In this document: positions 1-64,000 of the stretch, in pieces | Layout: each line of letters starts with the position of its first letter | Position numbering within the stretch: position 1 is the stretch's first letter | Assembly (NCBI GenBank): GCA_002369235.1 | Contig: DFFF01000021.1 | Span: forward strand, 6,797-70,796 | Length of the DNA: 64,000 nt | Reading direction: 5' to 3' | From: Verrucomicrobia bacterium UBA3783 | Lineage (GTDB): Bacteria; Verrucomicrobiota; Kiritimatiellia; RFP12; UBA1067 | Program-made: the position numbers and the translations under genes | The notes under the pieces: generated by a model | What the model saw: the letters and a program-made list of their open reading frames with translations, nothing else | What the model was told of the DNA's origin: nothing | Databases searched by the model: none

Positions 1-1
1 T

Positions 2-799
2 TTCCTCGGTGCGAAGACGCTTGCGCTTGCCGACAACGCGACGGTTCTGGCGGCGACCGGCGCGAATGCGGGTTTTGTCGGTCCGGTGAATCCGGCGGAC
101 GCGAATTTGCGCATTGTGGCGGATGTCGCGCTCAAGGGTGCGACGGGCAGGATCGTCGGCGCAAACAAGGATGACTGTCACCTCAAGAATGTGGATCTTG
201 CGCGCGACGCCAAAATCGCCGAGTCCGACTATGCCGACATTACGATCGTCAAGGCTGGCGACAAGTGTCCGCACTGCGGCAGGGAACTTGTCATCAAGCG
301 CGGCATCGAGGTTGGTCAGGTCTTCAAGCTGGGAACGAAGTATTCCGCCGCCCTGGGCGCGGTCGTGAAGACCGACGACCTCAAAGAGCGCGTCATGGTC
401 ATGGGGTGCTACGGCATCGGCGTCAGCCGCACACTCCAGGCGATAATCGAACAGAGCCACGACAAGGACGGGATAATCTGGCCGGCAAGCGTGGCGCCGT
501 ATCAAGTTGCGATCGAACTGCTCGACCCATCGGTCGCGGAGGTGGCTGCGGTCGCGGAGAAGCTTGAGGCGGAGCTTGAGGCGGCGGGAATCGACGTCAT
601 CGTGGACGACCGCGAAGAGCGTCCGGGCGTCAAGTTCAAGGATGCGGATCTGATCGGCTTCCCGGTCAGGGTTGTCGTTGGTGCAAAGGGGCTGGCGAAC
701 GGCGGCGTCGAAGTGAAGCGCCGCGATGAGGACAAGTCCAGGACGCGCATTCTGCCGCCTGCGGATGCGGCCGGGGCGATCAAGGAACTGCTTAAATGA
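2..799 (+). CDS. proS: prolyl-tRNA synthetase, C-terminal part (5' end lies outside the window)
   Basis: The frame is open from the window edge (..GANAGFVGPVNP..). It has class II motif 3 GCYGIGVSR and a C-terminal anticodon-binding domain, and its stop overlaps the next start (ATGA). Confidence 0.85.
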   Translation, partial: FLGAKTLALADNATVLAATGANAGFVGPVNPADANLRIVADVALKGATGRIVGANKDDCHLKNVDLARDAKIAESDYADITIVKAGDKCPHCGRELVIKRGIEVGQVFKLGTKYSAALGAVVKTDDLKERVMVMGCYGIGVSRTLQAIIEQSHDKDGIIWPASVAPYQVAIELLDPSVAEVAAVAEKLEAELEAAGIDVIVDDREERPGVKFKDADLIGFPVRVVVGAKGLANGGVEVKRRDEDKSRTRILPPADAAGAIKELLK

Positions 800-2025
800 G
801 CGAGGCCGTATCTTTCGAGCCGCCGCGCGGAATGCGCGACTTCTATCCTGCGGACATGGTGTGGCGCAACCGCGTGTTCGATGCGATGCGCACGAGCGCC
901 GCGAAGTTCGGCTTCGAACCGTACGACGCGTGCGTGGTGGAAAGCTATGAACTTCTGGCGCGCAAGGCCGGAGAGGAAGTTGGGGAGCAGATCTACCACT
1001 TTCAAGACAAGTCCGAGCGCCACCTAGCGCTCCGGGCGGAGATGACGCCCACCTTGGCGCGCATGGTCGCGCAGCGCCAGAAGGAGCTGGCGTTTCCGCT
1101 CAAGTGGACGACTATCGCCCAATGCTTCCGCTACGAACGAATGACCAAGGGACGCAAGCGCGAGCATTACCAGTGGAACTGCGACATCATCGGCGAAGAT
1201 TCGATTCTCGCGGAGGTCGAGGTCTTGGGGTGTGCGGTCGATGCGTTGAAGCGCATGGGGCTGACGACCGGCGATTTCAAGGTGCATGTAAGTTCGCGCA
1301 AGTTTCTGGGCGAGCTTCTCGAAAAGAGCGGCATCGGGACGGAGAAGCATGCGCAGGTGTTCCTCGCGCTCGACAAGCGCGGCAAGATGCCGGACACGGA
1401 GATCGCGGCGATGCTCAAGGACGGCGGGCTTGACGATGACGAAGTCGCCGCCACCTTCGCAATCATGGACACGAAGGACTATTCGGCGAGCGCGGAGCTT
1501 TCGGCGCTGTTCAAGATGGCGGAGGCGGCGGGTTTTGCCGACGCGCTGGTGTTCGATATCGGCGTCATCCGCGGGCTCAGCTACTATACCGGCATCGTGT
1601 TCGAGTGTTTCGACACGAAAGGCGAGTTCCGCGCGATTTTCGGCGGCGGCAGATATGACAACCTCTTGACGACGATCGGCGGCGAGCCGACCAGTGCGGT
1701 GGGGCTGGGGTTCGGCGATGTGGTGGTGACCGAGCTTTTGAAGGCGCGGCTTGGCGATGCGGCGGCGCAGGCGCCGGAGGGCGTGGCGGTAGGGTTCATG
1801 TTCCCGGAGCAGGCGGCGGCGGCGGTGAAGCTCGCCGCTAAGTTGCGTGAAAGAGGCGAGAAGGTGAATCTTGCGCTTCATCCGGTGAAGCCGAAGAGAT
1901 TCTTCTCGCGCGCCGATGCCGCGAGGGCGGCGAAAGCCGTGTTCCTCGGTCCTGACGACGTGGAGAGGGGCGTCGCGAGAATGAAAGATCTGGCCACGAG
2001 AACCGAGAGCGAGATAGAGCTGTGA
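796..2025 (+). CDS. hisS: histidyl-tRNA synthetase
   Basis: Motifs RGMRDFYP, FRYERMTKGRKREHYQW and GGGRYDNL are present. A C-terminal anticodon-binding domain is also present, which argues for HisS rather than HisZ. Confidence 0.85.
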   Translation: MSEAVSFEPPRGMRDFYPADMVWRNRVFDAMRTSAAKFGFEPYDACVVESYELLARKAGEEVGEQIYHFQDKSERHLALRAEMTPTLARMVAQRQKELAFPLKWTTIAQCFRYERMTKGRKREHYQWNCDIIGEDSILAEVEVLGCAVDALKRMGLTTGDFKVHVSSRKFLGELLEKSGIGTEKHAQVFLALDKRGKMPDTEIAAMLKDGGLDDDEVAATFAIMDTKDYSASAELSALFKMAEAAGFADALVFDIGVIRGLSYYTGIVFECFDTKGEFRAIFGGGRYDNLLTTIGGEPTSAVGLGFGDVVVTELLKARLGDAAAQAPEGVAVGFMFPEQAAAAVKLAAKLRERGEKVNLALHPVKPKRFFSRADAARAAKAVFLGPDDVERGVARMKDLATRTESEIEL

Positions 2026-3098
2026 AAATTGCGATTGCGGCGGTTTGTGCAATGTTTGCCGCGCTGGCGGGCGCGGCGGATTCGTCGTCGGCCATTCTCC
2101 AGCTGCTCAATTCGCGCGGCGCATCTTCGCCCAAGGCTTTTGACGCCGCATTGAAACAGGTGAAGGCGGAAGCCGAAAAAGGCAGACCGCTGCAACAGTT
2201 CGTGTATGGCCTCGTGCGGCCTGGCGACCCGAAGTCCAAGGAATATCTGGAGCGGTCCCGCGACAAAATCACGCTGCTGGCCGAGCGCAAGAACAGCGCC
2301 CTTGCGTGGTATCTGCTGAGCCTCGACCGTCAGGACGTGGGATGCCTCAAAAAGGCGGCGGAGCTGGGCAATGTGCAGGCGCTGAATGCGTGGGGCACCT
2401 TGCAGAACAACGCGATCATGGGCGATGAAACCATATCGGCGGAGAAGCGCGCGGAAATCCAGGGAGAGGTTTTCGACGCGTTTCACAAGGCGGCGGAAGC
2501 GAAAGACCCCAACGGCATCTACAACCTCGGGATGTGCTACATGAACGGGATCGGCTGCGAGGCCGACCCCAAAATGGCGATCAACTGTTTCCGCACGGCG
2601 GCGGAAGCCGGCCATCCCGACGCGATCAACAACATCGGCGGATGCTGCCGCGAGGGCATATTGGTCGAGCAGGATTTCGCGCAGGCCGCGAGATGGTTCA
2701 GGCTTTCCGCGGAACTCGGCAACGCCTACGGCCAGATCAACTACGGCCTTGCGCTGCAGCACGGCGAGGGCGTGGACAAGGATGAAAAGGCGGCGGTGGA
2801 CTACTTTCTCGCGGCAATGGAGCAGAACAGCCCCGAGGCGATAAATCTCCTCGCCATGTGCTATTTTCGCGGGCGCGGAGTGGCGAAGGACGACAAACGC
2901 GCGGTGGATTTGCTGCTCAAGAGCGCGGATATGGGCTTTCCTCCGGCGATGGACAACCTTTCCGAGTGCTACAAGGTGGGCGTTGGCGTCGAAAAGGATA
3001 TGATGGAGTCGACCGTGTGGAAGCTCCGCGCCAAGGCGGCGCGCGGCGACCGGGCGGCGGCTAATTGGCTAGAGTCGAACGGCAGGGGCGGGAAATGA
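2022..3098 (+). CDS. secreted Sel1-like repeat (SLR) protein
   Basis: It has an N-terminal signal peptide (MKIAIAAVCAMFAALAGAAD) and repeated ~36-aa units of the type A..W...AAE.G...A...LG.CY..G.GV..D. The start is GTG in a GTGA overlap. Confidence 0.8.
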   Translation: MKIAIAAVCAMFAALAGAADSSSAILQLLNSRGASSPKAFDAALKQVKAEAEKGRPLQQFVYGLVRPGDPKSKEYLERSRDKITLLAERKNSALAWYLLSLDRQDVGCLKKAAELGNVQALNAWGTLQNNAIMGDETISAEKRAEIQGEVFDAFHKAAEAKDPNGIYNLGMCYMNGIGCEADPKMAINCFRTAAEAGHPDAINNIGGCCREGILVEQDFAQAARWFRLSAELGNAYGQINYGLALQHGEGVDKDEKAAVDYFLAAMEQNSPEAINLLAMCYFRGRGVAKDDKRAVDLLLKSADMGFPPAMDNLSECYKVGVGVEKDMMESTVWKLRAKAARGDRAAANWLESNGRGGK

Positions 3099-3880
3099 CG
3101 GTGAAAATGCTCATGGTCGGCGACATGGTGGGTTCGCCGGGGCGCAAGATATTCGCGCGTGAAGTCAAGCGCCTGAAGGCGGAGCATGCAATCGACGCAT
3201 GCATCGTCAATGCCGAAAACGCCGCTGCGGGATCCGGCCTCACCGCCGCGCTCGCGAAAGAGATTTTCGAGGCCGGGGCCGACGCGATAACGCTGGGCGA
3301 CCACACCTGGGGGCAGAAGGAATTCGCCGGGCAGATCGGGGAAGTGGAAAACCTTGTGAGGCCGTGCAATTTTCCGGCCGAATGCCCCGGCAAGGGATGG
3401 TGCGTGGTGACGCTCCCTACCTTCCGCTTCGCCGTCGTGAACGCGCAGGGGCGCACTTTCATGAATCCCTGCGACTGTCCGTTCAAGGCGACCGAAAAAG
3501 CGCTCGCGGCGATTCCGAAGGACATCAGCGTGTTTATCGATTTCCACGCCGAGGCGACGAGCGAGAAAATAACATTTGCGCATTATTTCGATGGCCGCGC
3601 GACCGCGATTTGCGGAACGCACACGCATGTGCAGACTTCCGACGCCTTTCTGCTCCCCAAGGGCACGGCGTATCTCACCGATCTCGGCATGACCGGGCCG
3701 TATCTCAGTTCCATCGGACGCAAGCTTGAGCCAGTCACCAAGCGCTTTTTGACCGGAATGCCGTCGCGCTTCGACGTGGCGGAAGGGCCGGCGACGTTCG
3801 AGGGCGCGATCATAACCTTCGATCCTTCAACACGCAAGGCCTCGGCAATTGAGACTTTCCGCGTCAGAGACGGCCTCTAA
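3095..3880 (+). CDS. YmdB-like metallophosphoesterase (2',3'-cyclic-nucleotide phosphodiesterase family)
   Basis: MLMVGDMVGSPGR, NAENAAAGSG and GDHTWGQKE match the TIGR00282-type family. I chose the ATG at 3095 (ATGA overlap) instead of the track start at 3065. Confidence 0.8.
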   Translation: MTVKMLMVGDMVGSPGRKIFAREVKRLKAEHAIDACIVNAENAAAGSGLTAALAKEIFEAGADAITLGDHTWGQKEFAGQIGEVENLVRPCNFPAECPGKGWCVVTLPTFRFAVVNAQGRTFMNPCDCPFKATEKALAAIPKDISVFIDFHAEATSEKITFAHYFDGRATAICGTHTHVQTSDAFLLPKGTAYLTDLGMTGPYLSSIGRKLEPVTKRFLTGMPSRFDVAEGPATFEGAIITFDPSTRKASAIETFRVRDGL

Positions 3881-5150
3881 GATCCGTGCGCTCGGCGGCA
3901 GGGCGCTTTTGGTCGGCGGATGTGTGCGCGACGCGCTCATCGGCATTGAGTCCAAGGATGTCGATTTTGAGGTTTTTGGCGTAGCGCCGGAGGCGGTTGT
4001 GGCGGCGTTTCCGGGCTGCAATACTGTCGGGCGCTCGTTCGGAGTTATAAAAATCGGCGATATCGACATCGCCTTTCCGCGCCGCGAGACGAAACTTGGA
4101 GCCGGGCACAAGGGGTTTTCGATCGACTCCGATCCTTTTTTGCCGATCGAAGAAGCGGCGGCGCGGCGCGATTTCACGGTCAATGCGATTTACCAAGATC
4201 CGTTGACCGGCGAGTATATCGACCCTTTCGGAGGGCGCAAGGATCTTGAGCGCGGCATCTTGAGACAGGTTTCCGGCCATTTCGCCGAAGATCCTTTGCG
4301 GGTATTGCGCGGCATGCAGTTCATCGCCAGATTCGGTTTCGAGCCGGCGCCGGAACTTGTCGCTGCATGCCGCCAAATGACCGAGGAGGGGCTTTCCAAG
4401 GAGCGCAAATTCGAGGAGTGGTCGAAATTGCTCATGAAAGGCAGGCGGATATCAAAAGGGCTTGAATTCCTCAAAGCGACCGGCTGGACGAAATATTATC
4501 CGGAACTCGAAAATCTCATCGGTTGCGAACAAGACCCGCACTGGCATCCTGAGGGCGACGTCTGGAACCATACGCTAGAATGTCTCGATCGCTATGCCGC
4601 GTGGTCGGATTCGCATGGCGGCGAGCGCGATATAATCACGGCATTCGCGGTTTTGTGCCATGATTTCGGCAAGCCCTACTGCACGAAGTTCGACCCTGAG
4701 AAAGGGCGCATCCGCAGCCTTGGGCACGATGAAATCGGCATCGGCTACGCGCTTTCGTTTTTGCGCCGGTTGACGAACGAAGAGCGGATTTTGCGGGAAG
4801 TGCCGCCGTTGGTGCGCGAGCACATGAAACCATATGCATTCGCCCGCGACGGCGCCGGCGACAGCGCGGTGCGGCGGCTCGCGGCGAGAGTCAAGCGCAT
4901 CGACCGGCTTATCGAGGTTTCGCGCGCCGACAATTCGACGGAAGAGAGCCTCGCCTGGCTCGCGGCGGCGGCAAAGCGCCTCGAGATCGTCGACAACGCC
5001 CCCGAACCGATAGTCAAAGGGCGGCATTTGCTTGCGCGTGGATTGAAGGGCGGACCGGAAATCGGCAGGCTCCTCGCCAAGGCCTACGAGGCGCAGCTCG
5101 ACGGCGTATTTTCCGATCTTGAAGGAGGACTTGATTTCCTCGGCAAATAA
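3849..5150 (+). CDS. cca: CCA-adding tRNA nucleotidyltransferase with HD domain
   Basis: LVGGCVRDALIG..KDVDFEV and RRDFTVNAI mark the nucleotidyltransferase core, and LCHDFGKP marks the HD domain. The TTG start at 3849 is uncertain. Confidence 0.8.
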   Translation: MRLSASETASKIRALGGRALLVGGCVRDALIGIESKDVDFEVFGVAPEAVVAAFPGCNTVGRSFGVIKIGDIDIAFPRRETKLGAGHKGFSIDSDPFLPIEEAAARRDFTVNAIYQDPLTGEYIDPFGGRKDLERGILRQVSGHFAEDPLRVLRGMQFIARFGFEPAPELVAACRQMTEEGLSKERKFEEWSKLLMKGRRISKGLEFLKATGWTKYYPELENLIGCEQDPHWHPEGDVWNHTLECLDRYAAWSDSHGGERDIITAFAVLCHDFGKPYCTKFDPEKGRIRSLGHDEIGIGYALSFLRRLTNEERILREVPPLVREHMKPYAFARDGAGDSAVRRLAARVKRIDRLIEVSRADNSTEESLAWLAAAAKRLEIVDNAPEPIVKGRHLLARGLKGGPEIGRLLAKAYEAQLDGVFSDLEGGLDFLGK

Positions 5151-5157
5151 ATCATGG

Positions 5158-5186
5158 TTGTATTTTTCGCGAATATTTGGTACACT
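5158..5186 (+). promoter_or_regulatory. sigma70-type promoter, TTGTAT-N17-TACACT with TGG extension
   Basis: It belongs to the recurrent promoter motif family and lies 58 nt upstream of sialidase 5245. Confidence 0.5.
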
Positions 5187-5244
5187 ATGCCGTGTAGAGT
5201 CGGATTTTACGGCAGGCAAACGAATTCAATAAGGGAGCGAGATT

Positions 5245-6453
5245 ATGGATAAAGCAGTGAAAATCATGGTGGCGGCCGCGCTTGGCGCGGTTCTTGAGGC
5301 GAGCGCAGGCGCATTGGGCGAGCTCGTCATGCTGGGCGACGGTCCGTTTGCCGACGGCCTTGGCGGCAATGCAAACGGCGTCTACCGCATCCCGGCGGTG
5401 GCAGTTTCAACCGGCAATGTGGCGATTGCGGTTTACGATTGCCGGTATTGGAATTCCGCCGATTTGCCTCAGGCTATCGACCTTGCGGAAAACTACAGCC
5501 CCGACCGTGGTCGCACATGGAGCCGGCCTCAGTTAGCGATTGATGTCCCCAATACCGATACGCAAGCGGTTGCGTGCGATGTGAATATCGGCGACCCATG
5601 CCTGGTGTATCTGCCGGGGAGCAACCGATTCATGGTAATGGGCATGACCGGCGGCGGACTTGCGGGGTCGCACCAGGACGGGAAATCGGTTACCGATGTC
5701 ATGATCGCATATCGCGGCGCGAATCCGCTGGACAAATGGACAGGCATGAGACTGGTGCGCGACGAGATTTTGGCGGCGCTCAAGGCGGCAGATCCGGAAC
5801 TAGAGACCGATCCCGACAAAATCCGCGGAATTCTTCAAGGCCCTGGCCATGCGATAGTGCAGCGCAAGACGGTATATGACGTGAATGGAAATGTGATAAT
5901 GAAGGCCGGCACCGTGGTGTTCCCGATGCAATACTTCCCCACTGACGACTTCGCCAACGCGCCGCGAGGATTCGCAGTCTACACTGAAGACGAAGGCGCG
6001 ACGTGGAAAGCGACGAGGATCACAACGCCTATACACCCCGCGCAGGAAAACTGCATCGTCGAGCTTGACGACGGCACTTGGCTGATGATGTGCAAGGGTT
6101 TCAACCGCGAGTTTTTCCGCACACGCGATTTTTCGCGCTGGACATGGGAAAACTACATTTCGCCGTCGGCCTGGGTGCAAGGGTCGTGCCTCAAGATCGG
6201 GACGGGCGAAGATGGTCGCGGACGCTATGCGGCGTGTTTCTCGCCTGCCGGGCGCGCGAATATCACCGTATATTTCGGGCGCGACGTTTGCGAGGCTCCC
6301 AAGGGGATAAGCTGGGATTTGGGATCGGTAAACATCTATCCCGAACCGACGGGTGGCTACAGCTACAATTCGCTCATCATGGTGGACGACCGGACGCTCG
6401 GCATTCTCTTCGAGTCGCACGGCCATATATATTGGCGCACGCTCGAGTTGTGA
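5245..6453 (+). CDS. GH33 exo-alpha-sialidase (BNR/Asp-box)
   Basis: It has a signal peptide, the YRIP motif (GVYRIPAVA), and Asp-boxes SPDRGRTW and TEDEGATW. An SD (AAGGGAG) lies upstream. Confidence 0.8.
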   Translation: MDKAVKIMVAAALGAVLEASAGALGELVMLGDGPFADGLGGNANGVYRIPAVAVSTGNVAIAVYDCRYWNSADLPQAIDLAENYSPDRGRTWSRPQLAIDVPNTDTQAVACDVNIGDPCLVYLPGSNRFMVMGMTGGGLAGSHQDGKSVTDVMIAYRGANPLDKWTGMRLVRDEILAALKAADPELETDPDKIRGILQGPGHAIVQRKTVYDVNGNVIMKAGTVVFPMQYFPTDDFANAPRGFAVYTEDEGATWKATRITTPIHPAQENCIVELDDGTWLMMCKGFNREFFRTRDFSRWTWENYISPSAWVQGSCLKIGTGEDGRGRYAACFSPAGRANITVYFGRDVCEAPKGISWDLGSVNIYPEPTGGYSYNSLIMVDDRTLGILFESHGHIYWRTLEL

Positions 6454-6468
6454 CCGCGCCCGCGACTC

Positions 6469-6497
6469 TTGTATTTTATAGCGATTTTTGGTATAAT
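6469..6497 (+). promoter_or_regulatory. promoter TTGTAT-N17-TATAAT (GATTTTTGGTATAATAC)
   Basis: It has an extended -10 and lies 21 nt upstream of the rnc ATG. Confidence 0.65.
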
Positions 6498-6518
6498 ACC
6501 CAGCCATAATATCGCTAT

Positions 6519-7223
6519 ATGCCGCAAAAATCCATTTTTGGCCGGAAATTCAATAATCCGGCGCTTTTGGACGAGGCGCTCACCACCGCCTCGTGCCGCG
6601 GCTTGCGTACGCGGACTGCGGACAATCAACGGCTCGAGTTTCTTGGCGACAGTGTTTTGCAGATGCTTGCGACCGAAGAGATTTTCGCAAAGTTTCCTGA
6701 TGAAAATGAAGGCCGGATGACGGCTCGCAGAAAGCACATGGTGAGCACGGCTGCTCTTTGCCGGGCGGCAAAGAGCACCGACCTTGCAGCAAGATTGAAG
6801 CGCGCTGATTCGCATGCGCCGCTGCCGGACGATTCCAAGGTCATTGCCGATGCGGTCGAGGCGGTCTTGGGCGCGATTTGGCTCGATGGAGGATGGGAAG
6901 CGGCGCGTGCGGCGTTCGGGTTCCTCGCGCTTGCAGACGGGGCGTCATCCTCGGAATGGGACGAGAATTGGAAAGGCCGCCTTCAGGGAATCACACAGGC
7001 GATGATGCCGCCGCGGCAACCGAAGTACGAGCTCATAGACATGCGCGGCAAGTCGCATGAACCCGTGTTCCGCGTCAGGGTGTCGGTTGAGGACATGGGC
7101 CAGGCGATAGGCGAGGGGCGCTCGAAGCAGACCGCCCAAGCGGCGGCGGCAAAGAACCTCTTGGATTTGACGGAATCGACTGAAATTTCAAGGAAAGACG
7201 AAGAAAAGGAAGAAAGCAAATGA
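6519..7223 (+). CDS. rnc: ribonuclease III
   Basis: It carries the RNase III signature NQRLEFLGDSVL, DAVEAVLGAIWLDGG, and a C-terminal dsRBD (..EPVFRVRV..GEGRSKQTAQAAAAKNLL). Confidence 0.9.
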   Translation: MPQKSIFGRKFNNPALLDEALTTASCRGLRTRTADNQRLEFLGDSVLQMLATEEIFAKFPDENEGRMTARRKHMVSTAALCRAAKSTDLAARLKRADSHAPLPDDSKVIADAVEAVLGAIWLDGGWEAARAAFGFLALADGASSSEWDENWKGRLQGITQAMMPPRQPKYELIDMRGKSHEPVFRVRVSVEDMGQAIGEGRSKQTAQAAAAKNLLDLTESTEISRKDEEKEESK

Positions 7224-9184
7224 AAGTAAGCGACGAACAGCTTGCGAAAACCGCCAACTCGATCCGCTGCCTGTGCGCGGACATGGTGGACAAGGCCAAC
7301 AGCGGGCATCCGGGTGCGGCGCTGGGCATGGCGGATCTCGCCGCCACATTATGGCTCCGGCACATGAATTTCGACGTGAAAGACGTTGATTGGGCGGGGC
7401 GCGACCGGCTTGTCTTCTCCGGCGGCCATGCTTCGAGTCTCGTTTACGCGCTTTTCCACCTCGCGGGAATCGGCGCTCTGACAATGGATGAGCTCAAGAC
7501 TTTCCGCCAGCTCGGCAGCCGCTGCGCCGGACACCCGGAACGCGGCGTCATGCCCGGCGTGGAAGTGACGACCGGTCCGTTGGGACAGGGCATTGCGATG
7601 GGCGTGGGGCTCGCGCTCGCAGCCCAAAAGATGAAAACCGGCAACAAGACGTTTGTCTTTTGCGGCGATGGCGATATGCAGGAAGGCATCAGCCACGAAG
7701 CCTGCAGCTGGGCGGGAGCGATGAAGATTCCGGATCTAGTAATGATCTACGACTCCAATGGCATTACGATCGAAGGGTCTGTTGGACTGTCGATGGCCGA
7801 CGACACCAAGAAGCGTTTCGAGAGTTACGGCTGGAAAACATTCGAGTGCGACGGACACGATTTTCCGTCGATCGATCGTGCGCTGCGCCGTGCGCTCAAG
7901 GTTGAAGGCCAGCCGGTTTTGATAATCGCGACGACTACGATCGGCAAGGGCGCCCCCACCAAGGGCGGCACGGCATCCTGCCACGGCGCGCCGCTTGGCG
8001 CCGACGAAACACGCGCACTCAAGGCCGGGCTTGGCGTCGATCCCGAGAAGAGTTTTGCGATTGACGATGACGTGTATGAATTGTTCCGCCAGCGTGCGGC
8101 ATTCTGCCGCCGCATGGCCAACAAGTGGCGCAAGGCGCATCCCGGTTTCAAGGTTCCGGCGGAGCCGTCGGAGGAGGCGCTTGTCGCCGCGCTGCCCAGG
8201 TTCGAGCCCGGCAAAAGCATCGCCACGCGCAATGCGAACGAGGAGATAATGACCGCGCTCGCCGGCGTCGCTGCCGGGCTCGTCGGAGGCTCTGCCGACC
8301 TTGGCCCGTCGAACAAGACGGTAATGAAGGGCGAGGCGTTTGTCGCCCCCGGCGATTTCGAGGGACGCAACTTGCATTACGGCATCCGCGAGCTCGCGAT
8401 GACGGCCATTGCCAACGGCATTACCGCATTTGGCGGACTGCGCGGCTACGGCGCGACATTCTTCGTGTTCAGCGACTACTGCCGCCCGGCGATCCGCCTC
8501 GCGGCGATCATGGAGTTGCCGTCGATCTTCGTATTCTCCCACGACAGCTTCTATGTGGGCGAGGACGGACCGACGCACGAGCCGGTGGAACATCTCGCGG
8601 CGATGCGCACTATGGTGGGCGTCCTTTCGTTCCGTCCCTGCGACGCCAATGAAACGGCTTACGCATGGGTGGAAATGCTGAAGAACACGAAGTGCCCGAG
8701 CTGCATCATGACGACTCGCCAGAATGTGCCGGTGCTTGAGGGCACCAGTCGCGAGGGCGTCGCGAAGGGCGCTTATGTGATATACGAAGGCGGCTATCAG
8801 ACGCAAATCGTCAAACAGGAAGGCACGAAGGAGCGCACTATCCTCTTTATCGCGACAGGCTCGGAGGTCGCGCTCGCGATCGAGGCGGCGAAGATGCTCG
8901 AAAAGGACGGCAAGCTCGTGCGCGTCGTATCGATGCCGTCGCAGGGTCTTTTCCTCAAGCAGGACCGCGACTATCGCGACAGCGTGATTCCGCCGGCGAT
9001 GAAGAAGCGGGTGATCGTCGAGGCTGGCATCCGTTTCGGGTGGGACCGTTTCGCCGCCGACGAAACGACCACGCGGTTTGTCACGATGGACAAGTACGGT
9101 GCATCGGCTCCATACAAGGTTCTGGCGCAGAAGTTCGGTTTCACGTCCGAAAACGTCTACCGCGTCGCCAAGGAGATTGCGTAA
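7220..9184 (+). CDS. tkt: transketolase
   Basis: 654 aa, with SGHPGAALGMAD and the TPP motif GDGDMQEGISHEA. All three transketolase domains are present. Confidence 0.95.
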   Translation: MKVSDEQLAKTANSIRCLCADMVDKANSGHPGAALGMADLAATLWLRHMNFDVKDVDWAGRDRLVFSGGHASSLVYALFHLAGIGALTMDELKTFRQLGSRCAGHPERGVMPGVEVTTGPLGQGIAMGVGLALAAQKMKTGNKTFVFCGDGDMQEGISHEACSWAGAMKIPDLVMIYDSNGITIEGSVGLSMADDTKKRFESYGWKTFECDGHDFPSIDRALRRALKVEGQPVLIIATTTIGKGAPTKGGTASCHGAPLGADETRALKAGLGVDPEKSFAIDDDVYELFRQRAAFCRRMANKWRKAHPGFKVPAEPSEEALVAALPRFEPGKSIATRNANEEIMTALAGVAAGLVGGSADLGPSNKTVMKGEAFVAPGDFEGRNLHYGIRELAMTAIANGITAFGGLRGYGATFFVFSDYCRPAIRLAAIMELPSIFVFSHDSFYVGEDGPTHEPVEHLAAMRTMVGVLSFRPCDANETAYAWVEMLKNTKCPSCIMTTRQNVPVLEGTSREGVAKGAYVIYEGGYQTQIVKQEGTKERTILFIATGSEVALAIEAAKMLEKDGKLVRVVSMPSQGLFLKQDRDYRDSVIPPAMKKRVIVEAGIRFGWDRFAADETTTRFVTMDKYGASAPYKVLAQKFGFTSENVYRVAKEIA

Positions 9185-10552
9185 ATGGACTTCAAGGAAC
9201 TCACGGCGATTTCGCCGATCGACGGGCGCTATCTGAGCAAGTGCGCGGAGTTGCAGGAAGTATTCTCCGAATACGGTCTGGTCAAGCGCCGCGTGCTGGT
9301 AGAGTGCGCGTGGCTAGAGGCGCTGTGCGCGGCGAAAGAAATCAAGGAATGCGCAGCATTGACCGCAAAAGAGCGCACGGCGCTCCGCAAGATCGCCTCG
9401 GATTTCTCGGTGGAGGATGCGGCGAGAGTCAAGGAAATCGAAAAGACCACCAACCACGACGTCAAGGCGGTGGAGTATTTCCTCAAGGAGAAAGTCGCCG
9501 GCACTTCGCTGGAAAAGCGTTCGGAGTTCATCCACTTCGCCTGCACTTCGGAGGATATCAACAACATGTCGCACGCGCTCATGCTGCGTGACGGCAAGGC
9601 GATTTTGCGCCGTGCGATGGACGAAGTGCGCATGAAGCTCGTGGAGATGTCCAAGGCGACGGCGGCGGTGCCGATGCTCGCGCACACCCATGGCCAGCCA
9701 GCTTCGCCGACGACGGTGGGCAAAGAGCTTGCAGTCGTGGCTGCGCGTCTCAAACGTCAGGAGGGTGAAATCGACCGGCTGGTAATGCCCGCGAAGATGA
9801 ACGGCGCGGTCGGCAACTTCAATGCCCACACGAGCGCATATCCAAAGACCGACTGGGAAAAGCTGTCCGCAAAGGTCATTGCGTCGCTCGGGCTCCGGCA
9901 GAATCCGCTTACCACGCAGATCGAAAGCCACGACGGCATTGCCGAGCTGTTCGACGCCATCGCGCGTTGGAACTCGGTGTTGCTCGATCTTGACCGTGAC
10001 ATCTGGATGTATGTATCCATGGGCTACTTCAAGCAGCGCACCGTGAAGGGCGAAATCGGCTCCTCCACGATGCCGCACAAGGTCAACCCCATCGATTTCG
10101 AGAATTCCGAGGGCAACCTCGGCCTGGCCAACGCCATTCTCGGATTCATGGCGCGCAAACTGCCGGTTTCGCGCATGCAGCGCGATCTCACCGACTCCAC
10201 CACGCTCAGGAACATGGGCGTTGGATTCGGCTACACGCTCATCGCCATCCGCTCCACGCTCAAGGGGCTTGGCAAACTGGAGCTCAATGAAGAGCGTCTC
10301 GCGGCGGATTTGGATTCCAACTGGGAAGTGCTCGCCGAGCCTATCCAGACGGTGATGCGCAAAGTAGGCATGGATCATCCCTACGAGCGGCTCAAGGAAC
10401 TGACGCGCGGTCGCCGGGTGACGGCGGAAATCATGCGCGAGTTTGTGGCGGCCTTGCCGCTGCCCAAGGCGGACAAGGAGAGGCTGATGAAGCTCACTCC
10501 TGCGACCTACATCGGGCTTGCCGAGCGTCTCGCCGCCCACGCATGGGAGTAA
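9185..10552 (+). CDS. purB: adenylosuccinate lyase
   Basis: It has the fumarate-lyase signature SSTMPHKVNPIDFEN and HTHGQPASPTT. At 455 aa it is the long PurB type. Confidence 0.9.
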   Translation: MDFKELTAISPIDGRYLSKCAELQEVFSEYGLVKRRVLVECAWLEALCAAKEIKECAALTAKERTALRKIASDFSVEDAARVKEIEKTTNHDVKAVEYFLKEKVAGTSLEKRSEFIHFACTSEDINNMSHALMLRDGKAILRRAMDEVRMKLVEMSKATAAVPMLAHTHGQPASPTTVGKELAVVAARLKRQEGEIDRLVMPAKMNGAVGNFNAHTSAYPKTDWEKLSAKVIASLGLRQNPLTTQIESHDGIAELFDAIARWNSVLLDLDRDIWMYVSMGYFKQRTVKGEIGSSTMPHKVNPIDFENSEGNLGLANAILGFMARKLPVSRMQRDLTDSTTLRNMGVGFGYTLIAIRSTLKGLGKLELNEERLAADLDSNWEVLAEPIQTVMRKVGMDHPYERLKELTRGRRVTAEIMREFVAALPLPKADKERLMKLTPATYIGLAERLAAHAWE

Positions 10553-11940
10553 TACTGCCGAGCGAGCGGCGAACTTTCAAAGCGCGGGCCTTTCTCGCGC
10601 TGGTCTATGCGATTTTGTCGCTGGGCGCAATCACGATGGTTTATCCATTCTGCATCATGATCGCGTCCAGCATCTCGTCTCCATACGATTATTCGCGCCA
10701 TTCGCCGGTCGTCAGATCGCTGGTCGATCCTGCCGACCGCTATATGCGGTTCTTGGCCACGCTTTTCAAACGTTTTCCTCGCGAAGTCTATCCCGACGCT
10801 CCGGAAGACTGGACTACATGGACTTCCGTCGCGAAGGATCGCGACGGCGTGACCGGCTTTTACCGCCGCCATTTTCTCGAATGCGGCGAGAGGGCGGAGG
10901 ACAGACGGTTTCTGGAATCGCTTCTCGAGCTGCCGCCGGAAGAACTCGTCTGCAACTACGATCCGCGCGATGTGGCGGGATTCATCAAGAAAAAATACGG
11001 TACGCTCGAAAACCTCAATGCGCATTGGACGGTTCCGCACAAGAGTTTCTTCGATATTTCTTTTTCGCTTGAATCCCACGGTCGTGCTGCGCCAGGCGTG
11101 AAGCTCGACGACTACCGCGAGTTCGAGCGCGAATATGTGCGAATGGCGCTCGAGCGCGGCGATTTTGTCTGCCGGACGATGCCGGGCGATCTCGAGGCGA
11201 GCGCACCGGCAATCCGTGCCGCCGTGAATGCGCAGTTCGCCGCCCATGGGTGGCGCGACTTCGCCGTCGGCGCGGCGGCCAACTACAGAACGGTTGGCGA
11301 TTACCTCTTCTTGCGCGGCAGGGCGTTCGCAAATACCATCATCCTTGTCGTTCTTTCCGTTCTGGCTTCGCTTACCGTAAATCCGCTCGCCGCCTACGCG
11401 CTAAGCCGGTTCCGGCTTCCTGCCACCGAACAGATTCTGCTTTTCCTCCTCGCCACGATGGCGTTCCCCGCCGCCGTGACTGCGATTCCGGGATTCTTGC
11501 TCATTCGCGATTTGGGGCTGTTGAACACCTTTGCCGCGCTCGTCTTGCCCACGGTCGCCAGCGGGATGTCGATTTTCATTCTCAAAGGTTTTTTCGATGC
11601 GCTCCCTCGCGAACTCTACGAGGCGGCGGAGATCGACGGCGCGGGCGAGTGGACCGTCTTTTTGCGCATCACCTTGCCGATGACCACCCCGATCCTCGCG
11701 GTGAATGCGCTTAACAGTTTCATCCACGCCTATTCAAGCTGGGAATGGGTATTTCTCGTCTGCCAGGACGAAAGCCACTGGACGCTTGCGGTGTGGATGT
11801 ATCAGTTTTCGCAGGTTTTTGCGCATCAGCCATGGTGCGTCATGGCCGGCTTCGTGCTGGTGTCGATACCCACGGCGACCGTCTTTCTGCTTTGCCAGAA
11901 AGTGATTTTGCGCGGCATCGTCTTGCCCAGCATGAAGTAA
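10543..11940 (+). CDS. ABC transporter permease (carbohydrate/MalG-type), orphan
   Basis: It has an N-terminal TM segment, a large periplasmic loop, and a BPD_transp_1 core with the EAA motif EAAEIDGAGEWTVFLRITLPM. No partner ATPase or binding protein is adjacent. Confidence 0.75.
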   Translation: MGVILPSERRTFKARAFLALVYAILSLGAITMVYPFCIMIASSISSPYDYSRHSPVVRSLVDPADRYMRFLATLFKRFPREVYPDAPEDWTTWTSVAKDRDGVTGFYRRHFLECGERAEDRRFLESLLELPPEELVCNYDPRDVAGFIKKKYGTLENLNAHWTVPHKSFFDISFSLESHGRAAPGVKLDDYREFEREYVRMALERGDFVCRTMPGDLEASAPAIRAAVNAQFAAHGWRDFAVGAAANYRTVGDYLFLRGRAFANTIILVVLSVLASLTVNPLAAYALSRFRLPATEQILLFLLATMAFPAAVTAIPGFLLIRDLGLLNTFAALVLPTVASGMSIFILKGFFDALPRELYEAAEIDGAGEWTVFLRITLPMTTPILAVNALNSFIHAYSSWEWVFLVCQDESHWTLAVWMYQFSQVFAHQPWCVMAGFVLVSIPTATVFLLCQKVILRGIVLPSMK

Positions 11941-11959
11941 ATGCAAGCCGCGGCGGCAC

Positions 11960-11988
11960 TTGTATTTCCTCGCAATTTATGGTATAAT
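11960..11988 (+). promoter_or_regulatory. promoter TTGTAT-N17-TATAAT (TGGTATAATAC)
   Basis: It has an extended -10 and lies upstream of the zinc-ribbon gene at 12016. Confidence 0.65.
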
Positions 11989-12015
11989 ACGGGAAAACAA
12001 ACGAAGGAGACAGAT

Positions 12016-12369
12016 ATGGCTGACGATTCAGAGTTCGCGACAGAGACTCCGGAGGCGGAAATCCGCGACACGGATATCGTGTTCGACTGTCCGCATTGCG
12101 GCAAGAATCTGGTGATCGACTATCGCGGCGCAGGTCTTACGATCAATTGCAGCGATTGCGGAACGCCGGTTCTGGTTCCGATTCCGGACGGCATGGACAT
12201 CAAGGATCTCGATCTCGATCCCGGTGAAATTCTCAAGCAGCTTTTCGCCACGCGCAAGAACTACCAGAAGGTGGAAGTTCAGCTCCAGCAGCTCAAATCG
12301 CGCCTTTCGCAAATGCAGGAGGCGCTTGCGGCGATGCAGGATGTAGTCGCGGAGGGGCTGTCGATTTGA
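12016..12369 (+). CDS. small zinc-ribbon plus coiled-coil protein
   Basis: CPHCG..x20..CSDCG forms a four-Cys ribbon, followed by a C-terminal heptad-rich segment. The ATG at 12016 sits behind SD AAGGAGA and the promoter at 11960-11988. The track start at 11941 would include that promoter. Confidence 0.6.
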   Translation: MADDSEFATETPEAEIRDTDIVFDCPHCGKNLVIDYRGAGLTINCSDCGTPVLVPIPDGMDIKDLDLDPGEILKQLFATRKNYQKVEVQLQQLKSRLSQMQEALAAMQDVVAEGLSI

Positions 12370-13001
12370 ATTTCCGCCGCGCATTCGTGAACACGCTTAC
12401 ATTCGCCAGACTGCCGCTCATCCTGGCGTGGATGGCGCTTGCGGTCGTGGCGGAAATCAGGGGTTCGTGGCCGCTTGCCGTATTGGGCGGCGTGTTCATG
12501 GGTCTCAGCGGGCTTTCGGATCTTTTCGACGGCTACCTCGCGCGGCGCTGGAACGTGGTGAGCAGGCTCGGGCAGATGGCGGATCCGTTGATGGACAAGG
12601 TGTTCTACATTTGCGCGTTCCCGACGCTGGTCTGGCAGATTGCGCGTCAGGCGGAAAGTCCGGTGCATGCGATCGTGATGCTGGTGTTCACGGTGCTGTA
12701 TCTTCTGCGCGACACATGGGTGACGTTTCTGCGGTCGGTGGGGGCGGCGCACGGCGCGAACGTGTCGGCGATGTGGCTGGGCAAGGTGCGCACCGCGCTT
12801 TCGTTCCCCGGAGCGGGTTTCATCTATGCGTATCTCGCGCTGCACCATCTCGTGGCGGTGGAGTGGTGGAATGCGTGGCTCTGCGCGTGTTTCGCGGTGG
12901 AAGCGATGCTCATCGGGCTTACGCTGTGGAGCCTTGCGACCTACACTTCGGCCTACATGCCTTATCTGAAGGCGGCGATATCCGGTGAAAAACAATCTTG
13001 A
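12366..13001 (+). CDS. CDP-alcohol phosphatidyltransferase family protein
   Basis: The signature D-x2-DG-x2-AR-x8-G-x3-D-x3-D reads DLFDGYLARRWNVVSRLGQMADPLMDK. The protein is multi-TM and starts with TTG in a TTGA overlap. Confidence 0.8.
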   Translation: MNFRRAFVNTLTFARLPLILAWMALAVVAEIRGSWPLAVLGGVFMGLSGLSDLFDGYLARRWNVVSRLGQMADPLMDKVFYICAFPTLVWQIARQAESPVHAIVMLVFTVLYLLRDTWVTFLRSVGAAHGANVSAMWLGKVRTALSFPGAGFIYAYLALHHLVAVEWWNAWLCACFAVEAMLIGLTLWSLATYTSAYMPYLKAAISGEKQS

Positions 13002-13026
13002 CTTTATTCCGAAAATATGAGATAAT
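12998..13026 (+). promoter_or_regulatory. promoter TTGACT-N17-GATAAT (TGAGATAATAC)
   Basis: It lies upstream of the pseudopilin gene at 13057. Confidence 0.55.
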
Positions 13027-13056
13027 ACAACCAACCCAACAAGGAAAACAACAAAC

Positions 13057-13803
13057 ATGAAAAAGATGACTAAAGGATTCACGCTGGTCGAACTTCTCGT
13101 TGTGATCGGCATTCTCGGCATTTTGATGGGCGCGTTGTTCCCGGCCATTTCGGGCGCGATGCTCACTGCGAACGCTTCGGCGATGGCGATGAAGGGGCGC
13201 AATCTCCATCAGGCGATCACTCAGGCGAACATCGAGCGCGAACAGGCCGGTCTCCAGAGCGTGTGGCCCAAGGACGACAGCTCCAAGTCTGACGACCCCG
13301 ACGACATTGCGGGCATGACGTTCGGCACGGCCGAGGCCTACTTCCAGGAACTCTTCAACATCTCCAAGTACGGCGATTCGGATTGGGCGCCTTATGTGAA
13401 CGTGGATATCGGTGCGCTCTCCGGCTCCGGCGTGCAGGCGTTCGCCGGCGGCACTACGCTCAACGGCAAGAGCGTCGGCTGGTGCATCGCGCAGGGCGTG
13501 ACCGACGAAATGGAGGATATCATTCCCGTGCTCGTGACGCGCAACGCGCAGATCGACGCGCTGCCCACCTCTTCGGGTTCGCACGACATGTCCTCGGACA
13601 AGACGGAAGTCAAGATGGGCAAGTCCAACGGCGGCAAGAGCGACACGCCGTTCGGCAACAAGGCGTTCATTCTGGTGCGCAAGGGCGGTGCGGCCGAGAC
13701 GATCAAGGCGAAGTACAACAAGCTCTACCTCGTCTACAAGAAGCAGAGCTTCACGATCCCGCAGAGCGCCACCTTCAAGTATCTCGCGCCCACAGCCGAT
13801 TAA
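13057..13803 (+). CDS. prepilin-type N-terminal cleavage/methylation domain protein (pseudopilin-like)
   Basis: The N-terminus MKKMTKGFTLVELLVVIGILGIL is a canonical prepilin leader (G/FTLVE) followed by a hydrophobic helix. Confidence 0.8.
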   Translation: MKKMTKGFTLVELLVVIGILGILMGALFPAISGAMLTANASAMAMKGRNLHQAITQANIEREQAGLQSVWPKDDSSKSDDPDDIAGMTFGTAEAYFQELFNISKYGDSDWAPYVNVDIGALSGSGVQAFAGGTTLNGKSVGWCIAQGVTDEMEDIIPVLVTRNAQIDALPTSSGSHDMSSDKTEVKMGKSNGGKSDTPFGNKAFILVRKGGAAETIKAKYNKLYLVYKKQSFTIPQSATFKYLAPTAD

Positions 13804-13804
13804 G

Positions 13805-16000
13805 GTGCTCGCAAAGGTCGCAATCGACCTTGCTCTCGACCGGCTCTTCACCTATGAAGTGCCGCAGGAGCTGGAAAAGAAGTTGGCCGTCGGCCAACTT
13901 CTTTCTGTTCCGTTCGGCTCTCGCGTCGTGCGGGGGTTCGTCATGGAATTGGAAACCGGAGACCAGGAGTCTGAAGCCGGGAATTACAAACTCAAGAAGA
14001 TTATTTCGATCGTCGACGAGGTGCCGTTTTTCAGCGAGCGGCTCTTGGATATCGTGCGCAGGATTGCGCAGTGGACGGTTTCGCCGGTGGAGAGCGTTTT
14101 GAAGGCGGCGGTGCCGGCGGCGGTGTTGAAGCCCGGCGCACACGAGAAAACGCAGTTGTATGTAGATCCGGCGGACGGGAAAGCCGGTGCGGCGAAGAAG
14201 GGCGATGGACTTGACGTCCTGACCAGGCGTCAGGCGTGGGTGTATGAAAATCTGGTGCGGCTTGGCGGCGGATGGATGCACCAATTGTGCGCGGAGCTTG
14301 GCACGACGGCGACGATATTCCGCGAGCTTGAGCGCAAAGGCTGCGCTAAAATCGAGGAACGCCAGCGCTTCCGGGCTCCGCTTGCGCGGCGGCAGGTCGT
14401 GCCGTCGAAGGCGCTTGCGCTGAATCCCGGCCAGGTCGAGGCGCTGGAAAAAATCCTGAAGGCCGAAAAGCCAGTCCTTTTGCATGGCATCACCGGGTCG
14501 GGCAAGACGGAAATCTATCTTCAGGCGATCGCCAGAAAACTTGAGGAAGGGCGCGGCGCGATCGTCATGGTGCCGGAGATCGCGCTCACGCCGCAGACGG
14601 TGCAACGCTTCGCCTCGCGTTTTGGCGACAAGGTGGCGGTCTTGCATTCGGCATTGTCGGACGGCGAGCGCTATGACGAGTGGCACCGCATCCGGTCGGG
14701 TAAGGCGCTGGTGGTCGTGGGGCCGCGTTCCGCAGTGTTTGCGCCGGTCAAGGATCTGGGCATCATAATCGTCGACGAAGAGCATGAGGGCAGCTACAAG
14801 CAGGAGGATACGCCGCGCTACAATGCGCGGGACGTGGCGGTGCTGCGCGGCAAGATCGAAGGTGCGCTGGTGGTCTTGGGGAGCGCCACGCCGTCGCTCG
14901 AAAGCTACCGCAACGCGCAGACGGGCAAATACTCGTGCGTGACGCTGACCGAGCGGGCGGGCGGCGGCACGCTTCCGGCGGTGCGGCTCGTCGACATGGA
15001 CGATGGCGGCGAAACCGGGATTTACTCGCAGGAACTGCTTGCGGCGATCGCAAAGCGGCTCGATCGCGGCGAACAGACGATCCTTTTCCTCAACCGGCGC
15101 GGATACAGCAGGTCGCTGACGTGCGAATCGTGCGGCGGCACGGTGGATTGCGACAGCTGCGATACGCCGTATACATACCATCGCGCCGACAATTGCCTCA
15201 GGTGCCATTTGTGCGGCGGATGGCGCGAGCTGCCGCGTCGCTGTCCGCATTGCGGATCCGACCGGCTCTCCTATCGCGGCATCGGCACTCAACGCGCCGA
15301 GATCGCTTTGCAGAAGTGTTTCCGCCGTGCGCGTATTTTGAGGATGGATGCCGACTCCACCCGCGGCAAGAATTCGCATGACGATATCTTGGGCGCATTC
15401 CGTCGGCACGAAGCCGATATACTCCTCGGGACGCAGATGATTGCGAAGGGGCTGGACTTCCCCAATGTTACGCTTGTCGGGGTGCTCAACGCCGACCAGT
15501 CGCTGAACATGCCGGATTTCAGGGCGGCGGAGCGCACATTCCAGCTGCTGGCGCAGGTTTCCGGTCGCGCCGGACGCTCCCGGCTGCCGGGGGAGGTGGT
15601 GATTCAGACGCGCAATGCCTCCAATCCGGCTATCAAGGCTGCTTGCGCCTGCGACTATGTCGGATTTGCCGCCGGGGAACTGGCCGACCGGCGTGAAGCC
15701 GGTCTGCCGCCATGGACGCATTTGAGCGTAATCCGGTTCAAGTCGCGGGATCGCGAACTTGCGGAGCGCTGGGCGCGGTTTTATTCGGAGATGCTGGCCA
15801 AAGCGCCGGGGAAGATGCGTGTTTCCGATGCCATGCCCAGCGCAATCGAAAAACAGGAAGGCTACTTCCGTTACCAAGTGGTGATTACATCGGAGCTCAT
15901 TTCTCCGGTTGTGTCGGCCTATCGCCAGGCGGCGGCGCAATGTCCGCCGCCCAAAGCGGTGAAAATGGCTATCGACATTGATGCACACAACATCGTTTGA
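13805..16000 (+). CDS. priA: primosomal protein N' (replication restart helicase)
   Basis: It has Walker A GITGSGKTE, the DEEH box (IIIVDEEHE) and a Cys-rich zinc module CESCGG..CDSC..CLRCHLCG. I chose the GTG start at 13805; the track's N-terminal extension is an R/S-rich artefact overlapping the previous gene. Confidence 0.9.
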   Translation: MLAKVAIDLALDRLFTYEVPQELEKKLAVGQLLSVPFGSRVVRGFVMELETGDQESEAGNYKLKKIISIVDEVPFFSERLLDIVRRIAQWTVSPVESVLKAAVPAAVLKPGAHEKTQLYVDPADGKAGAAKKGDGLDVLTRRQAWVYENLVRLGGGWMHQLCAELGTTATIFRELERKGCAKIEERQRFRAPLARRQVVPSKALALNPGQVEALEKILKAEKPVLLHGITGSGKTEIYLQAIARKLEEGRGAIVMVPEIALTPQTVQRFASRFGDKVAVLHSALSDGERYDEWHRIRSGKALVVVGPRSAVFAPVKDLGIIIVDEEHEGSYKQEDTPRYNARDVAVLRGKIEGALVVLGSATPSLESYRNAQTGKYSCVTLTERAGGGTLPAVRLVDMDDGGETGIYSQELLAAIAKRLDRGEQTILFLNRRGYSRSLTCESCGGTVDCDSCDTPYTYHRADNCLRCHLCGGWRELPRRCPHCGSDRLSYRGIGTQRAEIALQKCFRRARILRMDADSTRGKNSHDDILGAFRRHEADILLGTQMIAKGLDFPNVTLVGVLNADQSLNMPDFRAAERTFQLLAQVSGRAGRSRLPGEVVIQTRNASNPAIKAACACDYVGFAAGELADRREAGLPPWTHLSVIRFKSRDRELAERWARFYSEMLAKAPGKMRVSDAMPSAIEKQEGYFRYQVVITSELISPVVSAYRQAAAQCPPPKAVKMAIDIDAHNIV

Positions 16001-16048
16001 GCGGCTATGCGCTACGCACGACCGCAAAGGCAGGGCTTATCGCTCCGC

Positions 16049-16084
16049 AATCGAAAAATCGATTAATCGAAGAATCGAAAAATC
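16049..16084. repeat. 8-bp microsatellite (AATCGANN) x4.5 containing the 12-bp palindrome TCGATTAATCGA
   Basis: AATCGA recurs at 16049, 16057, 16065 and 16073, with a partial fifth unit (AATC) at 16081. The palindrome spans 16059-16070. Confidence 0.9.
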
Positions 16085-16085
16085 T

Positions 16086-16129
16086 CTCTCCTAGTCCAGC
16101 CTTCTTTCCTTCGTAGTCGAGTCTTCTGG
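16086..16129. repeat. two degenerate copies of the 22-bp repeat
   Basis: TAGTCCAGC at 16092 and TAGTCGAG at 16114 are 22 bp apart. The array ends in CTTCTGGAC, as the 48.8-kb array does. Confidence 0.7.
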
Positions 16130-16177
16130 ACTGCGCAGCAAGCTAAGTTTTGCCAGGCATTTTCCGGAAATTTCATA

Positions 16178-16203
16178 CACAAAACGCGCAAGTGCGTTTT
16201 GTG
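16178..16203. other. perfect 10-bp stem hairpin (ACACAAAACGC-loop-GCGTTTTGTG)
   Basis: I checked the base-pairing by hand. No flanking U-tract is present, so I do not call it a terminator. Confidence 0.6.
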
Positions 16204-16212
16204 GTGAAAGGA

Positions 16213-16249
16213 CAAGGTAAATGCCCATAGTTCATGGGTATTTACCTTG
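16213..16249. other. 16-bp stem / 5-nt loop hairpin
   Basis: CAAGGTAAATGCCCAT-AGTTC-ATGGGTATTTACCTTG forms 15 Watson-Crick pairs plus one G-T pair, checked by hand. Confidence 0.7.
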
Positions 16250-16348
16250 GAGCGGGCATTTGCGTTTGCACGACTAAACGGGCAGGAAACTCCGTCGCCC
16301 CTGCCCACTTTCAGCGCAGCAGAACGGGATGAAAAGTGACAAAAGCCC

Positions 16349-16377
16349 TTGAATAGTGTCAAAAAATATGATATAAT
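16349..16377 (+). promoter_or_regulatory. promoter TTGAAT-N17-TATAAT (TGATATAATAC)
   Basis: It lies immediately upstream of the Panacea-like gene. Confidence 0.6.
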
Positions 16378-16381
16378 ACGC

Positions 16382-16990
16382 ATGAAATATGAGAAAAGGC
16401 TTGAAGAAATGAACTATTTCGACGGCAAAATAGTTGATTTGCTGATGTATTTCACGGCGAATTGTGCACAGGATGTGTGCGACAAGGTGCATCTATTGAA
16501 GTTGATGTATCTTGCTGATCGAGACCATATGCGGGAGTGTGGCCGTCGTATCACAAGCGGAAGTTATCTGGCATACCCGAAAGGGCCTGTTAATAAAAGG
16601 GCATATGAGATTTTGGTAAGTGCCGACAGCGGGCACTGTGACGAACTGCGCGAATACCTAATCGCTCTTGACGATGAAGGACACCATAAGTATATTTCCG
16701 ATAAAGTCGGCTATCGGTACCCACATCTTTCTTTGTCAGATCGTCAATCTGCGGACTGCGCAATCGAAACCATGCTTCAACTTGCAAGCAAAGGAGAGGA
16801 CTTGTCTGAATTTACTCATCACTTCCCAGAGTGGAGTAAAGTTAAAGACAAGATAGACGATGCACACAGGGTTTATCCCGAAATTGACATTGCGGATTTC
16901 TTTGCAGATCCTGACGAGCCTGGGAAAGAATACAGCAAGGCATCTCCGGCGCTTGTTGCGCTCAACAAAGATTCGTTCTTGAATTACTGA
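16382..16990 (+). CDS. Panacea (DUF4065)/SocA-GepA-like putative antitoxin
   Basis: The segment KVHLLKLMYLADRDHMRECGRRITSGSYLAYPKGPVNKRAYEIL fits the DUF4065 pattern (KL.KLLY.AD..hl...G.pit...y.A...GPV...y). The gene is visibly AT-richer than its flanks. The start is ambiguous between ATG 16382 and ATG 16409; the track start 16349 overlaps the promoter. Confidence 0.6.
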   Translation: MKYEKRLEEMNYFDGKIVDLLMYFTANCAQDVCDKVHLLKLMYLADRDHMRECGRRITSGSYLAYPKGPVNKRAYEILVSADSGHCDELREYLIALDDEGHHKYISDKVGYRYPHLSLSDRQSADCAIETMLQLASKGEDLSEFTHHFPEWSKVKDKIDDAHRVYPEIDIADFFADPDEPGKEYSKASPALVALNKDSFLNY

Positions 16991-16999
16991 CGGCTCATC

Positions 17000-17572
17000 G
17001 TGCAGAACAAGATCTCTGGCACATTCGGCGGAGCAGAGCAGGGCGATGTCTTGTATTTTGTCAACGACAACCTCGCTACTACTTATCCTCATTATCACAT
17101 CGTCCTCAATTTGCGTATGAAAAGCGGAGAGGACTTGTATGTTGCAATATGTACTTCCAAAATTGAGAGACTGAAAGAGAAGGCAAAGGCGAAGAAGTAC
17201 GCTGAAGAGACGATTGTTTATATTGAGACGTCGGAATATGCCCAATTCACTAAAAACACGGGCATTGATTGCAACGACGCTCAAGTAGTCCCTGCTGATG
17301 TGCTTGCTGGCAAAAAAGTTTGCCGATACAATAAGTTTCCTCAAACGCTTCTTGATAAGGTTCTTAATGGCGTGTTGCTAAGCGAGAGCGTCGATGAAAA
17401 GATTAAAGCGGCGATATTCGGTGTAGAGTTAGATGAGCTGGGAGAGGTAATGGCACGAAGGTTTGGCGGTAGATTGAAGCGCCTATTGCCGGGAGTTTAC
17501 GACGATGCTATCGAAAAGACGGCATACCTAGCTAGTGCGGGGGGCAGGCCGATTTCAATACACGTGAACTAA
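17000..17572 (+). CDS. uncharacterised protein, candidate toxin partner (possible MazF/ToxN-like fold)
   Basis: It starts with GTG 9 nt after the upstream stop and has the same AT-rich composition. GDVLYF..HYHIVLN..LYVAICTSK..GIDCNDAQVV resembles the beta-strand pattern of the PemK/MazF/ToxN superfamily. This rests on pattern only, not on a search. Confidence 0.45.
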   Translation: MQNKISGTFGGAEQGDVLYFVNDNLATTYPHYHIVLNLRMKSGEDLYVAICTSKIERLKEKAKAKKYAEETIVYIETSEYAQFTKNTGIDCNDAQVVPADVLAGKKVCRYNKFPQTLLDKVLNGVLLSESVDEKIKAAIFGVELDELGEVMARRFGGRLKRLLPGVYDDAIEKTAYLASAGGRPISIHVN

Positions 17573-17696
17573 CCGCTGGGTATTCAAGGGGTTTTCGCCT
17601 CCCCCGAGCGCACCGCCGCCACCATGCAGTTGCGCCTGTTGCATCGTTTCGCTTCCGTCAACCCACTTACTTTTTCACCCAATTTCCAATTCCCCA

Positions 17697-17725
17697 TTGC
17701 ATTTTATCGCGATTTTTAGTATAAT
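17697..17725 (+). promoter_or_regulatory. promoter TTGCAT-N17-TATAAT (GATTTTTAGTATAATAC)
   Basis: The -10 ends 8 nt before the rsfS ATG. Confidence 0.6.
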
Positions 17726-17733
17726 ACACAAAT

Positions 17734-18051
17734 ATGGTAGCAGAAGAGCAGGCAAAGAAAATCGCGGCGGCGCTTGAAGAGCGCAAGGGCGAAGACATCA
17801 AAATCTACGATGTGCGCGGGAAAAGTTCGCTGACGGACTTTTTCGTGGTGGCGACCGGTGCGGCGGCGCCGCACCTGAAGGCGCTTGTCGCCGAAAGCCA
17901 GGCGGCAATGAAGGGCGAGGGCGTGGCGAGCTACCGCACGAGCGGCGACCCGGAAAGCGGCTGGATCGTCGTCGATTACATCGATGTCGTGGTGCATGTG
18001 TTTTCTCCCGAGGCGCGAGCCTATTACGCGCTGGAGAAGCTCTGGGCGTGA
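17734..18051 (+). CDS. rsfS: ribosome silencing factor RsfS (iojap)
   Basis: 105 aa, with LTDFFVVATG and WIVVDYIDVVVHVF, which are typical of RsfS. Confidence 0.9.
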   Translation: MVAEEQAKKIAAALEERKGEDIKIYDVRGKSSLTDFFVVATGAAAPHLKALVAESQAAMKGEGVASYRTSGDPESGWIVVDYIDVVVHVFSPEARAYYALEKLWA

Positions 18052-19277
18052 TTTGCTCGATAAAAATCCTTAAAAACGTCTACGGCGGCGACGGGCTGGG
18101 AAGGCTCGGCGATGGGCGCGTGGTGTTCGTGCCCGGTGCATGGGTTGGCGAGAAGGTCAAGGCGGAGCTGGTCGAAGAGCGGCGCGGATATGTGAAGGCG
18201 CGGCTCGTGGAGCTTGAAGAGAAAAGCCCCGAACGGCGCGAGTGGAACGGACTCGATGTGCCGGGCATGGTGTACCGCGAAATTTCCCCGGAAGGCGAAG
18301 AGCGCATCAAGGGCGAACAACTTGAAGAGTTTCTGGACAGGGCAAGGATCGAACATCCCGCGCCGGTGCAGATAAAAACCGAAAAGAAACTCAACTATCG
18401 CAACAAGGCGACGTATCATTTCCGCAGTCCAGAGCGTGGCGGCAGGGATCCGGGCATGGAGTTCGGGTATCGGAAGGAAGGGTCGCACGAGATTGTGGAC
18501 ATGAAGGACGATCCGCTCGTTTTGCCGCAGATCAACGAAGCCCTGCCGGAGATACGCAAGAATGTTTTCGCGCTTCTTACCCAGGGCGCCGAGCCGGTGC
18601 GGCGGCAAACCGCGCAGAAAGAGACGGTGACGGTCCGGTATTCGGAGTTGAGCGGAGTGCAGTGGTATCTGGGTAAAGACGGCGCTCGCGGCGGCGAAGT
18701 GATGAGGGAACGGACGTGCGGCAAAGTGTTCGAGGTGCCGCTAGGCGGTTTCTACCAAGTAAATCCGGAGGCGGGCGAGAAACTGGCGCAGGAAGTGGCG
18801 GCGATTTATGCGCGGCATCGGGAAATTGCGCCTAATGTGCTCGATCTCTATTGCGGCGTAGGGGTGTTCGGGTTGTTGTGCGGTGCAGAAAAGGTCACGG
18901 GAATCGAGAGCGGTCGCGAGGCGATAGCATGCGCAAAGCGGAATGCGGGAATGGGAGGCCGGGAATCCGGATCGCAGGACCGGAGGAACGTGGCGTTCTA
19001 TTGCGAAGAAGTCGGTCGGAATATGCGCCGGATCGGGATTGGAAGCGGGACATTCGTAATCGTAGATCCGCCGCGAGGCGGACTTGAGAAGGGCGTGGCG
19101 GAATGGCTGGCGAAGTCGCGCGCACCGGTGATAGTGTACGTGAGCTGCGACCCGGCGACGCTGACGCGCGATCTCAAGGTCCTCGTGCGCGGCTATGAAG
19201 TGACGCAGGTGAAGTGGATAAACATGTTCCCGCGGACGGCGAGATTCGAAACCGTGGTCACACTCTTGCGCAAATGA
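18048..19277 (+). CDS. TRAM-domain SAM-dependent RNA (uracil-5-)-methyltransferase, RlmD/TrmA family
   Basis: It has an N-terminal TRAM-like barrel, the SAM motif LDLYCGVGVFGL, and IVDPPRGGL and VYVSCDPATLTRDL. The start is GTG in a GTGA overlap. Confidence 0.8.
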   Translation: MICSIKILKNVYGGDGLGRLGDGRVVFVPGAWVGEKVKAELVEERRGYVKARLVELEEKSPERREWNGLDVPGMVYREISPEGEERIKGEQLEEFLDRARIEHPAPVQIKTEKKLNYRNKATYHFRSPERGGRDPGMEFGYRKEGSHEIVDMKDDPLVLPQINEALPEIRKNVFALLTQGAEPVRRQTAQKETVTVRYSELSGVQWYLGKDGARGGEVMRERTCGKVFEVPLGGFYQVNPEAGEKLAQEVAAIYARHREIAPNVLDLYCGVGVFGLLCGAEKVTGIESGREAIACAKRNAGMGGRESGSQDRRNVAFYCEEVGRNMRRIGIGSGTFVIVDPPRGGLEKGVAEWLAKSRAPVIVYVSCDPATLTRDLKVLVRGYEVTQVKWINMFPRTARFETVVTLLRK

Positions 19278-20578
19278 AGTTTCTCGTCCATACGTACGGC
19301 TGCCAGATGAATGTGCGCGACTCCGAGGCCGTGGAGGCGCTGATGATTGCCGCGGGGCACGAAAAGGTGTCGGATGAAAACGACGCGGAGCTGGTAATCG
19401 TAAACAGCTGCACGGTGCGGCAGAAAGCCGAGAACAAAGCGGTCGGCAAAATGGGATACCTTTGCAGCACGGGGAAGATGACCGGGCTTATGGGGTGCGC
19501 CGTGAAGCGGCTCAAGCGCGATGTGTTCAAGGTTCTGCCGAAGCTCGATTTCGCCGTCGGGCCGCGCGCGTTCGGGCTTATCCCGCAGATTGTCGCCTCT
19601 CTCGCGGACAAGAAGCCGGAGCGCGACTCCAAAGGGGCGCAGATATTGGAGCTTGGGGATGATGCAGTGCCGACGGGTCTGGACGCGCACGAGATTTCCG
19701 GTTTCAAGGCGTTCGTCACGGTCTTGGTGGGGTGCGACAACCGTTGCAGCTACTGTATCGTGCCGGATGTGCGCGGACATGAATACTCCCGTCCGGAGGC
19801 GGAGATCGTCGCGGAGGTGGAGAGTCTGGTGAAAAACGGCGTCAAGGAAGTTTGCCTTTTGGGGCAGTCGGTATTGCGTTACGGCGTGCGCGACGGCAAG
19901 ACAGACGCTTTCCCGGCGCTGCTGGAGCGGCTTTGCCAGATAAAAGGGCTTGAGCGCATCCGTTTCACGAGTGCGCACCCCAAGGGATGCACGGACGAAT
20001 TGGTCAGGGTCTACCGCACTTATCCGCAGATTTGCCGCCACTTGCATTTGCCGGTGCAATCCGGGAGCGATCGCATATTGAAGGAGATGGGGCGGCGCTA
20101 CACGCGGGCGGAGTATCTCGCGGCGGTGAAGAAGCTGCGGGATTTCGATCCGGAGTTTGCGCTCACTACGGATATTATCGTGGGGTATCCCGGCGAGACG
20201 GAAGAAGATTTCGAGGCGACGAGGTCGCTGATGGAAGAGGCCGGGTTCGATAACAGTTTCGTGTTCAAGTATTCTCCGCGACCGGGCACGAGGTCGGCCA
20301 AATTGCCCGACGACGTGAGCGTGGAGGAGAAGGAGCGGCGCGATCAAGTGCTTCTGGCCGATCAGGAGCGGCGCGGGCTGGAGCGCAATTCGCGGCTCGT
20401 GGGGACGGTGCGAGAGGTGATGGTGGAAGGGCCGTCGAAGCGCAATGCGGCGCGTTGGAGCGGGCGCGACGGCGGCAACCGGATTGTGGTCTGGGAGGGC
20501 GCGCGTCCGGCGGGAAGCGTCGTCAAGGTGCGCATCACCGAAGCGCATTCACAGATTTTGATAGGAGAACTGGCATGA
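19274..20578 (+). CDS. miaB: tRNA-2-methylthio-N6-dimethylallyladenosine synthase
   Basis: HTYGCQMN marks the UPF0004 domain, CDNRCSYC is the radical SAM CX3CX2C cluster, and a C-terminal TRAM domain follows. The start is in an ATGA overlap. Confidence 0.9.
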   Translation: MKFLVHTYGCQMNVRDSEAVEALMIAAGHEKVSDENDAELVIVNSCTVRQKAENKAVGKMGYLCSTGKMTGLMGCAVKRLKRDVFKVLPKLDFAVGPRAFGLIPQIVASLADKKPERDSKGAQILELGDDAVPTGLDAHEISGFKAFVTVLVGCDNRCSYCIVPDVRGHEYSRPEAEIVAEVESLVKNGVKEVCLLGQSVLRYGVRDGKTDAFPALLERLCQIKGLERIRFTSAHPKGCTDELVRVYRTYPQICRHLHLPVQSGSDRILKEMGRRYTRAEYLAAVKKLRDFDPEFALTTDIIVGYPGETEEDFEATRSLMEEAGFDNSFVFKYSPRPGTRSAKLPDDVSVEEKERRDQVLLADQERRGLERNSRLVGTVREVMVEGPSKRNAARWSGRDGGNRIVVWEGARPAGSVVKVRITEAHSQILIGELA

Positions 20579-21306
20579 AGATAGCGATAGTAGGAGCGGC
20601 AGGCCGGATGGGTCGGATGCTTGTCAAGATGGTTGAAGAGAAGTCGGTGGCGCCGGAGCTGGAGGTCGGCTGGAAGATTGACATAGCCGAGGGCTTCGAC
20701 AAAGCCTGGGGCGACGACTGCGAGGGAGTTGTCGATTTTTCCTTCCATGCGGCGGTGCCGGAATTGGCGGAAAAGGCGGCGGCGGCCGGGATCCCGTATG
20801 TGATCGGCACGACCGGGCTCACGGCGGACGAGCAGGCGCGGATCGACGAATGTGCGAAGAAGATTCCTGTCGTCCAGAGCGGCAACTATTCGCTCGGGGT
20901 GAATCTCTTGCTGGGGCTCGTGGAGCAGGCGGCCAAGGTTTTGGGTGCCGGCTACGATATTGAAGTGGTGGAGATGCACCACAAGCACAAGAAGGATGCG
21001 CCCTCGGGCACGGCGCTGATGCTCGCGAAGGCGGCGAAGGCCGGGCGCGGCGGCGGCGAATTCGTTTTCGGGCGGCATGGCGAGACCGGCGAGCGCAAGG
21101 CGGAAGAAATCGCCATCCATGCGTTGCGCGGCGGCTCGGTGGTAGGCGACCATACGGTTATGTTTGCGGGAGACGTGGAGCGTATCGAACTTGTGCACAA
21201 GGCGCAATCGCGCGAGGCGTTCGCCGCCGGAGCGTTGCGCGCGCTCGTCTGGGCGAAGGGCAAAGCACCCAAGATTTGGACAATGAAAGATATACTTTTC
21301 GGCTGA
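20575..21306 (+). CDS. dapB: 4-hydroxy-tetrahydrodipicolinate reductase
   Basis: MKIAIVGAAGRMGR forms the Rossmann fold, and the signature EMHHKHKKDAPSGTA is present. The start is in an ATGA overlap. Confidence 0.9.
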   Translation: MKIAIVGAAGRMGRMLVKMVEEKSVAPELEVGWKIDIAEGFDKAWGDDCEGVVDFSFHAAVPELAEKAAAAGIPYVIGTTGLTADEQARIDECAKKIPVVQSGNYSLGVNLLLGLVEQAAKVLGAGYDIEVVEMHHKHKKDAPSGTALMLAKAAKAGRGGGEFVFGRHGETGERKAEEIAIHALRGGSVVGDHTVMFAGDVERIELVHKAQSREAFAAGALRALVWAKGKAPKIWTMKDILFG

Positions 21307-21319
21307 TTTTTGGTATAAT
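21291..21319 (+). promoter_or_regulatory. promoter with weak -35 (TATACT)-N17-TATAAT (GATTTTTGGTATAATAT)
   Basis: It has an extended -10 and lies 32 nt upstream of fabH. Confidence 0.6.
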
Positions 21320-21351
21320 ATACAGAAATTATCCGAGAAAAGGGAAAACAG

Positions 21352-22374
21352 ATGGGAATAAGAGTTCTTGGAACCGGCAGCTATCTGCCTGAGAAAGTCG
21401 TGACCAACGACGATATTGCGAAGTCGTTGGACACCAATGACGAATGGATATATTCGCACACCGGGATTCATTCGCGCCATGTTGCAGGTCCCGGCGAGAC
21501 GACGGCGACGATGGGCGCGGAGGCCGCGCGGCGCGCACTGGAGATGGCGAAGGTCGATCCGCTCGAAGTCGGACTCATCGTGATGGCGACGACGACGCCG
21601 GACTACAATGTGTTTCCGTCCACGGCGTGTCTGGTGCAGGATTTGCTCGGGTGCAAGAATGCGGGCGCGTTCGATCTCGCGGCCGCCTGCTCGGGCTTCG
21701 TCTATGCCTTGGAGCAGGCGCGCGGATTCGTGAATTTCTATCCAGACAAGAAGGCGATTGTCATCGGGTCGGAGACGCTCACGCGCATTGTCGACTGGTC
21801 CGACCGTTCGAGCTGCATTCTGTTCGGCGATGGCGCAGGCGCGGTGGTGCTTGGGAACGACGAGGCGCCGGGCGTCGCTTCCACGAAGACGACGGCGCAC
21901 ACGATTCTCGGCGCGGACGGTTCGGGCAGCGAATTCATCACGCGCTCCGGCGGCACACGCGAAGCGTTGCCGATCAATCCCGATACGGGAGTGCCGATGC
22001 CCGCCGCGCCGATCGTCCCCAAGATGAGCCTCATGGGCCATGACGTGTTCGCGTTCGCGGTCAGGGCGCTTTCGCGCGTCGCTTCGCAGCTTTGCGAGCG
22101 CATGGGCACGACGCCTGCGGAGATCGACCGCGTGTTTGCGCATCAGGCGAACGGGCGCATCATCGAGGCGGTCGCGCGGCGCATGAAACTGCCGCAGGAG
22201 AAATTCTGGCTCAACCTCGAGACGACCGCGAACACATCGGGTGCGTCGATCCCGATTTCGCTCGATCAGGCGGTAAGGAGCGGCGAACTCAAGGAAGGCA
22301 TGAAGATCGTAATGGTCGGCTTCGGCTCCGGCCTTACATACGCCGGCACGTTCTGCACCTGGCCGAACCTCTGA
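21352..22374 (+). CDS. fabH: 3-oxoacyl-ACP synthase III
   Basis: AACSGFVYAL holds the active-site Cys. HQANGRII and GFGSGLTY are also present. Confidence 0.9.
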   Translation: MGIRVLGTGSYLPEKVVTNDDIAKSLDTNDEWIYSHTGIHSRHVAGPGETTATMGAEAARRALEMAKVDPLEVGLIVMATTTPDYNVFPSTACLVQDLLGCKNAGAFDLAAACSGFVYALEQARGFVNFYPDKKAIVIGSETLTRIVDWSDRSSCILFGDGAGAVVLGNDEAPGVASTKTTAHTILGADGSGSEFITRSGGTREALPINPDTGVPMPAAPIVPKMSLMGHDVFAFAVRALSRVASQLCERMGTTPAEIDRVFAHQANGRIIEAVARRMKLPQEKFWLNLETTANTSGASIPISLDQAVRSGELKEGMKIVMVGFGSGLTYAGTFCTWPNL

Positions 22375-22402
22375 AAGATTTCAAGAAACCAAGGAACAAG
22401 CA

Positions 22403-23656
22403 ATGAAGAAAGTCGTTATAACCGGAATTGGAATGATTACCGCAGTCGGCAACGGCAAGGATGCCACATGGGCGGCGGTGAAGAAGGGTACGAAAGGAAT
22501 CGGCAGGATCACGAAGTTCGATCCTTCGAGATGCACCTGCCAGGTCGCGGCGGAAGTGAAGGGCTTCGACGAATACGCGATAGGCGGCGGACTGCTGGAC
22601 AAGAAGTCGGCGCGGCACATGGCGCTGTTCGCGCAGTATGCGGTGGCGGCGGCGACCGAGGCGTGGAAGGACGCCGGATGGACGGCGGAGAACAAGCCGG
22701 ACATGGATCGCGTAGGCACGATCCTGGGCGTCGGCATCGGCGGACTTGAAGTGACGGGGGACAATTACCGCATTCTCTTCGACAAGGGTCCCGACCGTCT
22801 TTCGCCCTTGGCGATTCCAGAGCTGATCGCGAACGAGGGCGCGGGCAACATAGCGATTGCGCTTGGGGCAAAGGGTCCTGCGCAGGTGGTGACGACGGCG
22901 TGCGCGAGTTCGACCGATGCTTTGGGCTATGCGATGGATCTCATCCGTGCCGGGCGCGCCGATGTGGTCATCTCCGGCGGATCCGAGGCGGTGATTCTCG
23001 AATTCTGCGTGGGCGGATTCATGAAGGAAAAGGCGCTCGCTACCAAGTTCAACGATTCGCCAGAGCGCGCTTGCCGCCCGTTCAATGCCGACCGCGACGG
23101 ATTCGTGATGGGCGAGGGTGCGTCCATTCTCGTGCTTGAGAGCGAAGAGCACGCGAAGGCTCGCGGCGCGAGGGTGTATGCCGAGCTCGCGGGATACGGC
23201 GCGACATGCGACGCCTACCACATCACCGCGCCCGATCCGTCCGCGGATGGCGCGGTCAAGGCGATTGAAATCGCGCTCAAGGACGCCGGAGTCGAGGACA
23301 AGACGCAAGTAGACTACATCAATGCGCACGGAACCTCCACGAATCTCAACGACAAGATGGAGACGGCGGCGTTCAAGCGCGTGTTCGGCGATCATGCCAA
23401 GGCGATCAACATCAGCTCCACGAAGCCGATGCACGGGCACATGCTGGGTGCGACCGGTGCGACCGAGGCGGCGATTTGCGCACTTGCGATCAGCGAGGGT
23501 TTCTGCCCCGCCACGCTCAACTACGAGAATCCCGATCCGGAGCTTGATCTCAACTACACGCCGAATGTCGGCGTGAAGCGCGACATCCGTGTCGCGCTTT
23601 CCACTTCACTCGGATTCGGCGGCCACAATGGTGCGCTGGTTCTCAAGAAGGCATAA
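22403..23656 (+). CDS. fabF: 3-oxoacyl-ACP synthase II
   Basis: ACASSTDALG holds the active-site Cys, and NAHGTSTNLND and GHMLGATG hold the two His motifs. Confidence 0.9.
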   Translation: MKKVVITGIGMITAVGNGKDATWAAVKKGTKGIGRITKFDPSRCTCQVAAEVKGFDEYAIGGGLLDKKSARHMALFAQYAVAAATEAWKDAGWTAENKPDMDRVGTILGVGIGGLEVTGDNYRILFDKGPDRLSPLAIPELIANEGAGNIAIALGAKGPAQVVTTACASSTDALGYAMDLIRAGRADVVISGGSEAVILEFCVGGFMKEKALATKFNDSPERACRPFNADRDGFVMGEGASILVLESEEHAKARGARVYAELAGYGATCDAYHITAPDPSADGAVKAIEIALKDAGVEDKTQVDYINAHGTSTNLNDKMETAAFKRVFGDHAKAINISSTKPMHGHMLGATGATEAAICALAISEGFCPATLNYENPDPELDLNYTPNVGVKRDIRVALSTSLGFGGHNGALVLKKA

Positions 23657-23660
23657 GACC

Positions 23661-24146
23661 ATGGCAGAGAAAATAACCGAATTCCCGGCGTTCAAGAACA
23701 CATACAATCTTCCCGGCGTCAAGCTGCTTCCGCACCGTCCGCCGTTTCTGTTTGTGGACACGCTTGTTGCAGCGGACGAAACCGGCGGTCTCGCCGAGTA
23801 TACGTTCACCATGGAGAAGAACGATTTCTTCAAGGGGCACTTTCCGGAATTTCCGATCGTCCCCGGCGTGGTGCTGTGCGAGACGATGGCGCAGGCCGCA
23901 GGCGCGGCGCTCGTGGCGCGCGGATTTCTCGGAGAGGAGTCCAGTTTCATCCTTGCGACGGTCGAGCGCGCCAGATTCTACAAGCCGGTGCGCCCCGGCG
24001 ACAAGTTTGTCACGGTGGCGATGAACGACAAGCTGGGCCGCATCATGGGCATTTTCACCGGAAAGGGTTATGTGAACGGCGAGCTTGCCGCGGAAGTGCA
24101 GGTGAAGTGCATGCTCGGACCCAAGAATTACGACAAACTGAAATAA
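23661..24146 (+). CDS. fabZ: 3-hydroxyacyl-ACP dehydratase (FabZ/FabA hot-dog)
   Basis: LPHRPPFLFVD and FFKGHFPEFPIVPGV are present. I chose the ATG at 23661, 4 nt after the fabF stop. Confidence 0.85.
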   Translation: MAEKITEFPAFKNTYNLPGVKLLPHRPPFLFVDTLVAADETGGLAEYTFTMEKNDFFKGHFPEFPIVPGVVLCETMAQAAGAALVARGFLGEESSFILATVERARFYKPVRPGDKFVTVAMNDKLGRIMGIFTGKGYVNGELAAEVQVKCMLGPKNYDKLK

Positions 24147-24156
24147 GGAGAGGCGG

Positions 24157-25434
24157 ATGATCCAGATCGTACCAATCGGAGACAAGCGTCTAAAATCCTA
24201 CATCAACCGTCCGGCCTTCGCCGAGGAGGCCGAAAAGGTGGCGGCCGGGGTTCTTGCCGATATCCGCAAGAACGGCGATGCGGCCGTCGCCAAATATATC
24301 GAGAAGTTCGAGGGGGCGAAACTGAAACCTTCACAGTTCAGGATAAAGAACTTCAACTTCTCGAAGATGGACAAGGGACTGAAGAACGCGGTCAACGATG
24401 CGTATGTGAGGATCATCGGGTTTGCAAAAGCGTCCCTCAAGACGCGCTGGGAGATCGGGACGGCAAAGGGCGGCAAGATGGGCGAGTTCTTCTCGCCCAT
24501 GGACCGCGTGGGAATCTACATTCCCGGAGGGACGGCGCCGCTCGCGTCGACTGCGCTCATGACCGTGGCGCTCGCGAAGATTGCAGGCGTGAGGGAAATC
24601 GTCGCCTGCACGCCAGCGGGCAAGGACGGAAACGTCAACCCGGTTTTGCAGTATGCGCTTAATCTCGCAGGTGCGACGGAAATCTATCGCGTCGGCGGCA
24701 TTCAGGCGATTGGAATGATGGCTTTCGGAACCAAGAGCTGCAAGAAGGTTCAGAAGATCGCCGGGCCGGGGAATGCGTTTGTGACCGCGGCCAAGCGCCA
24801 GGTTTACGGCTATGTTGGAATCGACCAGGTGGCGGGTCCGAGCGAAATCGCCGTTTTGACGGATGGATCGGTGCCGTTGAGGTGGGTCGCGGCGGACATG
24901 CTCAGCCAGGCCGAGCATGGTTCGGGGCTCGAAAAGTCGCTTTGCGTGTGCACTACGCGCAAGATCGCCGAGGCGCTTCGCTCCGAGATCCTCAAGCAGG
25001 CCGAGACGCTCAGCCGCAAGGACAAGATCCAGCGCGTAATCGACAATGGCGGCATCATGATGGTGGTGGTGAAGTCGGTTCTCGAAGGCATAAAAGTGGT
25101 GAACGAATTCGCGCCGGAGCATCTTGAAATCCTCACGAAGAGCCCTGCCGACGCGGCCAAATACATCCGCAACGCCGGAGCGGTGTTCATCGGGCCTTGG
25201 ACGCCGGAGAGCGCCGGCGATTTTGTCGCCGGCCCCAGCCATGTGCTCCCGACCGGCGGCGCCGCCGCGATGTTCAGCGGGCTGACACCCGATGATTTCC
25301 GCCGCCGCCACAGCTTTGTTCAGTATACTCAGGCAGACCTCGCCGAAGCGTTGCCCACGATCAAGACCTTTGCCGAGGTCGAGGGACTCGATGGCCACGG
25401 CCGCAGTGCGGCAATTCGTTTCGAGAAAGCCTAA
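24157..25434 (+). CDS. hisD: histidinol dehydrogenase
   Basis: 425 aa, with the signature region MLSQAEHGSG. An SD (AAGGAGAGG) lies upstream. Confidence 0.9.
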   Translation: MIQIVPIGDKRLKSYINRPAFAEEAEKVAAGVLADIRKNGDAAVAKYIEKFEGAKLKPSQFRIKNFNFSKMDKGLKNAVNDAYVRIIGFAKASLKTRWEIGTAKGGKMGEFFSPMDRVGIYIPGGTAPLASTALMTVALAKIAGVREIVACTPAGKDGNVNPVLQYALNLAGATEIYRVGGIQAIGMMAFGTKSCKKVQKIAGPGNAFVTAAKRQVYGYVGIDQVAGPSEIAVLTDGSVPLRWVAADMLSQAEHGSGLEKSLCVCTTRKIAEALRSEILKQAETLSRKDKIQRVIDNGGIMMVVVKSVLEGIKVVNEFAPEHLEILTKSPADAAKYIRNAGAVFIGPWTPESAGDFVAGPSHVLPTGGAAAMFSGLTPDDFRRRHSFVQYTQADLAEALPTIKTFAEVEGLDGHGRSAAIRFEKA

Positions 25435-26250
25435 ATGAACTTTTTCGCCGCCCACGCATACGATATCGGAGGCGCTTTCGCCGCCATGATCTGGCCGTTC
25501 TTCGGCAAGCGCCGGCGGCTGGCGGTGGATAACATCATCAAGTGCGGGATAACATCCGACCCCAAAGAGGCGGTCAGGATCGCGAAGGCGAGCTGGAAGC
25601 ATCTCGCTGGCCACATAATGGAGGCCTTGTTCGTGCCAAGCGTGGTTACGCGCGAAAATTGGCGCGAGCATCTTGATGTGGAGACGGATGCGGACCCAGA
25701 GGCAGTGAAACTGCTGCTTGATTCTCCCGATACGCCGATACTGCTTGCGAGTGCGCATCATGGCGTGTGGGAGGCGGCGACCAACATGATCAGCTTTGTG
25801 CGGCCGATGATCGCCATCGCGCGGGTGATGAACAACAAGTTCGTGCAGAACTGGCTCAAGAAGCATCATTTCCGCGGCAATATCACGGTCATCGACAAGA
25901 ATCGCGGCTTCTCGCCGGAGATAATGCGCCAGTGGGAGGAGACGCGCGCGGCAATGACCATTCTCATGGATCAGCACACGTCCGGCGGAATTGAAATCGA
26001 GTTTCTCGGGCGTCGGGCGAAGACTTTCACCTCCGTTACGCGGCTGGCGATGCGCTATGGATACCCGATTGTCGTGGGCTCGTTCGTGCGCGTGGCGCCA
26101 TACAAGTATCGCCTGGTGGGCGGGGCGCCGGTCGTGTTCTCCAAGGATGACGACAAGATTGCCGCCACGCAACTCCTGAACGACCGGCTTGGCGAGGCGA
26201 TCAGAAAATATCCAGAGCAGTATCTTTGGGTGCACAGGAGGTGGCGATAA
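25435..26250 (+). CDS. LpxL/HtrB-family lysophospholipid/lipid A acyltransferase
   Basis: It has an H-x4-E/D catalytic motif (HHGVWE) and the C-terminal family hallmark YPEQYLWVHRRWR. It starts directly after the hisD stop. Confidence 0.75.
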   Translation: MNFFAAHAYDIGGAFAAMIWPFFGKRRRLAVDNIIKCGITSDPKEAVRIAKASWKHLAGHIMEALFVPSVVTRENWREHLDVETDADPEAVKLLLDSPDTPILLASAHHGVWEAATNMISFVRPMIAIARVMNNKFVQNWLKKHHFRGNITVIDKNRGFSPEIMRQWEETRAAMTILMDQHTSGGIEIEFLGRRAKTFTSVTRLAMRYGYPIVVGSFVRVAPYKYRLVGGAPVVFSKDDDKIAATQLLNDRLGEAIRKYPEQYLWVHRRWR

Positions 26251-27398
26251 TGATTATCGACATTCTTTGCCTTGCGCTGACGTTTGTCTTCTTCTGGTCG
26301 ATGGTGATCGTCCTTCTGGGGCTTGTAAAGCCGTCGAAGACGTTCAAAAAGACGGACGAGCGGTTGCACTTTACCGTTTTGGTGTGTGCGCGCAACGAGG
26401 AGAATGTAATCGCCTTCCCGGTAAAGACGGCGCTTGAGGCCGACTATCCCAAGGACAAGATACGCGTCATCGTGCTTGCCGACAATTGTACCGATGCGAC
26501 AGCGCAGGTGGCGAAAATGGCGGGGGCGGAAGTGTGGGAGAAGACGGAGCCAAGCTCCGGCAAGGGCGATGTGCTCGCCTGGGGAATAGGGAAGCTTGAC
26601 AGTGCCGAGGCGGTGGCGGTGTTCGATGCGGACAACCAAGTGGACCGCCATTGGTTCATGGCCATGAACGAGGCGCTTTGCGCTGGCGAGCAGATTGCGA
26701 CAGGCTGCCGCCATTCCTCCAATGCGTCGGCGAATGTGATCAGCGGCTGGTATGCGGCCTACTGGGATGTGATGAACGAGCTCAGCAACCGGGTGCGCAC
26801 CAATCTCGGGCTTTCGGGCAAGCTCACGGGGACGGGGTTTGCGTTCAAATACGCGATGCTCGACGGAAAAGGGTGGAAGACGAAAACGCTCGTCGAGGAT
26901 GTGGAATTCTCGGTCCAGTGCAATATCGACGGCGGGCGGATTTCATACGTGGCCGATGCCGATTATGCCGATGAGCAGCCCGAGACGTTTCGCGCAATGT
27001 GGCGCCAGCTGCGCCGCTGGGCGACCGGCGGCTGGCAGGTGGCGAGGCTTTACGGCAAACCTTGGCTTAAGGCGCTATGGAAAAATCCTTCGCTCAGACT
27101 GTTTGACAGCTATTTTGCGATTCTCACCGGCATGAGCGTCGCGTTCGTGCATTTCTCCAATATCATCGCGCTGGCGGTCAACCGCAACTTGAGCTTCTTC
27201 TTCAGCGTTCTCGGGAGCGTGGTGTTCATGAGCTGGTTCATGGGATTCTCCGCGGTTGCGCTCAGTAAAAAAGGCGGCAAACCGGGATGGCTGCCAATTC
27301 TGACATTCCCGGTGTTTTCGCTCATACTTTCGGCTTCGGTGCTGGTCACTCTAGTATATCCAACCAGGAGATGGAAACCAATAGCCCATGGCAAGTGA
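26250..27398 (+). CDS. membrane-embedded family 2 glycosyltransferase (processive type)
   Basis: VLVCARNEE, FDADNQVD, TGTGFAF and EDVEFS are present, and QLRRWATG matches the Q(R/Q)xRW motif. TM helices flank the catalytic domain. The start is in a TAATG overlap. Confidence 0.8.
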   Translation: MIIDILCLALTFVFFWSMVIVLLGLVKPSKTFKKTDERLHFTVLVCARNEENVIAFPVKTALEADYPKDKIRVIVLADNCTDATAQVAKMAGAEVWEKTEPSSGKGDVLAWGIGKLDSAEAVAVFDADNQVDRHWFMAMNEALCAGEQIATGCRHSSNASANVISGWYAAYWDVMNELSNRVRTNLGLSGKLTGTGFAFKYAMLDGKGWKTKTLVEDVEFSVQCNIDGGRISYVADADYADEQPETFRAMWRQLRRWATGGWQVARLYGKPWLKALWKNPSLRLFDSYFAILTGMSVAFVHFSNIIALAVNRNLSFFFSVLGSVVFMSWFMGFSAVALSKKGGKPGWLPILTFPVFSLILSASVLVTLVYPTRRWKPIAHGK

Positions 27399-29123
27399 AT
27401 TCAAACTTTCCGATCCGTTCGGCACTGCGCCGGTGAAGCCGCCGTTCAGGCAGTCGGTTTCAGGCGCTATGGCATGGAATCGCCTGCCGGTCACGCGCCG
27501 ATATACGCTCGGCCAGCTTCTTGATCAGACGATTGCGAGATGCGGGGAGAACGACGCGCTGGTGATGGTCGACCGCGATTTCCGCCTGACCTGGTATGAA
27601 TTCGGCGAGGAAGTGGACAAGGTTGCGAAGGGGCTTGTGGCTCTGGGCGTCAAGCATGGCGAAAAGATTGCGCTTTGGTCTACGAATGTTCCGCACTGGA
27701 TAATCCTCATGTTCGCGGCGGCGAAGATTGGCGCAATCCTGCTGCCGCTCAACATCAACTACAAGAGTTCGGAACTCGATTTCTCGCTGGGACAGTCGGA
27801 GGCGGAGAATCTCTTTGTGATCGACGGCTATCGCGACTGCAACTATATTCAAGTTCTGCATTCGTTGATTCCGGAGCTCAAGACCTCCATACGCGGCGGG
27901 TTGAATTGCCGCCGCTATCCGCGGCTCAAGCGGCTTTTCTTTCTGGGGCCGGAGAAGCATCGCGGATTCTATTCTCTCAATGAGTTGAAGATGCTCGCGA
28001 GTGAAGTGTCCGACGAGGAATACGAGACGCGCCAGGCGCGTTGCCACATTGACGATGTGGTGAACATGCAATACACATCCGGCACGACCGGCTTCCCCAA
28101 GGGTGTGCAGCTCACGCATTCGAACATCGCCAACGACGGCTTTTGGATTGGCGCGTGCCAGAATCTTTCGGCGAACGACCGGGTTTGCATTCCCGTGCCG
28201 CTGTTCCATTGTTTCGGATGCGTTCTGGGCGTCATGGCGTGCGTGAACCATGGCTCTACTATGGTGCTTGTTGAGAAGTTCGATCCCAAGATGGTGATGC
28301 GCACGATCGAGCGCGAGCGGTGCACGGCGGTATACGGCGTGCCCACTATGTACATCGCGATGCTCGACCATCCAGATTTCGAAAAACATGATTTTTCGTC
28401 GCTCAGGACCGGCATAATGTCCGGGTCGGCCTGTCCCGTCCATCGCATGGAGCAGGCGCAGACGAAGATGTTCATGCGCGAAATCACGAATCCGTACGGT
28501 CTTACCGAAGCCGGCCCGGTAATGACGATGACGCGATACTTCGAGCCGTCAGTGAAGCGCAAGTGCGAGACGATAGGCCAGGCGCTGCCGGGCGTGGAAG
28601 TGGCGATTATCGACCCAGAGACGAGAGAGATTGCGCCGATTGGTCAGGATGGCGAAATCTGCTGTCGCGGCTATGGCAACATGAAGGGCTACTACAACAT
28701 GCCCGACCAGACGGCGAAGTGCATAGACGCCAACGGCTGGCTCCATTCCGGCGATCTAGGGCGCATGGACGAGGAGGGGTATTTCTACATCACCGGGCGC
28801 ATCAAGGACTTGATCATCCGCGGCGGCGAAAATATCAGTCCCAAGGAAGTGGAGGATTTCATCGCCACGATGCCCGGGGTGGGCGATGTCGCGGTGGTCG
28901 GCTGCCCAAGCAAGAAGTACGGCGAGCAGCCGGTCGCGTTTGTGATTCCGCAAGACGGAGCGTCGGTTACTCCAGAGGAAGTGGCGGCGTTCTGCAAGAA
29001 TCGCATCAGCTGGTTCAAGATTCCGAAGTTCGTGGAGATCGTCGGTGAATTTCCGCTCACGGCCTCCGGCAAGATCCAGAAATACAAATTAAGGGAGCGG
29101 GCCGCGAGGCTCTGGCCAGACGC

Positions 29124-29127
<4 letters not shown>
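27388..29127 (+). CDS. AMP-dependent acyl-CoA synthetase/ligase, copy 1
   Basis: It has the canonical A3 motif YTSGTTGFPKGV, plus GWLHSGDLG and SGKIQKYKLR. Confidence 0.85.
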
Positions 29128-30848
<1,721 letters not shown>

Positions 30849-30860
30849 AAGGAGGATGGA

Positions 30861-31616
30861 ATGATCAAAGTTGGAATTATCGGATGCGGATTCGTCGGCG
30901 GCGCCCTGAAGGCGTGGCTCGAGGAAAACAACCCCGATGTGCGCATATTCGTCTCCGATCCTCCCAAGGGCTACAATGACGACCTTTCCGGCATTGATGT
31001 GGCGTTTTTGCAGATTCATGTTCCTACTGAAGACGACGGCACGCAGGATTTGACGCTCATGAAGGAGCTGATCATGAAGCTTCCCAAGGTCCCGGTATTC
31101 GTGCGCACGACGATTTTGCCGGGGACTTCGGATATGCTCAGCCGCGAGACCGGCCATCAGGTATGCTACATGCCAGAGTTTCTTACCGAGCGGACGCATA
31201 TTGAAGACTTCAAAAAGCAGACGATGGTCTTTACGGGCGCGGTGGAATTGCTCGCAAAGATTTTCAAGGGCAAGAAATTTGCGGTAATGACACCGTTGGA
31301 AGCGGAAATCACCAAGTATGCGCACAATGTCTTTGGCGCATACAAGGTGACCTATTTCAACGCCGTGCGCGAGTATTGCGAGAAAATGGGCGCCGACTGG
31401 GCGAATGTGCACAATGGCGTGCTCCTTTCCGGCTATATCAACGATACGCACACCTATGTGCCCGGACCGGACGGCAAGCGCGGATACGGCGGCAAATGTT
31501 TCCCAAAGGACGTAAACGCATTCGCGATGATGACGGCGGGTCAGCCGCTCGGCAGGTTGCTCGCGCCGCTGCACGAACTCAATGTCCACTTCCGCGGCTA
31601 CGAGGAGCGCATCTGA
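30861..31616 (+). CDS. truncated UDP-glucose/GDP-mannose dehydrogenase-family protein (no C-terminal sugar-nucleotide domain)
   Basis: IGCGFVGGA forms the Rossmann fold, and PEFLTER and the catalytic-Cys motif GGKCFPKD are present. The protein ends about 25 aa after that Cys, at 251 aa. Confidence 0.65.
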   Translation: MIKVGIIGCGFVGGALKAWLEENNPDVRIFVSDPPKGYNDDLSGIDVAFLQIHVPTEDDGTQDLTLMKELIMKLPKVPVFVRTTILPGTSDMLSRETGHQVCYMPEFLTERTHIEDFKKQTMVFTGAVELLAKIFKGKKFAVMTPLEAEITKYAHNVFGAYKVTYFNAVREYCEKMGADWANVHNGVLLSGYINDTHTYVPGPDGKRGYGGKCFPKDVNAFAMMTAGQPLGRLLAPLHELNVHFRGYEERI

Positions 31617-31618
31617 AG

Positions 31619-32734
31619 ATGAAGACGGTCCAGCTGGTGCCGGCGATGGAGCAGGGCGGCGTTGAACGCGGCGTCGTGGAGGTGAACAAGGCTTTGACGG
31701 CTCATGGCTGGGAGAATATCGTCGTCGCGCAGGGCGGCAGATTGCTGGAGAAAATCGAACAGGACGGCGGTCGTGTCGTGCGCATGGACATGAAGAGCAA
31801 GAATCCCTTGACCTTCTTCAGCCGGGCGCGGCAATTGCGCCGGTTTCTGGAGCGTGAACGCCCCGACGCCGTATGTGCGCATAGTCGCGTTCCGGCATGG
31901 CTTTTCGCGTCGGCAAATCGCAAGCTGGGTATTCCGTGGATTACCTTTGCGCATGGTGCAAACTCGATTTCCGCGTATTCGCGCATCATGACGCGCGGCA
32001 CGCTGACGGTCACGCCGTCGCGCTATATCGCGGAGTATCTAAAATCCGCATATGGAATCGATGAAGAGAAACTCTGCGTGATACCACGCGCCATCGACCG
32101 CGAAAAGTTCGACCCCGCGCATCTCGACCGCGAATTTATCGAATCGAAAAAACTCGAATGGCGCACCGAAGGGCGCAAAGTCGTCATGGGACTTGGTCGC
32201 ATCACCCAACTGAAGGGCTACGATACGCTTGTCCGCGCGGCGGCAATTGTGCGCGAGAAGATTCCAAATCTTCGGCTCGTGATTGTCGGAGAAGCCGAAG
32301 AAAAGCGCAAGGATGTGGAGGCTGCGCTCCGCGGTCTCGTGGATGAACTTGGGCTTGGCGATACTGTGGTGTTTGCCGGCAATCAGCAAAAGGTGGCGGA
32401 ATGCCTTTCGATAGCCGATGTCGTGGTTTCGTCCAATACGAAAAAGCCGGAGGCCTTCGGGCGCAGCATGGCCGAAGCGCTCGCGATGAACCGCCCGGTC
32501 GTGGCGACGGCGTTCGGAGGGGCTTTGGATATTGTCGAATCCGGGAAAAACGGAGTTTTGGTTCCTGTCGAACATGCAGACGCGGAAGGCTTCGCCGCCG
32601 CGATTCAAGAGGCGCTTGCATCCGATTTCGGCGATGTGCGCACCCCTGCGATCGAGAAATTTTCTTTTCCCAAGATGATAGCCGGTTCCATAGCCGCATA
32701 TGAACGGGTTGTCGAGGAAGGAGCGAAAAAATGA
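31619..32734 (+). CDS. GT4-family (GT-B) glycosyltransferase
   Basis: The N-terminus is MEQGGVERGVVEV, and the E-x7-E motif reads EAFGRSMAEALAMNRPVVAT. I chose the ATG at 31619, 2 nt after the upstream stop. Confidence 0.8.
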   Translation: MKTVQLVPAMEQGGVERGVVEVNKALTAHGWENIVVAQGGRLLEKIEQDGGRVVRMDMKSKNPLTFFSRARQLRRFLERERPDAVCAHSRVPAWLFASANRKLGIPWITFAHGANSISAYSRIMTRGTLTVTPSRYIAEYLKSAYGIDEEKLCVIPRAIDREKFDPAHLDREFIESKKLEWRTEGRKVVMGLGRITQLKGYDTLVRAAAIVREKIPNLRLVIVGEAEEKRKDVEAALRGLVDELGLGDTVVFAGNQQKVAECLSIADVVVSSNTKKPEAFGRSMAEALAMNRPVVATAFGGALDIVESGKNGVLVPVEHADAEGFAAAIQEALASDFGDVRTPAIEKFSFPKMIAGSIAAYERVVEEGAKK

Positions 32735-33816
32735 ACTTTGAAGAATTGCGAATCCTTCTTGTGGATAATTTGATGATTCGCAACTACGGTAATTTGCGCA
32801 TGGGTCCGGGGCGCAAATTGATGTGCGGCGCAATCCGCAACAATTGGCGCCTGTGCGAGTTTTCCGATCGCGACATGGCGCGTCTGCTTGCGCCGCTGGC
32901 AATCCGTCCGCTGGGCGGCAAAATCGCCAATAGGCGGCTTGTGCAGTGTGCGAGAAATTTTCGTCCAGATGTCGTGCTCCTCGGTCATTGCGACTATATA
33001 ACGAACGAAACACTCTTTGAAATCAGACGAATCCTGCCCACTGTAAAGATTGCGCATTTCAATGTGGATCCAATTTGGCAGGGACCGACACGGCGGCAAA
33101 TCGAAGATCGCATGGAAAGTTGCGACGGCATATTCGTCACTACTGCCGGCGAGGAACTCAAAACCTGGCTTACTGGCAAAAACTTCATGGCTTACATGCC
33201 CAATCCGTCCGATTCTTCCATGGAGCATGGCGACAACAGCCGCAAGGATGGCTTTGTGCGCGATCTTTTCTTCGCCGGCAATCCTCGCGCCGGAGACCCA
33301 AGATGGGATTTGCTCGCGGAAGTAATGCCCAAGATCAACGACAAATTGCGTGTGGAGTTGTTTGGTTCCGGAAGAATCCCCCGTTCTTCACTGCTGCCGC
33401 AGCCTGATGTGCTTAAACTATCGCCATCGATTTGGGGTGCCAAGTATGAAGAGGTGCTCTCCACTTCCAAAATGTCCCTCAATCTCAATCGCAGGGAAGG
33501 GGACAAGTGGTACTCGTCCGACCGCATCGCCCACCTCATGGGATATGGAATTCTCACCTTTCAATCGGACAAGAACGCCATGGACCGGTTTTTCTCGCCG
33601 GATGAAACAGTCTACTTCTCCGAGGCTGGCGATCTGGTCGATAAAATTCTCTTTTACCAGACGCATGATAACGAGCGCAAGCGCATTGCAGCCGCCGGCC
33701 GCGCCAAGTACCATCGCATCTTTTCAGGCGAGCGCGTCCTCAAGTTTATGATCGAGACACTATACAATATACAGTATACCGAACCCTATGAATGGGCAGA
33801 AGAGGTATACAGGTAG
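32731..33816 (+). CDS. CgeB-like glycosyltransferase family protein (Glyco_trans_1_2/DUF3880-like)
   Basis: The C-terminal pattern SLNLNR..SDRIAHLMGYGILTF..FFSPDETVYFSEAGDLVDKILFY..ERKRIAAAGRAKYHRIFSGERV matches the CgeB family. The start is in an ATGA overlap. Confidence 0.6.
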   Translation: MNFEELRILLVDNLMIRNYGNLRMGPGRKLMCGAIRNNWRLCEFSDRDMARLLAPLAIRPLGGKIANRRLVQCARNFRPDVVLLGHCDYITNETLFEIRRILPTVKIAHFNVDPIWQGPTRRQIEDRMESCDGIFVTTAGEELKTWLTGKNFMAYMPNPSDSSMEHGDNSRKDGFVRDLFFAGNPRAGDPRWDLLAEVMPKINDKLRVELFGSGRIPRSSLLPQPDVLKLSPSIWGAKYEEVLSTSKMSLNLNRREGDKWYSSDRIAHLMGYGILTFQSDKNAMDRFFSPDETVYFSEAGDLVDKILFYQTHDNERKRIAAAGRAKYHRIFSGERVLKFMIETLYNIQYTEPYEWAEEVYR

Positions 33817-33851
33817 TGTATTAGATATAGTGAACTTTTATATTTGGGCTA

Positions 33852-33881
33852 TTGACTTTACCCGCTTAGGTGTGGTATAAT
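33852..33881 (+). promoter_or_regulatory. promoter TTGACT-N18-TATAAT (TGGTATAATAC)
   Basis: It lies upstream of pflB. Confidence 0.65.
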
Positions 33882-33926
33882 ACGTAATATAGATTTCAAA
33901 CAACCGTAATTTGAGGAGACAAGCAA

Positions 33927-36188
33927 ATGAATGCAGTCATTGATGCCAAGGAACAGCCCGCGTGGGCTGGTTTTGTGGGTGGCCGCTGGACGAAGGATGT
34001 TAATGTCAGCGAGTTCATTCGCCTAAACTACACGCCTTATTATGGCGACGCGAGCTTCCTTGCGGATGCTGCACCTTCCACGGATGCGCTTTGGGGCAAG
34101 CTTCAGGAACTCCAGAAGGAGGAGCGCGCGAAGGGCGGCGTTCTCGATATGGACACCGATATCGTCTCTTCCATTACTTCGCATCCCGCAGGCTATCTCG
34201 ACAAGGATCTCGAGAAAATCGTAGGTCTTCAGACCGACAAGCCTTTGAAGCGCGCGTTTATGCCTTACGGCGGCATCAAGATGGCCGAGGAAGCTTGCAC
34301 TACGTATGGCTATACGCCCAGCGAGGAGCTTCACAAAATATTCAATGTCTACCACAAGACGCACAATCAGGCCGTGTTCGATTGCTACACGCCGGAAATG
34401 CGCGCGGCGAGAAAATCGCACATCATCACCGGGCTTCCCGATACCTACGGCCGCGGGCGCATAGTTGGCGACTATCGTCGCGTTGCGCTATACGGTATCG
34501 ACAAGCTGATCGAGGCAAAGGAGTATGACAAACTTCACAGCGGCATGGGTTCGATGGCCGAGGATGTCATCCGCCTGCGCGAAGAAGTCGCCGAGCAGAT
34601 CAAGGCGCTCAAGGCCATGAAGGTTATGGCGGCATCGTATGGCTTTGATATTTCCAAGCCTGCGATGAACGCTCGCGAGGCCGTCCAGTGGACATACTTC
34701 GGCTATCTCTGCGCGATCAAGACGCAGAACGGCGCGGCGATGTCGATCGGCCGCATTTCCACCTTCCTCGATATTTACATCGAGCGCGACCTTAAAAACG
34801 GCACGCTCACCGAGGAGGAGGCCCAGGAGCTTATCGACCATCTCGTGCTGCATTTGCGCATGGTCAAGTTCGCGCGCATTCCGAGCTACAATGAACTCTT
34901 CTCCGGCGATCCCGTTTGGGCTACGCTCTCGATTGGCGGTCTTGGTGCGGACGGTCGCAGCATGGTCACGAAGAATTGCTTCCGCTTCCTGCATACCCTC
35001 GAGACGATGGGGCCTTCGCCGGAACCGAATATGACGGTGCTCTACTCAAGCCGCCTGCCCGAGCCGTTCAAGAAATATGCCGCCAAGGTTTCGATCAATA
35101 CCTCGAGCGTGCAGTACGAGAACGACTGTGTCATGCGTCGCGTCTGGGGCGACGACTACGCAATCTGCTGTTGCGTGTCCGCCACGCAGACCGGCAAGGA
35201 AATGCAGTTCTTCGGCGCCCGCGCCAACCTCGCCAAGTGCCTTCTCTACGCCATCAACGGCGGCAAGGACGAAAAGAGCAAAGTGCAGGTTGCGCCCGAA
35301 TATCCGGCCATTACTGGCGAATACCTCGATTATGACGAGGTGATGAAGCGCTTCGACAACATGATGAGCTGGCTCGCCGGCCTCTATGTGCATATTCTCA
35401 ACCTCATCCACTATATGCACGACAAGTATTACTACGAGGCGGCGGAAATGGCGCTTATCGATACCGACGTGCGCCGCACCTTCGCTACCGGCATCGCCGG
35501 CTTTTCGCATACTGTGGACTCGCTTTGCGCCATCAAGTACAGCAAAGTCAAGGTTATCCGCGATGAAGACGGTATTGCGGTCGGTTATGAGGCGGAAGGC
35601 GACTTCCCGCGCTATGGAAACGACGATCCCCGTGCCGACGATATTGCCGAATGGCTGCTCACCGAATTCCTCGCGAAGGTCAAGAGCCATCACACCTACC
35701 GCAACGCCGAGCCTACCACCTCGATCCTCACGATCACATCCAATGTCGTCTACGGCAAGGCTACCGGCTCTACGCCGGACGGACGCGAGGGCGGCATGCC
35801 GTTCGCGCCCGGTGCGAATCCCAGCTATGGTGCGGAAAAGAGCGGGCTTCTCGCTTCGCTCAATTCGGTCGCCAAGCTCCCCTACGAGTATGCGCTCGAC
35901 GGCATTTCCAATACCCAGACGATTCATCCTTCGGCTCTCGGCAATACGCTTGAGGACCGTGTGAATACGCTCGTCTCGGTAATGGATGGCTACTTCAACA
36001 AGGGTGCGCATCATCTGAATGTGAATGTTTTCGGCACCGAGAAGCTTATCGATTGCATGGAGCATCCCGAAAAGCCGGAATATGCGAACTTTACCATCCG
36101 TGTCTCCGGCTATGCGGTCAAATTCATCGACCTCACCCGCGAACAGCAGATGGATGTGATTCGGCGCACATGCCACAAGAGCCTCTAA
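33927..36188 (+). CDS. pflB: pyruvate formate-lyase (formate C-acetyltransferase)
   Basis: 753 aa, with the catalytic Cys pair in ICCCVSAT and the glycyl-radical motif RVSGYAVKF near the C-terminus. Confidence 0.95.
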
Positions 36189-36916
36189 AAGGACTTGTCC
36201 ATTCATACGAAACGTTCGGGGCCGTTGACGGCCCCGGCGTTCGTTTTATCGTCTTTTTGCGCGGTTGTCCCTTCCGTTGTCTCTATTGCCACAACCCCGA
36301 TACCTGGGCGGCGGCGAGCGGCGGCGAGACCGCCACTGCGCAGGATATCCTCTCGCGCGCCCTCCGCTACCGCGATTATTGGGGCGAGAAAGGCGGCATT
36401 ACCGTTTCGGGGGGAGAGCCGATGCTGCAGGCGCGTTTCGTCGCGGAACTGTTTGAAAAGTGCCATGAAATCGGCGTAAATACGTGCATCGATACGTGCG
36501 CCGGCGTTTTTTCGCGCGAAAATAGCGATATTCTGCGCCTTATCGATTTGACCGACACCATACTCCTCGACATCAAACATGCCGATCCTGCCCGACATCT
36601 CGAGCTTACTGGCGCAAAGCTTGATCCGGTGCTCGACTGTGCGAAATACCTGCAAGAAAAGGGCAAGCGGGTTTGGCTGCGTCATGTGCTTGTGCCAGGT
36701 TGGACGGACAGCGAAGAAGATTTGAAACGCCTTGCCGACTTGATTCGCCCCATGTCCAACATCGAGCGGGTCGACATCCTTCCGTATCACACTATGGGCG
36801 TCGAGAAGTGGCACAATCTAGGGCTTGAATACCGCCTTGAAGGCATAGAGCCGCCATCCGACGAGTCAATCTCGCGGGCTCGCGAAATTTTCAAGTCTGA
36901 TAAGCCTGCGGCGTAG
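36170..36916 (+). CDS. pflA: pyruvate formate-lyase activating enzyme
   Basis: It has [10 protein letters not shown] and the radical SAM cluster [15 protein letters not shown] chose the ATG at 36170, which overlaps the pflB end by 19 nt. Confidence 0.85.
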
Positions 36917-36925
36917 CCGCCGCGC

Positions 36926-37783
36926 CTACCGGATTGCGAGCGTCAGTTCGGCAAGCGAGGTTGAGGTTTTGACGAGCGGCCAACGATTTTTCCAGTACGG
37001 AATGTCTTGCCAGTAGGAAACTAGTTCCTTGATACGCCCCAGCACAGGCCGTTGCCCATGAAGTTCGGCGGCACTTTGGTCTATATAATTCAAAAGCAGT
37101 TCACGGCTGTCGCTTAATTTGCCTAGAGAAACCACAAAAGGCCGCCCGACCATGATGTCCGGGATGTCGGTCTGGGGCGCATCGGCGTTATAGTCGCCAT
37201 TGTAGACTACAGGCATTTTTGCCGCCGCACGTATCTCTTCAAACGTTTGAATGTCCGGTTTCCCTGTATACATTTGCCGTGCGGTTCTGGCGTGGACGGT
37301 AAGAAATCTCAGCGGATAGCGATTCAATATCGGCATAAGCCGGGCAAGTTCGTCCGGGCTGTCCACGCCAAGCCGCGCCTTGACCGAGAAGTTGCCCTCG
37401 CCCATTTCTTCGCATCCAGCCTTGACCATGGCTTCAAGTATGTCCGGCGTGCGCAAAAGTCCGCTGCCGCGACCTTTGTTGCGAACCATGGGGAATGGAC
37501 ACCCGCAATTGAGGTCGGCAGTCTTGTATCCCGCCGATTTGATCCTTTTTAGACAAAAGCGCAGGGCGGCGGGATCTTTGCCGATGAATTGCGGAGTGAC
37601 GGCAAGCGCTTCTTCCGCCGCACCCAATCCCTGCAATTCCCGATCGCGAAGAGGATCCACACCGTTCATCGCGCTTATGAATGGCGTGACGGCCTCTGTA
37701 AACCCGGCATCGGCGATTTGTCTGGAGAATGTCCTGCGGAAACACCGGATTGTAACGCCGCGAAGTGGTGCAAGTATCTTCAT
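36926..37783 (-). CDS. tRNA-dihydrouridine synthase family protein
   Basis: It has APLRGVT..FRR at the N-terminus and the Dus signature DLNCGCP. It is the only convincing minus-strand gene in the window. Confidence 0.8.
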   Translation of the reverse strand: MKILAPLRGVTIRCFRRTFSRQIADAGFTEAVTPFISAMNGVDPLRDRELQGLGAAEEALAVTPQFIGKDPAALRFCLKRIKSAGYKTADLNCGCPFPMVRNKGRGSGLLRTPDILEAMVKAGCEEMGEGNFSVKARLGVDSPDELARLMPILNRYPLRFLTVHARTARQMYTGKPDIQTFEEIRAAAKMPVVYNGDYNADAPQTDIPDIMVGRPFVVSLGKLSDSRELLLNYIDQSAAELHGQRPVLGRIKELVSYWQDIPYWKNRWPLVKTSTSLAELTLAIR

Positions 37784-37806
37784 TTTCTTTTTCCGCGCCT
37801 GACCAG

Positions 37807-37982
37807 CATCCCTAGTTTAGCATCCTTGACTTCGTAGTCCAGCCCTCTCGACTTCGTAGTCCAGCATTCTCGACTTCGTAGTCCAGCATTCTTTACTTCG
37901 TAGTCCAGCATTCTTTACTTCGTAGTCCAGCCCTCTTTACTTCGTAGTCCAGCAGTCTTTACTTCGTAGTCCGTTTTCTGTC
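37807..37982. repeat. tandem array of a 22-bp repeat, 7 good copies plus 1 degenerate (core ACTTCGTAGTCCAGC)
   Basis: The core starts at 37829, 37851, 37873, 37895, 37917, 37939 and 37961, an exact 22-bp period. A degenerate copy lies at 37807-37828. The array sits in the divergent dus / rpiB-glyA intergenic region. Confidence 0.95.
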
Positions 37983-38032
37983 CTTTTGACCTTTCTGAAT
38001 CTTCAATTCTCAAGAATTATAGCAAAAAACCA

Positions 38033-38062
38033 TTGAAAAAACAAGCAGATTTTTGATATAAT
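38033..38062 (+). promoter_or_regulatory. promoter TTGAAA-N18-TATAAT (GATTTTTGATATAAT)
   Basis: The -10 ends 9 nt before the rpiB-glyA ATG. Confidence 0.6.
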
Positions 38063-38071
38063 ATACAGGGT

Positions 38072-39757
38072 ATGAAAATAACTATTGCAAGCGATCATGG
38101 CGGCGTGGAATTGAAGTCCATGCTCATTGCGACTTTATCGGCTGGATTTGGCCGGACTGTTCTCGATTTTGGCCCAGTCTCAAAAGACAGTTGCGACTAT
38201 CCCGACTACGCCCTCAAGGTAGCCATGTCGATATCGGCGCATGAGGCCGATTTCGGCATTCTGATTTGCCGCAGCGGTATCGGTATGGCAATGGCGGCAA
38301 ACCGCTTTCAGGGCGTGAGGGCGGCAGTTTGCCAGACGGTGGACGCGGCGGTCACTACGCGTCAGCACAATGGCGCGAACGTCCTTTGCCTCGGCGCGGA
38401 TGTCGTCAGCCCCGCCTACGCCGCGGAAATCGTCGAAGCCTTCATTTCCACTCCGGTCGATACGAGCGAGCGCCATGCGCGCCGCCGGGCGAAGCTGGAA
38501 CGCGCCGGGCGTTTGAGCGATGTGAGCGGACTTGCGGCGGAAGACCCGGAAATCTACGCCACGGTTTTGGCGCAGTCCCGTCAGGAGGACACGGAAATCA
38601 ACCTTATCGCGTCGGAGAACTTTACTTCCCGCGCTTGCCGGGAGGCGGCGGGCAGCGTGCTCATGAACAAGTATGCTGAGGGCTATCCGGGCAAACGCTG
38701 GTATTCCGGCTGCATTCCGGTGGACAGTGCCGAGACGCTGGCGATTGAACGCGCCAAGAAGCTTTTCGGCGCCGAGCATGCGAATGTCCAGCCGCACTGC
38801 GGAAGCGCGGCGAATATGGCGGTGTATTTCGCGACGATCAAGCCTGGCGAGACCATCATGTCCATGGCGCTCGATCAAGGCGGACATCTTTCGCATGGTT
38901 CGCCGGTCAATTTCTCCGGCAAAATCTACAATATCGTTCCGTATACCGTGGACAAGGCGACCGAGCGGCTGGACTACGACGCGCTTGAAAAGCAGGCTTT
39001 GGAGGTGAAGCCGAAGATTCTGCTCGCCGGTGCGAGCGCGTATCCGCGCATGATCGACTTCAAGCGCATCCGCGAGATTTGCGACAAGGCCGGATGCATC
39101 ATGATGGTGGATATGGCGCATATTGCCGGACTCGTCGCTGGCGGTGCTCACCCTTCGCCCGTGCCTTATGCCGATTTCGTCACCACGACGACCCACAAGA
39201 CGCTTGGCGGACCGCGCGGCGGCATGGTGCTTTGCAAGGCTAAATACGCCAAGGCGCTGGATTCCGCAGTGTTTCCGGGAATGCAGGGCGGTCCTTTGGA
39301 GAATATAATCGCCGCCAAGGCGGTTTGCTTCAAGGAGTGGCTCGGCGAAGCGAAGCGCGGCTATGCGCAGCAGGTCGTCAAGAATTGCCAGGTCCTTTGC
39401 CGGACGGTTCAGGATCGCGGCTACCGGATTGTTTCCGGGGGGACTGACAACCACCTCTTCCTCGTAGACGTGAAATATACCAAAGGCGTCACCGGCAAGG
39501 ATGCCGCCGCTGCACTCGATGCAGCCGGAATCGTCGTCAACAAGAATACGATTCCCTACGATACCGAGAGTCCGTTCAAGACATCCGGCATCCGCGTGGG
39601 CACGGCCTCGGTCACGACACGCGGCATGCGCGAGGCGGAGATGATCAAGATCGGCACTTGGATCGCCGACGTGCTCGATGATGTTTCCAATCTCAGTGTT
39701 CAGGCGAGGGTGAAGCGCGAGGCTGGCGAACTCGCGCTTGGCTTCCCGGCGCCGTAG
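38072..39757 (+). CDS. rpiB-glyA: ribose-5-phosphate isomerase B fused in frame to serine hydroxymethyltransferase
   Basis: aa 1-~150 form a complete RpiB/LacAB domain ([26 protein letters not shown]). From ~aa 165 there is a full GlyA ([12 protein letters not shown]-Lys motif [13 protein letters not shown]). It is a single 561-aa ORF with no internal stop. Confidence 0.85.
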
Positions 39758-39763
39758 CGAATC

Positions 39764-40651
39764 ATGGCAAAGGTTGCGGTCGTAGGCATCGTGGGACGCA
39801 CCAACGCCGGAAAATCGACGCTGGTCAATACGCTTGTTGGCGAGAAGGTTTCGATTGTCTCGCCCGTGGAGCAGACGACGCGCAATACGGTGCGCGGCAT
39901 CGTCGACGACGCCCGCGGCCAGCTCGTGCTCCTGGATACTCCCGGGCTCCACAAGGCTGAAGGTCCGCTGGGCACGCTCTTGAACCGCATGGCGCGGCGC
40001 AGCGCCGCCGGCACGGATATCACTTGCGTGGTGTTCGACGCCGCCCAGGAACCGCAGCTTGAAGACTTGGGGTGGATGCAGCGCATCGCCAGGGAGAAAC
40101 CCGAAAAAACGGTTTTCGTGCTCAACAAGGCGGACTCGGTTTCGTTTTGCGCGAGTGCGTTCAAAGCGGCGTGGGAGGGTGATTTCGAGCCGCGCTGGGT
40201 GGAGTCGGTAGCGACTTCGCCCGATGGCGTCAAGGCGGTTCTGGACGCGCTTTTCGAACTTGCCGAAGACGGCGAATATCTCTTCGATCGCGATATCGTG
40301 ACCGACTATCCGCGCAAGTTGGCGATGGCCGATACGATCCGCGAAAAGTATCTCGGCCGGTTGCATCAAGAGGTGCCGCACGAGCTGGGGGTTGCCGTCA
40401 AGAAAATCGAAGAGTCCGGCGAGGCGTGGAATGTCAAGGCCGATGTCATCGTCGCCAGAGCGTCGCAAAAGCCGATTGTCATCGGGCGCGGGGCGGAGAC
40501 GATCAAGGCGGTGAGGAAATGCGCAGAGCGCGAACTCTCGGATGTTTTCGGCGTCAAGGTGCGGCTGGAACTGTGGGTCAGGGTGGAACCCGACTGGATG
40601 GGCAACAAGCGGCTTTTGGGCGAGATGGGATATTTGGGGGCGGAGATATGA
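39764..40651 (+). CDS. era: GTPase Era
   Basis: G1 GRTNAGKST, G3 DTPG and G4 NKAD are present, followed by a C-terminal KH domain. Confidence 0.9.
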   Translation: MAKVAVVGIVGRTNAGKSTLVNTLVGEKVSIVSPVEQTTRNTVRGIVDDARGQLVLLDTPGLHKAEGPLGTLLNRMARRSAAGTDITCVVFDAAQEPQLEDLGWMQRIAREKPEKTVFVLNKADSVSFCASAFKAAWEGDFEPRWVESVATSPDGVKAVLDALFELAEDGEYLFDRDIVTDYPRKLAMADTIREKYLGRLHQEVPHELGVAVKKIEESGEAWNVKADVIVARASQKPIVIGRGAETIKAVRKCAERELSDVFGVKVRLELWVRVEPDWMGNKRLLGEMGYLGAEI

Positions 40652-42636
40652 GGAAGCTTCCGGCAATAGTGGCGTTGGCGGTTTTTGCGCTCTCTGGCGC
40701 GGCGGTTGCAGCCATCGCGCCAGAGGATTCGCTGGAGATTGCGCGCGCTGCGTTGCGCGACGGACTGTATGGCGTCGCGCGCAAATACGCGATCGCTTCA
40801 GGCGATGCGCACGCCTGGGAGATTGTCGCCGAATCATACGCCCGCGAGGAGAACTGGGAAAAGGTGCTGGTGACCGCCAAAAGCGGCTATTACCTCGCTG
40901 CGGCACTTTACCGCACTGGGAGGATCGACGAAGCGAAGGCGGAGCTTGCGGATGCGGAAGACGATTTTTCGCTTGCGCTGAAAGCTCGCATTTTGCTCGA
41001 CGAAGGCGACGCCGGCAGATCGGCGGAATTGCTCGGCAAGATCGAAAAACCCGACCGGGACTCCCAGATGATGCTGGCGGAGGCGTTCGTCGCCATGGGC
41101 AAGAAATCCGAGGCCGAGGCGATTTGGCGCAAGCTCCTGCCCGACGCTTACGCCGCTATGAATCTTGGCGACGAAGAGTCGCTCCGTGCGGCCTACAAGG
41201 CGGCGGAAAGCGAGGCGCTCCGGCAAATGATCGGGCTTAGGCTGGGACGCGCGATGCTTGACCGCCAAGACGGCAAGGAAAAGGGCGCGGAACTGATTCT
41301 GGCGATAGTCCACGACGCTCCCGATACGCCGGGCGCCAAGGACGCGATGTTCGACTTGTGCGAATTCAGGCTGACCGAAGGCGAAAACGCCAAGGCCCTC
41401 GCCGGATTTGCCGAGATGCTCGAGATCTGGCCGGAGACTGCAAAGGACTGGCGCATCCATTCCGGCAAAGGATGGGTCAATCTGCGCGAAGGGCGTCCGG
41501 CCGAAGCGCTTGCCGCGTTCAACAAGGCGGCAGCACTCGCCCCGGAAGACAGCGACAAGGCGCTCAGCCTCGTGAAGATCGGCGATTGCCTTTCGCAACT
41601 CGGACGCGGGGCGGAGGCGATGGCGGCATATCGCAAAGTGCTCAACGATTTCCCGGAAACTCCGGCGGCCAAGCGCATCGGAGAGACGGTCAAAGTGCGC
41701 GAACTCGAGGTCGAGGGATACGAGGCCTACCATGAATACCGTTTCGAGGATGCGATGAAGATTTTCGCCAAGGTGGCCAAGGCCGATCCTTCGCGGCGGC
41801 AGGCGATGGAATACGTCAGCATGCTTTGCCTGTATGGCCTCGGACGCGATGAAGAGGCCGAGGCCGAAGCCAAGCGTCTGGATACTCCAGACGCCCGTCT
41901 GTGGCTCGCGAAATTCTGCTACAATGGCGGACGCTGGGGCGAGGCCCGCAGGCTTTTCGACGCTCTTGATTTTCCAGAGGCGAAACTCTGGGCGGCGCGC
42001 AGTGCGCTGGCCGACAGCGATTTCGCGTCGGCAATCGATATCGTCGCCAAGATGCAGGAAAAAGGATGCGACCGCAAACTGACGGTGGAAGGGATGCTTG
42101 TCCAGGGACAGGCACTAGTTGAACTTGCGCGGTTTGACGAAGCAGTGCTCGTGCTCGAGCGCGTCGCGTTGATGCCGGAATCAGGCGTCGCACACCGTAG
42201 CAAGGCGATGATGCTGAAGGCGGACGCGCTGTATGCGATGGGGGCGGACAATCCCGCTCGCTACGAGCAGGCGCTCGAGACATATCGCGCACTGCGTCTT
42301 GCCGAAGGCGTGGACGATTCCGCGAAATTGCAGATTTCCTTCAAGATCGGGCGGATACTCGAAAAGCAAGGGCATATCGCCGAAGCCATGGAGCAGTATT
42401 ATACGCAGGTGTGCCTTGCGTTCAGGCTGGGGCGCGAAAAGGGCGAGAGTTTCGACGATGCCGCCCAGGCGGCGTTTGCGCGGGCGGCATTCCGTCTGGC
42501 CGATGAATACGAGCAGATGGGACAAGACAAGCAGGCGCGGCAGATTTTGAGGATGGTCGTCAAAAGCGCGGTTCCCGCGTCGGCGGAGGCTTCGCGGCGC
42601 ATCGAGCAAAACAGAAGAAAGGGCAGATTGCTATGA
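40648..42636 (+). CDS. secreted TPR-repeat protein
   Basis: It has a signal peptide (MRKLPAIVALAVFALSGAAVAA) and many TPR-like A/L/Y-rich helical repeats. I chose the ATG at 40648 (ATGA overlap with era) instead of the track start at 40426. Confidence 0.7.
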   Translation: MRKLPAIVALAVFALSGAAVAAIAPEDSLEIARAALRDGLYGVARKYAIASGDAHAWEIVAESYAREENWEKVLVTAKSGYYLAAALYRTGRIDEAKAELADAEDDFSLALKARILLDEGDAGRSAELLGKIEKPDRDSQMMLAEAFVAMGKKSEAEAIWRKLLPDAYAAMNLGDEESLRAAYKAAESEALRQMIGLRLGRAMLDRQDGKEKGAELILAIVHDAPDTPGAKDAMFDLCEFRLTEGENAKALAGFAEMLEIWPETAKDWRIHSGKGWVNLREGRPAEALAAFNKAAALAPEDSDKALSLVKIGDCLSQLGRGAEAMAAYRKVLNDFPETPAAKRIGETVKVRELEVEGYEAYHEYRFEDAMKIFAKVAKADPSRRQAMEYVSMLCLYGLGRDEEAEAEAKRLDTPDARLWLAKFCYNGGRWGEARRLFDALDFPEAKLWAARSALADSDFASAIDIVAKMQEKGCDRKLTVEGMLVQGQALVELARFDEAVLVLERVALMPESGVAHRSKAMMLKADALYAMGADNPARYEQALETYRALRLAEGVDDSAKLQISFKIGRILEKQGHIAEAMEQYYTQVCLAFRLGREKGESFDDAAQAAFARAAFRLADEYEQMGQDKQARQILRMVVKSAVPASAEASRRIEQNRRKGRLL

Positions 42637-43238
42637 CACTTTCGGGCGGACCTGTTTTCTGGATTCTTGTGGCCATGGCGGTTGCGGCTGTCGTGGTGTT
42701 TCTGGAGCGTCTCGTGGAATTGAGAAGGGCGCATGTCGACCCGGAGGATTTCGTCAAGGGCGTGATCAATGTCCTCGAACAAGGCAATCCCGACGAAGCA
42801 TTGTCGTTGTGCGACGAACTGCCGGTGCCGGTTTCGGTCGTGGTGGCTGCGGCGATCCGTCACCGCTCGAGTTCCGCAAGAGTTTTGCGCGAGGCGTTGG
42901 AATCTGCCGCCCGCGGCGAGAAGTCGCGCCTTGTGCGTCGGCTCGCCGCGCTCAAGATCATTGGCGACATAGCGCCGGAAGTCGGTCTTTTGGGAGTTGT
43001 TTTCGGGTTTGTCAAAGCCGTCATGGCCGTCAATGCCGAGGCGATAGTCGTGCGCGCCGATCTGATCGACAGCACCATGGCCGCGCTCGTGTCCGCAGCG
43101 CTTGGGCTTATGGTCGCCATACCCGTCAAAGTCATGTGCGGAATGTTGCGCACGCGGCTTGAACGCCTCGAGGTGGAAATCGATGCGGCGGCTTCGCGCA
43201 TTTCAGGCTACATTACCACAAAGGCGGTGCAGAAGTGA
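42633..43238 (+). CDS. MotA/TolQ/ExbB proton-channel family protein
   Basis: 201 aa with three TM segments and the conserved C-terminal MotA_ExbB region (..ALVSAALGLMVAIP..). Confidence 0.8.
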   Translation: MTLSGGPVFWILVAMAVAAVVVFLERLVELRRAHVDPEDFVKGVINVLEQGNPDEALSLCDELPVPVSVVVAAAIRHRSSSARVLREALESAARGEKSRLVRRLAALKIIGDIAPEVGLLGVVFGFVKAVMAVNAEAIVVRADLIDSTMAALVSAALGLMVAIPVKVMCGMLRTRLERLEVEIDAAASRISGYITTKAVQK

Positions 43239-43633
43239 AAGCAGTGCCCTGGATCACCGTGCTGATGCTTGCGGTCATGATGTACATGGTCGCAGGGACG
43301 CTCACGCGCGGAGAGGGCGTCGTTTTTGCATTGCCCGAGGAAGGCACCGGAGAAAGCGAGACTTCACGCCTCGTAGCCGTGCTTTCTCCGCAAAAGCACG
43401 ACACTCTGGTCTTTTTCGACGATGTCCGCTATGTTCTCGCCGACGATGCGCAGATGGCGCAACTCGGTGCGCAACTTGCGCAGGGCGCCAGTCTGACCGG
43501 CGAAAAGACGATGCTGGTGCTTGCCGATGCGCGGATTCCGCTCGGTGATGCGATGCGCTTTGCCAAGATCGTCAAGTCGAGCGGCATCGAGCGGATATTC
43601 TTCGCCAACAAACGGCAAGGGGAGGCGGATTGA
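43235..43633 (+). CDS. ExbD/TolR biopolymer transport protein
   Basis: 132 aa with a single N-terminal TM and an ExbD-like periplasmic domain. The start is GTG in a GTGA overlap. Confidence 0.75.
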   Translation: MKAVPWITVLMLAVMMYMVAGTLTRGEGVVFALPEEGTGESETSRLVAVLSPQKHDTLVFFDDVRYVLADDAQMAQLGAQLAQGASLTGEKTMLVLADARIPLGDAMRFAKIVKSSGIERIFFANKRQGEAD

Positions 43634-44085
43634 AAATAACGACCGAGTTTGTCCGTCTCGCGGTTGTGGCGGTCGTTCCGGCGGCGTTGCTTGCGTCGTT
43701 TCCATACGAAGCGATAGGGTTCAAAGCCGCCAGAAGCGCAGGAAGTGCGCAAAAATCCGCATCCTGCGCTTTTGCGGAGATTTCGCCGGAGCGGGCGCAG
43801 GCGGCGGTGGAATCGGCCAGAACCTCGTGGACTGCGGAGGTGGTCGGGATGAAGCATGCGCGTCTGGAATTGCTGGATGTGGATATGCTGGGGCTCGTGC
43901 ACGAAGAACTTGCGCCATTCGAGCCTGTGCGCCGGACTTTAGGCCCGGCCAAGTTCAATCCGTCGATTTTGCCGCCGTCGGTCGGCGCCCCGGAACTGGA
44001 ACAATTGCCGGGAGTGCCGGATGATGCGGTGGCACCGCCGTTTTCACGCGATGAACTTTTGAAAATCCCCACGGGGCAACAATAA
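43630..44085 (+). CDS. hypothetical membrane-anchored protein in the TonB/TolA position
   Basis: It starts with TTG in a TTGA overlap and has an N-terminal hydrophobic anchor and a Pro-rich C-terminal part. I see no recognisable TonB C-terminal domain. Confidence 0.45.
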   Translation: MKITTEFVRLAVVAVVPAALLASFPYEAIGFKAARSAGSAQKSASCAFAEISPERAQAAVESARTSWTAEVVGMKHARLELLDVDMLGLVHEELAPFEPVRRTLGPAKFNPSILPPSVGAPELEQLPGVPDDAVAPPFSRDELLKIPTGQQ

Positions 44086-44096
44086 AGGAGAATGCC

Positions 44097-44708
44097 ATGA
44101 CCCAAAAACAGATATTGGATGCGTTCAAGGAGACCGGTGCCTTGCTCGAAGGGCACTTCGAACTCCGTTCCAAACTCCATTCCGACCGCTATTTCCAGTG
44201 TGCAAACGTCTTGAGGTATCCGCGAGTGGCGGAGAAGCTCTGCCGCGCAGTGACCCGCGAGGCGGTGAAAAGCGGCAAGCTCGGCAAGCGCATCGACGGC
44301 GTCGTTTCGCCAGCGGTGGGCGGCATTCTCGTGGGGCATGAAGTCGCGCGCGAGTTGAACGTGAAGTGCATTTTCGCCGAGAAAGTCCAGGGCGAGGGCG
44401 TTGACGCGACCGGCAAGCCAAATACCGTCCTCGCCATGCGCCGCTTCAAGATCAAGAAGGGCGAGCGTTATGTCGTGGCCGAAGATGTCATTACCAAAGG
44501 CGGACGCGTGCAAGAGACGATCGATCTGGTGAAAGCCGCAGGCGGCATCGTCGCCGCCGTGGTGGTTCTCGTCGATCGTTCGTCCGGGAAGGTGAAGTTC
44601 GGCCGCATCCCCGTCTTCTCGCTTATGCAGATGACGCCGCAGACCTGGGAGCCGTGCGATTGCCCGATGTGCAAGGCCGGCGGCAAACCCGTGCATCCCG
44701 GATCGTAA
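44097..44708 (+). CDS. pyrE: orotate phosphoribosyltransferase
   Basis: It has LLEGHFELRSKLHSDRYF and the PRPP-binding motif YVVAEDVITKGG. An SD (AAGGAGA) lies upstream. Confidence 0.85.
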   Translation: MTQKQILDAFKETGALLEGHFELRSKLHSDRYFQCANVLRYPRVAEKLCRAVTREAVKSGKLGKRIDGVVSPAVGGILVGHEVARELNVKCIFAEKVQGEGVDATGKPNTVLAMRRFKIKKGERYVVAEDVITKGGRVQETIDLVKAAGGIVAAVVVLVDRSSGKVKFGRIPVFSLMQMTPQTWEPCDCPMCKAGGKPVHPGS

Positions 44709-44710
44709 AA

Positions 44711-45910
44711 ATGGAAAACGGCAGTTTCAATACCGTCGAAGAGTGCCTTGAGGCGCTCAAAGCCGGTGAGATCATTCTCGTGACCGACGACGCCGACCGC
44801 GAGAACGAGGGCGATTGCATTTGCGCGGCGCGGTTCGCCACCACGAAAAACGTGAACTTCATGGCGACATACGCCAAGGGGCTCATTTGCATGCCGATGT
44901 CGCGCGAGTGGTGCCGCAGGCTCGATTTGCCGCAGATGGTCGCTCAAAACACCGACAACCATCAGACCGCGTTCACGGTATCGATCGACGCCGTTTCCAC
45001 GACGACGGGGATTTCCGCCGCCGAACGCTCGATTACGGCGCTCAAGTGCGTGGAGAGAGGCGTCAAGCCGGAGGATTTCCGCAGGCCCGGTCACATGTTT
45101 CCGCTGGAGGCGCGAGAAGGCGGCGTTTTGAAGCGCGCGGGGCATACCGAAGCGACGGTGGATCTTTGCCGCCTGGCGGGACTTGAAGAAGTGGGGCTGT
45201 GCTGCGAGATCATGAAAGACGACGGCACGATGGCCAGGCTCGACGATGTGCGCGAGTTCGCCTCGCGCCACGCTCTCAAGATGATGACGATCGCCGATCT
45301 CATCGCATACCGCCGCCGCAACGACAGGCTCGTCGAGGCGGTGGAAGAGGTAGATCTCCCCACGGCGCACGGCCATTTCAGGCTTCGCATGTACCGCTCC
45401 AGAATTACCGGGCTTGAGCATCTTGCGCTCGTCAAGGGCGATATTTCGGGCGACGAGCCGGTTCTGGTGCGCGTCCACAGCGAATGCTTCACCGGCGATG
45501 TCCTCGGGAGCGAGCGCTGCGATTGCGGGCCGCAGCTCCACAAGGCAATGGAGATGATCGAAGCGGCCGGACGCGGCGTGATCCTGTACATGCGTCAGGA
45601 AGGGCGCGGCATCGGACTTGCGAACAAGCTTCACGCCTATCGCAAGCAGGAGGAAGGTCTGGATACGGTAGAAGCGAATGTGGCGCTTGGTTTTGCGCCG
45701 GATTTGCGCGATTACGGCGAGGGTGCGCAGATTCTTGCCGATCTCGGGATTTCCAAGGTGCGGCTGCTTACGAACAATCCGTGCAAGGTCGCCGGACTCG
45801 GCGGCTACGGCATTTCCATCGTCGAGCGCGTCCCGATCGTCATCCCGCCCAATCCTTTCGATTTGCGGTATTTAAACACGAAAAAAGAAAAAATGGGGCA
45901 TCTTATATGA
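44711..45910 (+). CDS. ribBA: bifunctional 3,4-dihydroxy-2-butanone-4-phosphate synthase / GTP cyclohydrolase II
   Basis: DRENEGD and GHTEATVDL mark the RibB half. RVHSECFTGDVLGSERCDCG marks the RibA zinc site. Confidence 0.9.
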   Translation: MENGSFNTVEECLEALKAGEIILVTDDADRENEGDCICAARFATTKNVNFMATYAKGLICMPMSREWCRRLDLPQMVAQNTDNHQTAFTVSIDAVSTTTGISAAERSITALKCVERGVKPEDFRRPGHMFPLEAREGGVLKRAGHTEATVDLCRLAGLEEVGLCCEIMKDDGTMARLDDVREFASRHALKMMTIADLIAYRRRNDRLVEAVEEVDLPTAHGHFRLRMYRSRITGLEHLALVKGDISGDEPVLVRVHSECFTGDVLGSERCDCGPQLHKAMEMIEAAGRGVILYMRQEGRGIGLANKLHAYRKQEEGLDTVEANVALGFAPDLRDYGEGAQILADLGISKVRLLTNNPCKVAGLGGYGISIVERVPIVIPPNPFDLRYLNTKKEKMGHLI

Positions 45911-46890
45911 AGATATTCGTGATCGGTGACGGCGGCTGGGGCACTGCCAATGCAATATTGCTTTCCGGATACGGACATGAGGTCGCGCTTTGGGGCGCAT
46001 TCCCCGACTATACTGCACAGATGCGCGAAGCGGGCGAGAACTTCAAGTTTTTGAAAGGCGTCAAACTGCCGCCGGAACTGAAGCTCGTGAACGACCGATC
46101 CATGGCTGCGGCGGCAGATGTCGTCGTGCTTGCCAGCCCCAGCAAGTTTTTCGCCTCGGTCGCGGAAGGCTTCAAGGGGCTGATCCGGTCCGACCAGCTG
46201 GTCGTTTCGCTCACAAAGGGTCTCTGCGAGACGACGCACAAGCGCATGACCGAACTTGCCGAGGAAATTCTCGGCATCAAGGATGTAGTCGCGCTTGCCG
46301 GTCCTACCCATGCCGAGGAAGTGTCACGCGGCATCCCCACGGCGATTGTCGCCGCTTGCTGCGATCTTGAAAAAGCGAAAAAGGTTCAGGAAATCTGGAG
46401 CGGTCCCAAGTTCCGCGTCTATACGTCCGACGACCCAACGGGTGTGGAAATCGGCGGCTGCGTCAAGAATGTCATCGCCATTGCCGTAGGCTGTTCAGAC
46501 GGCATGGGCTTTGGCGACAACACCCGTGCGGCGATCATCACCCGCAGTCTCGTGGAATTGAAGCGCTTTGTCTTGGCCTACGGCGGCAAGAGCGAAACCT
46601 TGGGCGGACTTGCGGGAATCGGCGATCTGATTGTTACCTGCACCTCGCGTCACAGCCGCAACCACTCGGTCGGCGAGCGGCTCGGGAAGGGCGAGAAGAT
46701 TGGCGATATTCTTTCTTCAATGCAGATGGTCGCAGAAGGCGTATGGAACTCCAAGGTGGTGCACGAGACCGCCGCCAAGCTCGGAATCGAAATGCCGCTT
46801 TCCGAGATGGTGTATCAGGCGTGCTACGGCGATTTCGATGTCAAGGACGCGCTTGCGCGAATGATGACGCGTGAACTCAAGTCTGAATAA
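45907..46890 (+). CDS. gpsA: NAD(P)H-dependent glycerol-3-phosphate dehydrogenase
   Basis: MKIFVIGDGGWGTA and GCVKNVIAIA are present. I chose the ATG at 45907 (ATGA overlap); the track's N-terminal extension is an artefact. Confidence 0.9.
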   Translation: MKIFVIGDGGWGTANAILLSGYGHEVALWGAFPDYTAQMREAGENFKFLKGVKLPPELKLVNDRSMAAAADVVVLASPSKFFASVAEGFKGLIRSDQLVVSLTKGLCETTHKRMTELAEEILGIKDVVALAGPTHAEEVSRGIPTAIVAACCDLEKAKKVQEIWSGPKFRVYTSDDPTGVEIGGCVKNVIAIAVGCSDGMGFGDNTRAAIITRSLVELKRFVLAYGGKSETLGGLAGIGDLIVTCTSRHSRNHSVGERLGKGEKIGDILSSMQMVAEGVWNSKVVHETAAKLGIEMPLSEMVYQACYGDFDVKDALARMMTRELKSE

Positions 46891-47689
46891 CATCTTTATT
46901 TTCTGGTCGTTCTGTTTCGGGGCGGTCATCGCGAGTTTTCTGAACGTCGTCATCTGGCGCGTTCCGCGTTGCGAGAGCATCGTGCGCCCGCCGTCGCATT
47001 GCCCCAAGTGCTCCGCGCCGATTCGCTGGTATCAGAATATTCCGATCCTCTCCTATCTCGCCCTGCGCGGACGCTGTGCGTCCTGCAAGACGCGCATTTC
47101 GCCGCGCTATATCTTCGTCGAGGTCTTGGGCGGCGCTCTTTTCGCCGCCGCCTGGGCATATCTGGGCGGGCCTTGGGGAACGGTTTTGTGGCCGTGGTTC
47201 GCGCTTATGATCGTTGGGTCGATGATCGATTTCGACCACCATCTTTTGCCGGATTTCGTCACCGTTGGCGGCATCGTCTACGGCCTTTTGCTCAACGCGG
47301 TTTTCTCATTGCTCGCCCGCTCTCCGGCGCCGCTGTTTCTAGGGGTTTCCGGGCTTGCGATGGGGTTTGGGGTGATGTATCTCGCGCGAATCCTTGGCGG
47401 CAAGCTGTTCGGTCAAGAGGCGATGGGTATGGGAGATGTCATCTTGATGGGCGCGGTGGGCGCGATATCCGGACCCGTGGCGGTTCTTTTCGTGCTTATC
47501 GTCGGGTGCCTTGCCGGAATTTGCGGCGGAGTCGTGGCGATGGCGCTCGGCGGCAAACTCAAGCGCCGCTTCGAGATTCCGTTCGGTCCTTACATTTGTC
47601 TCGCGCATCTCGTCTTTCTCTTTGCCGGCGAGCCGATTATCGTCTGGTATCTTGGCGCGCTTTCGCGCCTTACGGGGGCGCTGGGATGA
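46871..47689 (+). CDS. prepilin peptidase (A24 family)
   Basis: An N-terminal four-Cys motif (CPKC..CASC) is followed by multiple TM helices and the Asp-containing region MIDFDHH. The GTG start is uncertain. Confidence 0.8.
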   Translation: MNSSLNNIFIFWSFCFGAVIASFLNVVIWRVPRCESIVRPPSHCPKCSAPIRWYQNIPILSYLALRGRCASCKTRISPRYIFVEVLGGALFAAAWAYLGGPWGTVLWPWFALMIVGSMIDFDHHLLPDFVTVGGIVYGLLLNAVFSLLARSPAPLFLGVSGLAMGFGVMYLARILGGKLFGQEAMGMGDVILMGAVGAISGPVAVLFVLIVGCLAGICGGVVAMALGGKLKRRFEIPFGPYICLAHLVFLFAGEPIIVWYLGALSRLTGALG

Positions 47690-48765
47690 AGATTGCGATC
47701 GGGTTGTCGGGTGGCGTGGATTCTTCCGTGAGCGCGCTTTTGCTCAAGGAGCAAGGCCACGATGTGGTGGGCATCACCATGAAGCTCTGGAACGGCAAGT
47801 ATCGCGGCGGCGAACGCGATGCCTGCTTCGGGAAGGGCGAAGAGGCGGATATCGAATCGGCCAGGTCGCTCGCCAGTCAGCTTGGTATCGAATACCGCGT
47901 GTTCGATTGCAGCGAAGAGTACGATCGCGATATCATCGCCTATTTCCGTCGCACCTACCTTGCCGGAGAGACGCCCAATCCTTGCGTTTTCTGCAACCGG
48001 CTGATGAAATTCGGGCTGTTGCCGGAGTTGGCGAAAAAGTCGGGCCTTGAATTCGACAAGTTTGCGACCGGGCACTACGCGAGGGTGAAGTTCAACGAGG
48101 CGTCAGGGCGTTATGAGCTGCTGCGCGCGGTAGACGAGGCCAAGGACCAGTCGTATTTTCTTTGTCGGCTGACGCAGGAACAGCTCGCGAGGCACATCTT
48201 CCCGATGGGAGATCTCACCAAACGCGAAGTGCGCGAAATCGCACAGCGCCACAACCTCTCCATGGCCGACAAACCGGATAGCCAGGACTTTTATTCTGGC
48301 GACATTGCCGAACTTTTGGGCGCGGAAGACAAACCGGGCGATATCGTGACCTTGGACGGACGCAAAATCGGCACCCACAACGGATTTTGGCATTACACCG
48401 TGGGCCAGCGCAAGGGACTTGGAATCGGTGGCGGCACTCCGTATTACGTAGTGGACCTGAATGCTTGCCGCAACGAAGTCATTGTGGGCTTCGAGAACGA
48501 CGTCAAAAAGACGTCGCTCGTCGCCGGCAACGTCAATTGGGTTTCGATCGCTCCGCTAAAGGACGGCGAAGAGATCTCGTGCTCCGTGAAGGTGCGAAGC
48601 GGCGGCAAGCCGCGTGGGGGCGTCACGCTTCGTGTCGCGAGAGATGGCGAAGGGCACGAGCTGCTCCATGCTTCTTTCCCGGACGGAATTGCCGGTATCG
48701 CTCCTGGCCAAAGCGCGGTTTTCTACGATTCCGACCGCCTCCTTTGCGCCGGAATCATAAAATAG
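47686..48765 (+). CDS. mnmA: tRNA 2-thiouridine(34) synthase
   Basis: The PP-loop GLSGGVDSS is present, and the length and domain order are typical of MnmA. I chose the ATG at 47686 (ATGA overlap). Confidence 0.9.
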   Translation: MKIAIGLSGGVDSSVSALLLKEQGHDVVGITMKLWNGKYRGGERDACFGKGEEADIESARSLASQLGIEYRVFDCSEEYDRDIIAYFRRTYLAGETPNPCVFCNRLMKFGLLPELAKKSGLEFDKFATGHYARVKFNEASGRYELLRAVDEAKDQSYFLCRLTQEQLARHIFPMGDLTKREVREIAQRHNLSMADKPDSQDFYSGDIAELLGAEDKPGDIVTLDGRKIGTHNGFWHYTVGQRKGLGIGGGTPYYVVDLNACRNEVIVGFENDVKKTSLVAGNVNWVSIAPLKDGEEISCSVKVRSGGKPRGGVTLRVARDGEGHELLHASFPDGIAGIAPGQSAVFYDSDRLLCAGIIK

Positions 48766-48781
48766 CAGTTTTTATCCCTAG

Positions 48782-48869
48782 ACTGCCAAGTCCAGCCCTC
48801 TCCACTTCGTAGTCCAGCCTCCTCGACTTCGTAGTCCAGCCTCTTTTACTTGGTAGTCCAGCCTTCTGG
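48782..48869. repeat. tandem array of the same 22-bp repeat, 4 copies
   Basis: Units start at 48782, 48804, 48826 and 48848. The array lies between the mnmA stop and the tRNA-Ala promoter. Confidence 0.9.
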
Positions 48870-48896
48870 ACATGGCAGGGTGCGGTGCTTGCCTTT

Positions 48897-48911
48897 ACCC
48901 TAATTTAGGGT
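48897..48911. promoter_or_regulatory. 15-bp perfect palindrome ACCCTAA-T-TTAGGGT abutting the -35 of the tRNA-Ala promoter
   Basis: The inverted repeat is visible in the sequence and ends 1 nt before TTGACT at 48913. It is geometrically operator-like. Confidence 0.5.
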
Positions 48912-48912
48912 A

Positions 48913-48942
48913 TTGACTTTTGGGTGCGGAATATGGTATAAT
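48913..48942 (+). promoter_or_regulatory. promoter TTGACT-N18-TATAAT (TGGTATAATAC)
   Basis: The -10 ends 20 nt upstream of the mature 5' end of tRNA-Ala. Confidence 0.7.
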
Positions 48943-48962
48943 ACACTCACTTTTTACGAATT

Positions 48963-49038
48963 GGGGAAGTAGCTCAGTTGGTAGAGCATCACGTTCGCAA
49001 CGTGGGGGTCGTGAGTTCGAATCTCATCTTCTCCACCA
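48963..49038 (+). tRNA. tRNA-Ala (anticodon CGC), CCA encoded
   Basis: Folded by hand into a 76-nt cloverleaf: acceptor GGGGAAG/CTTCTCC with the G3:U70 alanine identity pair, anticodon loop TTCGCAA, T-loop TTCGAAT, discriminator A, and 3' CCA. Confidence 0.9.
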
Positions 49039-49055
49039 ATTCCACCGGAGGAAAA

Positions 49056-49679
49056 ATGGAAGACTTTGGGTTTTACCTCGTGATTACAGACCCGGTGGCG
49101 GGCTATTCCAAGTGTTGCGAAGCTGCGGTCAAGGCCGGGCTCAAAATCGTGCAATTGCGCATGAAAAACGCGCCGCGGGAAGAGATTGTCGCGACCGCGC
49201 GGGAAATGCGCCGCATTACATTGGGCACGGCGACGAAATTCATCGTGAATGACGACCCCGCGATTGCCGCAGAGGTCGGTGCCGATGGCGTACACGTAGG
49301 GCAGGGCGATATGAAGGTCGCGGAGGTGCGTCGGCTTTTTCCGTCGCTAGGAATTGTGGGGCTTTCCACGCACAATCCCGGTCAGGCGCACGATGCAATC
49401 GCGCAGCAGCCCGACTATATCGGCACCGGACCTTGCTGGGCGACGCCCACGAAGGCGATTCCGGATCCGACGCTTGGTCTCGATACGGCGGCGGCGATGC
49501 ACAAGCTCGTGCCGTTTCCCGCCGTGGCGATCGGCGGAATCGATTCGTCGAATCTGCCGCAGGTGGTGAAGGCCGGGATCAAAAACTGGGCGGTGGTGCG
49601 CGCGGTGTGCAAGAGCTCGGATCCATACGCGGCGATCCGCGGTCTGCTGGCGATTGCAGAGGAGGCGGCACAATGCTGA
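49056..49679 (+). CDS. thiE: thiamine-phosphate synthase
   Basis: It has a TMP-TENI fold pattern (LVITD..LRMKN..IVNDD..ADGVHVGQGD..GLSTHN..PDYIGTGP..AIGGI). The ATG at 49056 sits behind SD GGAGGA. The track start at 48978 would overlap the tRNA. Confidence 0.85.
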   Translation: MEDFGFYLVITDPVAGYSKCCEAAVKAGLKIVQLRMKNAPREEIVATAREMRRITLGTATKFIVNDDPAIAAEVGADGVHVGQGDMKVAEVRRLFPSLGIVGLSTHNPGQAHDAIAQQPDYIGTGPCWATPTKAIPDPTLGLDTAAAMHKLVPFPAVAIGGIDSSNLPQVVKAGIKNWAVVRAVCKSSDPYAAIRGLLAIAEEAAQC

Positions 49680-50449
49680 CCAAGCGCATAATTCCTTGTC
49701 TCGACGTCCGTGGCGGACGGGTCACGAAGGGCGTGAAGTTCAAGAACAATGTGGATCTTGGCGATCCCGTGGAAATGGCTGTCAAGTATTCCGACGGCGG
49801 CGCCGACGAACTTGTCTTCTACGATATCACCGCGAGCGCGGAGCACCGGCCGATCGATATCGGCATGGTGGCGGCGGTGGCGAAATCGATCAGGATTCCG
49901 TTTGCGGTCGGCGGCGGCATTTCGTCGGTCGCGGACATGGAGCGCGTGATTTTGGCCGGTGCGGAGAAGATTTCGGTCAATTCGCTCGCGGTGCGCAATC
50001 CCGGCATTATCGCCGAAGGCGCGAAGGCTTTTGGGCGGCAATGCATGGTTTTGGGCATGGATCCGGTGCGGAGCGCGAATCCGGCCTGCAAGAGCGGGTA
50101 TGAAGTGACGACGCGCGGTTTTCGCGAGTGGACGGGCATGGACGCGGTGGAATGGGCGCGGCGGGCGGCGGAGCTGGGGGCTGGCGAAATTGTCGTGAAT
50201 TCGGTCGATGCCGACGGCACTCGCGCCGGGTTCGAGCACGAGATCACCGGCAAAATCGCCGCCGCGGTAGAGGTGCCGGTAGTCGCCTCGGGCGGCGCGG
50301 GAAGGCCGGAACATTTTGTCGGGGTGTTCAAGGAAACGGCTTGCGACGCGGCGATCGTCGCCGGCATGATCCACTCCGGCGAATGGACCCTGGCCCAAAT
50401 CAAAGACGCGCTTTTCGCCGCCGGAATCCCCGTGCGCATGATGTGGTAA
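49673..50449 (+). CDS. hisF: imidazole glycerol phosphate synthase cyclase subunit
   Basis: MLTKRIIPCLDV, FAVGGGI and VASGGAG are present. I chose the ATG at 49673, which overlaps the thiE end by 7 nt. Confidence 0.9.
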   Translation: MLTKRIIPCLDVRGGRVTKGVKFKNNVDLGDPVEMAVKYSDGGADELVFYDITASAEHRPIDIGMVAAVAKSIRIPFAVGGGISSVADMERVILAGAEKISVNSLAVRNPGIIAEGAKAFGRQCMVLGMDPVRSANPACKSGYEVTTRGFREWTGMDAVEWARRAAELGAGEIVVNSVDADGTRAGFEHEITGKIAAAVEVPVVASGGAGRPEHFVGVFKETACDAAIVAGMIHSGEWTLAQIKDALFAAGIPVRMMW

Positions 50450-50462
50450 ATTTCACCTCGTA

Positions 50463-50491
50463 TTGATTTTCTACCCGATTTTTGGTATAAT
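50463..50491 (+). promoter_or_regulatory. promoter TTGATT-N17-TATAAT (GATTTTTGGTATAATAC)
   Basis: It lies 89 nt upstream of the DUF481 gene. Confidence 0.65.
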
Positions 50492-50580
50492 ACGGATGAA
50501 TAAAGCACTTGGGGAGAAGGGACGAGGGAATCGGCCTTCTGCCTCGCATCCTGTACCTTTGAACTATGAAAGGAGACATA

Positions 50581-51615
50581 ATGAACAGTCAGTTGAAATT
50601 CGCGGCGGCGGTCATGGCGGCGGCTGTGGCGGCAAGCACGGCGTTGGCCGACAGGGTGAACCTGAAGTCGGGTTCGTTTTTGACCGGCAAGGCGGGGCTT
50701 ATCCAGAACGGAAAACTCGCGTTCGAGGCCGATGATATCGGCGAAATCAAGATCGACGTGAAGAATATCGTGTCGATCGAGGCCGAGGGCCAGACGCATG
50801 TCGTCCAGTATGAGGACATGTCCACCGAGACCGTGCCTTTGACCGTGACGGATGGCGAATATACGGTCGGCGGCGAGAAGCTGAACATGGACGGCGTCAA
50901 GGCGATCGATCCCGAAGAAGAGACGTGGCACGGGTCGGTGAACCTTGCGTTCCAGGCCGACCGCGGCAACACTTACGCGCATTCGATCTCGTTCCTCGCC
51001 AACTTGCACCGCCGCTGGGAGAAAGATCGCTTCAACGCGGACTTCGGCTACCATTACAATGAAAACGGCAAGAACAAGGACGACAGCAAGACCACCAAGA
51101 ACGCGCTGGATCTCGAGGCTCAGCACGATCACTTCTGGACTGCGAAGTTCTACTCCTACGAGAACGGCAAATACGACCGCGACCTGATTGCCGGAATCGA
51201 CTATCGCGTCAGGCTGGGCGTCGGCGGCGGCTGGCAGTGGCTTGACGGCTACGAGTGCGAGAATCTGGGCAAGTGGTCGTTCAACCAGGAAGTCGGTGCC
51301 GCGTGGACGAAGGTTGGCTACAAGGAAGAGCCGGACGACACGGACACGAGCTACTGCTCGGTGCACTACGCCCACCACTTGAAATTCCTGCCCGTGTTCA
51401 ACGATACGGTCGAAGCGTTCCACAATCTCCAGTACGATCCGGCGATCGACGATTGGGAAGTCTATACGATGGAGGCGGATATCGGCTTTACGGTCAAGAT
51501 CTGGTACGACTTCGATCTGCTCTGCAAGGCGGAGTGGGACTACAATTCGCGTCCTTCGCGCGGACGCAAGTCCAGCGACACCCGGTATATCGTGGGTCTC
51601 GGCTACAAGTGGTAA
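50581..51615 (+). CDS. DUF481-like outer-membrane beta-barrel protein
   Basis: It has a signal peptide, an alternating-hydrophobic beta-strand pattern, and WHGSVNLAFQADRGNT..DRFNADFGYHY typical of the DUF481/YdiY family. An SD (AAGGAGA) precedes the ATG at 50581. Confidence 0.65.
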   Translation: MNSQLKFAAAVMAAAVAASTALADRVNLKSGSFLTGKAGLIQNGKLAFEADDIGEIKIDVKNIVSIEAEGQTHVVQYEDMSTETVPLTVTDGEYTVGGEKLNMDGVKAIDPEEETWHGSVNLAFQADRGNTYAHSISFLANLHRRWEKDRFNADFGYHYNENGKNKDDSKTTKNALDLEAQHDHFWTAKFYSYENGKYDRDLIAGIDYRVRLGVGGGWQWLDGYECENLGKWSFNQEVGAAWTKVGYKEEPDDTDTSYCSVHYAHHLKFLPVFNDTVEAFHNLQYDPAIDDWEVYTMEADIGFTVKIWYDFDLLCKAEWDYNSRPSRGRKSSDTRYIVGLGYKW

Positions 51616-51618
51616 GGG

Positions 51619-53013
51619 ATGCGGGTCGCAATTGCCTATCCGCCGCTTGAAAGCGAAAAGGGCGTTGCGCTCCTGACGCAGAACCGCCAATTCCAGTGGT
51701 TCTCGCGTCCTACCTACATATTCCCGGTCGTTCCGGCGACGGCGGCGACGATGCTCAAGGCGAAGGGGCACGAGGTCCTCTTCCTCGACGGCATCGCCGC
51801 CGGGCTTCCGGCGCAGGAGTTCGACCGGCGACTGGCGGAATTCAAGCCTGACTACATCGTCATCGAGACGAAAACGCCCGTCGTGAAGCGCCATTGGCGC
51901 TGGATTGCCGAGCGGGCGCCGGAGGGCGCGAAGGTGATCATGGTGGGCGACCACGTGACCGCGCTCCCGGAAGAATCGATCGCCAAGCGCGGGGTTCATG
52001 CCGTTCTGTGCGGCGGCGATTGGGATTACATGCTCGTCGATTTCCTCGATGGAGACTGCCACGGCGGCATCTATCCGATGGTTCTGCGCCACGACCTGAA
52101 AGATGCGCCGTGGATCGATCGCGAGCTTGTGGACTGGAAATTGTACGCGTTCAAGAACGGCAATTTCCGCAAGACGCCCGGAACTTACATCATGTCGGGG
52201 CGCGACTGCTGGCATGCGCGCTGCAAATTCTGCAGCTGGACGACGCTATACCCCAAATACCGCACACGCGACGCGGTGGATGTCGTCGACGAGATCGAGA
52301 TGCTGGTGCGCAAATACGGCGTCAAGGAGATAATGGACGATTCCGGCTCGTTCCCCGTGGGCGAGTGGCTGAATGTTTTCTGCGCCGAGATGGTCAGGCG
52401 CGGACTGAACCGGCGTGTGCGCATCGATTGCAACATGCGCTTCGGGAAACTTGGATTCGCCGACTACCGGATGATGCGCAAGGCGGGATTCCGGCTGGTG
52501 CTTTTCGGGGTGGAGAGCGCGAATCAGGAGACGCTCGACCGGCTGGACAAGGCGCTCAAAGTTGAAGATGTGGAGCGCGGATGCGAGTGGGCGCACAAGG
52601 CGGGGCTGGACGTGCATCTCACGTTCATGTTCGGCCATCCATGGGAAGGCAAGGCGGAAATCGACAACACGGTGCGTTTCGCACGGCGTCTTTTGGCGAA
52701 CGGCTGGGCATCCACGCTCCAGTGCACGATGATGATTCCATATCCCGGCACGCCTCTTTTCAAGGAGTTGGAGGCGTCCGGCGGCCTTGCGACTGAAGAC
52801 TGGGACGAGTATGACATGCGCCGGGCGGTCATCAAGACGCCCAAGGCGTCGGAGGAGGAAATAAAGGCGGCGATCCGCAGCGTCTATGCCGGATTCCTGC
52901 AGCCGCGCGCGCTTCTGCACAGACTTTGCTCGACGCGGACGCTTTTCGATTTTTCGTTCTACTATCGCGGGGGGCGATCGCTCCTTGGGCATCTAATGGA
53001 CTTCAAATCATGA
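51619..53013 (+). CDS. B12-binding-domain radical SAM protein (class B-like) with CX4CX2C cluster motif
   Basis: It has an N-terminal flavodoxin-like B12-binding-type domain. The only cluster-like Cys triad is C197-WHAR-C202-KF-C205 (nt 52207-52233), and an Elp3/MiaB/NifB-type core follows. Confidence 0.7.
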   Translation: MRVAIAYPPLESEKGVALLTQNRQFQWFSRPTYIFPVVPATAATMLKAKGHEVLFLDGIAAGLPAQEFDRRLAEFKPDYIVIETKTPVVKRHWRWIAERAPEGAKVIMVGDHVTALPEESIAKRGVHAVLCGGDWDYMLVDFLDGDCHGGIYPMVLRHDLKDAPWIDRELVDWKLYAFKNGNFRKTPGTYIMSGRDCWHARCKFCSWTTLYPKYRTRDAVDVVDEIEMLVRKYGVKEIMDDSGSFPVGEWLNVFCAEMVRRGLNRRVRIDCNMRFGKLGFADYRMMRKAGFRLVLFGVESANQETLDRLDKALKVEDVERGCEWAHKAGLDVHLTFMFGHPWEGKAEIDNTVRFARRLLANGWASTLQCTMMIPYPGTPLFKELEASGGLATEDWDEYDMRRAVIKTPKASEEEIKAAIRSVYAGFLQPRALLHRLCSTRTLFDFSFYYRGGRSLLGHLMDFKS

Positions 53014-55055
53014 AAAACAAGATTGCGGTGTTCTGTATTTCGGTTTCGGTGGCGGCTGCGCTGGCGGCCGCGCCTGCCGCCAAGGTCGCGCCGGTGAAGC
53101 GCGATCTCGTCACGGTCAAGAACTACATCGTCAAGTCGGTCGGCCCCGAGGTCATCAAGGAAATCGGCGCGCGCGAGGGCGGCAAGGCGTTCCTCGACAA
53201 GTTCTTCAAAGATCAGGATTGGATGGAACAGTTCGCGGGATCTGGCATTGCCGGCGGCATCACGGCGTGGCGGGCGTCCGGAACGCCAAGCCTCGGCCAG
53301 AGTCTCAAGGCGCTCGATCTGCTTTACTGGAACGACAAGAAAGACTGGATGGACACCAAGACCGGGCGCAACATGACGACGGCGCTCGCGCTTTGCCACG
53401 CGCACGACTTCAGCGACGAAAAACTCGTTGAAATCGCCGAACTCTACCGCGAGTGGGATTTGAACGGGACGCTCCACACGAGCTCCAAGAGCCTTGACGT
53501 GCACGGCTGGCGCGAGGTGGTGAACTTCGGGCAGAACGCGGAGCTCAATGTCGATTCGCTCAAGTGGATACACGACTTCGCGACGGTGCCCGCGAGCAAA
53601 TACTCGGCGCTGCCCTGGGAGTGCCACTACCGGCTCATCAACTGCTTCGGGGCGAGCGTGCACGGCTCTGATTACTATCGCCCCTGGCAGCATCGCTGGT
53701 CGATCGAAGAACTCCGCTACCGGGTGGGCGGCGTCTGCGGCGCGCTCTCGAAATTCGGTTCGCACGGCGCCCAGGCGCACGGCATCCGCTCCTATACCGC
53801 CGGCCAGCCGGGCCATTGCGCGTATATGCTTTGGGATTTCAAGGAAAACCGCTGGGGTCACGCATATTCCGTCACCGGCCACACGATGGCCCACTTCACC
53901 TTGAGCGATACCCACCGCTTCACGGCGTCGGAGGAGCAGGACCGCTACTATCGCAATCCGCGCCGCATGGACGCGGAGTTCCTGCGCTGGAAGGGCGATT
54001 ACAAGAAGTCGATGCAGATGTGTCCGGGCAACTGGCAGGCGGCCGATGAATGGGTGAAGACGCTCGAGGGCAAAGGACGTCAGGAGTGGGACGAATTCGC
54101 ATCAACCGTGCTCGCCACGTTTTCCGACGCCCCGTGCCTTGGCTGGAGTCTCTACATGAAGTATCTCGATTCCTTCAACTCCGACACTGCGAAGAAGCTC
54201 GAGGCGGCGAAGAAGGGTCTCTTGGCGATGAAGGAATTCGCCGGCGGCACGGTCGAACCGATGTACCTTGATGAAACTCTGCTCGATCCGTTGTGCGCGA
54301 AGTTCAAAAACGACAAGAATGCGATGTGGACGATTTTCGAGACCGCCCTTGCCGGATATGCCAACACCCCGACTTTCTTCCGCCAGACGATCAACTGGGG
54401 CAGCGTCCATTTCATGTCGAATCAGGCAGACACCCAGCGCTACCTCAAGACGGTCGCGGCGGCGGCGCTCAAATACAAGTGCAACCTCGACTACTCCGGT
54501 ATGATCGTTTCCGCTTCCAAGGCGGGCGACATCGCGACGTTCAAACAGGTCTATGTGTTAATGGAGAAGCTCGCGCCCAAGGAAGGCGCCAAGGCCGGCG
54601 GCAAACCGTTCCCGAAACAGGACTACGGCGGCGAATTGCTTTCCGCAGACGGACTTTTGCAGACCTCTTCCACTTGCGGCTACGATTCGCCAACGCGCTA
54701 TCGCAATGCGCTTGATGCCGAGGACTTCGCCGAGATGTCCGCATTTCATACCGATAAATCCAAGGAGCCGTGGGCCCAGGTCTTGCTGCCCGGCGAAAGC
54801 TCGATTATGGGCGTGACGGTAGTCGACCGCGCCAGCGGCTACAACCAGACGCGCCAGGTGCCGCTTGAAGTTCTTGTTTCCACCGACGGCGTAGCGTGGG
54901 AGAAAGTCGGCAGCGCAGATACCCCCAAGGGCGAATACCGCTTCACGGTCGGCGGCAAGACGGCGAAGTATATCCGGGTTGGGCGCGTGAAGGACGCGAA
55001 GGAAGAGGTGTTCCACCTCCACAAGATTCTCGTCTATGGCAAGAAACTCTACTAG
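53010..55055 (+). CDS. secreted protein with transglutaminase-like Cys-protease core and C-terminal F5/8 type C (discoidin) domain
   Basis: It has a signal peptide. GGVCGALSKFGSHGAQAHGIRSYTAGQPGHCAYMLW fits the transglutaminase-core Cys...His spacing. The C-terminal ~130 aa fit the discoidin pattern (PWAQVLLPG..VLVSTDGVAWEKV..AKYIRVGR..ILVYG). The start is in an ATGA overlap. Confidence 0.55.
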   Translation: MKNKIAVFCISVSVAAALAAAPAAKVAPVKRDLVTVKNYIVKSVGPEVIKEIGAREGGKAFLDKFFKDQDWMEQFAGSGIAGGITAWRASGTPSLGQSLKALDLLYWNDKKDWMDTKTGRNMTTALALCHAHDFSDEKLVEIAELYREWDLNGTLHTSSKSLDVHGWREVVNFGQNAELNVDSLKWIHDFATVPASKYSALPWECHYRLINCFGASVHGSDYYRPWQHRWSIEELRYRVGGVCGALSKFGSHGAQAHGIRSYTAGQPGHCAYMLWDFKENRWGHAYSVTGHTMAHFTLSDTHRFTASEEQDRYYRNPRRMDAEFLRWKGDYKKSMQMCPGNWQAADEWVKTLEGKGRQEWDEFASTVLATFSDAPCLGWSLYMKYLDSFNSDTAKKLEAAKKGLLAMKEFAGGTVEPMYLDETLLDPLCAKFKNDKNAMWTIFETALAGYANTPTFFRQTINWGSVHFMSNQADTQRYLKTVAAAALKYKCNLDYSGMIVSASKAGDIATFKQVYVLMEKLAPKEGAKAGGKPFPKQDYGGELLSADGLLQTSSTCGYDSPTRYRNALDAEDFAEMSAFHTDKSKEPWAQVLLPGESSIMGVTVVDRASGYNQTRQVPLEVLVSTDGVAWEKVGSADTPKGEYRFTVGGKTAKYIRVGRVKDAKEEVFHLHKILVYGKKLY

Positions 55056-55983
55056 TTTCAAGGCGGTTATTCTCGCGGGCGGCTCCGGGACGCGCTTCTG
55101 GCCGCTTTCGACGCCATCGCGCCCGAAACAATTTCTGGGCGTATTCGGCGGCGAATCGCTCTTGCGGGCGACGGCGAGGCGGATGTTGCCGCTTGTCGAG
55201 GCGGATGGCGTTTTCGTCGTGACTGCGCGGGAGCTGGTCGGCGCCACGCGGCGCGAACTCAAGGGGCTGGTTCCGTCGGGGAACGTGATTGGCGAGCCAT
55301 GTCGGCGCGACACCGCCGCCGCGGTGGCGCTGGGCGTGGCGAAAGCCGGCGAGGGGACGATCGGGGTTTTTCCCGCCGACCATGTCGTCCTGCGCGAGGC
55401 GGCATTGCGCAGCGCCGTCAAGGCGGCGGCAAAACGCGCGGCGGGTTCGGCGAAGATCGTGACGCTGGGCATTGCGCCAAAGTCGCCATCGACGCAGTTC
55501 GGCTATGTGGACCCCAAGACCGGAAAATTTGCGGAAAAGCCAGACGGGCAAACGGCGCGTGAATATATCCGCAAGGGATTTTTGTGGAATGCGGGGATCT
55601 TCGTGGCGTCCTCGGAGACGTTCCGCGACGCGATATGTTCGTGCGCCGGCGGACTTAAGCCGATCTTCGCGCGCGGCGGCAGACTGGACGCGAAATACGC
55701 CGCCTTGCCGAAAATATCCTTCGATTTTGCCGTTATGGAGAAATATCCCCATATCGATGTCATCCCTTGCGATTGCGGCTGGAACGATGCCGGCGGATAC
55801 GATGCGCTGGCCGCGCTCAAGCCCGGGCTCGTTGATGACAGCGGCAATCTCGTGGTTGCGCCGGACGGCATGGAGGTCAAACTCCTGGGCGTGAAAAATC
55901 TCGTTGTCGCCGCCACCAGAAACGGGATTCTCGTCGCCGACCGCTCGCGGCTCGGCGAGATGAAGAGGCTTTTCGCCAAATGA
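55036..55983 (+). CDS. mannose-1-phosphate guanylyltransferase-type nucleotidyltransferase
   Basis: It has the NTP-transferase signature ILAGGSGTRFWPLS. At 315 aa it has no cupin/PMI domain. Confidence 0.75.
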   Translation: MARNSTSFKAVILAGGSGTRFWPLSTPSRPKQFLGVFGGESLLRATARRMLPLVEADGVFVVTARELVGATRRELKGLVPSGNVIGEPCRRDTAAAVALGVAKAGEGTIGVFPADHVVLREAALRSAVKAAAKRAAGSAKIVTLGIAPKSPSTQFGYVDPKTGKFAEKPDGQTAREYIRKGFLWNAGIFVASSETFRDAICSCAGGLKPIFARGGRLDAKYAALPKISFDFAVMEKYPHIDVIPCDCGWNDAGGYDALAALKPGLVDDSGNLVVAPDGMEVKLLGVKNLVVAATRNGILVADRSRLGEMKRLFAK

Positions 55984-56732
55984 AATACAAGGTGGTTATC
56001 GCTTACGACGGCACCGACTATTCCGGCTGGCAATATCAGGACAATGCGATCGGCATCCAGCAGATTGTCGAAGAGGTTCTGGAGTTCCTCGAGGGCGGCA
56101 AAGTGCGGATTTTCGGTTCGTCTCGGACCGATGCCGGCGTCCATGCGGAGGGATTCGTGGGGCACTTCGAGCTGACGAAACCGATCCCGCCGAAGAATCT
56201 CGTCCGGGCTATGAACACGCGGCTGCCGGACGCGATAAGGATCGTCAAGGCGTCGCGGGCCAAGGCGGATTTCGACGCCAGGCTCAGCGCGAAGGGCAAG
56301 GAATACCGCTACCGTGTCTATCAGGCGGAGATGGTGCCGCCGGAGATGGCGCGGTATTGGACGCACTGCCACCGTCCGCTGGATCTCGAGGCGATGCGCG
56401 CGGCGGCAAAGCGGTTCGTGGGTCGGCACGATTTCGTGTCATTCGCCGCGAATCCCAACCGTAAGCTAGATACCACCGTGCGCAACATATTTTCATTCGA
56501 GGTGAAGAAAGCAGGGCCTCGCTACACCTTCATAGTGCGCGGCGACGGATTTCTCTACAAGCAGGTTCGCTCGATGGTGGGATTTTTGCTTTCGGTCGGC
56601 AAAGGCAACGAGCGGCCGGAGGCGGTGACCGAGCTTTTGGAGGCGAAGACGCCGCGCACTGCGCGGGTCGAAACCGCGCCCTCGCGCGGCCTTGCGCTAT
56701 ACAAGGTTTTCTACGGCAAGATGCCAAAGTGA
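55980..56732 (+). CDS. truA: tRNA pseudouridine(38-40) synthase
   Basis: IAYDGTDYSGWQYQ is present, and GSSRTDAGVHA holds the catalytic Asp. The start is in an ATGA overlap. Confidence 0.9.
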   Translation: MKYKVVIAYDGTDYSGWQYQDNAIGIQQIVEEVLEFLEGGKVRIFGSSRTDAGVHAEGFVGHFELTKPIPPKNLVRAMNTRLPDAIRIVKASRAKADFDARLSAKGKEYRYRVYQAEMVPPEMARYWTHCHRPLDLEAMRAAAKRFVGRHDFVSFAANPNRKLDTTVRNIFSFEVKKAGPRYTFIVRGDGFLYKQVRSMVGFLLSVGKGNERPEAVTELLEAKTPRTARVETAPSRGLALYKVFYGKMPK

Positions 56733-56751
56733 TTTCAAAGGAACGCAAGAA

Positions 56752-57828
56752 ATGCTTTATTACGTTTCAGAACTGCTCCAACCCTATTTCGGTCCGGCCC
56801 GGCTTTTGTCGTCGCGCCTGCTGCTTCTGGCGGGCGGCACCTTCTTCGCCGCGCTGCTGATCGCCGTCTTCCTGCCGAAGCTTTGGTGCTTCCTGCCGCA
56901 CGACCACGGCAAGGCCATCCTCGGCAAAGACGGTATGAAATCCAAGGGCAAACCGACCGGCGCGGGATTTCTCGTGACGCTCCTTGCCTTGCCGGTGCTG
57001 ATCGTTTTCACGCCGATGGGTGTTTGGGATTTTTGCGTGCTGGCCTTCGTGTATCTCGCGATGGTTTTCGGTTTTCTCGACGACCGCAGCGCGGTGCCGT
57101 GGGGTGAACTCAAGAAGGGATTGCTTGATGCTGTATGCGCGATCGCAATCGCCTTCTTCCTCGCGATGGGCCACGGAACGCTCGTGTGGTTCCCGTTCGT
57201 GAAAGCGGTGTGGACGGTTCCGCTCTGGCTCTACGTGCCGGCGGCGGCAATGCTCCTTTGGTTCACGATGAACGCCACCAACTGCTCAGACGGCGTTGAC
57301 GGCCTCGCCGGTTCGCTGACGCTCATCAGCCTCGTGATTATCGCGGTTCTGCTGTATGCGGTGATTGGCTATCGTCCGGTCGCGCACTACTTCCTCATTC
57401 CCTGCAACCCGGCGGCGGCCAATTGGGCGATTCTCGTCATGACCGTGGCCGGAGGGTTCGGCGGCTATTTGTGGTTCAACGCCGAGCCGTCGCAGATCCT
57501 GATGGGCGACGCCGGCAGCCGCTTCCTCGGCATCCTCGTGGGCGCTGCGGTGCTCGTGACCGGCAACCCGCTGCTCATCCTCGCGCTCTCGCCCATCGTG
57601 CTCATGAACGGCGGCGGCGGACTCGTCAAACTGGTGATTCTCCGTCTGGCGAAGAGAGCAGGTTTTGAAATCGGCGACGACGCGGCAATCCGGCGCGTCA
57701 GATTCCCGCTGCACGACCACTGCAAGAAAAACCTCGGCTGGTCGAACGCCCAGGTGCTGATGCGTTTCGTGCTGTTGCAGCTTACGCTCATGCCGATTCT
57801 GCTGATCATCGTCCTCAAGGTGCGCTAA
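56752..57828 (+). CDS. MraY-family polyprenyl-phosphate phospho-sugar transferase (diverged)
   Basis: About 10 TM segments. Retained MraY motifs are FLDD, NATNCSDGVDGLAG and MGDAGSRFLG. The HHH motif reads PLHDHCKK and TPTMGG reads KPTGAG. I chose the ATG at 56752. Confidence 0.65.
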   Translation: MLYYVSELLQPYFGPARLLSSRLLLLAGGTFFAALLIAVFLPKLWCFLPHDHGKAILGKDGMKSKGKPTGAGFLVTLLALPVLIVFTPMGVWDFCVLAFVYLAMVFGFLDDRSAVPWGELKKGLLDAVCAIAIAFFLAMGHGTLVWFPFVKAVWTVPLWLYVPAAAMLLWFTMNATNCSDGVDGLAGSLTLISLVIIAVLLYAVIGYRPVAHYFLIPCNPAAANWAILVMTVAGGFGGYLWFNAEPSQILMGDAGSRFLGILVGAAVLVTGNPLLILALSPIVLMNGGGGLVKLVILRLAKRAGFEIGDDAAIRRVRFPLHDHCKKNLGWSNAQVLMRFVLLQLTLMPILLIIVLKVR

Positions 57829-58734
57829 GTGGTTTTCATCGCTTCAATACTGCTTCTGGCGCTCACGCGCGCCGAGATAATCGACAGGATGAAGGCGCCG
57901 CCGATCACGGTCGTGCAAGGGCTCGTGAGCGTCTACGGCGATTGCGGCAAGGAGCGCCGCCGCACTTTCCAGCAGCCTATCGCCATGTTCGCTGGCGATG
58001 TATGCCGCGATCTCTATCAGAAGAATTCGCTCAAGGAAAGCCGCTTTCCGGAACCGTGCATCGTCATCCATATCGGCGACAGTGAAGGCGGCGAAACGAA
58101 TGTCGTGACGCACGTTTCCAGGCGCGACGGCGACAAGCCGCGCTTCAAGATCCTTTTGCCTTCACCTGCGCATTCCGATATGGACGCGCTGCGGCTCGCG
58201 GTCGTGCGCGGATTCTGTCTGGCCGTCTTGGACAAGGAGCTCGATGACGCCGGCGCCAATGCTTTTTGCCGCAGTCTCGATCCCGTCCTTCGCGCCGAAG
58301 ACGACCTCGCCAAACTCGACGCATGGCGCGATGAAGGCGCAGTCGATGCGGAAACGAGCGATGAAGACATGCTCAAGGAAATGCGCAAGGTCCATGTCCC
58401 GGGCCGGATCCTCAAAAGCGAACTCCGGTCGTTCGCTTCCCGGCTTTATTTGCTGCCGGGCTTTCATCGCCATCGCTTCGCTGGCAAGTACGAGTGTGTC
58501 TCGTTCCGCGAGGCGATCGGGGTGCGCGAGGAAGATCCGCGAATACGGCTTGCCGCATACCGCAAAATCCCGGAACTCATAATCCATGGTGGCGGGCACG
58601 GCGAGGAGATGGACGCGGCCGTCGCCGCCTACTGCGAATTCCTCAACAAACTCGCGATCGGCACGGACGAAGCCAGGCTGCTCGAGGCTATGCTTGATGT
58701 GGCCGACAGGAAATTGAAAGAACTCGAAAAATGA
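57829..58734 (+). CDS. hypothetical protein with N-terminal signal/anchor
   Basis: It is tightly coupled to both neighbours and has a GC3-rich, coding-like frame. I recognise no family. Confidence 0.5.
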   Translation: MVFIASILLLALTRAEIIDRMKAPPITVVQGLVSVYGDCGKERRRTFQQPIAMFAGDVCRDLYQKNSLKESRFPEPCIVIHIGDSEGGETNVVTHVSRRDGDKPRFKILLPSPAHSDMDALRLAVVRGFCLAVLDKELDDAGANAFCRSLDPVLRAEDDLAKLDAWRDEGAVDAETSDEDMLKEMRKVHVPGRILKSELRSFASRLYLLPGFHRHRFAGKYECVSFREAIGVREEDPRIRLAAYRKIPELIIHGGGHGEEMDAAVAAYCEFLNKLAIGTDEARLLEAMLDVADRKLKELEK

Positions 58735-60086
58735 AAAAGACGATTACCGACAACAAAGTAGATCCGGATATCCTTGCGTTCACGGTTGGACAGGATCCGG
58801 TTCTCGACATGCGGCTCGTGGAATGGGATTGCATGGGTACGGCGGCGCATGTCACGATGCTCTCGGAAATGAAACTCAAGAAGCCGGTCGTGACCAAGTC
58901 CGAGGCGGCGAAAGTGCGCAAGGAACTCGCGAAGATAGTGAGACTCTCCAGAGAGGGCAAGTTTGAAATCCGCGTGGACGATCAGGATGTGCACATGGCC
59001 GTGGAGCGTATGCTCACGGACGCGCTTGGGGATCTAGGCAAAAAGATCCACACCGGGAGAAGCCGCAACGATCAGGTGGCGGTAGACGTGCGCTTGCACA
59101 TGAAGGACGAGATTTTGCGCGCGGAGGGCGAGCTGGTCGCGTTGGCGGCGGAGTTGCGCAAGTTCGGCCTCGCCGTCGGCGCGGTTCCGCTCGTTGGGCG
59201 CACGCATCTCCAGCCGGCGATGCCGTCGTCAGTAGAGATGTGGGCTACGGGCCATGCGGAAATGATCATGGATCAACTCCACAATCTTGAGGCGGCGTAT
59301 AGTCTCGCCGACCTAAATCCGCTCGGGAGCGCGGCCGGTTATGGCGTGCCGCTGCCGCTCGACCGCAGCCGCACCACGGAACTTCTGGGCTTTGCGCGCA
59401 CGATCCACAACTGTTTCGGGGCGTCTATGGCCAGAGGCGAATGCGAAGCGTCGCTTGTCTGTGCGCTCGCGCAAGTGATGGCCGTGCTTTCGCGGCTCGC
59501 GGAGGATATGATCCTTTTCTCCATGCCGGAGTTCGGCTATTTCAAATTGCCGCGTGAATATTGCACCGGCTCTTCGATCATGCCGCAGAAGTTCAATCCC
59601 GATGTGCTTGAACTCGTACGCTCCAAGGCGGCGCAAAGCGCTGGGCTGGCTACGGCGGCGCTTTCGATGATGCACGCCATGCCCGGCGGCTACAACCGCG
59701 ATTTGCAGGACTGCAAACTCCTTTATATCGAGGCGATGGATATTGCGCGCACCACTCTGCGCATCCTCGCCAAGGTCGTCGCGGGCATGACTTGCGACGC
59801 CGACGCCTGCCGCCGCGCTTTTTCGCCCGGAGTGTTTGCGACGGATGTCGCGCTCAGGATGGTTGCGCAAGGAACGCCTTGGCGCGATGCCTACCATGAA
59901 GTGCGCGACCACCTTGAACGGCTGGTCGATGAAGATCCGGATCGCGCCGTCGCCGCCAAGAGCCATGAAGGCACGACGATGGGAATCGACCACGAAGTAT
60001 ACCGCAAACGCGAGGAGGCGGCGTTGGAATCGATCGCCAAACGCATGAACGCGCTGGCCGCAGCCAAGAAGGCGCTTCTGAAGTGA
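58731..60086 (+). CDS. argH: argininosuccinate lyase
   Basis: GRSRNDQV and the fumarate-lyase signature GSSIMPQKFNPD are present. Confidence 0.9.
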   Translation: MKKTITDNKVDPDILAFTVGQDPVLDMRLVEWDCMGTAAHVTMLSEMKLKKPVVTKSEAAKVRKELAKIVRLSREGKFEIRVDDQDVHMAVERMLTDALGDLGKKIHTGRSRNDQVAVDVRLHMKDEILRAEGELVALAAELRKFGLAVGAVPLVGRTHLQPAMPSSVEMWATGHAEMIMDQLHNLEAAYSLADLNPLGSAAGYGVPLPLDRSRTTELLGFARTIHNCFGASMARGECEASLVCALAQVMAVLSRLAEDMILFSMPEFGYFKLPREYCTGSSIMPQKFNPDVLELVRSKAAQSAGLATAALSMMHAMPGGYNRDLQDCKLLYIEAMDIARTTLRILAKVVAGMTCDADACRRAFSPGVFATDVALRMVAQGTPWRDAYHEVRDHLERLVDEDPDRAVAAKSHEGTTMGIDHEVYRKREEAALESIAKRMNALAAAKKALLK

Positions 60087-60790
60087 AAAATGTCTTCGAA
60101 GTAGAAAATCTGCGCGTAAAATACGGCGACTTCGAGGCCGTGAAGGGCGTGTCGTTCACGCTTGGAAAGGGCGAGATTCTGGGAATCGTCGGAGAATCGG
60201 GTTCGGGCAAGTCCACAATCGCCAAAACGCTGATCGGACTGGAAAAGCCCTCCGGCGGCAAAATCGTCAATTCCTGCGGCAGCGTCCAGATGATTTTTCA
60301 GGATGCCGTAGGGTCGCTCAATCCCCGGATGAAAATACGCACTGCCATCGCAGAGGCGCTCGGTAGAATGCGTCCTCCGCGACCGCCGCATGTCGCGATC
60401 TCCCCCTCGTCCCTGCTCCGGCAAGTCGGGCTCAGCGATGCGGTGCTGGATCAATATCCGCGCGAACTCTCCGGCGGACAATGTCAGCGCGTTTCCATCG
60501 CCCGCGCCCTCGCGGTTTCGCCGCAGGTTCTGATCGCCGATGAGCCGGTGTCGGCGCTGGATGTTTCAGTGCAGGCGCGCATCCTCAACCTCTTGCGCGA
60601 TTTGCGCATGGAATTGGGGCTTTCAATCTTGCTGATTGCACACGACCTCGCCGTCGTCAAGAATGTCTGTGACCGCGTGTGCGTCATGTGCAAGGGCGAA
60701 TTTGTCGATTGCGGCGAAACCGAAGAAGTTTTCTCCAACCCCAAAAGTGACTATACACGCCGACTCTTGGCGGCGATTCCAAGAATTTGA
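60083..60790 (+). CDS. ABC transporter ATP-binding protein (Dpp/Opp F-type), orphan
   Basis: It has Walker A GESGSGKST, the signature LSGGQCQR and Walker B LIADEP. No permease is adjacent. Confidence 0.8.
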   Translation: MKNVFEVENLRVKYGDFEAVKGVSFTLGKGEILGIVGESGSGKSTIAKTLIGLEKPSGGKIVNSCGSVQMIFQDAVGSLNPRMKIRTAIAEALGRMRPPRPPHVAISPSSLLRQVGLSDAVLDQYPRELSGGQCQRVSIARALAVSPQVLIADEPVSALDVSVQARILNLLRDLRMELGLSILLIAHDLAVVKNVCDRVCVMCKGEFVDCGETEEVFSNPKSDYTRRLLAAIPRI

Positions 60791-60803
60791 AAGGAACAAG
60801 TCA

Positions 60804-61622
60804 ATGTCTGAATGCACCCACGATTGCTCAACATGTCAGAACGCATGCTCTTCCAAGGCCGATGCCGACTTCGCCGCGCCATTGAACCGCGAGTCCAAGA
60901 TCAAGCGCGTGATTGCCGTCGCCTCCGGAAAGGGCGGCGTCGGGAAAAGTTTCGTCACTGAAATGCTCGCCGTCACCGCCATGCGCAAGGGACTTAAAGT
61001 AGGCATTCTCGATGCCGATATAACCGGACCGTCGATCCCCAAGGCCTTCGGAATCGCGGGCGGCACTTTCCAGACGGAAGCAGGCATCGAGCCTGCAATG
61101 TCCAATGGTGGCATCAAGATCATTAGTCTCAACATGCTTATCGAACACCCCGATGAACCCGTCGTCTGGCGCGGGAGTTTGATCGCGGGTTGTGTCAAGC
61201 AGTTTTGGACGGATGTCCATTGGGGCGAACTCGATCTTCTTGTCATCGACATGCCGCCCGGAACGGGCGATGTGCCGCTCACCGTATTCCAGTCGATACC
61301 AGTCGATGGCGTCGTGGTCGTGTCCAGTCCGCAGGAGCTCGTGGAGATGATAGTGGGCAAATCGGTCAGGATGTGCGAGATGATGAACAAGCCGGTTTTG
61401 GGGCTGGTGGAGAACATGAGCTACTTCGAGTGTCCGAAGTGCGGCGAAGTGCATGAACTCTTCGGACATTCCAAGCTCCACGCCTTGGCCGACCACTTCA
61501 AGATCGAGAGAACCGCGCGATTGCCGATCGACCCCAAGTTTGCCGAGCTGGTCGATTCCGGCGCCGTGGAGCATGTGGAACTCCCTGCCGCCGCCGCCGA
61601 CTGCTTCGCCGGTTTGGTGTGA
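60804..61622 (+). CDS. Mrp/ApbC/NBP35-family Fe-S cluster carrier ATPase
   Basis: It has a Cys-rich N-terminus (CTHDCSTCQNAC), a deviant Walker A ASGKGGVGKS, and CPKCG as the CxxC cluster ligands. I chose the ATG at 60804. Confidence 0.85.
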   Translation: MSECTHDCSTCQNACSSKADADFAAPLNRESKIKRVIAVASGKGGVGKSFVTEMLAVTAMRKGLKVGILDADITGPSIPKAFGIAGGTFQTEAGIEPAMSNGGIKIISLNMLIEHPDEPVVWRGSLIAGCVKQFWTDVHWGELDLLVIDMPPGTGDVPLTVFQSIPVDGVVVVSSPQELVEMIVGKSVRMCEMMNKPVLGLVENMSYFECPKCGEVHELFGHSKLHALADHFKIERTARLPIDPKFAELVDSGAVEHVELPAAAADCFAGLV

Positions 61623-61712
61623 TTCGGCAGGAAGTTTCCACTTTTCGTGTCGTTTCGTGGTCGTGCGCATCACCCTGATTAACACTAGGGATATTCCATA
61701 ATCTCGACAGAA

Positions 61713-61741
61713 TTGACTTTCTGCTGGATTTTTGATACAAT
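61713..61741 (+). promoter_or_regulatory. promoter TTGACT-N17-TACAAT (GATTTTTGATACAATAC)
   Basis: The -10 ends 6 nt before the sialidase ATG at 61748. Confidence 0.65.
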
Positions 61742-61747
61742 ACAAGT

Positions 61748-62920
61748 ATGAATACGAAAATATTTGTTGCTGTTGCCCTCGTCGGGGGTTTGGTTGGCAT
61801 GCTTGCGCAATCGCTTAATGCTGCGCCGGCAAAAGGCAAAGTCAAAACGGTCGGCGGCAAGCCGGTCGTTTTGTGGAAGAATGGCGAAGCGGGAGTTAAC
61901 ACATACCGCATTCCGGCGCTGTGCACCGCGCCCGACGGCAAGACGCTCGTGGCGGCGATCGATGCCAGGCACGATCACTTTCAGGATCTCAACCGCGAGC
62001 CGTGGCAGAAAATCAATATCATGATCCGCACAAGCAAGGACGGCGGCAAAACCTGGACGCCGCAAGTCGCGTCGCATGTCTGGAAATGGGAGCCGGGCGA
62101 AGAGACTTGGGCGGGCAGCGACCCTAGCTTCATCGTCGACCAGACTGCCAAGAAGATATTCCTTTTCTATAATGTGGCCGAATATGTCAAAGAGCCCAAA
62201 GTATACAAGCAGTTCATGCAGTGCTCGGAGGACAACGGCAAGACATGGAGCGAACCCAAGGAAATCACGAAGGATATCCTGCCTAAAGGTTGGGGGCTCA
62301 GAGGATTCAACTTCATTACTTCAGGCTCGGGCGTTCAACTTAAGGACGGCACGCTTTTGCACACGATCGTGTGGGTCGGCAAGTGCGTTGCGCTGTTCGG
62401 GTCGGAAGATCACGGCGAGACATGGAAGGCGATTGGTAATCCCACGGCGCAACCCGGCGACGAGTGCAAGGTCGTGGAACTCTCCGACGGCCGCTGGATG
62501 ATCAATTCGCGCAAGAGCGCCGGAGCCCGCGACATATTCGTTTCGTCCGACCGCGGCCAGAGTTGGGATTGGCATTCGGATGCGAATCTGCTCGATCCGG
62601 CGTGCAATGCGCAACTCATGTCCTACCCGCTGGGCAAGTTGGCGGGGAAGAAGGTCGGCAAGGAGAAGTATCCCGAAAGCATTCTCCTTTTCTCCAACTG
62701 CAAATCTCGCGGGCGCAACAATCTCACGCTGCGCACGAGTTGGGATGACGGCGAGACATGGAGCGATGGATTCTGCATCGAGCCAGGTGCCACGCAATAC
62801 AGCGACATGTGCCTTGTAAAAGGCGCTGGCAAGACCCCGGATGTCGGCATTATTTTCGAAGGGCCTAACGGCGAAATCCGTTTCTGCACAATCAAATCCC
62901 AGGAGATACTCAAGAAATGA
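61748..62920 (+). CDS. GH33 exo-alpha-sialidase
   Basis: It has a signal peptide, the YRIP motif (NTYRIPAL), and five Asp-box-like motifs (SKDGGKTW, SEDNGKTW, SEDHGETW, SSDRGQSW, SWDDGETW). Confidence 0.85.
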   Translation: MNTKIFVAVALVGGLVGMLAQSLNAAPAKGKVKTVGGKPVVLWKNGEAGVNTYRIPALCTAPDGKTLVAAIDARHDHFQDLNREPWQKINIMIRTSKDGGKTWTPQVASHVWKWEPGEETWAGSDPSFIVDQTAKKIFLFYNVAEYVKEPKVYKQFMQCSEDNGKTWSEPKEITKDILPKGWGLRGFNFITSGSGVQLKDGTLLHTIVWVGKCVALFGSEDHGETWKAIGNPTAQPGDECKVVELSDGRWMINSRKSAGARDIFVSSDRGQSWDWHSDANLLDPACNAQLMSYPLGKLAGKKVGKEKYPESILLFSNCKSRGRNNLTLRTSWDDGETWSDGFCIEPGATQYSDMCLVKGAGKTPDVGIIFEGPNGEIRFCTIKSQEILKK

Positions 62921-64000
62921 TCAGTTCTCTAATTGCGGCGTCGCTCATTTTGGCGACGCCTGTTGCCATTGAGTGGCATCCGCTTGAAAAGACGCCTGTC
63001 CGCGCGGCTCGCGCATTTGGCGGATTTTTGCCCGATGGACGGTTCGTATTCGCAGGCGGCACGGATTTTGCCGTCGTTCCCGGTCAGCCGCCGAAGAAAG
63101 TGTATGGCGACGATATTGCTATGCGCGGCGTGGATGGCGCATGGAGCGTCACCGGCAAGTTGCCGCATCGCGTGGGCGAGGGTGTGAGCGTCACGGTGCC
63201 GGGCGGCGTTTTTGCCGCCGGCGGCACGGACGGCGCGACCAAGTTCGCCGACGCCTATCTCATCACCGCCGATGGCATTGAGAACCTTCCTTCGCTCCCT
63301 GAGCCGGTTGCAATGGGCGCGGCGGCGGCAGACGGCAATACCGTGTATGTAGTAGGCGAGAAGAAGGTGTGGAAGCTCGACCTCGGTTCCGGCGCGCAGG
63401 GCGGAGAATGGGCTGAAGTCGGCGAAGTGCCCGGTCCTCGCCGCAGCCAGCTGGTCGCCGCGATCCAGAATGGCGACCAAAAGGAAAAGCGTCTGGTCGT
63501 CTATGGCGGTTTCGACGCCGAGACGCTTGCGCCGTTGAGCGACGGTCATGCGCTCGTGCTTTCCACGGGCGAGTGGAAAGTGCTCGCACCGCTTCCCGAA
63601 GGACTGACGACAATCGGCGCGGCGGTCCAGCCTAGCGGACATCAGCACATCATCTTGACCGGCGGCTTCGGCAAGGATGGCTGGATTGCGCGCACTACGG
63701 GCGGTTCGCAGGAGGTAGACCCTGCCAAGCTCGGATGGAACCGCGGAGTTTGGGCATACAACTGTGTGACCGACGCCTGGTGCGAATACGGTGCGATCGA
63801 TGCGATGGATGTGCCTCGCTGCGGTGCGGCGTTTGCAATCAAGGGCGGCAAGACCCCGGAAAGCTATCGCGTAGTCTTGGCCGGCGGCGAACTTGCGCCT
63901 GGAGTGCGCACCGATCTCGTGAGTGTCGCGAATTTCCGCAAGACCGGGAAGTTCGGCGCCACCGCTTGGGCGGTCGTCGGCGTTTATGCGCTGCTCATGG
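62917..64000 (+). CDS. Kelch-repeat NanM/YjhT-like (cyclically permuted mutarotase family) protein, 3' end outside the window
   Basis: It is missing from the ORF track because it has no stop inside the window. I translated it by hand from ATG 62917 (ATGA overlap with the sialidase) and the frame stays open to the window end. It shows repeated GG.(T/F)D..-type Kelch blades, and the last residues (ATAWAVVGVYALLM) look like the start of a TM segment. Confidence 0.6.
   Translation, partial: MISSLIAASLILATPVAIEWHPLEKTPVRAARAFGGFLPDGRFVFAGGTDFAVVPGQPPKKVYGDDIAMRGVDGAWSVTGKLPHRVGEGVSVTVPGGVFAAGGTDGATKFADAYLITADGIENLPSLPEPVAMGAAAADGNTVYVVGEKKVWKLDLGSGAQGGEWAEVGEVPGPRRSQLVAAIQNGDQKEKRLVVYGGFDAETLAPLSDGHALVLSTGEWKVLAPLPEGLTTIGAAVQPSGHQHIILTGGFGKDGWIARTTGGSQEVDPAKLGWNRGVWAYNCVTDAWCEYGAIDAMDVPRCGAAFAIKGGKTPESYRVVLAGGELAPGVRTDLVSVANFRKTGKFGATAWAVVGVYALLM

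What the first reader, a model, noticed from the sequence alone, without database searches (positions are those of the whole stretch)
16001..17733. AT-rich two-gene islet between priA and rsfS: Panacea/DUF4065-like antitoxin plus an uncharacterised MazF/ToxN-like partner
This is the only clearly accessory stretch in the window. Base composition drops visibly, by eye from above 60% to the mid-40s % GC, exactly between the priA stop (16000) and the rsfS promoter (17697).

Two genes sit under their own consensus promoter (16349-16377) and are separated by 9 nt.
- Gene 1 carries the DUF4065/Panacea pattern (KLMYLADRDHM...RITSGSYLAYPKGPV). Panacea domains are known as promiscuous antitoxin domains that pair with many unrelated toxin families (PanAT systems).
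- Gene 2 (190 aa, GTG start) matches no family I recognise. Its strand pattern GDVLYF / HYHIVLN / LYVAICTSK / GIDCNDAQVV resembles the CcdB/MazF/ToxN barrel, and a helical C-terminal extension follows it.

The pair is therefore a candidate new PanA-toxin (or abortive-infection-like) module. The islet has no integrase. Its left side is bordered by unusual repeats and hairpins.
Basis: partly seen in the sequence, partly recalled or inferred. Interest (0 to 1): 0.72.

Follow-up and report, generated by a model that had tools for sequence, protein, structure and literature searches.

The report
Panacea antitoxin with MazF-fold toxin
A small, horizontally acquired two-gene toxin-antitoxin cassette in a gut Kiritimatiellia bacterium pairs a Panacea-domain antitoxin with a highly diverged MazF-type toxin, probably an RNA-cutting enzyme; it is a new example of an already described kind of system, not a new kind.

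Summary
Window 16001-17733 is the lowest-GC stretch of the window (GC 0.43-0.48 against about 0.60; GC3 0.47-0.50 against 0.71-0.77). It carries two co-oriented genes 9 nt apart behind a near-consensus promoter.

- **Gene 1** (16409-16990) is a Panacea/PanA protein (PF13274, 54.8 bits).
- **Gene 2** (17000-17572) hits no curated family but is not an orphan. Exhaustive HMMER finds 214 relatives.
- An alignment-based AlphaFold model (pLDDT 91) matches only MazF/EndoA/PemK structures among its top 50 PDB hits.
- In 56 of 56 loci tested, the gene immediately upstream is a Panacea protein.
- One member lies in the temperate phage Marinitoga camini virus 1.
- The family keeps MazF's catalytic Thr/Ser. 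It has an invariant His where hhalign places MazF's catalytic Arg, plus an invariant Cys-Asn.
- The window protein and four relatives add a helical tail of about 50 residues.

The pair is absent from 160 related priA and rsfS loci, so it is accessory. However, it sits at a synteny breakpoint, not in a conserved priA-rsfS junction.

Kurata et al. 2022 already catalogued, and partly validated, PanA with HHpred-only MazF-like toxins. I rate this a new member of a known kind. Toxicity and neutralisation are untested.

The parts
16049..16084 (.). 8-nt periodic tandem array AATCGAAN, 4.5 copies, in the spacer downstream of priA. Function unknown, and not shown to belong to the module.
   Evidence: TRF period 8, score 51. 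3 pattern matches against 0.26 expected. No stable fold, z = 0.12.
16092..16118 (.). Single copy of a 22-nt repeat that forms arrays elsewhere in the window (37819-37972 and 48789-48867). Suggests this part of the flank is native intergenic DNA.
   Evidence: blastn 92.6% over 27 nt to the array copies. Arrays found by TRF.
16171..16249 (+). Twin stem-loops (10-bp perfect stem at 16178-16203 inside a longer helix; 16-bp stem at 16213-16249). Likely a priA terminator or insulator ahead of the cassette.
   Evidence: MFE -43.2 kcal/mol, z = -7.35, 0 of 200 shuffles as stable. Inverted repeats I1 and I8. Metagenome contigs of the same species end at 16242 and 16281.
16349..16377 (+). Sigma-70-type promoter of the cassette: TTGAAT, 17 nt, TG-extended TATAAT.
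   Evidence: 10 of 12 consensus matches with TG. The same extended -10 string recurs upstream of genes, including rsfS, in related genomes. Flanked by three imperfect 17-nt direct repeats at 16329, 16349 and 16382.
16409..16990 (+). panA: standalone Panacea-domain antitoxin, 193 aa. Panacea domain at residues 29-142, plus a C-terminal tail of about 50 residues conserved among partners of this toxin family.
   Evidence: PF13274 54.9 bits, E 2e-14. Called with this start on L001 and L002. Alignment A3 of 56 partners has invariant G59, V61, S108, H137, E141, W142.
17000..17572 (+). panT: 190-aa toxin candidate with GTG start. Residues about 13-139 form a MazF/PemK-fold core, and residues about 140-190 form a subclade-specific helical extension.
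   Evidence: 214 relatives found by exhaustive phmmer. AF2 pLDDT 91.4, pTM 0.86. Foldseek top 50 PDB hits are all MazF family, TM 0.64-0.74. Invariant H31 and C91. The conserved G15 lies upstream of the TTG used by the automatic gene call, so the GTG at 17000 is the start.
17417..17569 (+). C-terminal extension of panT (residues 140-190, 3-4 helices), shared only with P0002-P0005. Conserved motif RFG.KLK..LP..Y.
   Evidence: Most relatives end near query residue 139. Alignment A6 has invariant F155, G156, P164. Helices H144-155, H157-162, H164-179 in the model.
17700..17712 (.). Right-hand breakpoint. Homology to the nearest other species (L003, about 91% nt) starts here, just upstream of the rsfS -10 box.
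   Evidence: blastn match starts at 17702. Pairwise alignment becomes collinear from GATTTTT.GTATAAT.

Best explanation
This is a self-contained, horizontally acquired type II PanAT toxin-antitoxin cassette.

Both genes are transcribed from one promoter (16349-16377). The first gene encodes a standalone Panacea-domain antitoxin (PanA). The second encodes a toxin (PanT) whose core is a strongly diverged MazF/PemK-fold domain.

The toxin most likely works as a sequence-specific endoribonuclease that blocks translation. PanA most likely neutralises it by direct binding. Possibly PanA's conserved C-terminal tail of about 50 residues occupies the toxin's substrate groove.

The family keeps MazF's catalytic hydroxyl residue (T/S52). 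It has an invariant His where MazF has its catalytic Arg, and an invariant Cys-Asn on the strand that binds RNA in MazF.

Shown: domain identity of PanA; the MazF fold (as a confident prediction); strict PanA-toxin gene linkage across phyla; compositional foreignness; absence from relatives.

Inferred: toxicity; RNase chemistry; the neutralisation mode; the role of the C-terminal extension.
For: - PanA is PF13274 at 54.8 bits.
- Gene 2 has 214 relatives at E <= 1e-3, mostly about 145 aa and covering query residues 13-139.
- The alignment-based AF2 model has pLDDT 91.4 and pTM 0.86.
- Foldseek against the PDB: the top 50 hits are all MazF, EndoA, MoxT or M. tuberculosis MazFs, E down to 7.5e-5, target-normalised TM 0.64-0.74.
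- Foldseek against BFVD: PemK-like phage proteins.
- 5 of 100 relatives give weak PF02452 hits.
- hhalign of the family profile against B. subtilis EndoA: 103 columns, E 3.2e-5, probability 73%. It puts H31 on R25 and T52-S53-K54 on T48-A49-Q50. The same register is obtained against a small MazF/Kid profile.
- Conservation in 100 sequences: H31 100, C91 100, S128 98, N92 96, T/S52 98, S/T53 98.
- Gene linkage: the upstream same-strand ORF is a Panacea protein in 56 of 56 loci from many phyla. The same holds around P0002, P0009, P0102 and P0104 and in Marinitoga camini virus 1.
- No third conserved neighbour.
- Accessory nature: GC and GC3 contrast, and absence from 80 rsfS and 80 priA loci of relatives.
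- Literature: PanA with HHpred-only MazF-like PanTs inhibit translation and are neutralised by complex formation (PMC8832971). A standalone Panacea neutralises directly (PMC10440598).
Against: - No experiment exists on this pair or, as far as I could establish, on any member of this sequence family.
- In Kurata et al., one MazF-like PanT (T8, Flavobacterium xanthum) was not toxic, and one (T5, Chryseobacterium bovis) was toxic but not neutralised in E. coli. Fold plus PanA linkage therefore does not guarantee a working TA pair.
- The protein fails Pfam PF02452. The family profile finds no MazF among PDB sequences.
- The His-for-Arg mapping rests on hhalign with modest statistics (probability 73% and 6%). 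E. coli MazF alone does not align significantly.
- The canonical catalytic Arg is missing, so the chemistry could differ from MazF's.
- No Shine-Dalgarno sequence is evident before the GTG of gene 2.
- The fold is a prediction, not a solved structure.
Confidence: 0.7

Rival explanations
1. The pair is primarily an anti-phage abortive-infection or superinfection-exclusion system. PanA would act as a sensor that releases or activates the MazF-fold effector when a phage cue appears. This concerns biological role and is compatible with the TA mechanics above.
For: - A family member with its PanA sits in the temperate phage Marinitoga camini virus 1.
- P0009's pair lies next to an integrase and a tape-measure gene.
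- Other members neighbour AbiEii and Fic, Eco57I-type RM, type I RM subunits, integrases and a Cas1.
- PMC10440598 proposes a sensor role for Panacea.
Against: - PADLOC models give no hit for either protein.
- Most neighbours across 100 flanking ORFs are ordinary housekeeping genes, with no consistent defence-island signal.
- In this window the flanks are priA and rsfS.
- No phage trigger is known for any PanAT pair with a MazF-like toxin.
Confidence: 0.3
2. Gene 2 keeps the MazF/CcdB-type barrel but is not an RNase. It might poison another target (a CcdB-like gyrase poison) or use its invariant His/Cys for a different chemistry.
For: - The canonical catalytic Arg is absent and an invariant Cys appears.
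- No PF02452 membership.
- The fold is shared by CcdB, which is not a nuclease (established knowledge; CcdB also appears in the HHpred lists for PanT clusters).
Against: - All 50 best structural matches are MazF-type RNases and none is CcdB.
- The conserved polar residues map onto MazF's catalytic and RNA-binding positions.
- The two tested MazF-like PanTs inhibit translation.
Confidence: 0.1
3. The cassette is an inactive or decaying remnant, with a non-toxic protein or a non-functional pair, carried passively.
For: Some PanA-linked MazF-like proteins were non-toxic in E. coli (T8). Gene 2 has a GTG start with no clear ribosome-binding site.
Against: - Both ORFs are intact.
- All family-invariant residues are present in the window protein.
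- The genes are 99-100% conserved in two independent metagenomes.
- The promoter is near consensus.
Confidence: 0.08
4. A SocAB-like type VI system, in which PanA is a proteolytic adaptor that delivers the toxin to ClpXP instead of sequestering it.
For: The Panacea domain is the SocA domain (Pfam name SocA_Panacea). There is a weak hit to NCBIfam SocA_antitoxin.
Against: - The SocA equivalog score is 20.2 bits against a cutoff of 190.
- The partner is MazF-fold, not SocB.
- The PanAs tested formed complexes with their toxins.
Confidence: 0.04
5. A ToxN/AbiQ-type (type III) toxin neutralised by an RNA repeat antitoxin.
For: ToxN shares the Kid/MazF-like fold (established knowledge). A short tandem array exists at 16049-16084.
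Against: - The array has an 8-nt period, lies about 950 nt upstream of gene 2 and outside the operon, and does not fold.
- No ToxI-like Rfam hit.
- The invariably linked partner is a protein, PanA.
- The structural hits are MazF.
Confidence: 0.01

Closest known systems
PanAT systems with MazF-like PanT toxins (Kurata et al. 2022, PNAS; clusters T5, T6, T8, T25, T29, T30; validated pairs from Pseudomonas moraviensis and Bifidobacterium ruminantium)
   Same: Antitoxin-first bicistron. Standalone Panacea antitoxin with no extra N-terminal domain. The toxin is annotated as hypothetical, has no or weak CDD/Pfam hits, and has a MazF/EndoA/PemK fold. Patchy, mobile distribution, including phages.
   Different: I could not show that this sequence family is one of the listed clusters. 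T29, with Marinitoga and a verrucomicrobium, is the best candidate, but its sequences were not retrievable. The window protein carries an extra C-terminal helical domain of about 50 residues, seen in only four relatives. No member of this family has been tested.
Canonical MazF/EndoA/PemK/Kid endoribonucleases (PF02452) with MazE/PemI antitoxins
   Same: Predicted fold (TM 0.64-0.74). N-terminal G-D/S-V motif. A T-[SA]-Q motif carrying the catalytic Thr. Overall strand order and a C-terminal helix.
   Different: Fails the Pfam model. The catalytic Arg is replaced by an invariant His. An invariant Cys-Asn lies on the RNA-binding strand. The core is longer (about 127 aa, against about 110). The antitoxin is a Panacea protein, not an AbrB- or RHH-type MazE/PemI.
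SocAB (type VI TA of Caulobacter)
   Same: The antitoxin shares the Panacea/SocA domain.
   Different: Not a SocA equivalog (20 bits against a cutoff of 190). The toxin is unrelated to SocB. An adaptor-for-proteolysis mechanism is not indicated.
ToxIN/AbiQ type III systems and CcdAB
   Same: The toxins share the same broad barrel superfold.
   Different: No RNA-repeat antitoxin and no CcdA. The structural neighbours are MazF, not ToxN or CcdB.

Membership tests
PanAT (Panacea-antitoxin toxin-antitoxin systems) | Antitoxin carries the Panacea domain (PF13274/DUF4065) above the curated threshold | tested here: met
   54.8 bits against a cutoff of 25.7, covering profile positions 1-112 of 113.
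PanAT (Panacea-antitoxin toxin-antitoxin systems) | Conserved two-gene, same-strand, closely spaced arrangement with the partner, recurring across unrelated taxa | tested here: met
   The upstream same-strand ORF is a Panacea protein in 56 of 56 loci spanning Verrucomicrobiota, Kiritimatiellota, Patescibacteria, Dehalococcoidia, Desulfobacterota and others. 9-nt spacer here.
PanAT (Panacea-antitoxin toxin-antitoxin systems) | Partner is toxic and is neutralised by the PanA protein | not testable with these tools
   Needs expression and rescue assays.
MazF/PemK endoribonuclease family (PF02452) | Sequence match to the family model above threshold | tested here: not met
   No PF02452 hit for the window protein even at E <= 1. 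5 of 100 relatives hit weakly, best E 2.3e-4. The family profile finds no MazF among PDB sequences.
MazF/PemK endoribonuclease family (PF02452) | MazF/Kid-type beta-barrel fold | tested here: met
   AF2 pLDDT 91.4. The top 50 Foldseek PDB hits are all MazF family, probability 1.00, TM 0.64-0.74. This is a prediction, not a solved structure.
MazF/PemK endoribonuclease family (PF02452) | Catalytic Arg at the start of strand 2 (R25 in B. subtilis MazF, R29 in E. coli MazF) | tested here: not met
   hhalign places the invariant H31 at R25. H is present in 100 of 100 sequences. The register has only moderate statistical support.
MazF/PemK endoribonuclease family (PF02452) | Catalytic Thr/Ser (T48 in B. 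subtilis, T52 in E. coli) in a T-x-Q motif | tested here: met
   T52 aligns to T48 of EndoA and to T52 of E. coli MazF. T or S is present in 98 of 100 sequences.
MazF/PemK endoribonuclease family (PF02452) | Cognate MazE/PemI-type (AbrB or RHH) antitoxin | tested here: not met
   The partner is a Panacea protein.
MazF/PemK endoribonuclease family (PF02452) | Homodimer with ribosome-independent RNA cleavage | not testable with these tools
   No multimer prediction was available, and biochemistry is needed.
Kurata et al. 2022 PanT cluster T29 (or T5/T6) | Sequence similarity to the listed cluster members (e.g. WP_129409311.1, WP_043586204.1) | not testable with these tools
   The sequences were not retrievable. 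A scan with the Marinitoga phage homologue found no genome locus. The accessions of members I found are absent from the stored, truncated datasets.
ToxIN/AbiQ type III TA | Tandem RNA repeats (about 36 nt) immediately upstream of the toxin, acting as antitoxin | tested here: not met
   The only array is an 8-nt repeat of 4.5 copies at 16049-16084, outside the operon and unstructured. No Rfam hit.
SocAB type VI TA | SocA equivalog antitoxin (NF047745) with a SocB toxin | tested here: not met
   20.2 bits against a cutoff of 190. The partner has a MazF fold.

The most novel reading that the evidence does not exclude
The PanA-linked family represented by gene 2 is a distinct branch of the MazF superfold that has swapped the Arg/Thr catalytic pair for an invariant His plus Thr/Ser, with an invariant Cys-Asn in the substrate groove. 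It would therefore have a chemistry or RNA target unlike known MazFs. It would be deployed as a Panacea-sensed anti-phage effector, mainly in Verrucomicrobiota, Kiritimatiellota and candidate-phyla bacteria, and the subclade-specific C-terminal helical domain would add a further regulatory or targeting function.
Probability: 0.15. Interest if true: 0.55.

Novelty: new member of a known kind. Interest (0 to 1): 0.33.

Why it matters
The main value is annotation. A family of at least 214 clusters at 50% identity is labelled "hypothetical protein" wherever it is named and is invisible to Pfam, NCBIfam, PADLOC and PHROGs. It can now be read as a MazF-fold PanT toxin that is strictly linked to Panacea antitoxins.

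The family is common in poorly studied lineages (Verrucomicrobiota, Kiritimatiellota, Patescibacteria, Dehalococcoidia) and is present on a cultured temperate phage. The apparent His-for-Arg replacement at the catalytic position gives a simple, testable question about how far MazF chemistry can drift.

For this genome it marks a recent horizontal acquisition at a rearrangement-prone junction. It does not open a new category of system.

Tried and rejected
- **Word-indexed protein search with gene 2** and again with the family alignment. These returned almost nothing. Only the exhaustive search revealed the family.
- **Single-sequence AF2 model.** Unusable at pLDDT 46.
- **phmmer and hmmsearch against PDB sequences.** No MazF found.
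- **The search for related loci.** With gene 2 it found nothing. I replaced it with a degenerate-motif DNA scan.
- **Last protein search, spent on EndoA to build a MazF profile.** It returned only near-identical orthologues and added no diversity. The small PDB-derived profile gave weak statistics, and E. coli MazF alone did not align.
- **Attempts to tie the family to Kurata cluster T29.** I tried a genome scan with the Marinitoga phage homologue and accession look-ups in the supplements. All failed.
- **Plasmid search.** No match. The five viral-contig motif hits were all chance matches.
- **Rfam.** Nothing credible in the region.
- **Model coordinates.** Not exposed, so spatial clustering of H31, T52, S53, C91 and N92 could not be measured.
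- **Rejected on evidence:** the ToxN/type III, SocAB and orphan-gene readings, and the idea of a clean insertion into a conserved priA-rsfS junction.
Full report
**What is there**

The window comes from a gut or rumen member of the Kiritimatiellia. RsfS and PriA relatives are almost all Kiritimatiellia, Verrucomicrobia or Lentisphaerae MAGs from ruminant and human gut.

Between the priA stop (16000; PriA domains confirmed) and rsfS (17734-18051; PF02410) lies about 1.7 kb of foreign composition.
- GC is 0.43-0.48, against about 0.60 in the flanks.
- It includes the lowest-GC kilobase of the window.
- Third-position GC is 0.47 and 0.50 for the two genes, against 0.71-0.77 for priA, rsfS, the tRNA-methyltransferase-like gene and miaB.

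A TG-extended near-consensus promoter (TTGAAT-17-TATAAT, 16349-16377) precedes two co-oriented ORFs. Gene 1 runs 16409-16990 (193 aa from the ATG that two independent gene calls also used). Gene 2 runs 17000-17572 (190 aa, GTG). They are separated by 9 nt.

**Gene 1**

Gene 1 is a standalone Panacea-domain protein: PF13274 at 54.8 bits against a cutoff of 25.7, covering the whole model. It is not a SocA equivalog (20 bits against 190). It has no defence-system model hit.

**Gene 2**

No Pfam, NCBIfam, PADLOC or PHROG family matches gene 2. The word-indexed search of 5.8 billion proteins found only a 99%-identical copy, so it looked like an orphan.

The exhaustive HMMER search changed that. It found 214 representatives at E <= 1e-3, most of them about 145 aa and aligned to query residues 13-139. 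Their alignment (A1, 100 sequences) has this consensus: G.VYYF..S..PHYFIVLN...TSQ.EK...P..TLV...Y..F.K.T..DCN...GV..S..V...IK.

Conservation across the 100 sequences:

| Residue | Count of 100 |
|---|---|
| H31 | 100 |
| C91 | 100 |
| S128 | 98 |
| T/S52 | 98 |
| S/T53 | 98 |
| N92 | 96 |
| G15 | 95 |

With this alignment, AlphaFold2 gives a confident model (pLDDT 91.4, pTM 0.86). The single-sequence model was useless (pLDDT 46).

Foldseek against the PDB returns only MazF-family endoribonucleases among its best 50 hits: B. subtilis MazF/EndoA/YdcE, B. anthracis MoxT, S. aureus MazF, M. tuberculosis MazF-mt1/3/9 and E. coli MazF. E-values go down to 7.5e-5, with target-normalised TM of 0.64-0.74. 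The viral library returns PemK-like phage proteins. Five of 100 relatives also touch PF02452 weakly.

ToxN and CcdB are not the nearest structures.

**Active-site reading (inference)**

hhalign of the family profile against the PDB-verified B. subtilis EndoA sequence aligns 103 columns (E 3.2e-5, probability 73%). The equivalences are:

| Family | EndoA |
|---|---|
| QGDV | RGDV |
| H31 | R25 |
| T52-S53-K/Q54 | T48-A49-Q50 |
| T71.V73 | T58.V60 |
| C91-N92 | L77-E78 |

The same register comes out against a small MazF/Kid profile, though with weak statistics (E 0.006). The only segment aligned to E. coli MazF also puts T52 on T52.

From established knowledge of MazF, R25/T48 (B. subtilis) and R29/T52 (E. 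coli) are the catalytic pair, and the E78-Q79 strand contacts RNA. On that basis the family keeps the hydroxyl residue, replaces the Arg by an invariant His, and fixes Cys-Asn in the groove. This fits an RNase with altered catalytic residues, but it is not demonstrated. I could not measure residue proximity because model coordinates are not exposed.

**Start codon**

Public gene calls start at the TTG at 17051 (173 aa). That start removes the conserved G15-D-V of the first strand. GTG 17000 is the only in-frame start upstream, so the 190-aa form is right.

**C-terminal extension**

Residues 140-190 form three to four helices, modelled at pLDDT above 90 up to about residue 170. Only P0002-P0005 share them, with conserved RFG.KLK..LP..Y. 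The function of the extension is unknown.

**Linkage to Panacea**

- The genes around P0002, P0009, P0102 and P0104 all show a Panacea gene directly upstream.
Of these, 53 hold true family members by HMM.
- Every one with room upstream has a same-strand ORF of about 200 aa abutting it.
- All 56 such ORFs tested are PF13274 proteins.
- These PanAs share a conserved C-terminal tail beyond the Panacea domain.
- The closest pair (L163) is 46% identical in the toxin and 50% in PanA, so the two genes appear to have diverged together.
- No third gene is conserved. Neighbours are heterogeneous, with a scattering of type I restriction-modification subunits, integrases, Fic, HTH proteins and one Cas1 among many housekeeping genes.
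- One member with its PanA (UF08_38 and UF08_39) lies in the temperate phage Marinitoga camini virus 1. No match was found on plasmids.
- Wherever public sources name these proteins, they are called "hypothetical protein".

**Is it an insertion?**

The pair is accessory.
- It is present, at 99-100% nucleotide identity, only on two metagenome contigs of the same species.
- It is absent from 80 rsfS loci and 80 priA loci of relatives.
- The closest other species (L003, about 91% nucleotide identity) matches the window only from about 17702-17712 onward, just upstream of the rsfS -10 box. Upstream it carries a different 381-aa gene.

However, no relative has priA next to rsfS at all. The cassette therefore sits at a synteny breakpoint, not inside a conserved junction, and the left boundary cannot be fixed.

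The left flank holds three features.
- An 8-nt periodic AATCGAAN array (16049-16084).
- One copy of a 22-nt repeat that forms arrays elsewhere in the window, which suggests native intergenic DNA up to at least about 16120.
- A very stable twin hairpin (16171-16249; -43.2 kcal/mol, z = -7.35).

The two metagenome contigs end at 16242 and 16281, which hints that the variable junction lies there. No tRNA or integrase is adjacent.

**How it most likely works**

The cassette is a type II PanAT module. PanA and the toxin are co-transcribed. PanA binds and neutralises the MazF-fold toxin. Free toxin cleaves RNA and arrests translation.

This rests on the fold, the conserved groove residues and the strict gene linkage. 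It also rests on published work. PanA antitoxins form complexes with their toxins, and two MazF-like PanTs without CDD hits (P. moraviensis, cluster T6; B. ruminantium, cluster T25) specifically inhibit protein synthesis (PMC8832971). A standalone Panacea domain neutralises its toxin directly and may also act as a sensor (PMC10440598).

A defence or prophage-exclusion role is plausible but unsupported here.

**Comparison with what is known, and novelty**

Kurata et al. list six PanT clusters with MazF-like predictions. The table summarises what was read.

| Cluster | How MazF-like was assigned | Test result |
|---|---|---|
| T5 | HHpred only | toxic, not neutralised |
| T6 | HHpred only | validated |
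| T8 | labelled MazF in the paper's test table | not toxic |
| T25 | partly CDD | validated |
| T29 | HHpred only | untested |
| T30 | CDD PemK | untested |

T29 contains Marinitoga lauensis and a verrucomicrobium, and may well be this family. I could not obtain those sequences to test it.

Whichever cluster it belongs to, "Panacea antitoxin plus cryptic MazF-fold toxin" is an established kind. This locus is a new member, from a phylum not seen in the parts of that dataset available here. It carries a subclade-specific C-terminal domain and an apparent His-for-Arg catalytic substitution that may or may not be shared with the published clusters.

Interest is modest. The result is a sound annotation of an uncurated family and a testable enzymology question, not a surprise.

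Noticed in passing
window 37819-37972 and 48789-48867 (single copy at 16092-16118): A 22-nt tandem repeat family (consensus about AGTCCAGC[AC][TC]TCT[TC][TG]ACTTCGT) forms arrays of 7 and 3.6 copies in intergenic DNA. One array lies just upstream of a consensus promoter at about 38034-38062, and the other about 100 nt upstream of tRNA-Ala (48963-49038). Function unknown.
   Followed up: partly
window 16988-17002: Gene 1 and gene 2 are in the same reading frame, separated only by TGA CGG CTC ATC before the GTG. Read-through of the TGA would give a PanA-toxin fusion. Spacing varies in other loci, so this is probably coincidence.
   Followed up: no
window 17000-17051; P0001 on L001 and L002: Automatic gene calls in public assemblies start gene 2 at the TTG at 17051 (173 aa). 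That cuts off the conserved G15-D-V first strand. The GTG at 17000 is the likely true start.
   Followed up: yes
L004, L005, L020, L023, L027, L034, L050, L106, L130, L131, L140, L147, L159: Genome records titled as Azospirillum, Lachnospira hominis, Gemmiger, Faecalibacterium, Barnesiella, Limosilactobacillus gorillae, Alistipes, Clostridium, Lachnospiraceae and even a Methanomethylophilaceae archaeon carry RsfS or PriA genes 57-88% identical to this Kiritimatiellia window. These 'cleanbin' MAG records look mislabelled or contaminated.
   Followed up: no
L298 (KP836355.1 28057-29155): Marinitoga camini virus 1 genes UF08_38 and UF08_39, both annotated hypothetical, are a Panacea antitoxin (71.8 bits) and a member of this MazF-fold family (HMM E 4e-35), overlapping by 8 nt.
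   Followed up: yes
L172 3700-4729: In one metagenome contig the family gene is called as a 242-aa protein overlapping a truncated 112-aa Panacea gene. This could be a frameshift, an assembly error or a genuine PanA-toxin fusion.
   Followed up: no
L003 46-1191: In the closest other species, the gene upstream of rsfS is a 381-aa protein that looks ankyrin-repeat-like by eye, not priA or the cassette. What lies upstream of rsfS differs between relatives: none of the 80 rsfS loci has priA there, and only a few share any detectable gene with the window.
   Followed up: partly
window 16329-16398: Three imperfect 17-nt direct repeats (ATGAAAAGTGACAAAAG, TTGAATAGTGTCAAAAA, ATGAAATATGAGAAAAG) overlap the -35 box and the 5' leader of panA. 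They are a possible operator for autoregulation, although this PanA has no recognisable DNA-binding domain.
   Followed up: no
window 33001-34000: Second-lowest GC kilobase of the window (0.498). Not examined.
   Followed up: no

Follow-up and report, generated by a model that had tools for sequence, protein, structure and literature searches.

Introduction

The closest described systems to the repeats analysed here are the REPs and BIMEs. REPs are species-specific, may coexist as several families, are located mostly downstream of genes and are known to be reiterated in tandem, head to tail (PMC3733652; PMC6006769). One rule for recognizing them requires the stem to be fully paired and GT[AG]G to lie outside it, at a distance of 0-2 nt (PMC6006769), and compensatory changes have been described in their stems (Nunvar 2010; PMC2817692). 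GTAG-bearing REPs are known in the PVC superphylum, and RAYT genes are often found without flanking REPs (PMC3733652). TnpA-REP acts on single-stranded DNA (ssDNA) only, needs both a 5′ GTAG and a stem mismatch, and cleaves between the C and the T of an indispensable CT dinucleotide; it has been proposed to add units one by one (PMC3333891). With regard to RNA, REP325 of E. coli has been described as a partly Rho-dependent terminator and as an mRNA stabiliser (bioRxiv 10.64898/2026.03.23.713779).

Here, we have analysed a stretch of 64,000 nt (hereafter the window) from the genome of the Kiritimatiellia member Verrucomicrobia bacterium UBA3783, in which an array of 22-bp tandem repeats had been noticed between dus and rpiB-glyA, and have followed its repeat through the whole 1.64-Mb genome and into relatives and other assemblies. 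In the literature, searches revealed nothing specific on arrays of this kind in Kiritimatiellia, nor on dispersed 22-bp arrays.

Structure of the array between dus and rpiB-glyA

The features of the window that are referred to below are as follows (coordinates are those of the window; family A is the repeat family to which the array belongs).

36926-37783, minus strand: dus, a tRNA-dihydrouridine synthase family gene (PF01207), left flank of the array; alternative start at 37669 in another assembly
37807-37828, plus strand: degenerate leading 22 nt, catccctagtttagcatccttg, in register with the array
37829-37982, plus strand: the family-A array under study, six perfect 22-bp units and a truncated seventh; the GTAG-bearing strand is the plus strand
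38005-38018, no strand assigned: inverted repeat that does not belong to the repeat family, AATTCTCAAGAATT, situated between array and promoter-like site
38033-38062, plus strand: sigma-70-type promoter-like site before rpiB-glyA, TTGAAA-18-TATAAT with a TG extension
38072-39757, plus strand: fused rpiB-glyA, RpiB-SHMT (PF02502 + PF00464), right flank of the array and head of a long plus-strand gene string
48782-48869, plus strand: second family-A array, four units (two exact cores, one with one mismatch and one degenerate)
48896-48942, plus strand: terminator-like hairpin TACCCTAATTTAGGGTA, its T-run overlapping the -35 of the tRNA-Ala promoter
48963-49038: tRNA-Ala, with promoter TTGACT-18-TATAAT

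Much of the original prediction about the surroundings was borne out: the flanks are a minus-strand gene of the Dus family and a plus-strand RpiB-SHMT fusion, the array is non-coding, the inverted repeat occupies 38005-38018, and the -35 placed at 38033 belongs to a promoter-like site that scored 11/12. The ATG of rpiB-glyA (38072) lies just 9 nt past the -10 of this site. Tandem Repeats Finder reported the array at 37819-37972 (period 22, 7.0 copies, 90% matches, 0% indels, score 231), starting within the degenerate leading 22 nt. The exact 15-nt core ACTTCGTAGTCCAGC begins at 37829, 37851, 37873, 37895, 37917 and 37939, and the truncated seventh unit (ACTTCGTAGTCCgt...) begins at 37961. The constant 22-bp period had thus been correctly described, whereas the "seven to eight" copies first counted are reduced to six full cores and one partial core.

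It had also been stated that the array is not a CRISPR, with which we agree. CRISPR arrays consist of 24-48 bp repeats with unique spacers of similar length between them, whereas the total unit here is 22 bp and its variable part comprises just 5-6 positions. A minus-strand TGGACT, which had been likened to a -35 hexamer, is indeed present in every unit; however, it is not part of a promoter-like site, since no -10-like hexamer is found at promoter spacing, and the promoter scan detected no minus-strand promoter.

Within the window, 11 matches to the core could be observed at two or fewer mismatches, compared with a mean of 0.07 in window shuffles. Among the six full cores of the array, changes affected 0 of 90 core sites and 9 of 42 linker sites (Fisher p = 1.8e-5). 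The constraint on the core, set against a free linker, and the conserved half-sites every 11 bp keep likely one part of the original prediction, namely that a sequence-specific protein recognizes the array. With regard to the second array, the first unit starts 16 nt past the mnmA stop codon; the array thus has a stop codon ahead of it and, with the hairpin at 48896-48942, a probable terminator behind it.

A genome-wide family of phased and constrained repeats

A genome-wide scan for the core had been set beforehand as the refutation test of the prediction, and the prediction withstood it: the core is abundant, with 177 matches at one or no mismatch. In the whole assembly (91% complete, 43 contigs, with N runs in some arrays), 252 core matches were grouped into 68 clusters, and family A comprises ∼59 arrays with roughly 320-355 units, all of them intergenic. 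Among long tandem periods, 22 is the one found most often in this genome, about 0.5% of which is occupied by this family.

On the basis of 319 units, the logo of the 22-bp unit reads ACTTCGTAGTCCAG c n y y C T n K, that is, an imperfect 18-bp palindrome (CTnKACT - TCGT - AGTCCAG) plus 4 nt. Positions 6-9 form a conserved GTAG (G.92, T.73, A.99 and G.99), which is found at the 5′ foot of an AGTCCAG-loop-CTnKACT hairpin, its AG being inside a stem that is not fully paired. C19 (.75) and T20 (.96) are conserved within an otherwise free linker of 4-8 nt. The conserved positions form a dyad, C19 T20.. A1 C2 T3 against A8 G9 T10.. A13 G14, so that inverted 7-nt half-sites recur every 11 bp and the separators are alternately TCGT, which is conserved, and a tetramer that varies but is rich in pyrimidines. 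These half-sites are unequal: the right arm is AGTCCAG, and the left arm is conserved at just five of its seven positions. Pairing is depleted at stem position 21/12 (48 Watson-Crick pairs compared with 75 expected in the 319 units), about three quarters of the units carry an internal mismatch, and 36% have T22 opposite C11. No covariation could be observed between the stem arms of family A, Watson-Crick pairing being at or below expectation in three of the four tested pairs and marginally above it in the fourth. About 12 arrays have the central tetramer in flipped orientation (ACGA) with respect to the linker.

The layout of the arrays is equally regular. Units occur only head to tail, with zero spacer and in one direction per array, and just the 7-nt half-sites alternate. 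The unit-to-unit interval is exactly 22 bp in 287 of 297 cases, and array size varies from 2 to 8 units with a sharp mode at 5-6. Single units were no more frequent than in a reversed-genome control (39 and 43, respectively), and those singletons lie inside open reading frames. Across the genome, neighbouring units of an array show differences at 17% of their core sites and at 52% of their linker sites; for units of different arrays the values are 20% and 63%, respectively. With the cores held at 17-20% while 52-63% of the linker sites have changed, the arrays must be old, yet their cores have been kept.

Sister families, orientation and spread

At least two further families, unrelated to family A, are present in this genome; B (AAAAGGT-n3-ACCTTTT + 5 nt, 11 loci) and C (CACCCAATGCGTTTCGTTTTC, 5 loci) have the same 22-bp design, without GTAG. 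There is also a single-locus 22-bp array at C6:33698, among whose neighbours only hypothetical proteins and no evident regulator were found.

Gene context was counted with a rough six-frame competitive gene caller and ARAGORN tRNAs. By these counts, family-A arrays are oriented with their flanking genes in a ratio of 36:7 (p = 9e-6) and family-B arrays in a ratio of 7:1. The sense strand of family A is pyrimidine-rich (C 30%, G 22%), whereas that of family B is G-rich, though co-oriented with genes. Because GC skew and gene strand are concordant on 31 of 32 contigs, the GTAG-bearing strand is usually the leading-strand sequence, that is, the lagging-strand template. Replication and transcription are inseparable as sources of the orientation bias in this genome; the arrays that follow a minority-strand gene number only two (C11:10166 and C18:14872), not enough to part replication from transcription.

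Sequence is also shared between loci. Of 58 family-A arrays, 16 have a stretch of 80 nt or more in common with another locus at 88% identity or more, linker order included. The same six variant units are present at three loci with unrelated flanks, the similarity beginning at the first unit, and ten arrays close, in register, with a fixed 3′ module, GGCAGGGCGGCAATC(GAAGAATCGAAAAAT), exact copies of which occur nowhere else. In the congener G016, family-B arrays form near-identical composite elements of ∼190 bp at many loci and contig ends. The shared blocks, their linker order and the terminal module indicate that whole blocks have been copied or converted between spacers.

Among the compared relatives, family A is private to one species: the 177 core matches found here compare with 0-2 in each of 40 relatives, which is the control level. 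The exact double-core pattern had no match in collections of genome contigs and viral contigs. No family-A array was found in the orthologous spacer upstream of rpiB-glyA in 20 congeners, and in G007 this spacer contains a different 22-bp palindromic unit. Family B could be identified in 3 of 24 congeners (G001, G016 and G023), the spacing again being 22/44/66 bp. In a sample of about 380 kb from ten relatives, we observed a 6 x 22-bp array in G008, a 22-bp array in G007 and two 23-bp arrays in G021, and no such arrays in the sampled sequence of four other families of the order. In the relatives, the design recurs and the sequences and sites do not.

Arrays are stable over short times. Four independent assemblies that span the second array of the window are identical there, and in a near strain only a linker is different. 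DNA of this species is also present in the samples SRR873607, SRR5322961 and ERZ1756086. For the array upstream of rpiB-glyA, the one spanning ENA scaffold is base-identical, and Logan contigs break inside the array. Matches from a JGI metagenome (OCTX01...) represent the same strain, their apparent differences being N runs and contig joins.

Proposed explanation

We tentatively explain the array upstream of rpiB-glyA as one copy of a species-private, genome-wide, extragenic REP/BIME-like repeat whose reader is probably a Y1/RAYT-type ssDNA enzyme; as a whole, this explanation is the best available to us, held with somewhat less than even confidence. The core would be kept because a sequence-specific protein reads the family-A unit, and the likeliest such reader would be an enzyme of the Y1/RAYT type that works on the lagging-strand template, where the hairpin is exposed. 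By cutting at the conserved CT, this enzyme would insert, remove and reinsert units of 22 nt, singly or in blocks. Such a reader would account for the private sequence and the copying of blocks as well as for the exact period, the restriction to arrays and the strand bias. The array would then have no dedicated role for dus or rpiB-glyA, and any effect on transcription, whether through weak hairpins in 3′ untranslated regions or as a roadblock, would be a side effect. The reader protein and any function of the arrays are what we infer from these sequence patterns.

A gene resembling that class is present. The single Y1 gene of the genome (C25:29719-30864) has NCBIfam NF047646, the REP-associated tyrosine transposase, as its best family (59.9 bits), ahead of IS200 (31.6 bits), and scored 37.8 with Pfam Y1_Tnp, for which the cut-off is 23. 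However, 59.9 bits is below the NF047646 cut-off of 80 for what is the sole RAYT-like gene. A REPtron arrangement, with the gene between two inverted REP copies, could not be identified either: no A, B or C unit lies within 1 kb of the gene, the nearest family-A array being ∼2 kb away, and RAYT-like orthologues among the congeners do not track the carriers of arrays. The hairpins inside the gene differ in sequence from the units of families A, B and C; an in-gene hairpin was considered as its cognate repeat and rejected, as it occurs in that gene only. It should also be noted that families B and C lack GTAG, so that a GTAG-specific enzyme cannot explain all families, that the units, never single, all head to tail and without covariation, are unlike classical REPs, and that GTAG overlaps the stem by two bases. 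The confounding of replication and transcription polarity likewise weakens the argument from strand bias.

Alternative explanations

A possible alternative, to which we give a smaller but real chance, is that the arrays are docking sites, in which a dimeric host protein that binds double-stranded DNA would occupy each dyad cooperatively and act at the level of the chromosome, not of one promoter. Three to eight dimers would form a nucleoprotein segment of ∼110-130 bp between transcription units, with contacts on roughly one helix face. Such segments could serve as boundaries or insulators, in supercoil management or in nucleoid organisation, each repeat family having its own co-evolving reader. 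This is consistent with the dyad-symmetric conservation without covariation at inner arm positions, the strict phase (287/297 intervals), the constraint on cores in old arrays, and the fact that units are never single and peak at 5-6 per array, which suggests cooperativity or a preferred footprint. The same 22-bp geometry is found in unrelated sequences, both in this genome (families B and C and the array at C6:33698) and in congeners (22 bp in G007, G008, G016 and G023; 23 bp in G021). Arrays persist when the central tetramer is flipped, as expected of an orientation-blind symmetric dimer. Array frequency is also equal in all spacer types: about 20% of all spacers bear an array, including 54 of 314 co-directional, 8 of 32 divergent and 3 of 17 convergent spacers.

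On the other hand, no candidate protein was found for docking, and at least three different readers would be required in a 1.6-Mb genome. A symmetric dimer explains neither the 36:7 orientation bias nor the unequal half-sites, a sequence confined to one species would demand very fast co-evolution, and the fixed terminal module, together with the copying of entire blocks, is reminiscent of an element. In addition, half-sites spaced by 11 bp drift from the 10.5-bp helix by ∼0.5 bp each, which amounts to about two-thirds of a turn over seven units. Docking explains the shared geometry, the size optimum and the flippable centre better than the proposed REP/BIME-like repeat, and the polarity and element-like spread worse. 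It seems unlikely, though of interest, that the arrays are a boundary system in which each Kiritimatiellia species would have private pairs of a fast-evolving DNA-binding protein and its phased 22-bp dyad array; their nucleoprotein segments of ∼120 bp would insulate neighbouring transcription units as barriers to supercoils or to read-through, and the spread of blocks would be secondary.

It is improbable that the arrays work mainly as RNA, namely as transcribed 3′ untranslated elements that would serve as partial (Rho-assisted) terminators or as stabilisers of 3′ ends. In co-directional spacers, arrays usually start 2-50 nt past the upstream stop codon and, judged by this position, would have to be transcribed; the second array of the window has such a position, between the mnmA stop codon and the terminator-like hairpin. 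The excess of C over G on the sense strand of family A, the presence of rho in the genome and the 36:7 orientation with transcription also fit this possibility. However, eight arrays, including that upstream of rpiB-glyA, are located in divergent spacers without a gene end, and a purely 3′ untranslated element is therefore rejected. Nor are the stems maintained, considering the internal mismatches in about three quarters of the units, the T22 opposite C11 in 36% and the lack of covariation, and a structured-RNA hairpin array found no covariation support in the 319 units of family A. Folding of the array upstream of rpiB-glyA gave just the fold-back of any run of dyad units, and folding is stronger for the antisense than for the sense strand (z = -5.0 and -3.5, respectively). 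Rho loading (rut) was rejected as a general explanation: family A has more C than G on the sense strand, but the co-oriented family B is G-rich there, which is the opposite of a Rho-loading signal. A terminator scan for hairpins with a T-run did not separate array-bearing spacers from others, partly because the units themselves score as weak terminators. An RNA-level role may add local effects, as in the case of REP325.

A locus-specific activating array, bound cooperatively by a regulator of the rpiB-glyA promoter or of dus, was the regulatory role advanced in the original prediction and is essentially excluded. In its favour, a strong promoter-like site follows the array at ∼60 nt and in the same orientation, and a TGnTATAAT-like -10 is present within 200 nt downstream of 39 of 59 arrays, compared with 12 of 59 in the opposite direction. 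However, similar arrays are found at about 59 loci beside unrelated genes and in all spacer orientations, convergent spacers included. The distance from array to next -10 varies from 36 to 174 nt, and no helical phasing between arrays and promoters was observed at periods of 10, 10.5 and 11 bp (Rayleigh p about 0.5). Upstream activating sites and UP-like elements, by comparison, are expected at a constant or phased distance and within one regulon. Arrays precede tRNA units at the background rate only, and an association with tRNA genes or strong promoters was rejected on this ground. Furthermore, the array is missing in the congeners, and a TGGTATAAT-type -10 is still seen upstream of rpiB-glyA in at least three (L026, L028 and L031). 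To annotate the array as an operator or an enhancer of rpiB-glyA would be misleading.

The least probable alternative, a neutral minisatellite grown by replication slippage with neither reader nor selection, would fit the tandem head-to-tail layout and the slightly greater likeness of adjacent units than of units from different arrays (linker differences 0.52 and 0.63), but it is effectively refuted by the dispersal to ∼59 loci, by the strict phase with almost no indels at ∼14% core substitution, by cores that are conserved while linkers are nearly saturated (which together exclude a young neutral minisatellite as well), by the narrow size range and by the identity of the second window array in four assemblies.

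Comparison with known repeat systems

The REP/BIME-like repeat proposed above is best judged against the described systems. Like REPs and BIMEs, family A consists of high-copy (>100 units), extragenic, imperfect palindromes that are species-specific, with several families per genome. Its 22-nt unit is within the 20-40 nt of REPs, and its 7-nt arms CTnKACT / AGTCCAG, comparable to the 6-9 bp of REP stems, enclose a 4-nt loop whichever way the hairpin is drawn. A stem mismatch is kept (21/12), and the CT conserved within the variable linker is the dinucleotide that TnpA-REP must have to cut. Family-A arrays are mostly located downstream of genes, show tandem reiteration and carry mosaic flanking modules, all as in REPs and BIMEs, and the genome contains a RAYT-like gene, a counterpart of the RAYT / TnpA-REP Y1 enzymes that go with the Y, Z1 and Z2 palindromic units and BIME-2 of E. 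coli and with the GTAG-tagged REPs of Pseudomonas, Stenotrophomonas and Opitutus terrae.

There are also clear differences. GTAG is conserved in family A too, but it overlaps the stem by two bases, unlike that of REPs, and the stems show none of the compensatory changes of REPs. BIMEs consist of regularly spaced REPs that alternate in orientation, whereas family-A units are all head to tail and never form inverted pairs; classical REPs occur singly or as inverted pairs, whereas family-A units are never single. The sister families B and C, unlike GTAG-tagged REPs, have no GTAG. On these sequence features, we class family A as REP/BIME-like in behaviour rather than as an established member.

Other known repeats resemble family A in part. 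Plasmid iterons and ParR repeats are likewise head-to-tail repeats of ∼20-22 bp in arrays of 4-10; the R6K gamma origin has seven 22-bp iterons, and both iterons and ParR-binding repeats are bound cooperatively on one face of the DNA. However, iterons and partition repeats occupy one or two loci beside a rep or par gene, whereas family A occupies ∼59 chromosomal loci with no associated gene. The cyanobacterial STRR and LTRR repeats share with family A the nature of lineage-specific, dispersed, intergenic short tandem repeats, but STRR units are 7 nt long, non-palindromic and without a 22-bp phase.

If a Y1-type enzyme builds the arrays, they would provide a natural case of tandem amplification unit by unit, a process hitherto described for BIMEs in models only; should a host protein be the reader instead, they would represent a new form of chromosomal punctuation in the PVC superphylum. 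In either case, the 22-nt unit, whose tolerant and intolerant positions are known, makes family A a clean substrate for testing, and the family is also a useful strain marker for this rumen species. Compared with the described systems, it joins features that are usually seen apart: GTAG, a stem mismatch and a conserved CT on the one hand, and an array-only, head-to-tail and exactly phased layout with a narrow optimum of 5-6 units on the other.

Gene boundaries flanking the family A arrays

The flagged array of family A, the dispersed 22-bp repeat of this genome, lies at 37829-37982 of the window between dus and rpiB-glyA. The start of dus (36926-37783, minus strand) is ambiguous owing to two competing calls, which give a protein of 285 aa from 37783 (Logan gene calls) versus 247 aa from 37669 (ENA call), and no consensus promoter for this gene was found on the minus strand in the promoter scan. 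On the other side (38057-38074), the -10 hexamer of the promoter-like site of rpiB-glyA ends at 38062 and the ATG is at 38072, so that a transcript from this site, if it is used, would have little or no leader. A start codon approximately 10-20 nt from the promoter was also seen at several other promoters that follow arrays. The gene itself (38072-39757) encodes a single 561-aa protein, a fusion of RpiB and serine hydroxymethyltransferase that is kept in 27 of 30 congeners (77-84% identity). In congener G007, the orthologous spacer upstream of rpiB-glyA (locus L020, G007:C19) carries 2.8 copies of a 22-bp palindromic unit, GATTCTCTATATATGGAGAAGC, which differs from that of the flagged array.

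The second family A array of the window (48782-48869) is followed at 48896-48942 by a terminator-like hairpin, TACCCTAATTTAGGGTA, and then directly by TTGACTTTT, which doubles as the -35 of the tRNA-Ala promoter. Thus, terminator and promoter form one fused module, and similar modules were found 3' of at least six other arrays.

Other tandem arrays in the genome

N runs occur within family A arrays at C24:~37400-37473 and C18:~14990 (C numbers denote contigs of this genome). A metagenome contig (L061) revealed that the C24 array continues unbroken across its N run, and therefore the counts and sizes of family A arrays are slightly too low. Arrays of two further families are as follows, those of family B, which has additional members, lying outside the window.

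C6:10497-10643, family B
C14:12586-12740, family B
C24:5724-5874, family B
C29:64413-64561, family B
C36:45712-45860, family B
C38:22681-22873, family B
C1:5322-5484, family C, 1.3 kb beyond the left end of the window
C18:6884, family C
C32:17673, family C
C33:51555, family C

The family B unit, AAAAGGT-n3-ACCTTTT, forms 22-bp arrays that are co-oriented with genes at 7:1. Congeners G001, G016 and G023 share this family. In G016 its arrays take the form of ~190-bp composite elements that lie at contig ends and are nearly identical to one another. The family C unit, CACCCAATGCGTTTCGTTTTC, is non-palindromic and forms arrays of 21-22-bp period, one of them upstream of a tRNA-Val gene. A 700-bp array at a contig end (C20:45890-46589; 10.6 copies of a 66-bp unit) bears no relation to the 22-bp families.

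RAYT-like gene

Two hairpin copies with a perfect 12-bp stem, GGGGTGCGAGGG / CCCTCGCACCCC, are located at C25:30330-30450 (1910-1939 of locus L045), inside the reading frame of the RAYT-like gene. Alignments to its congener homologues are split into two or three pieces, which suggests in-frame inserts.
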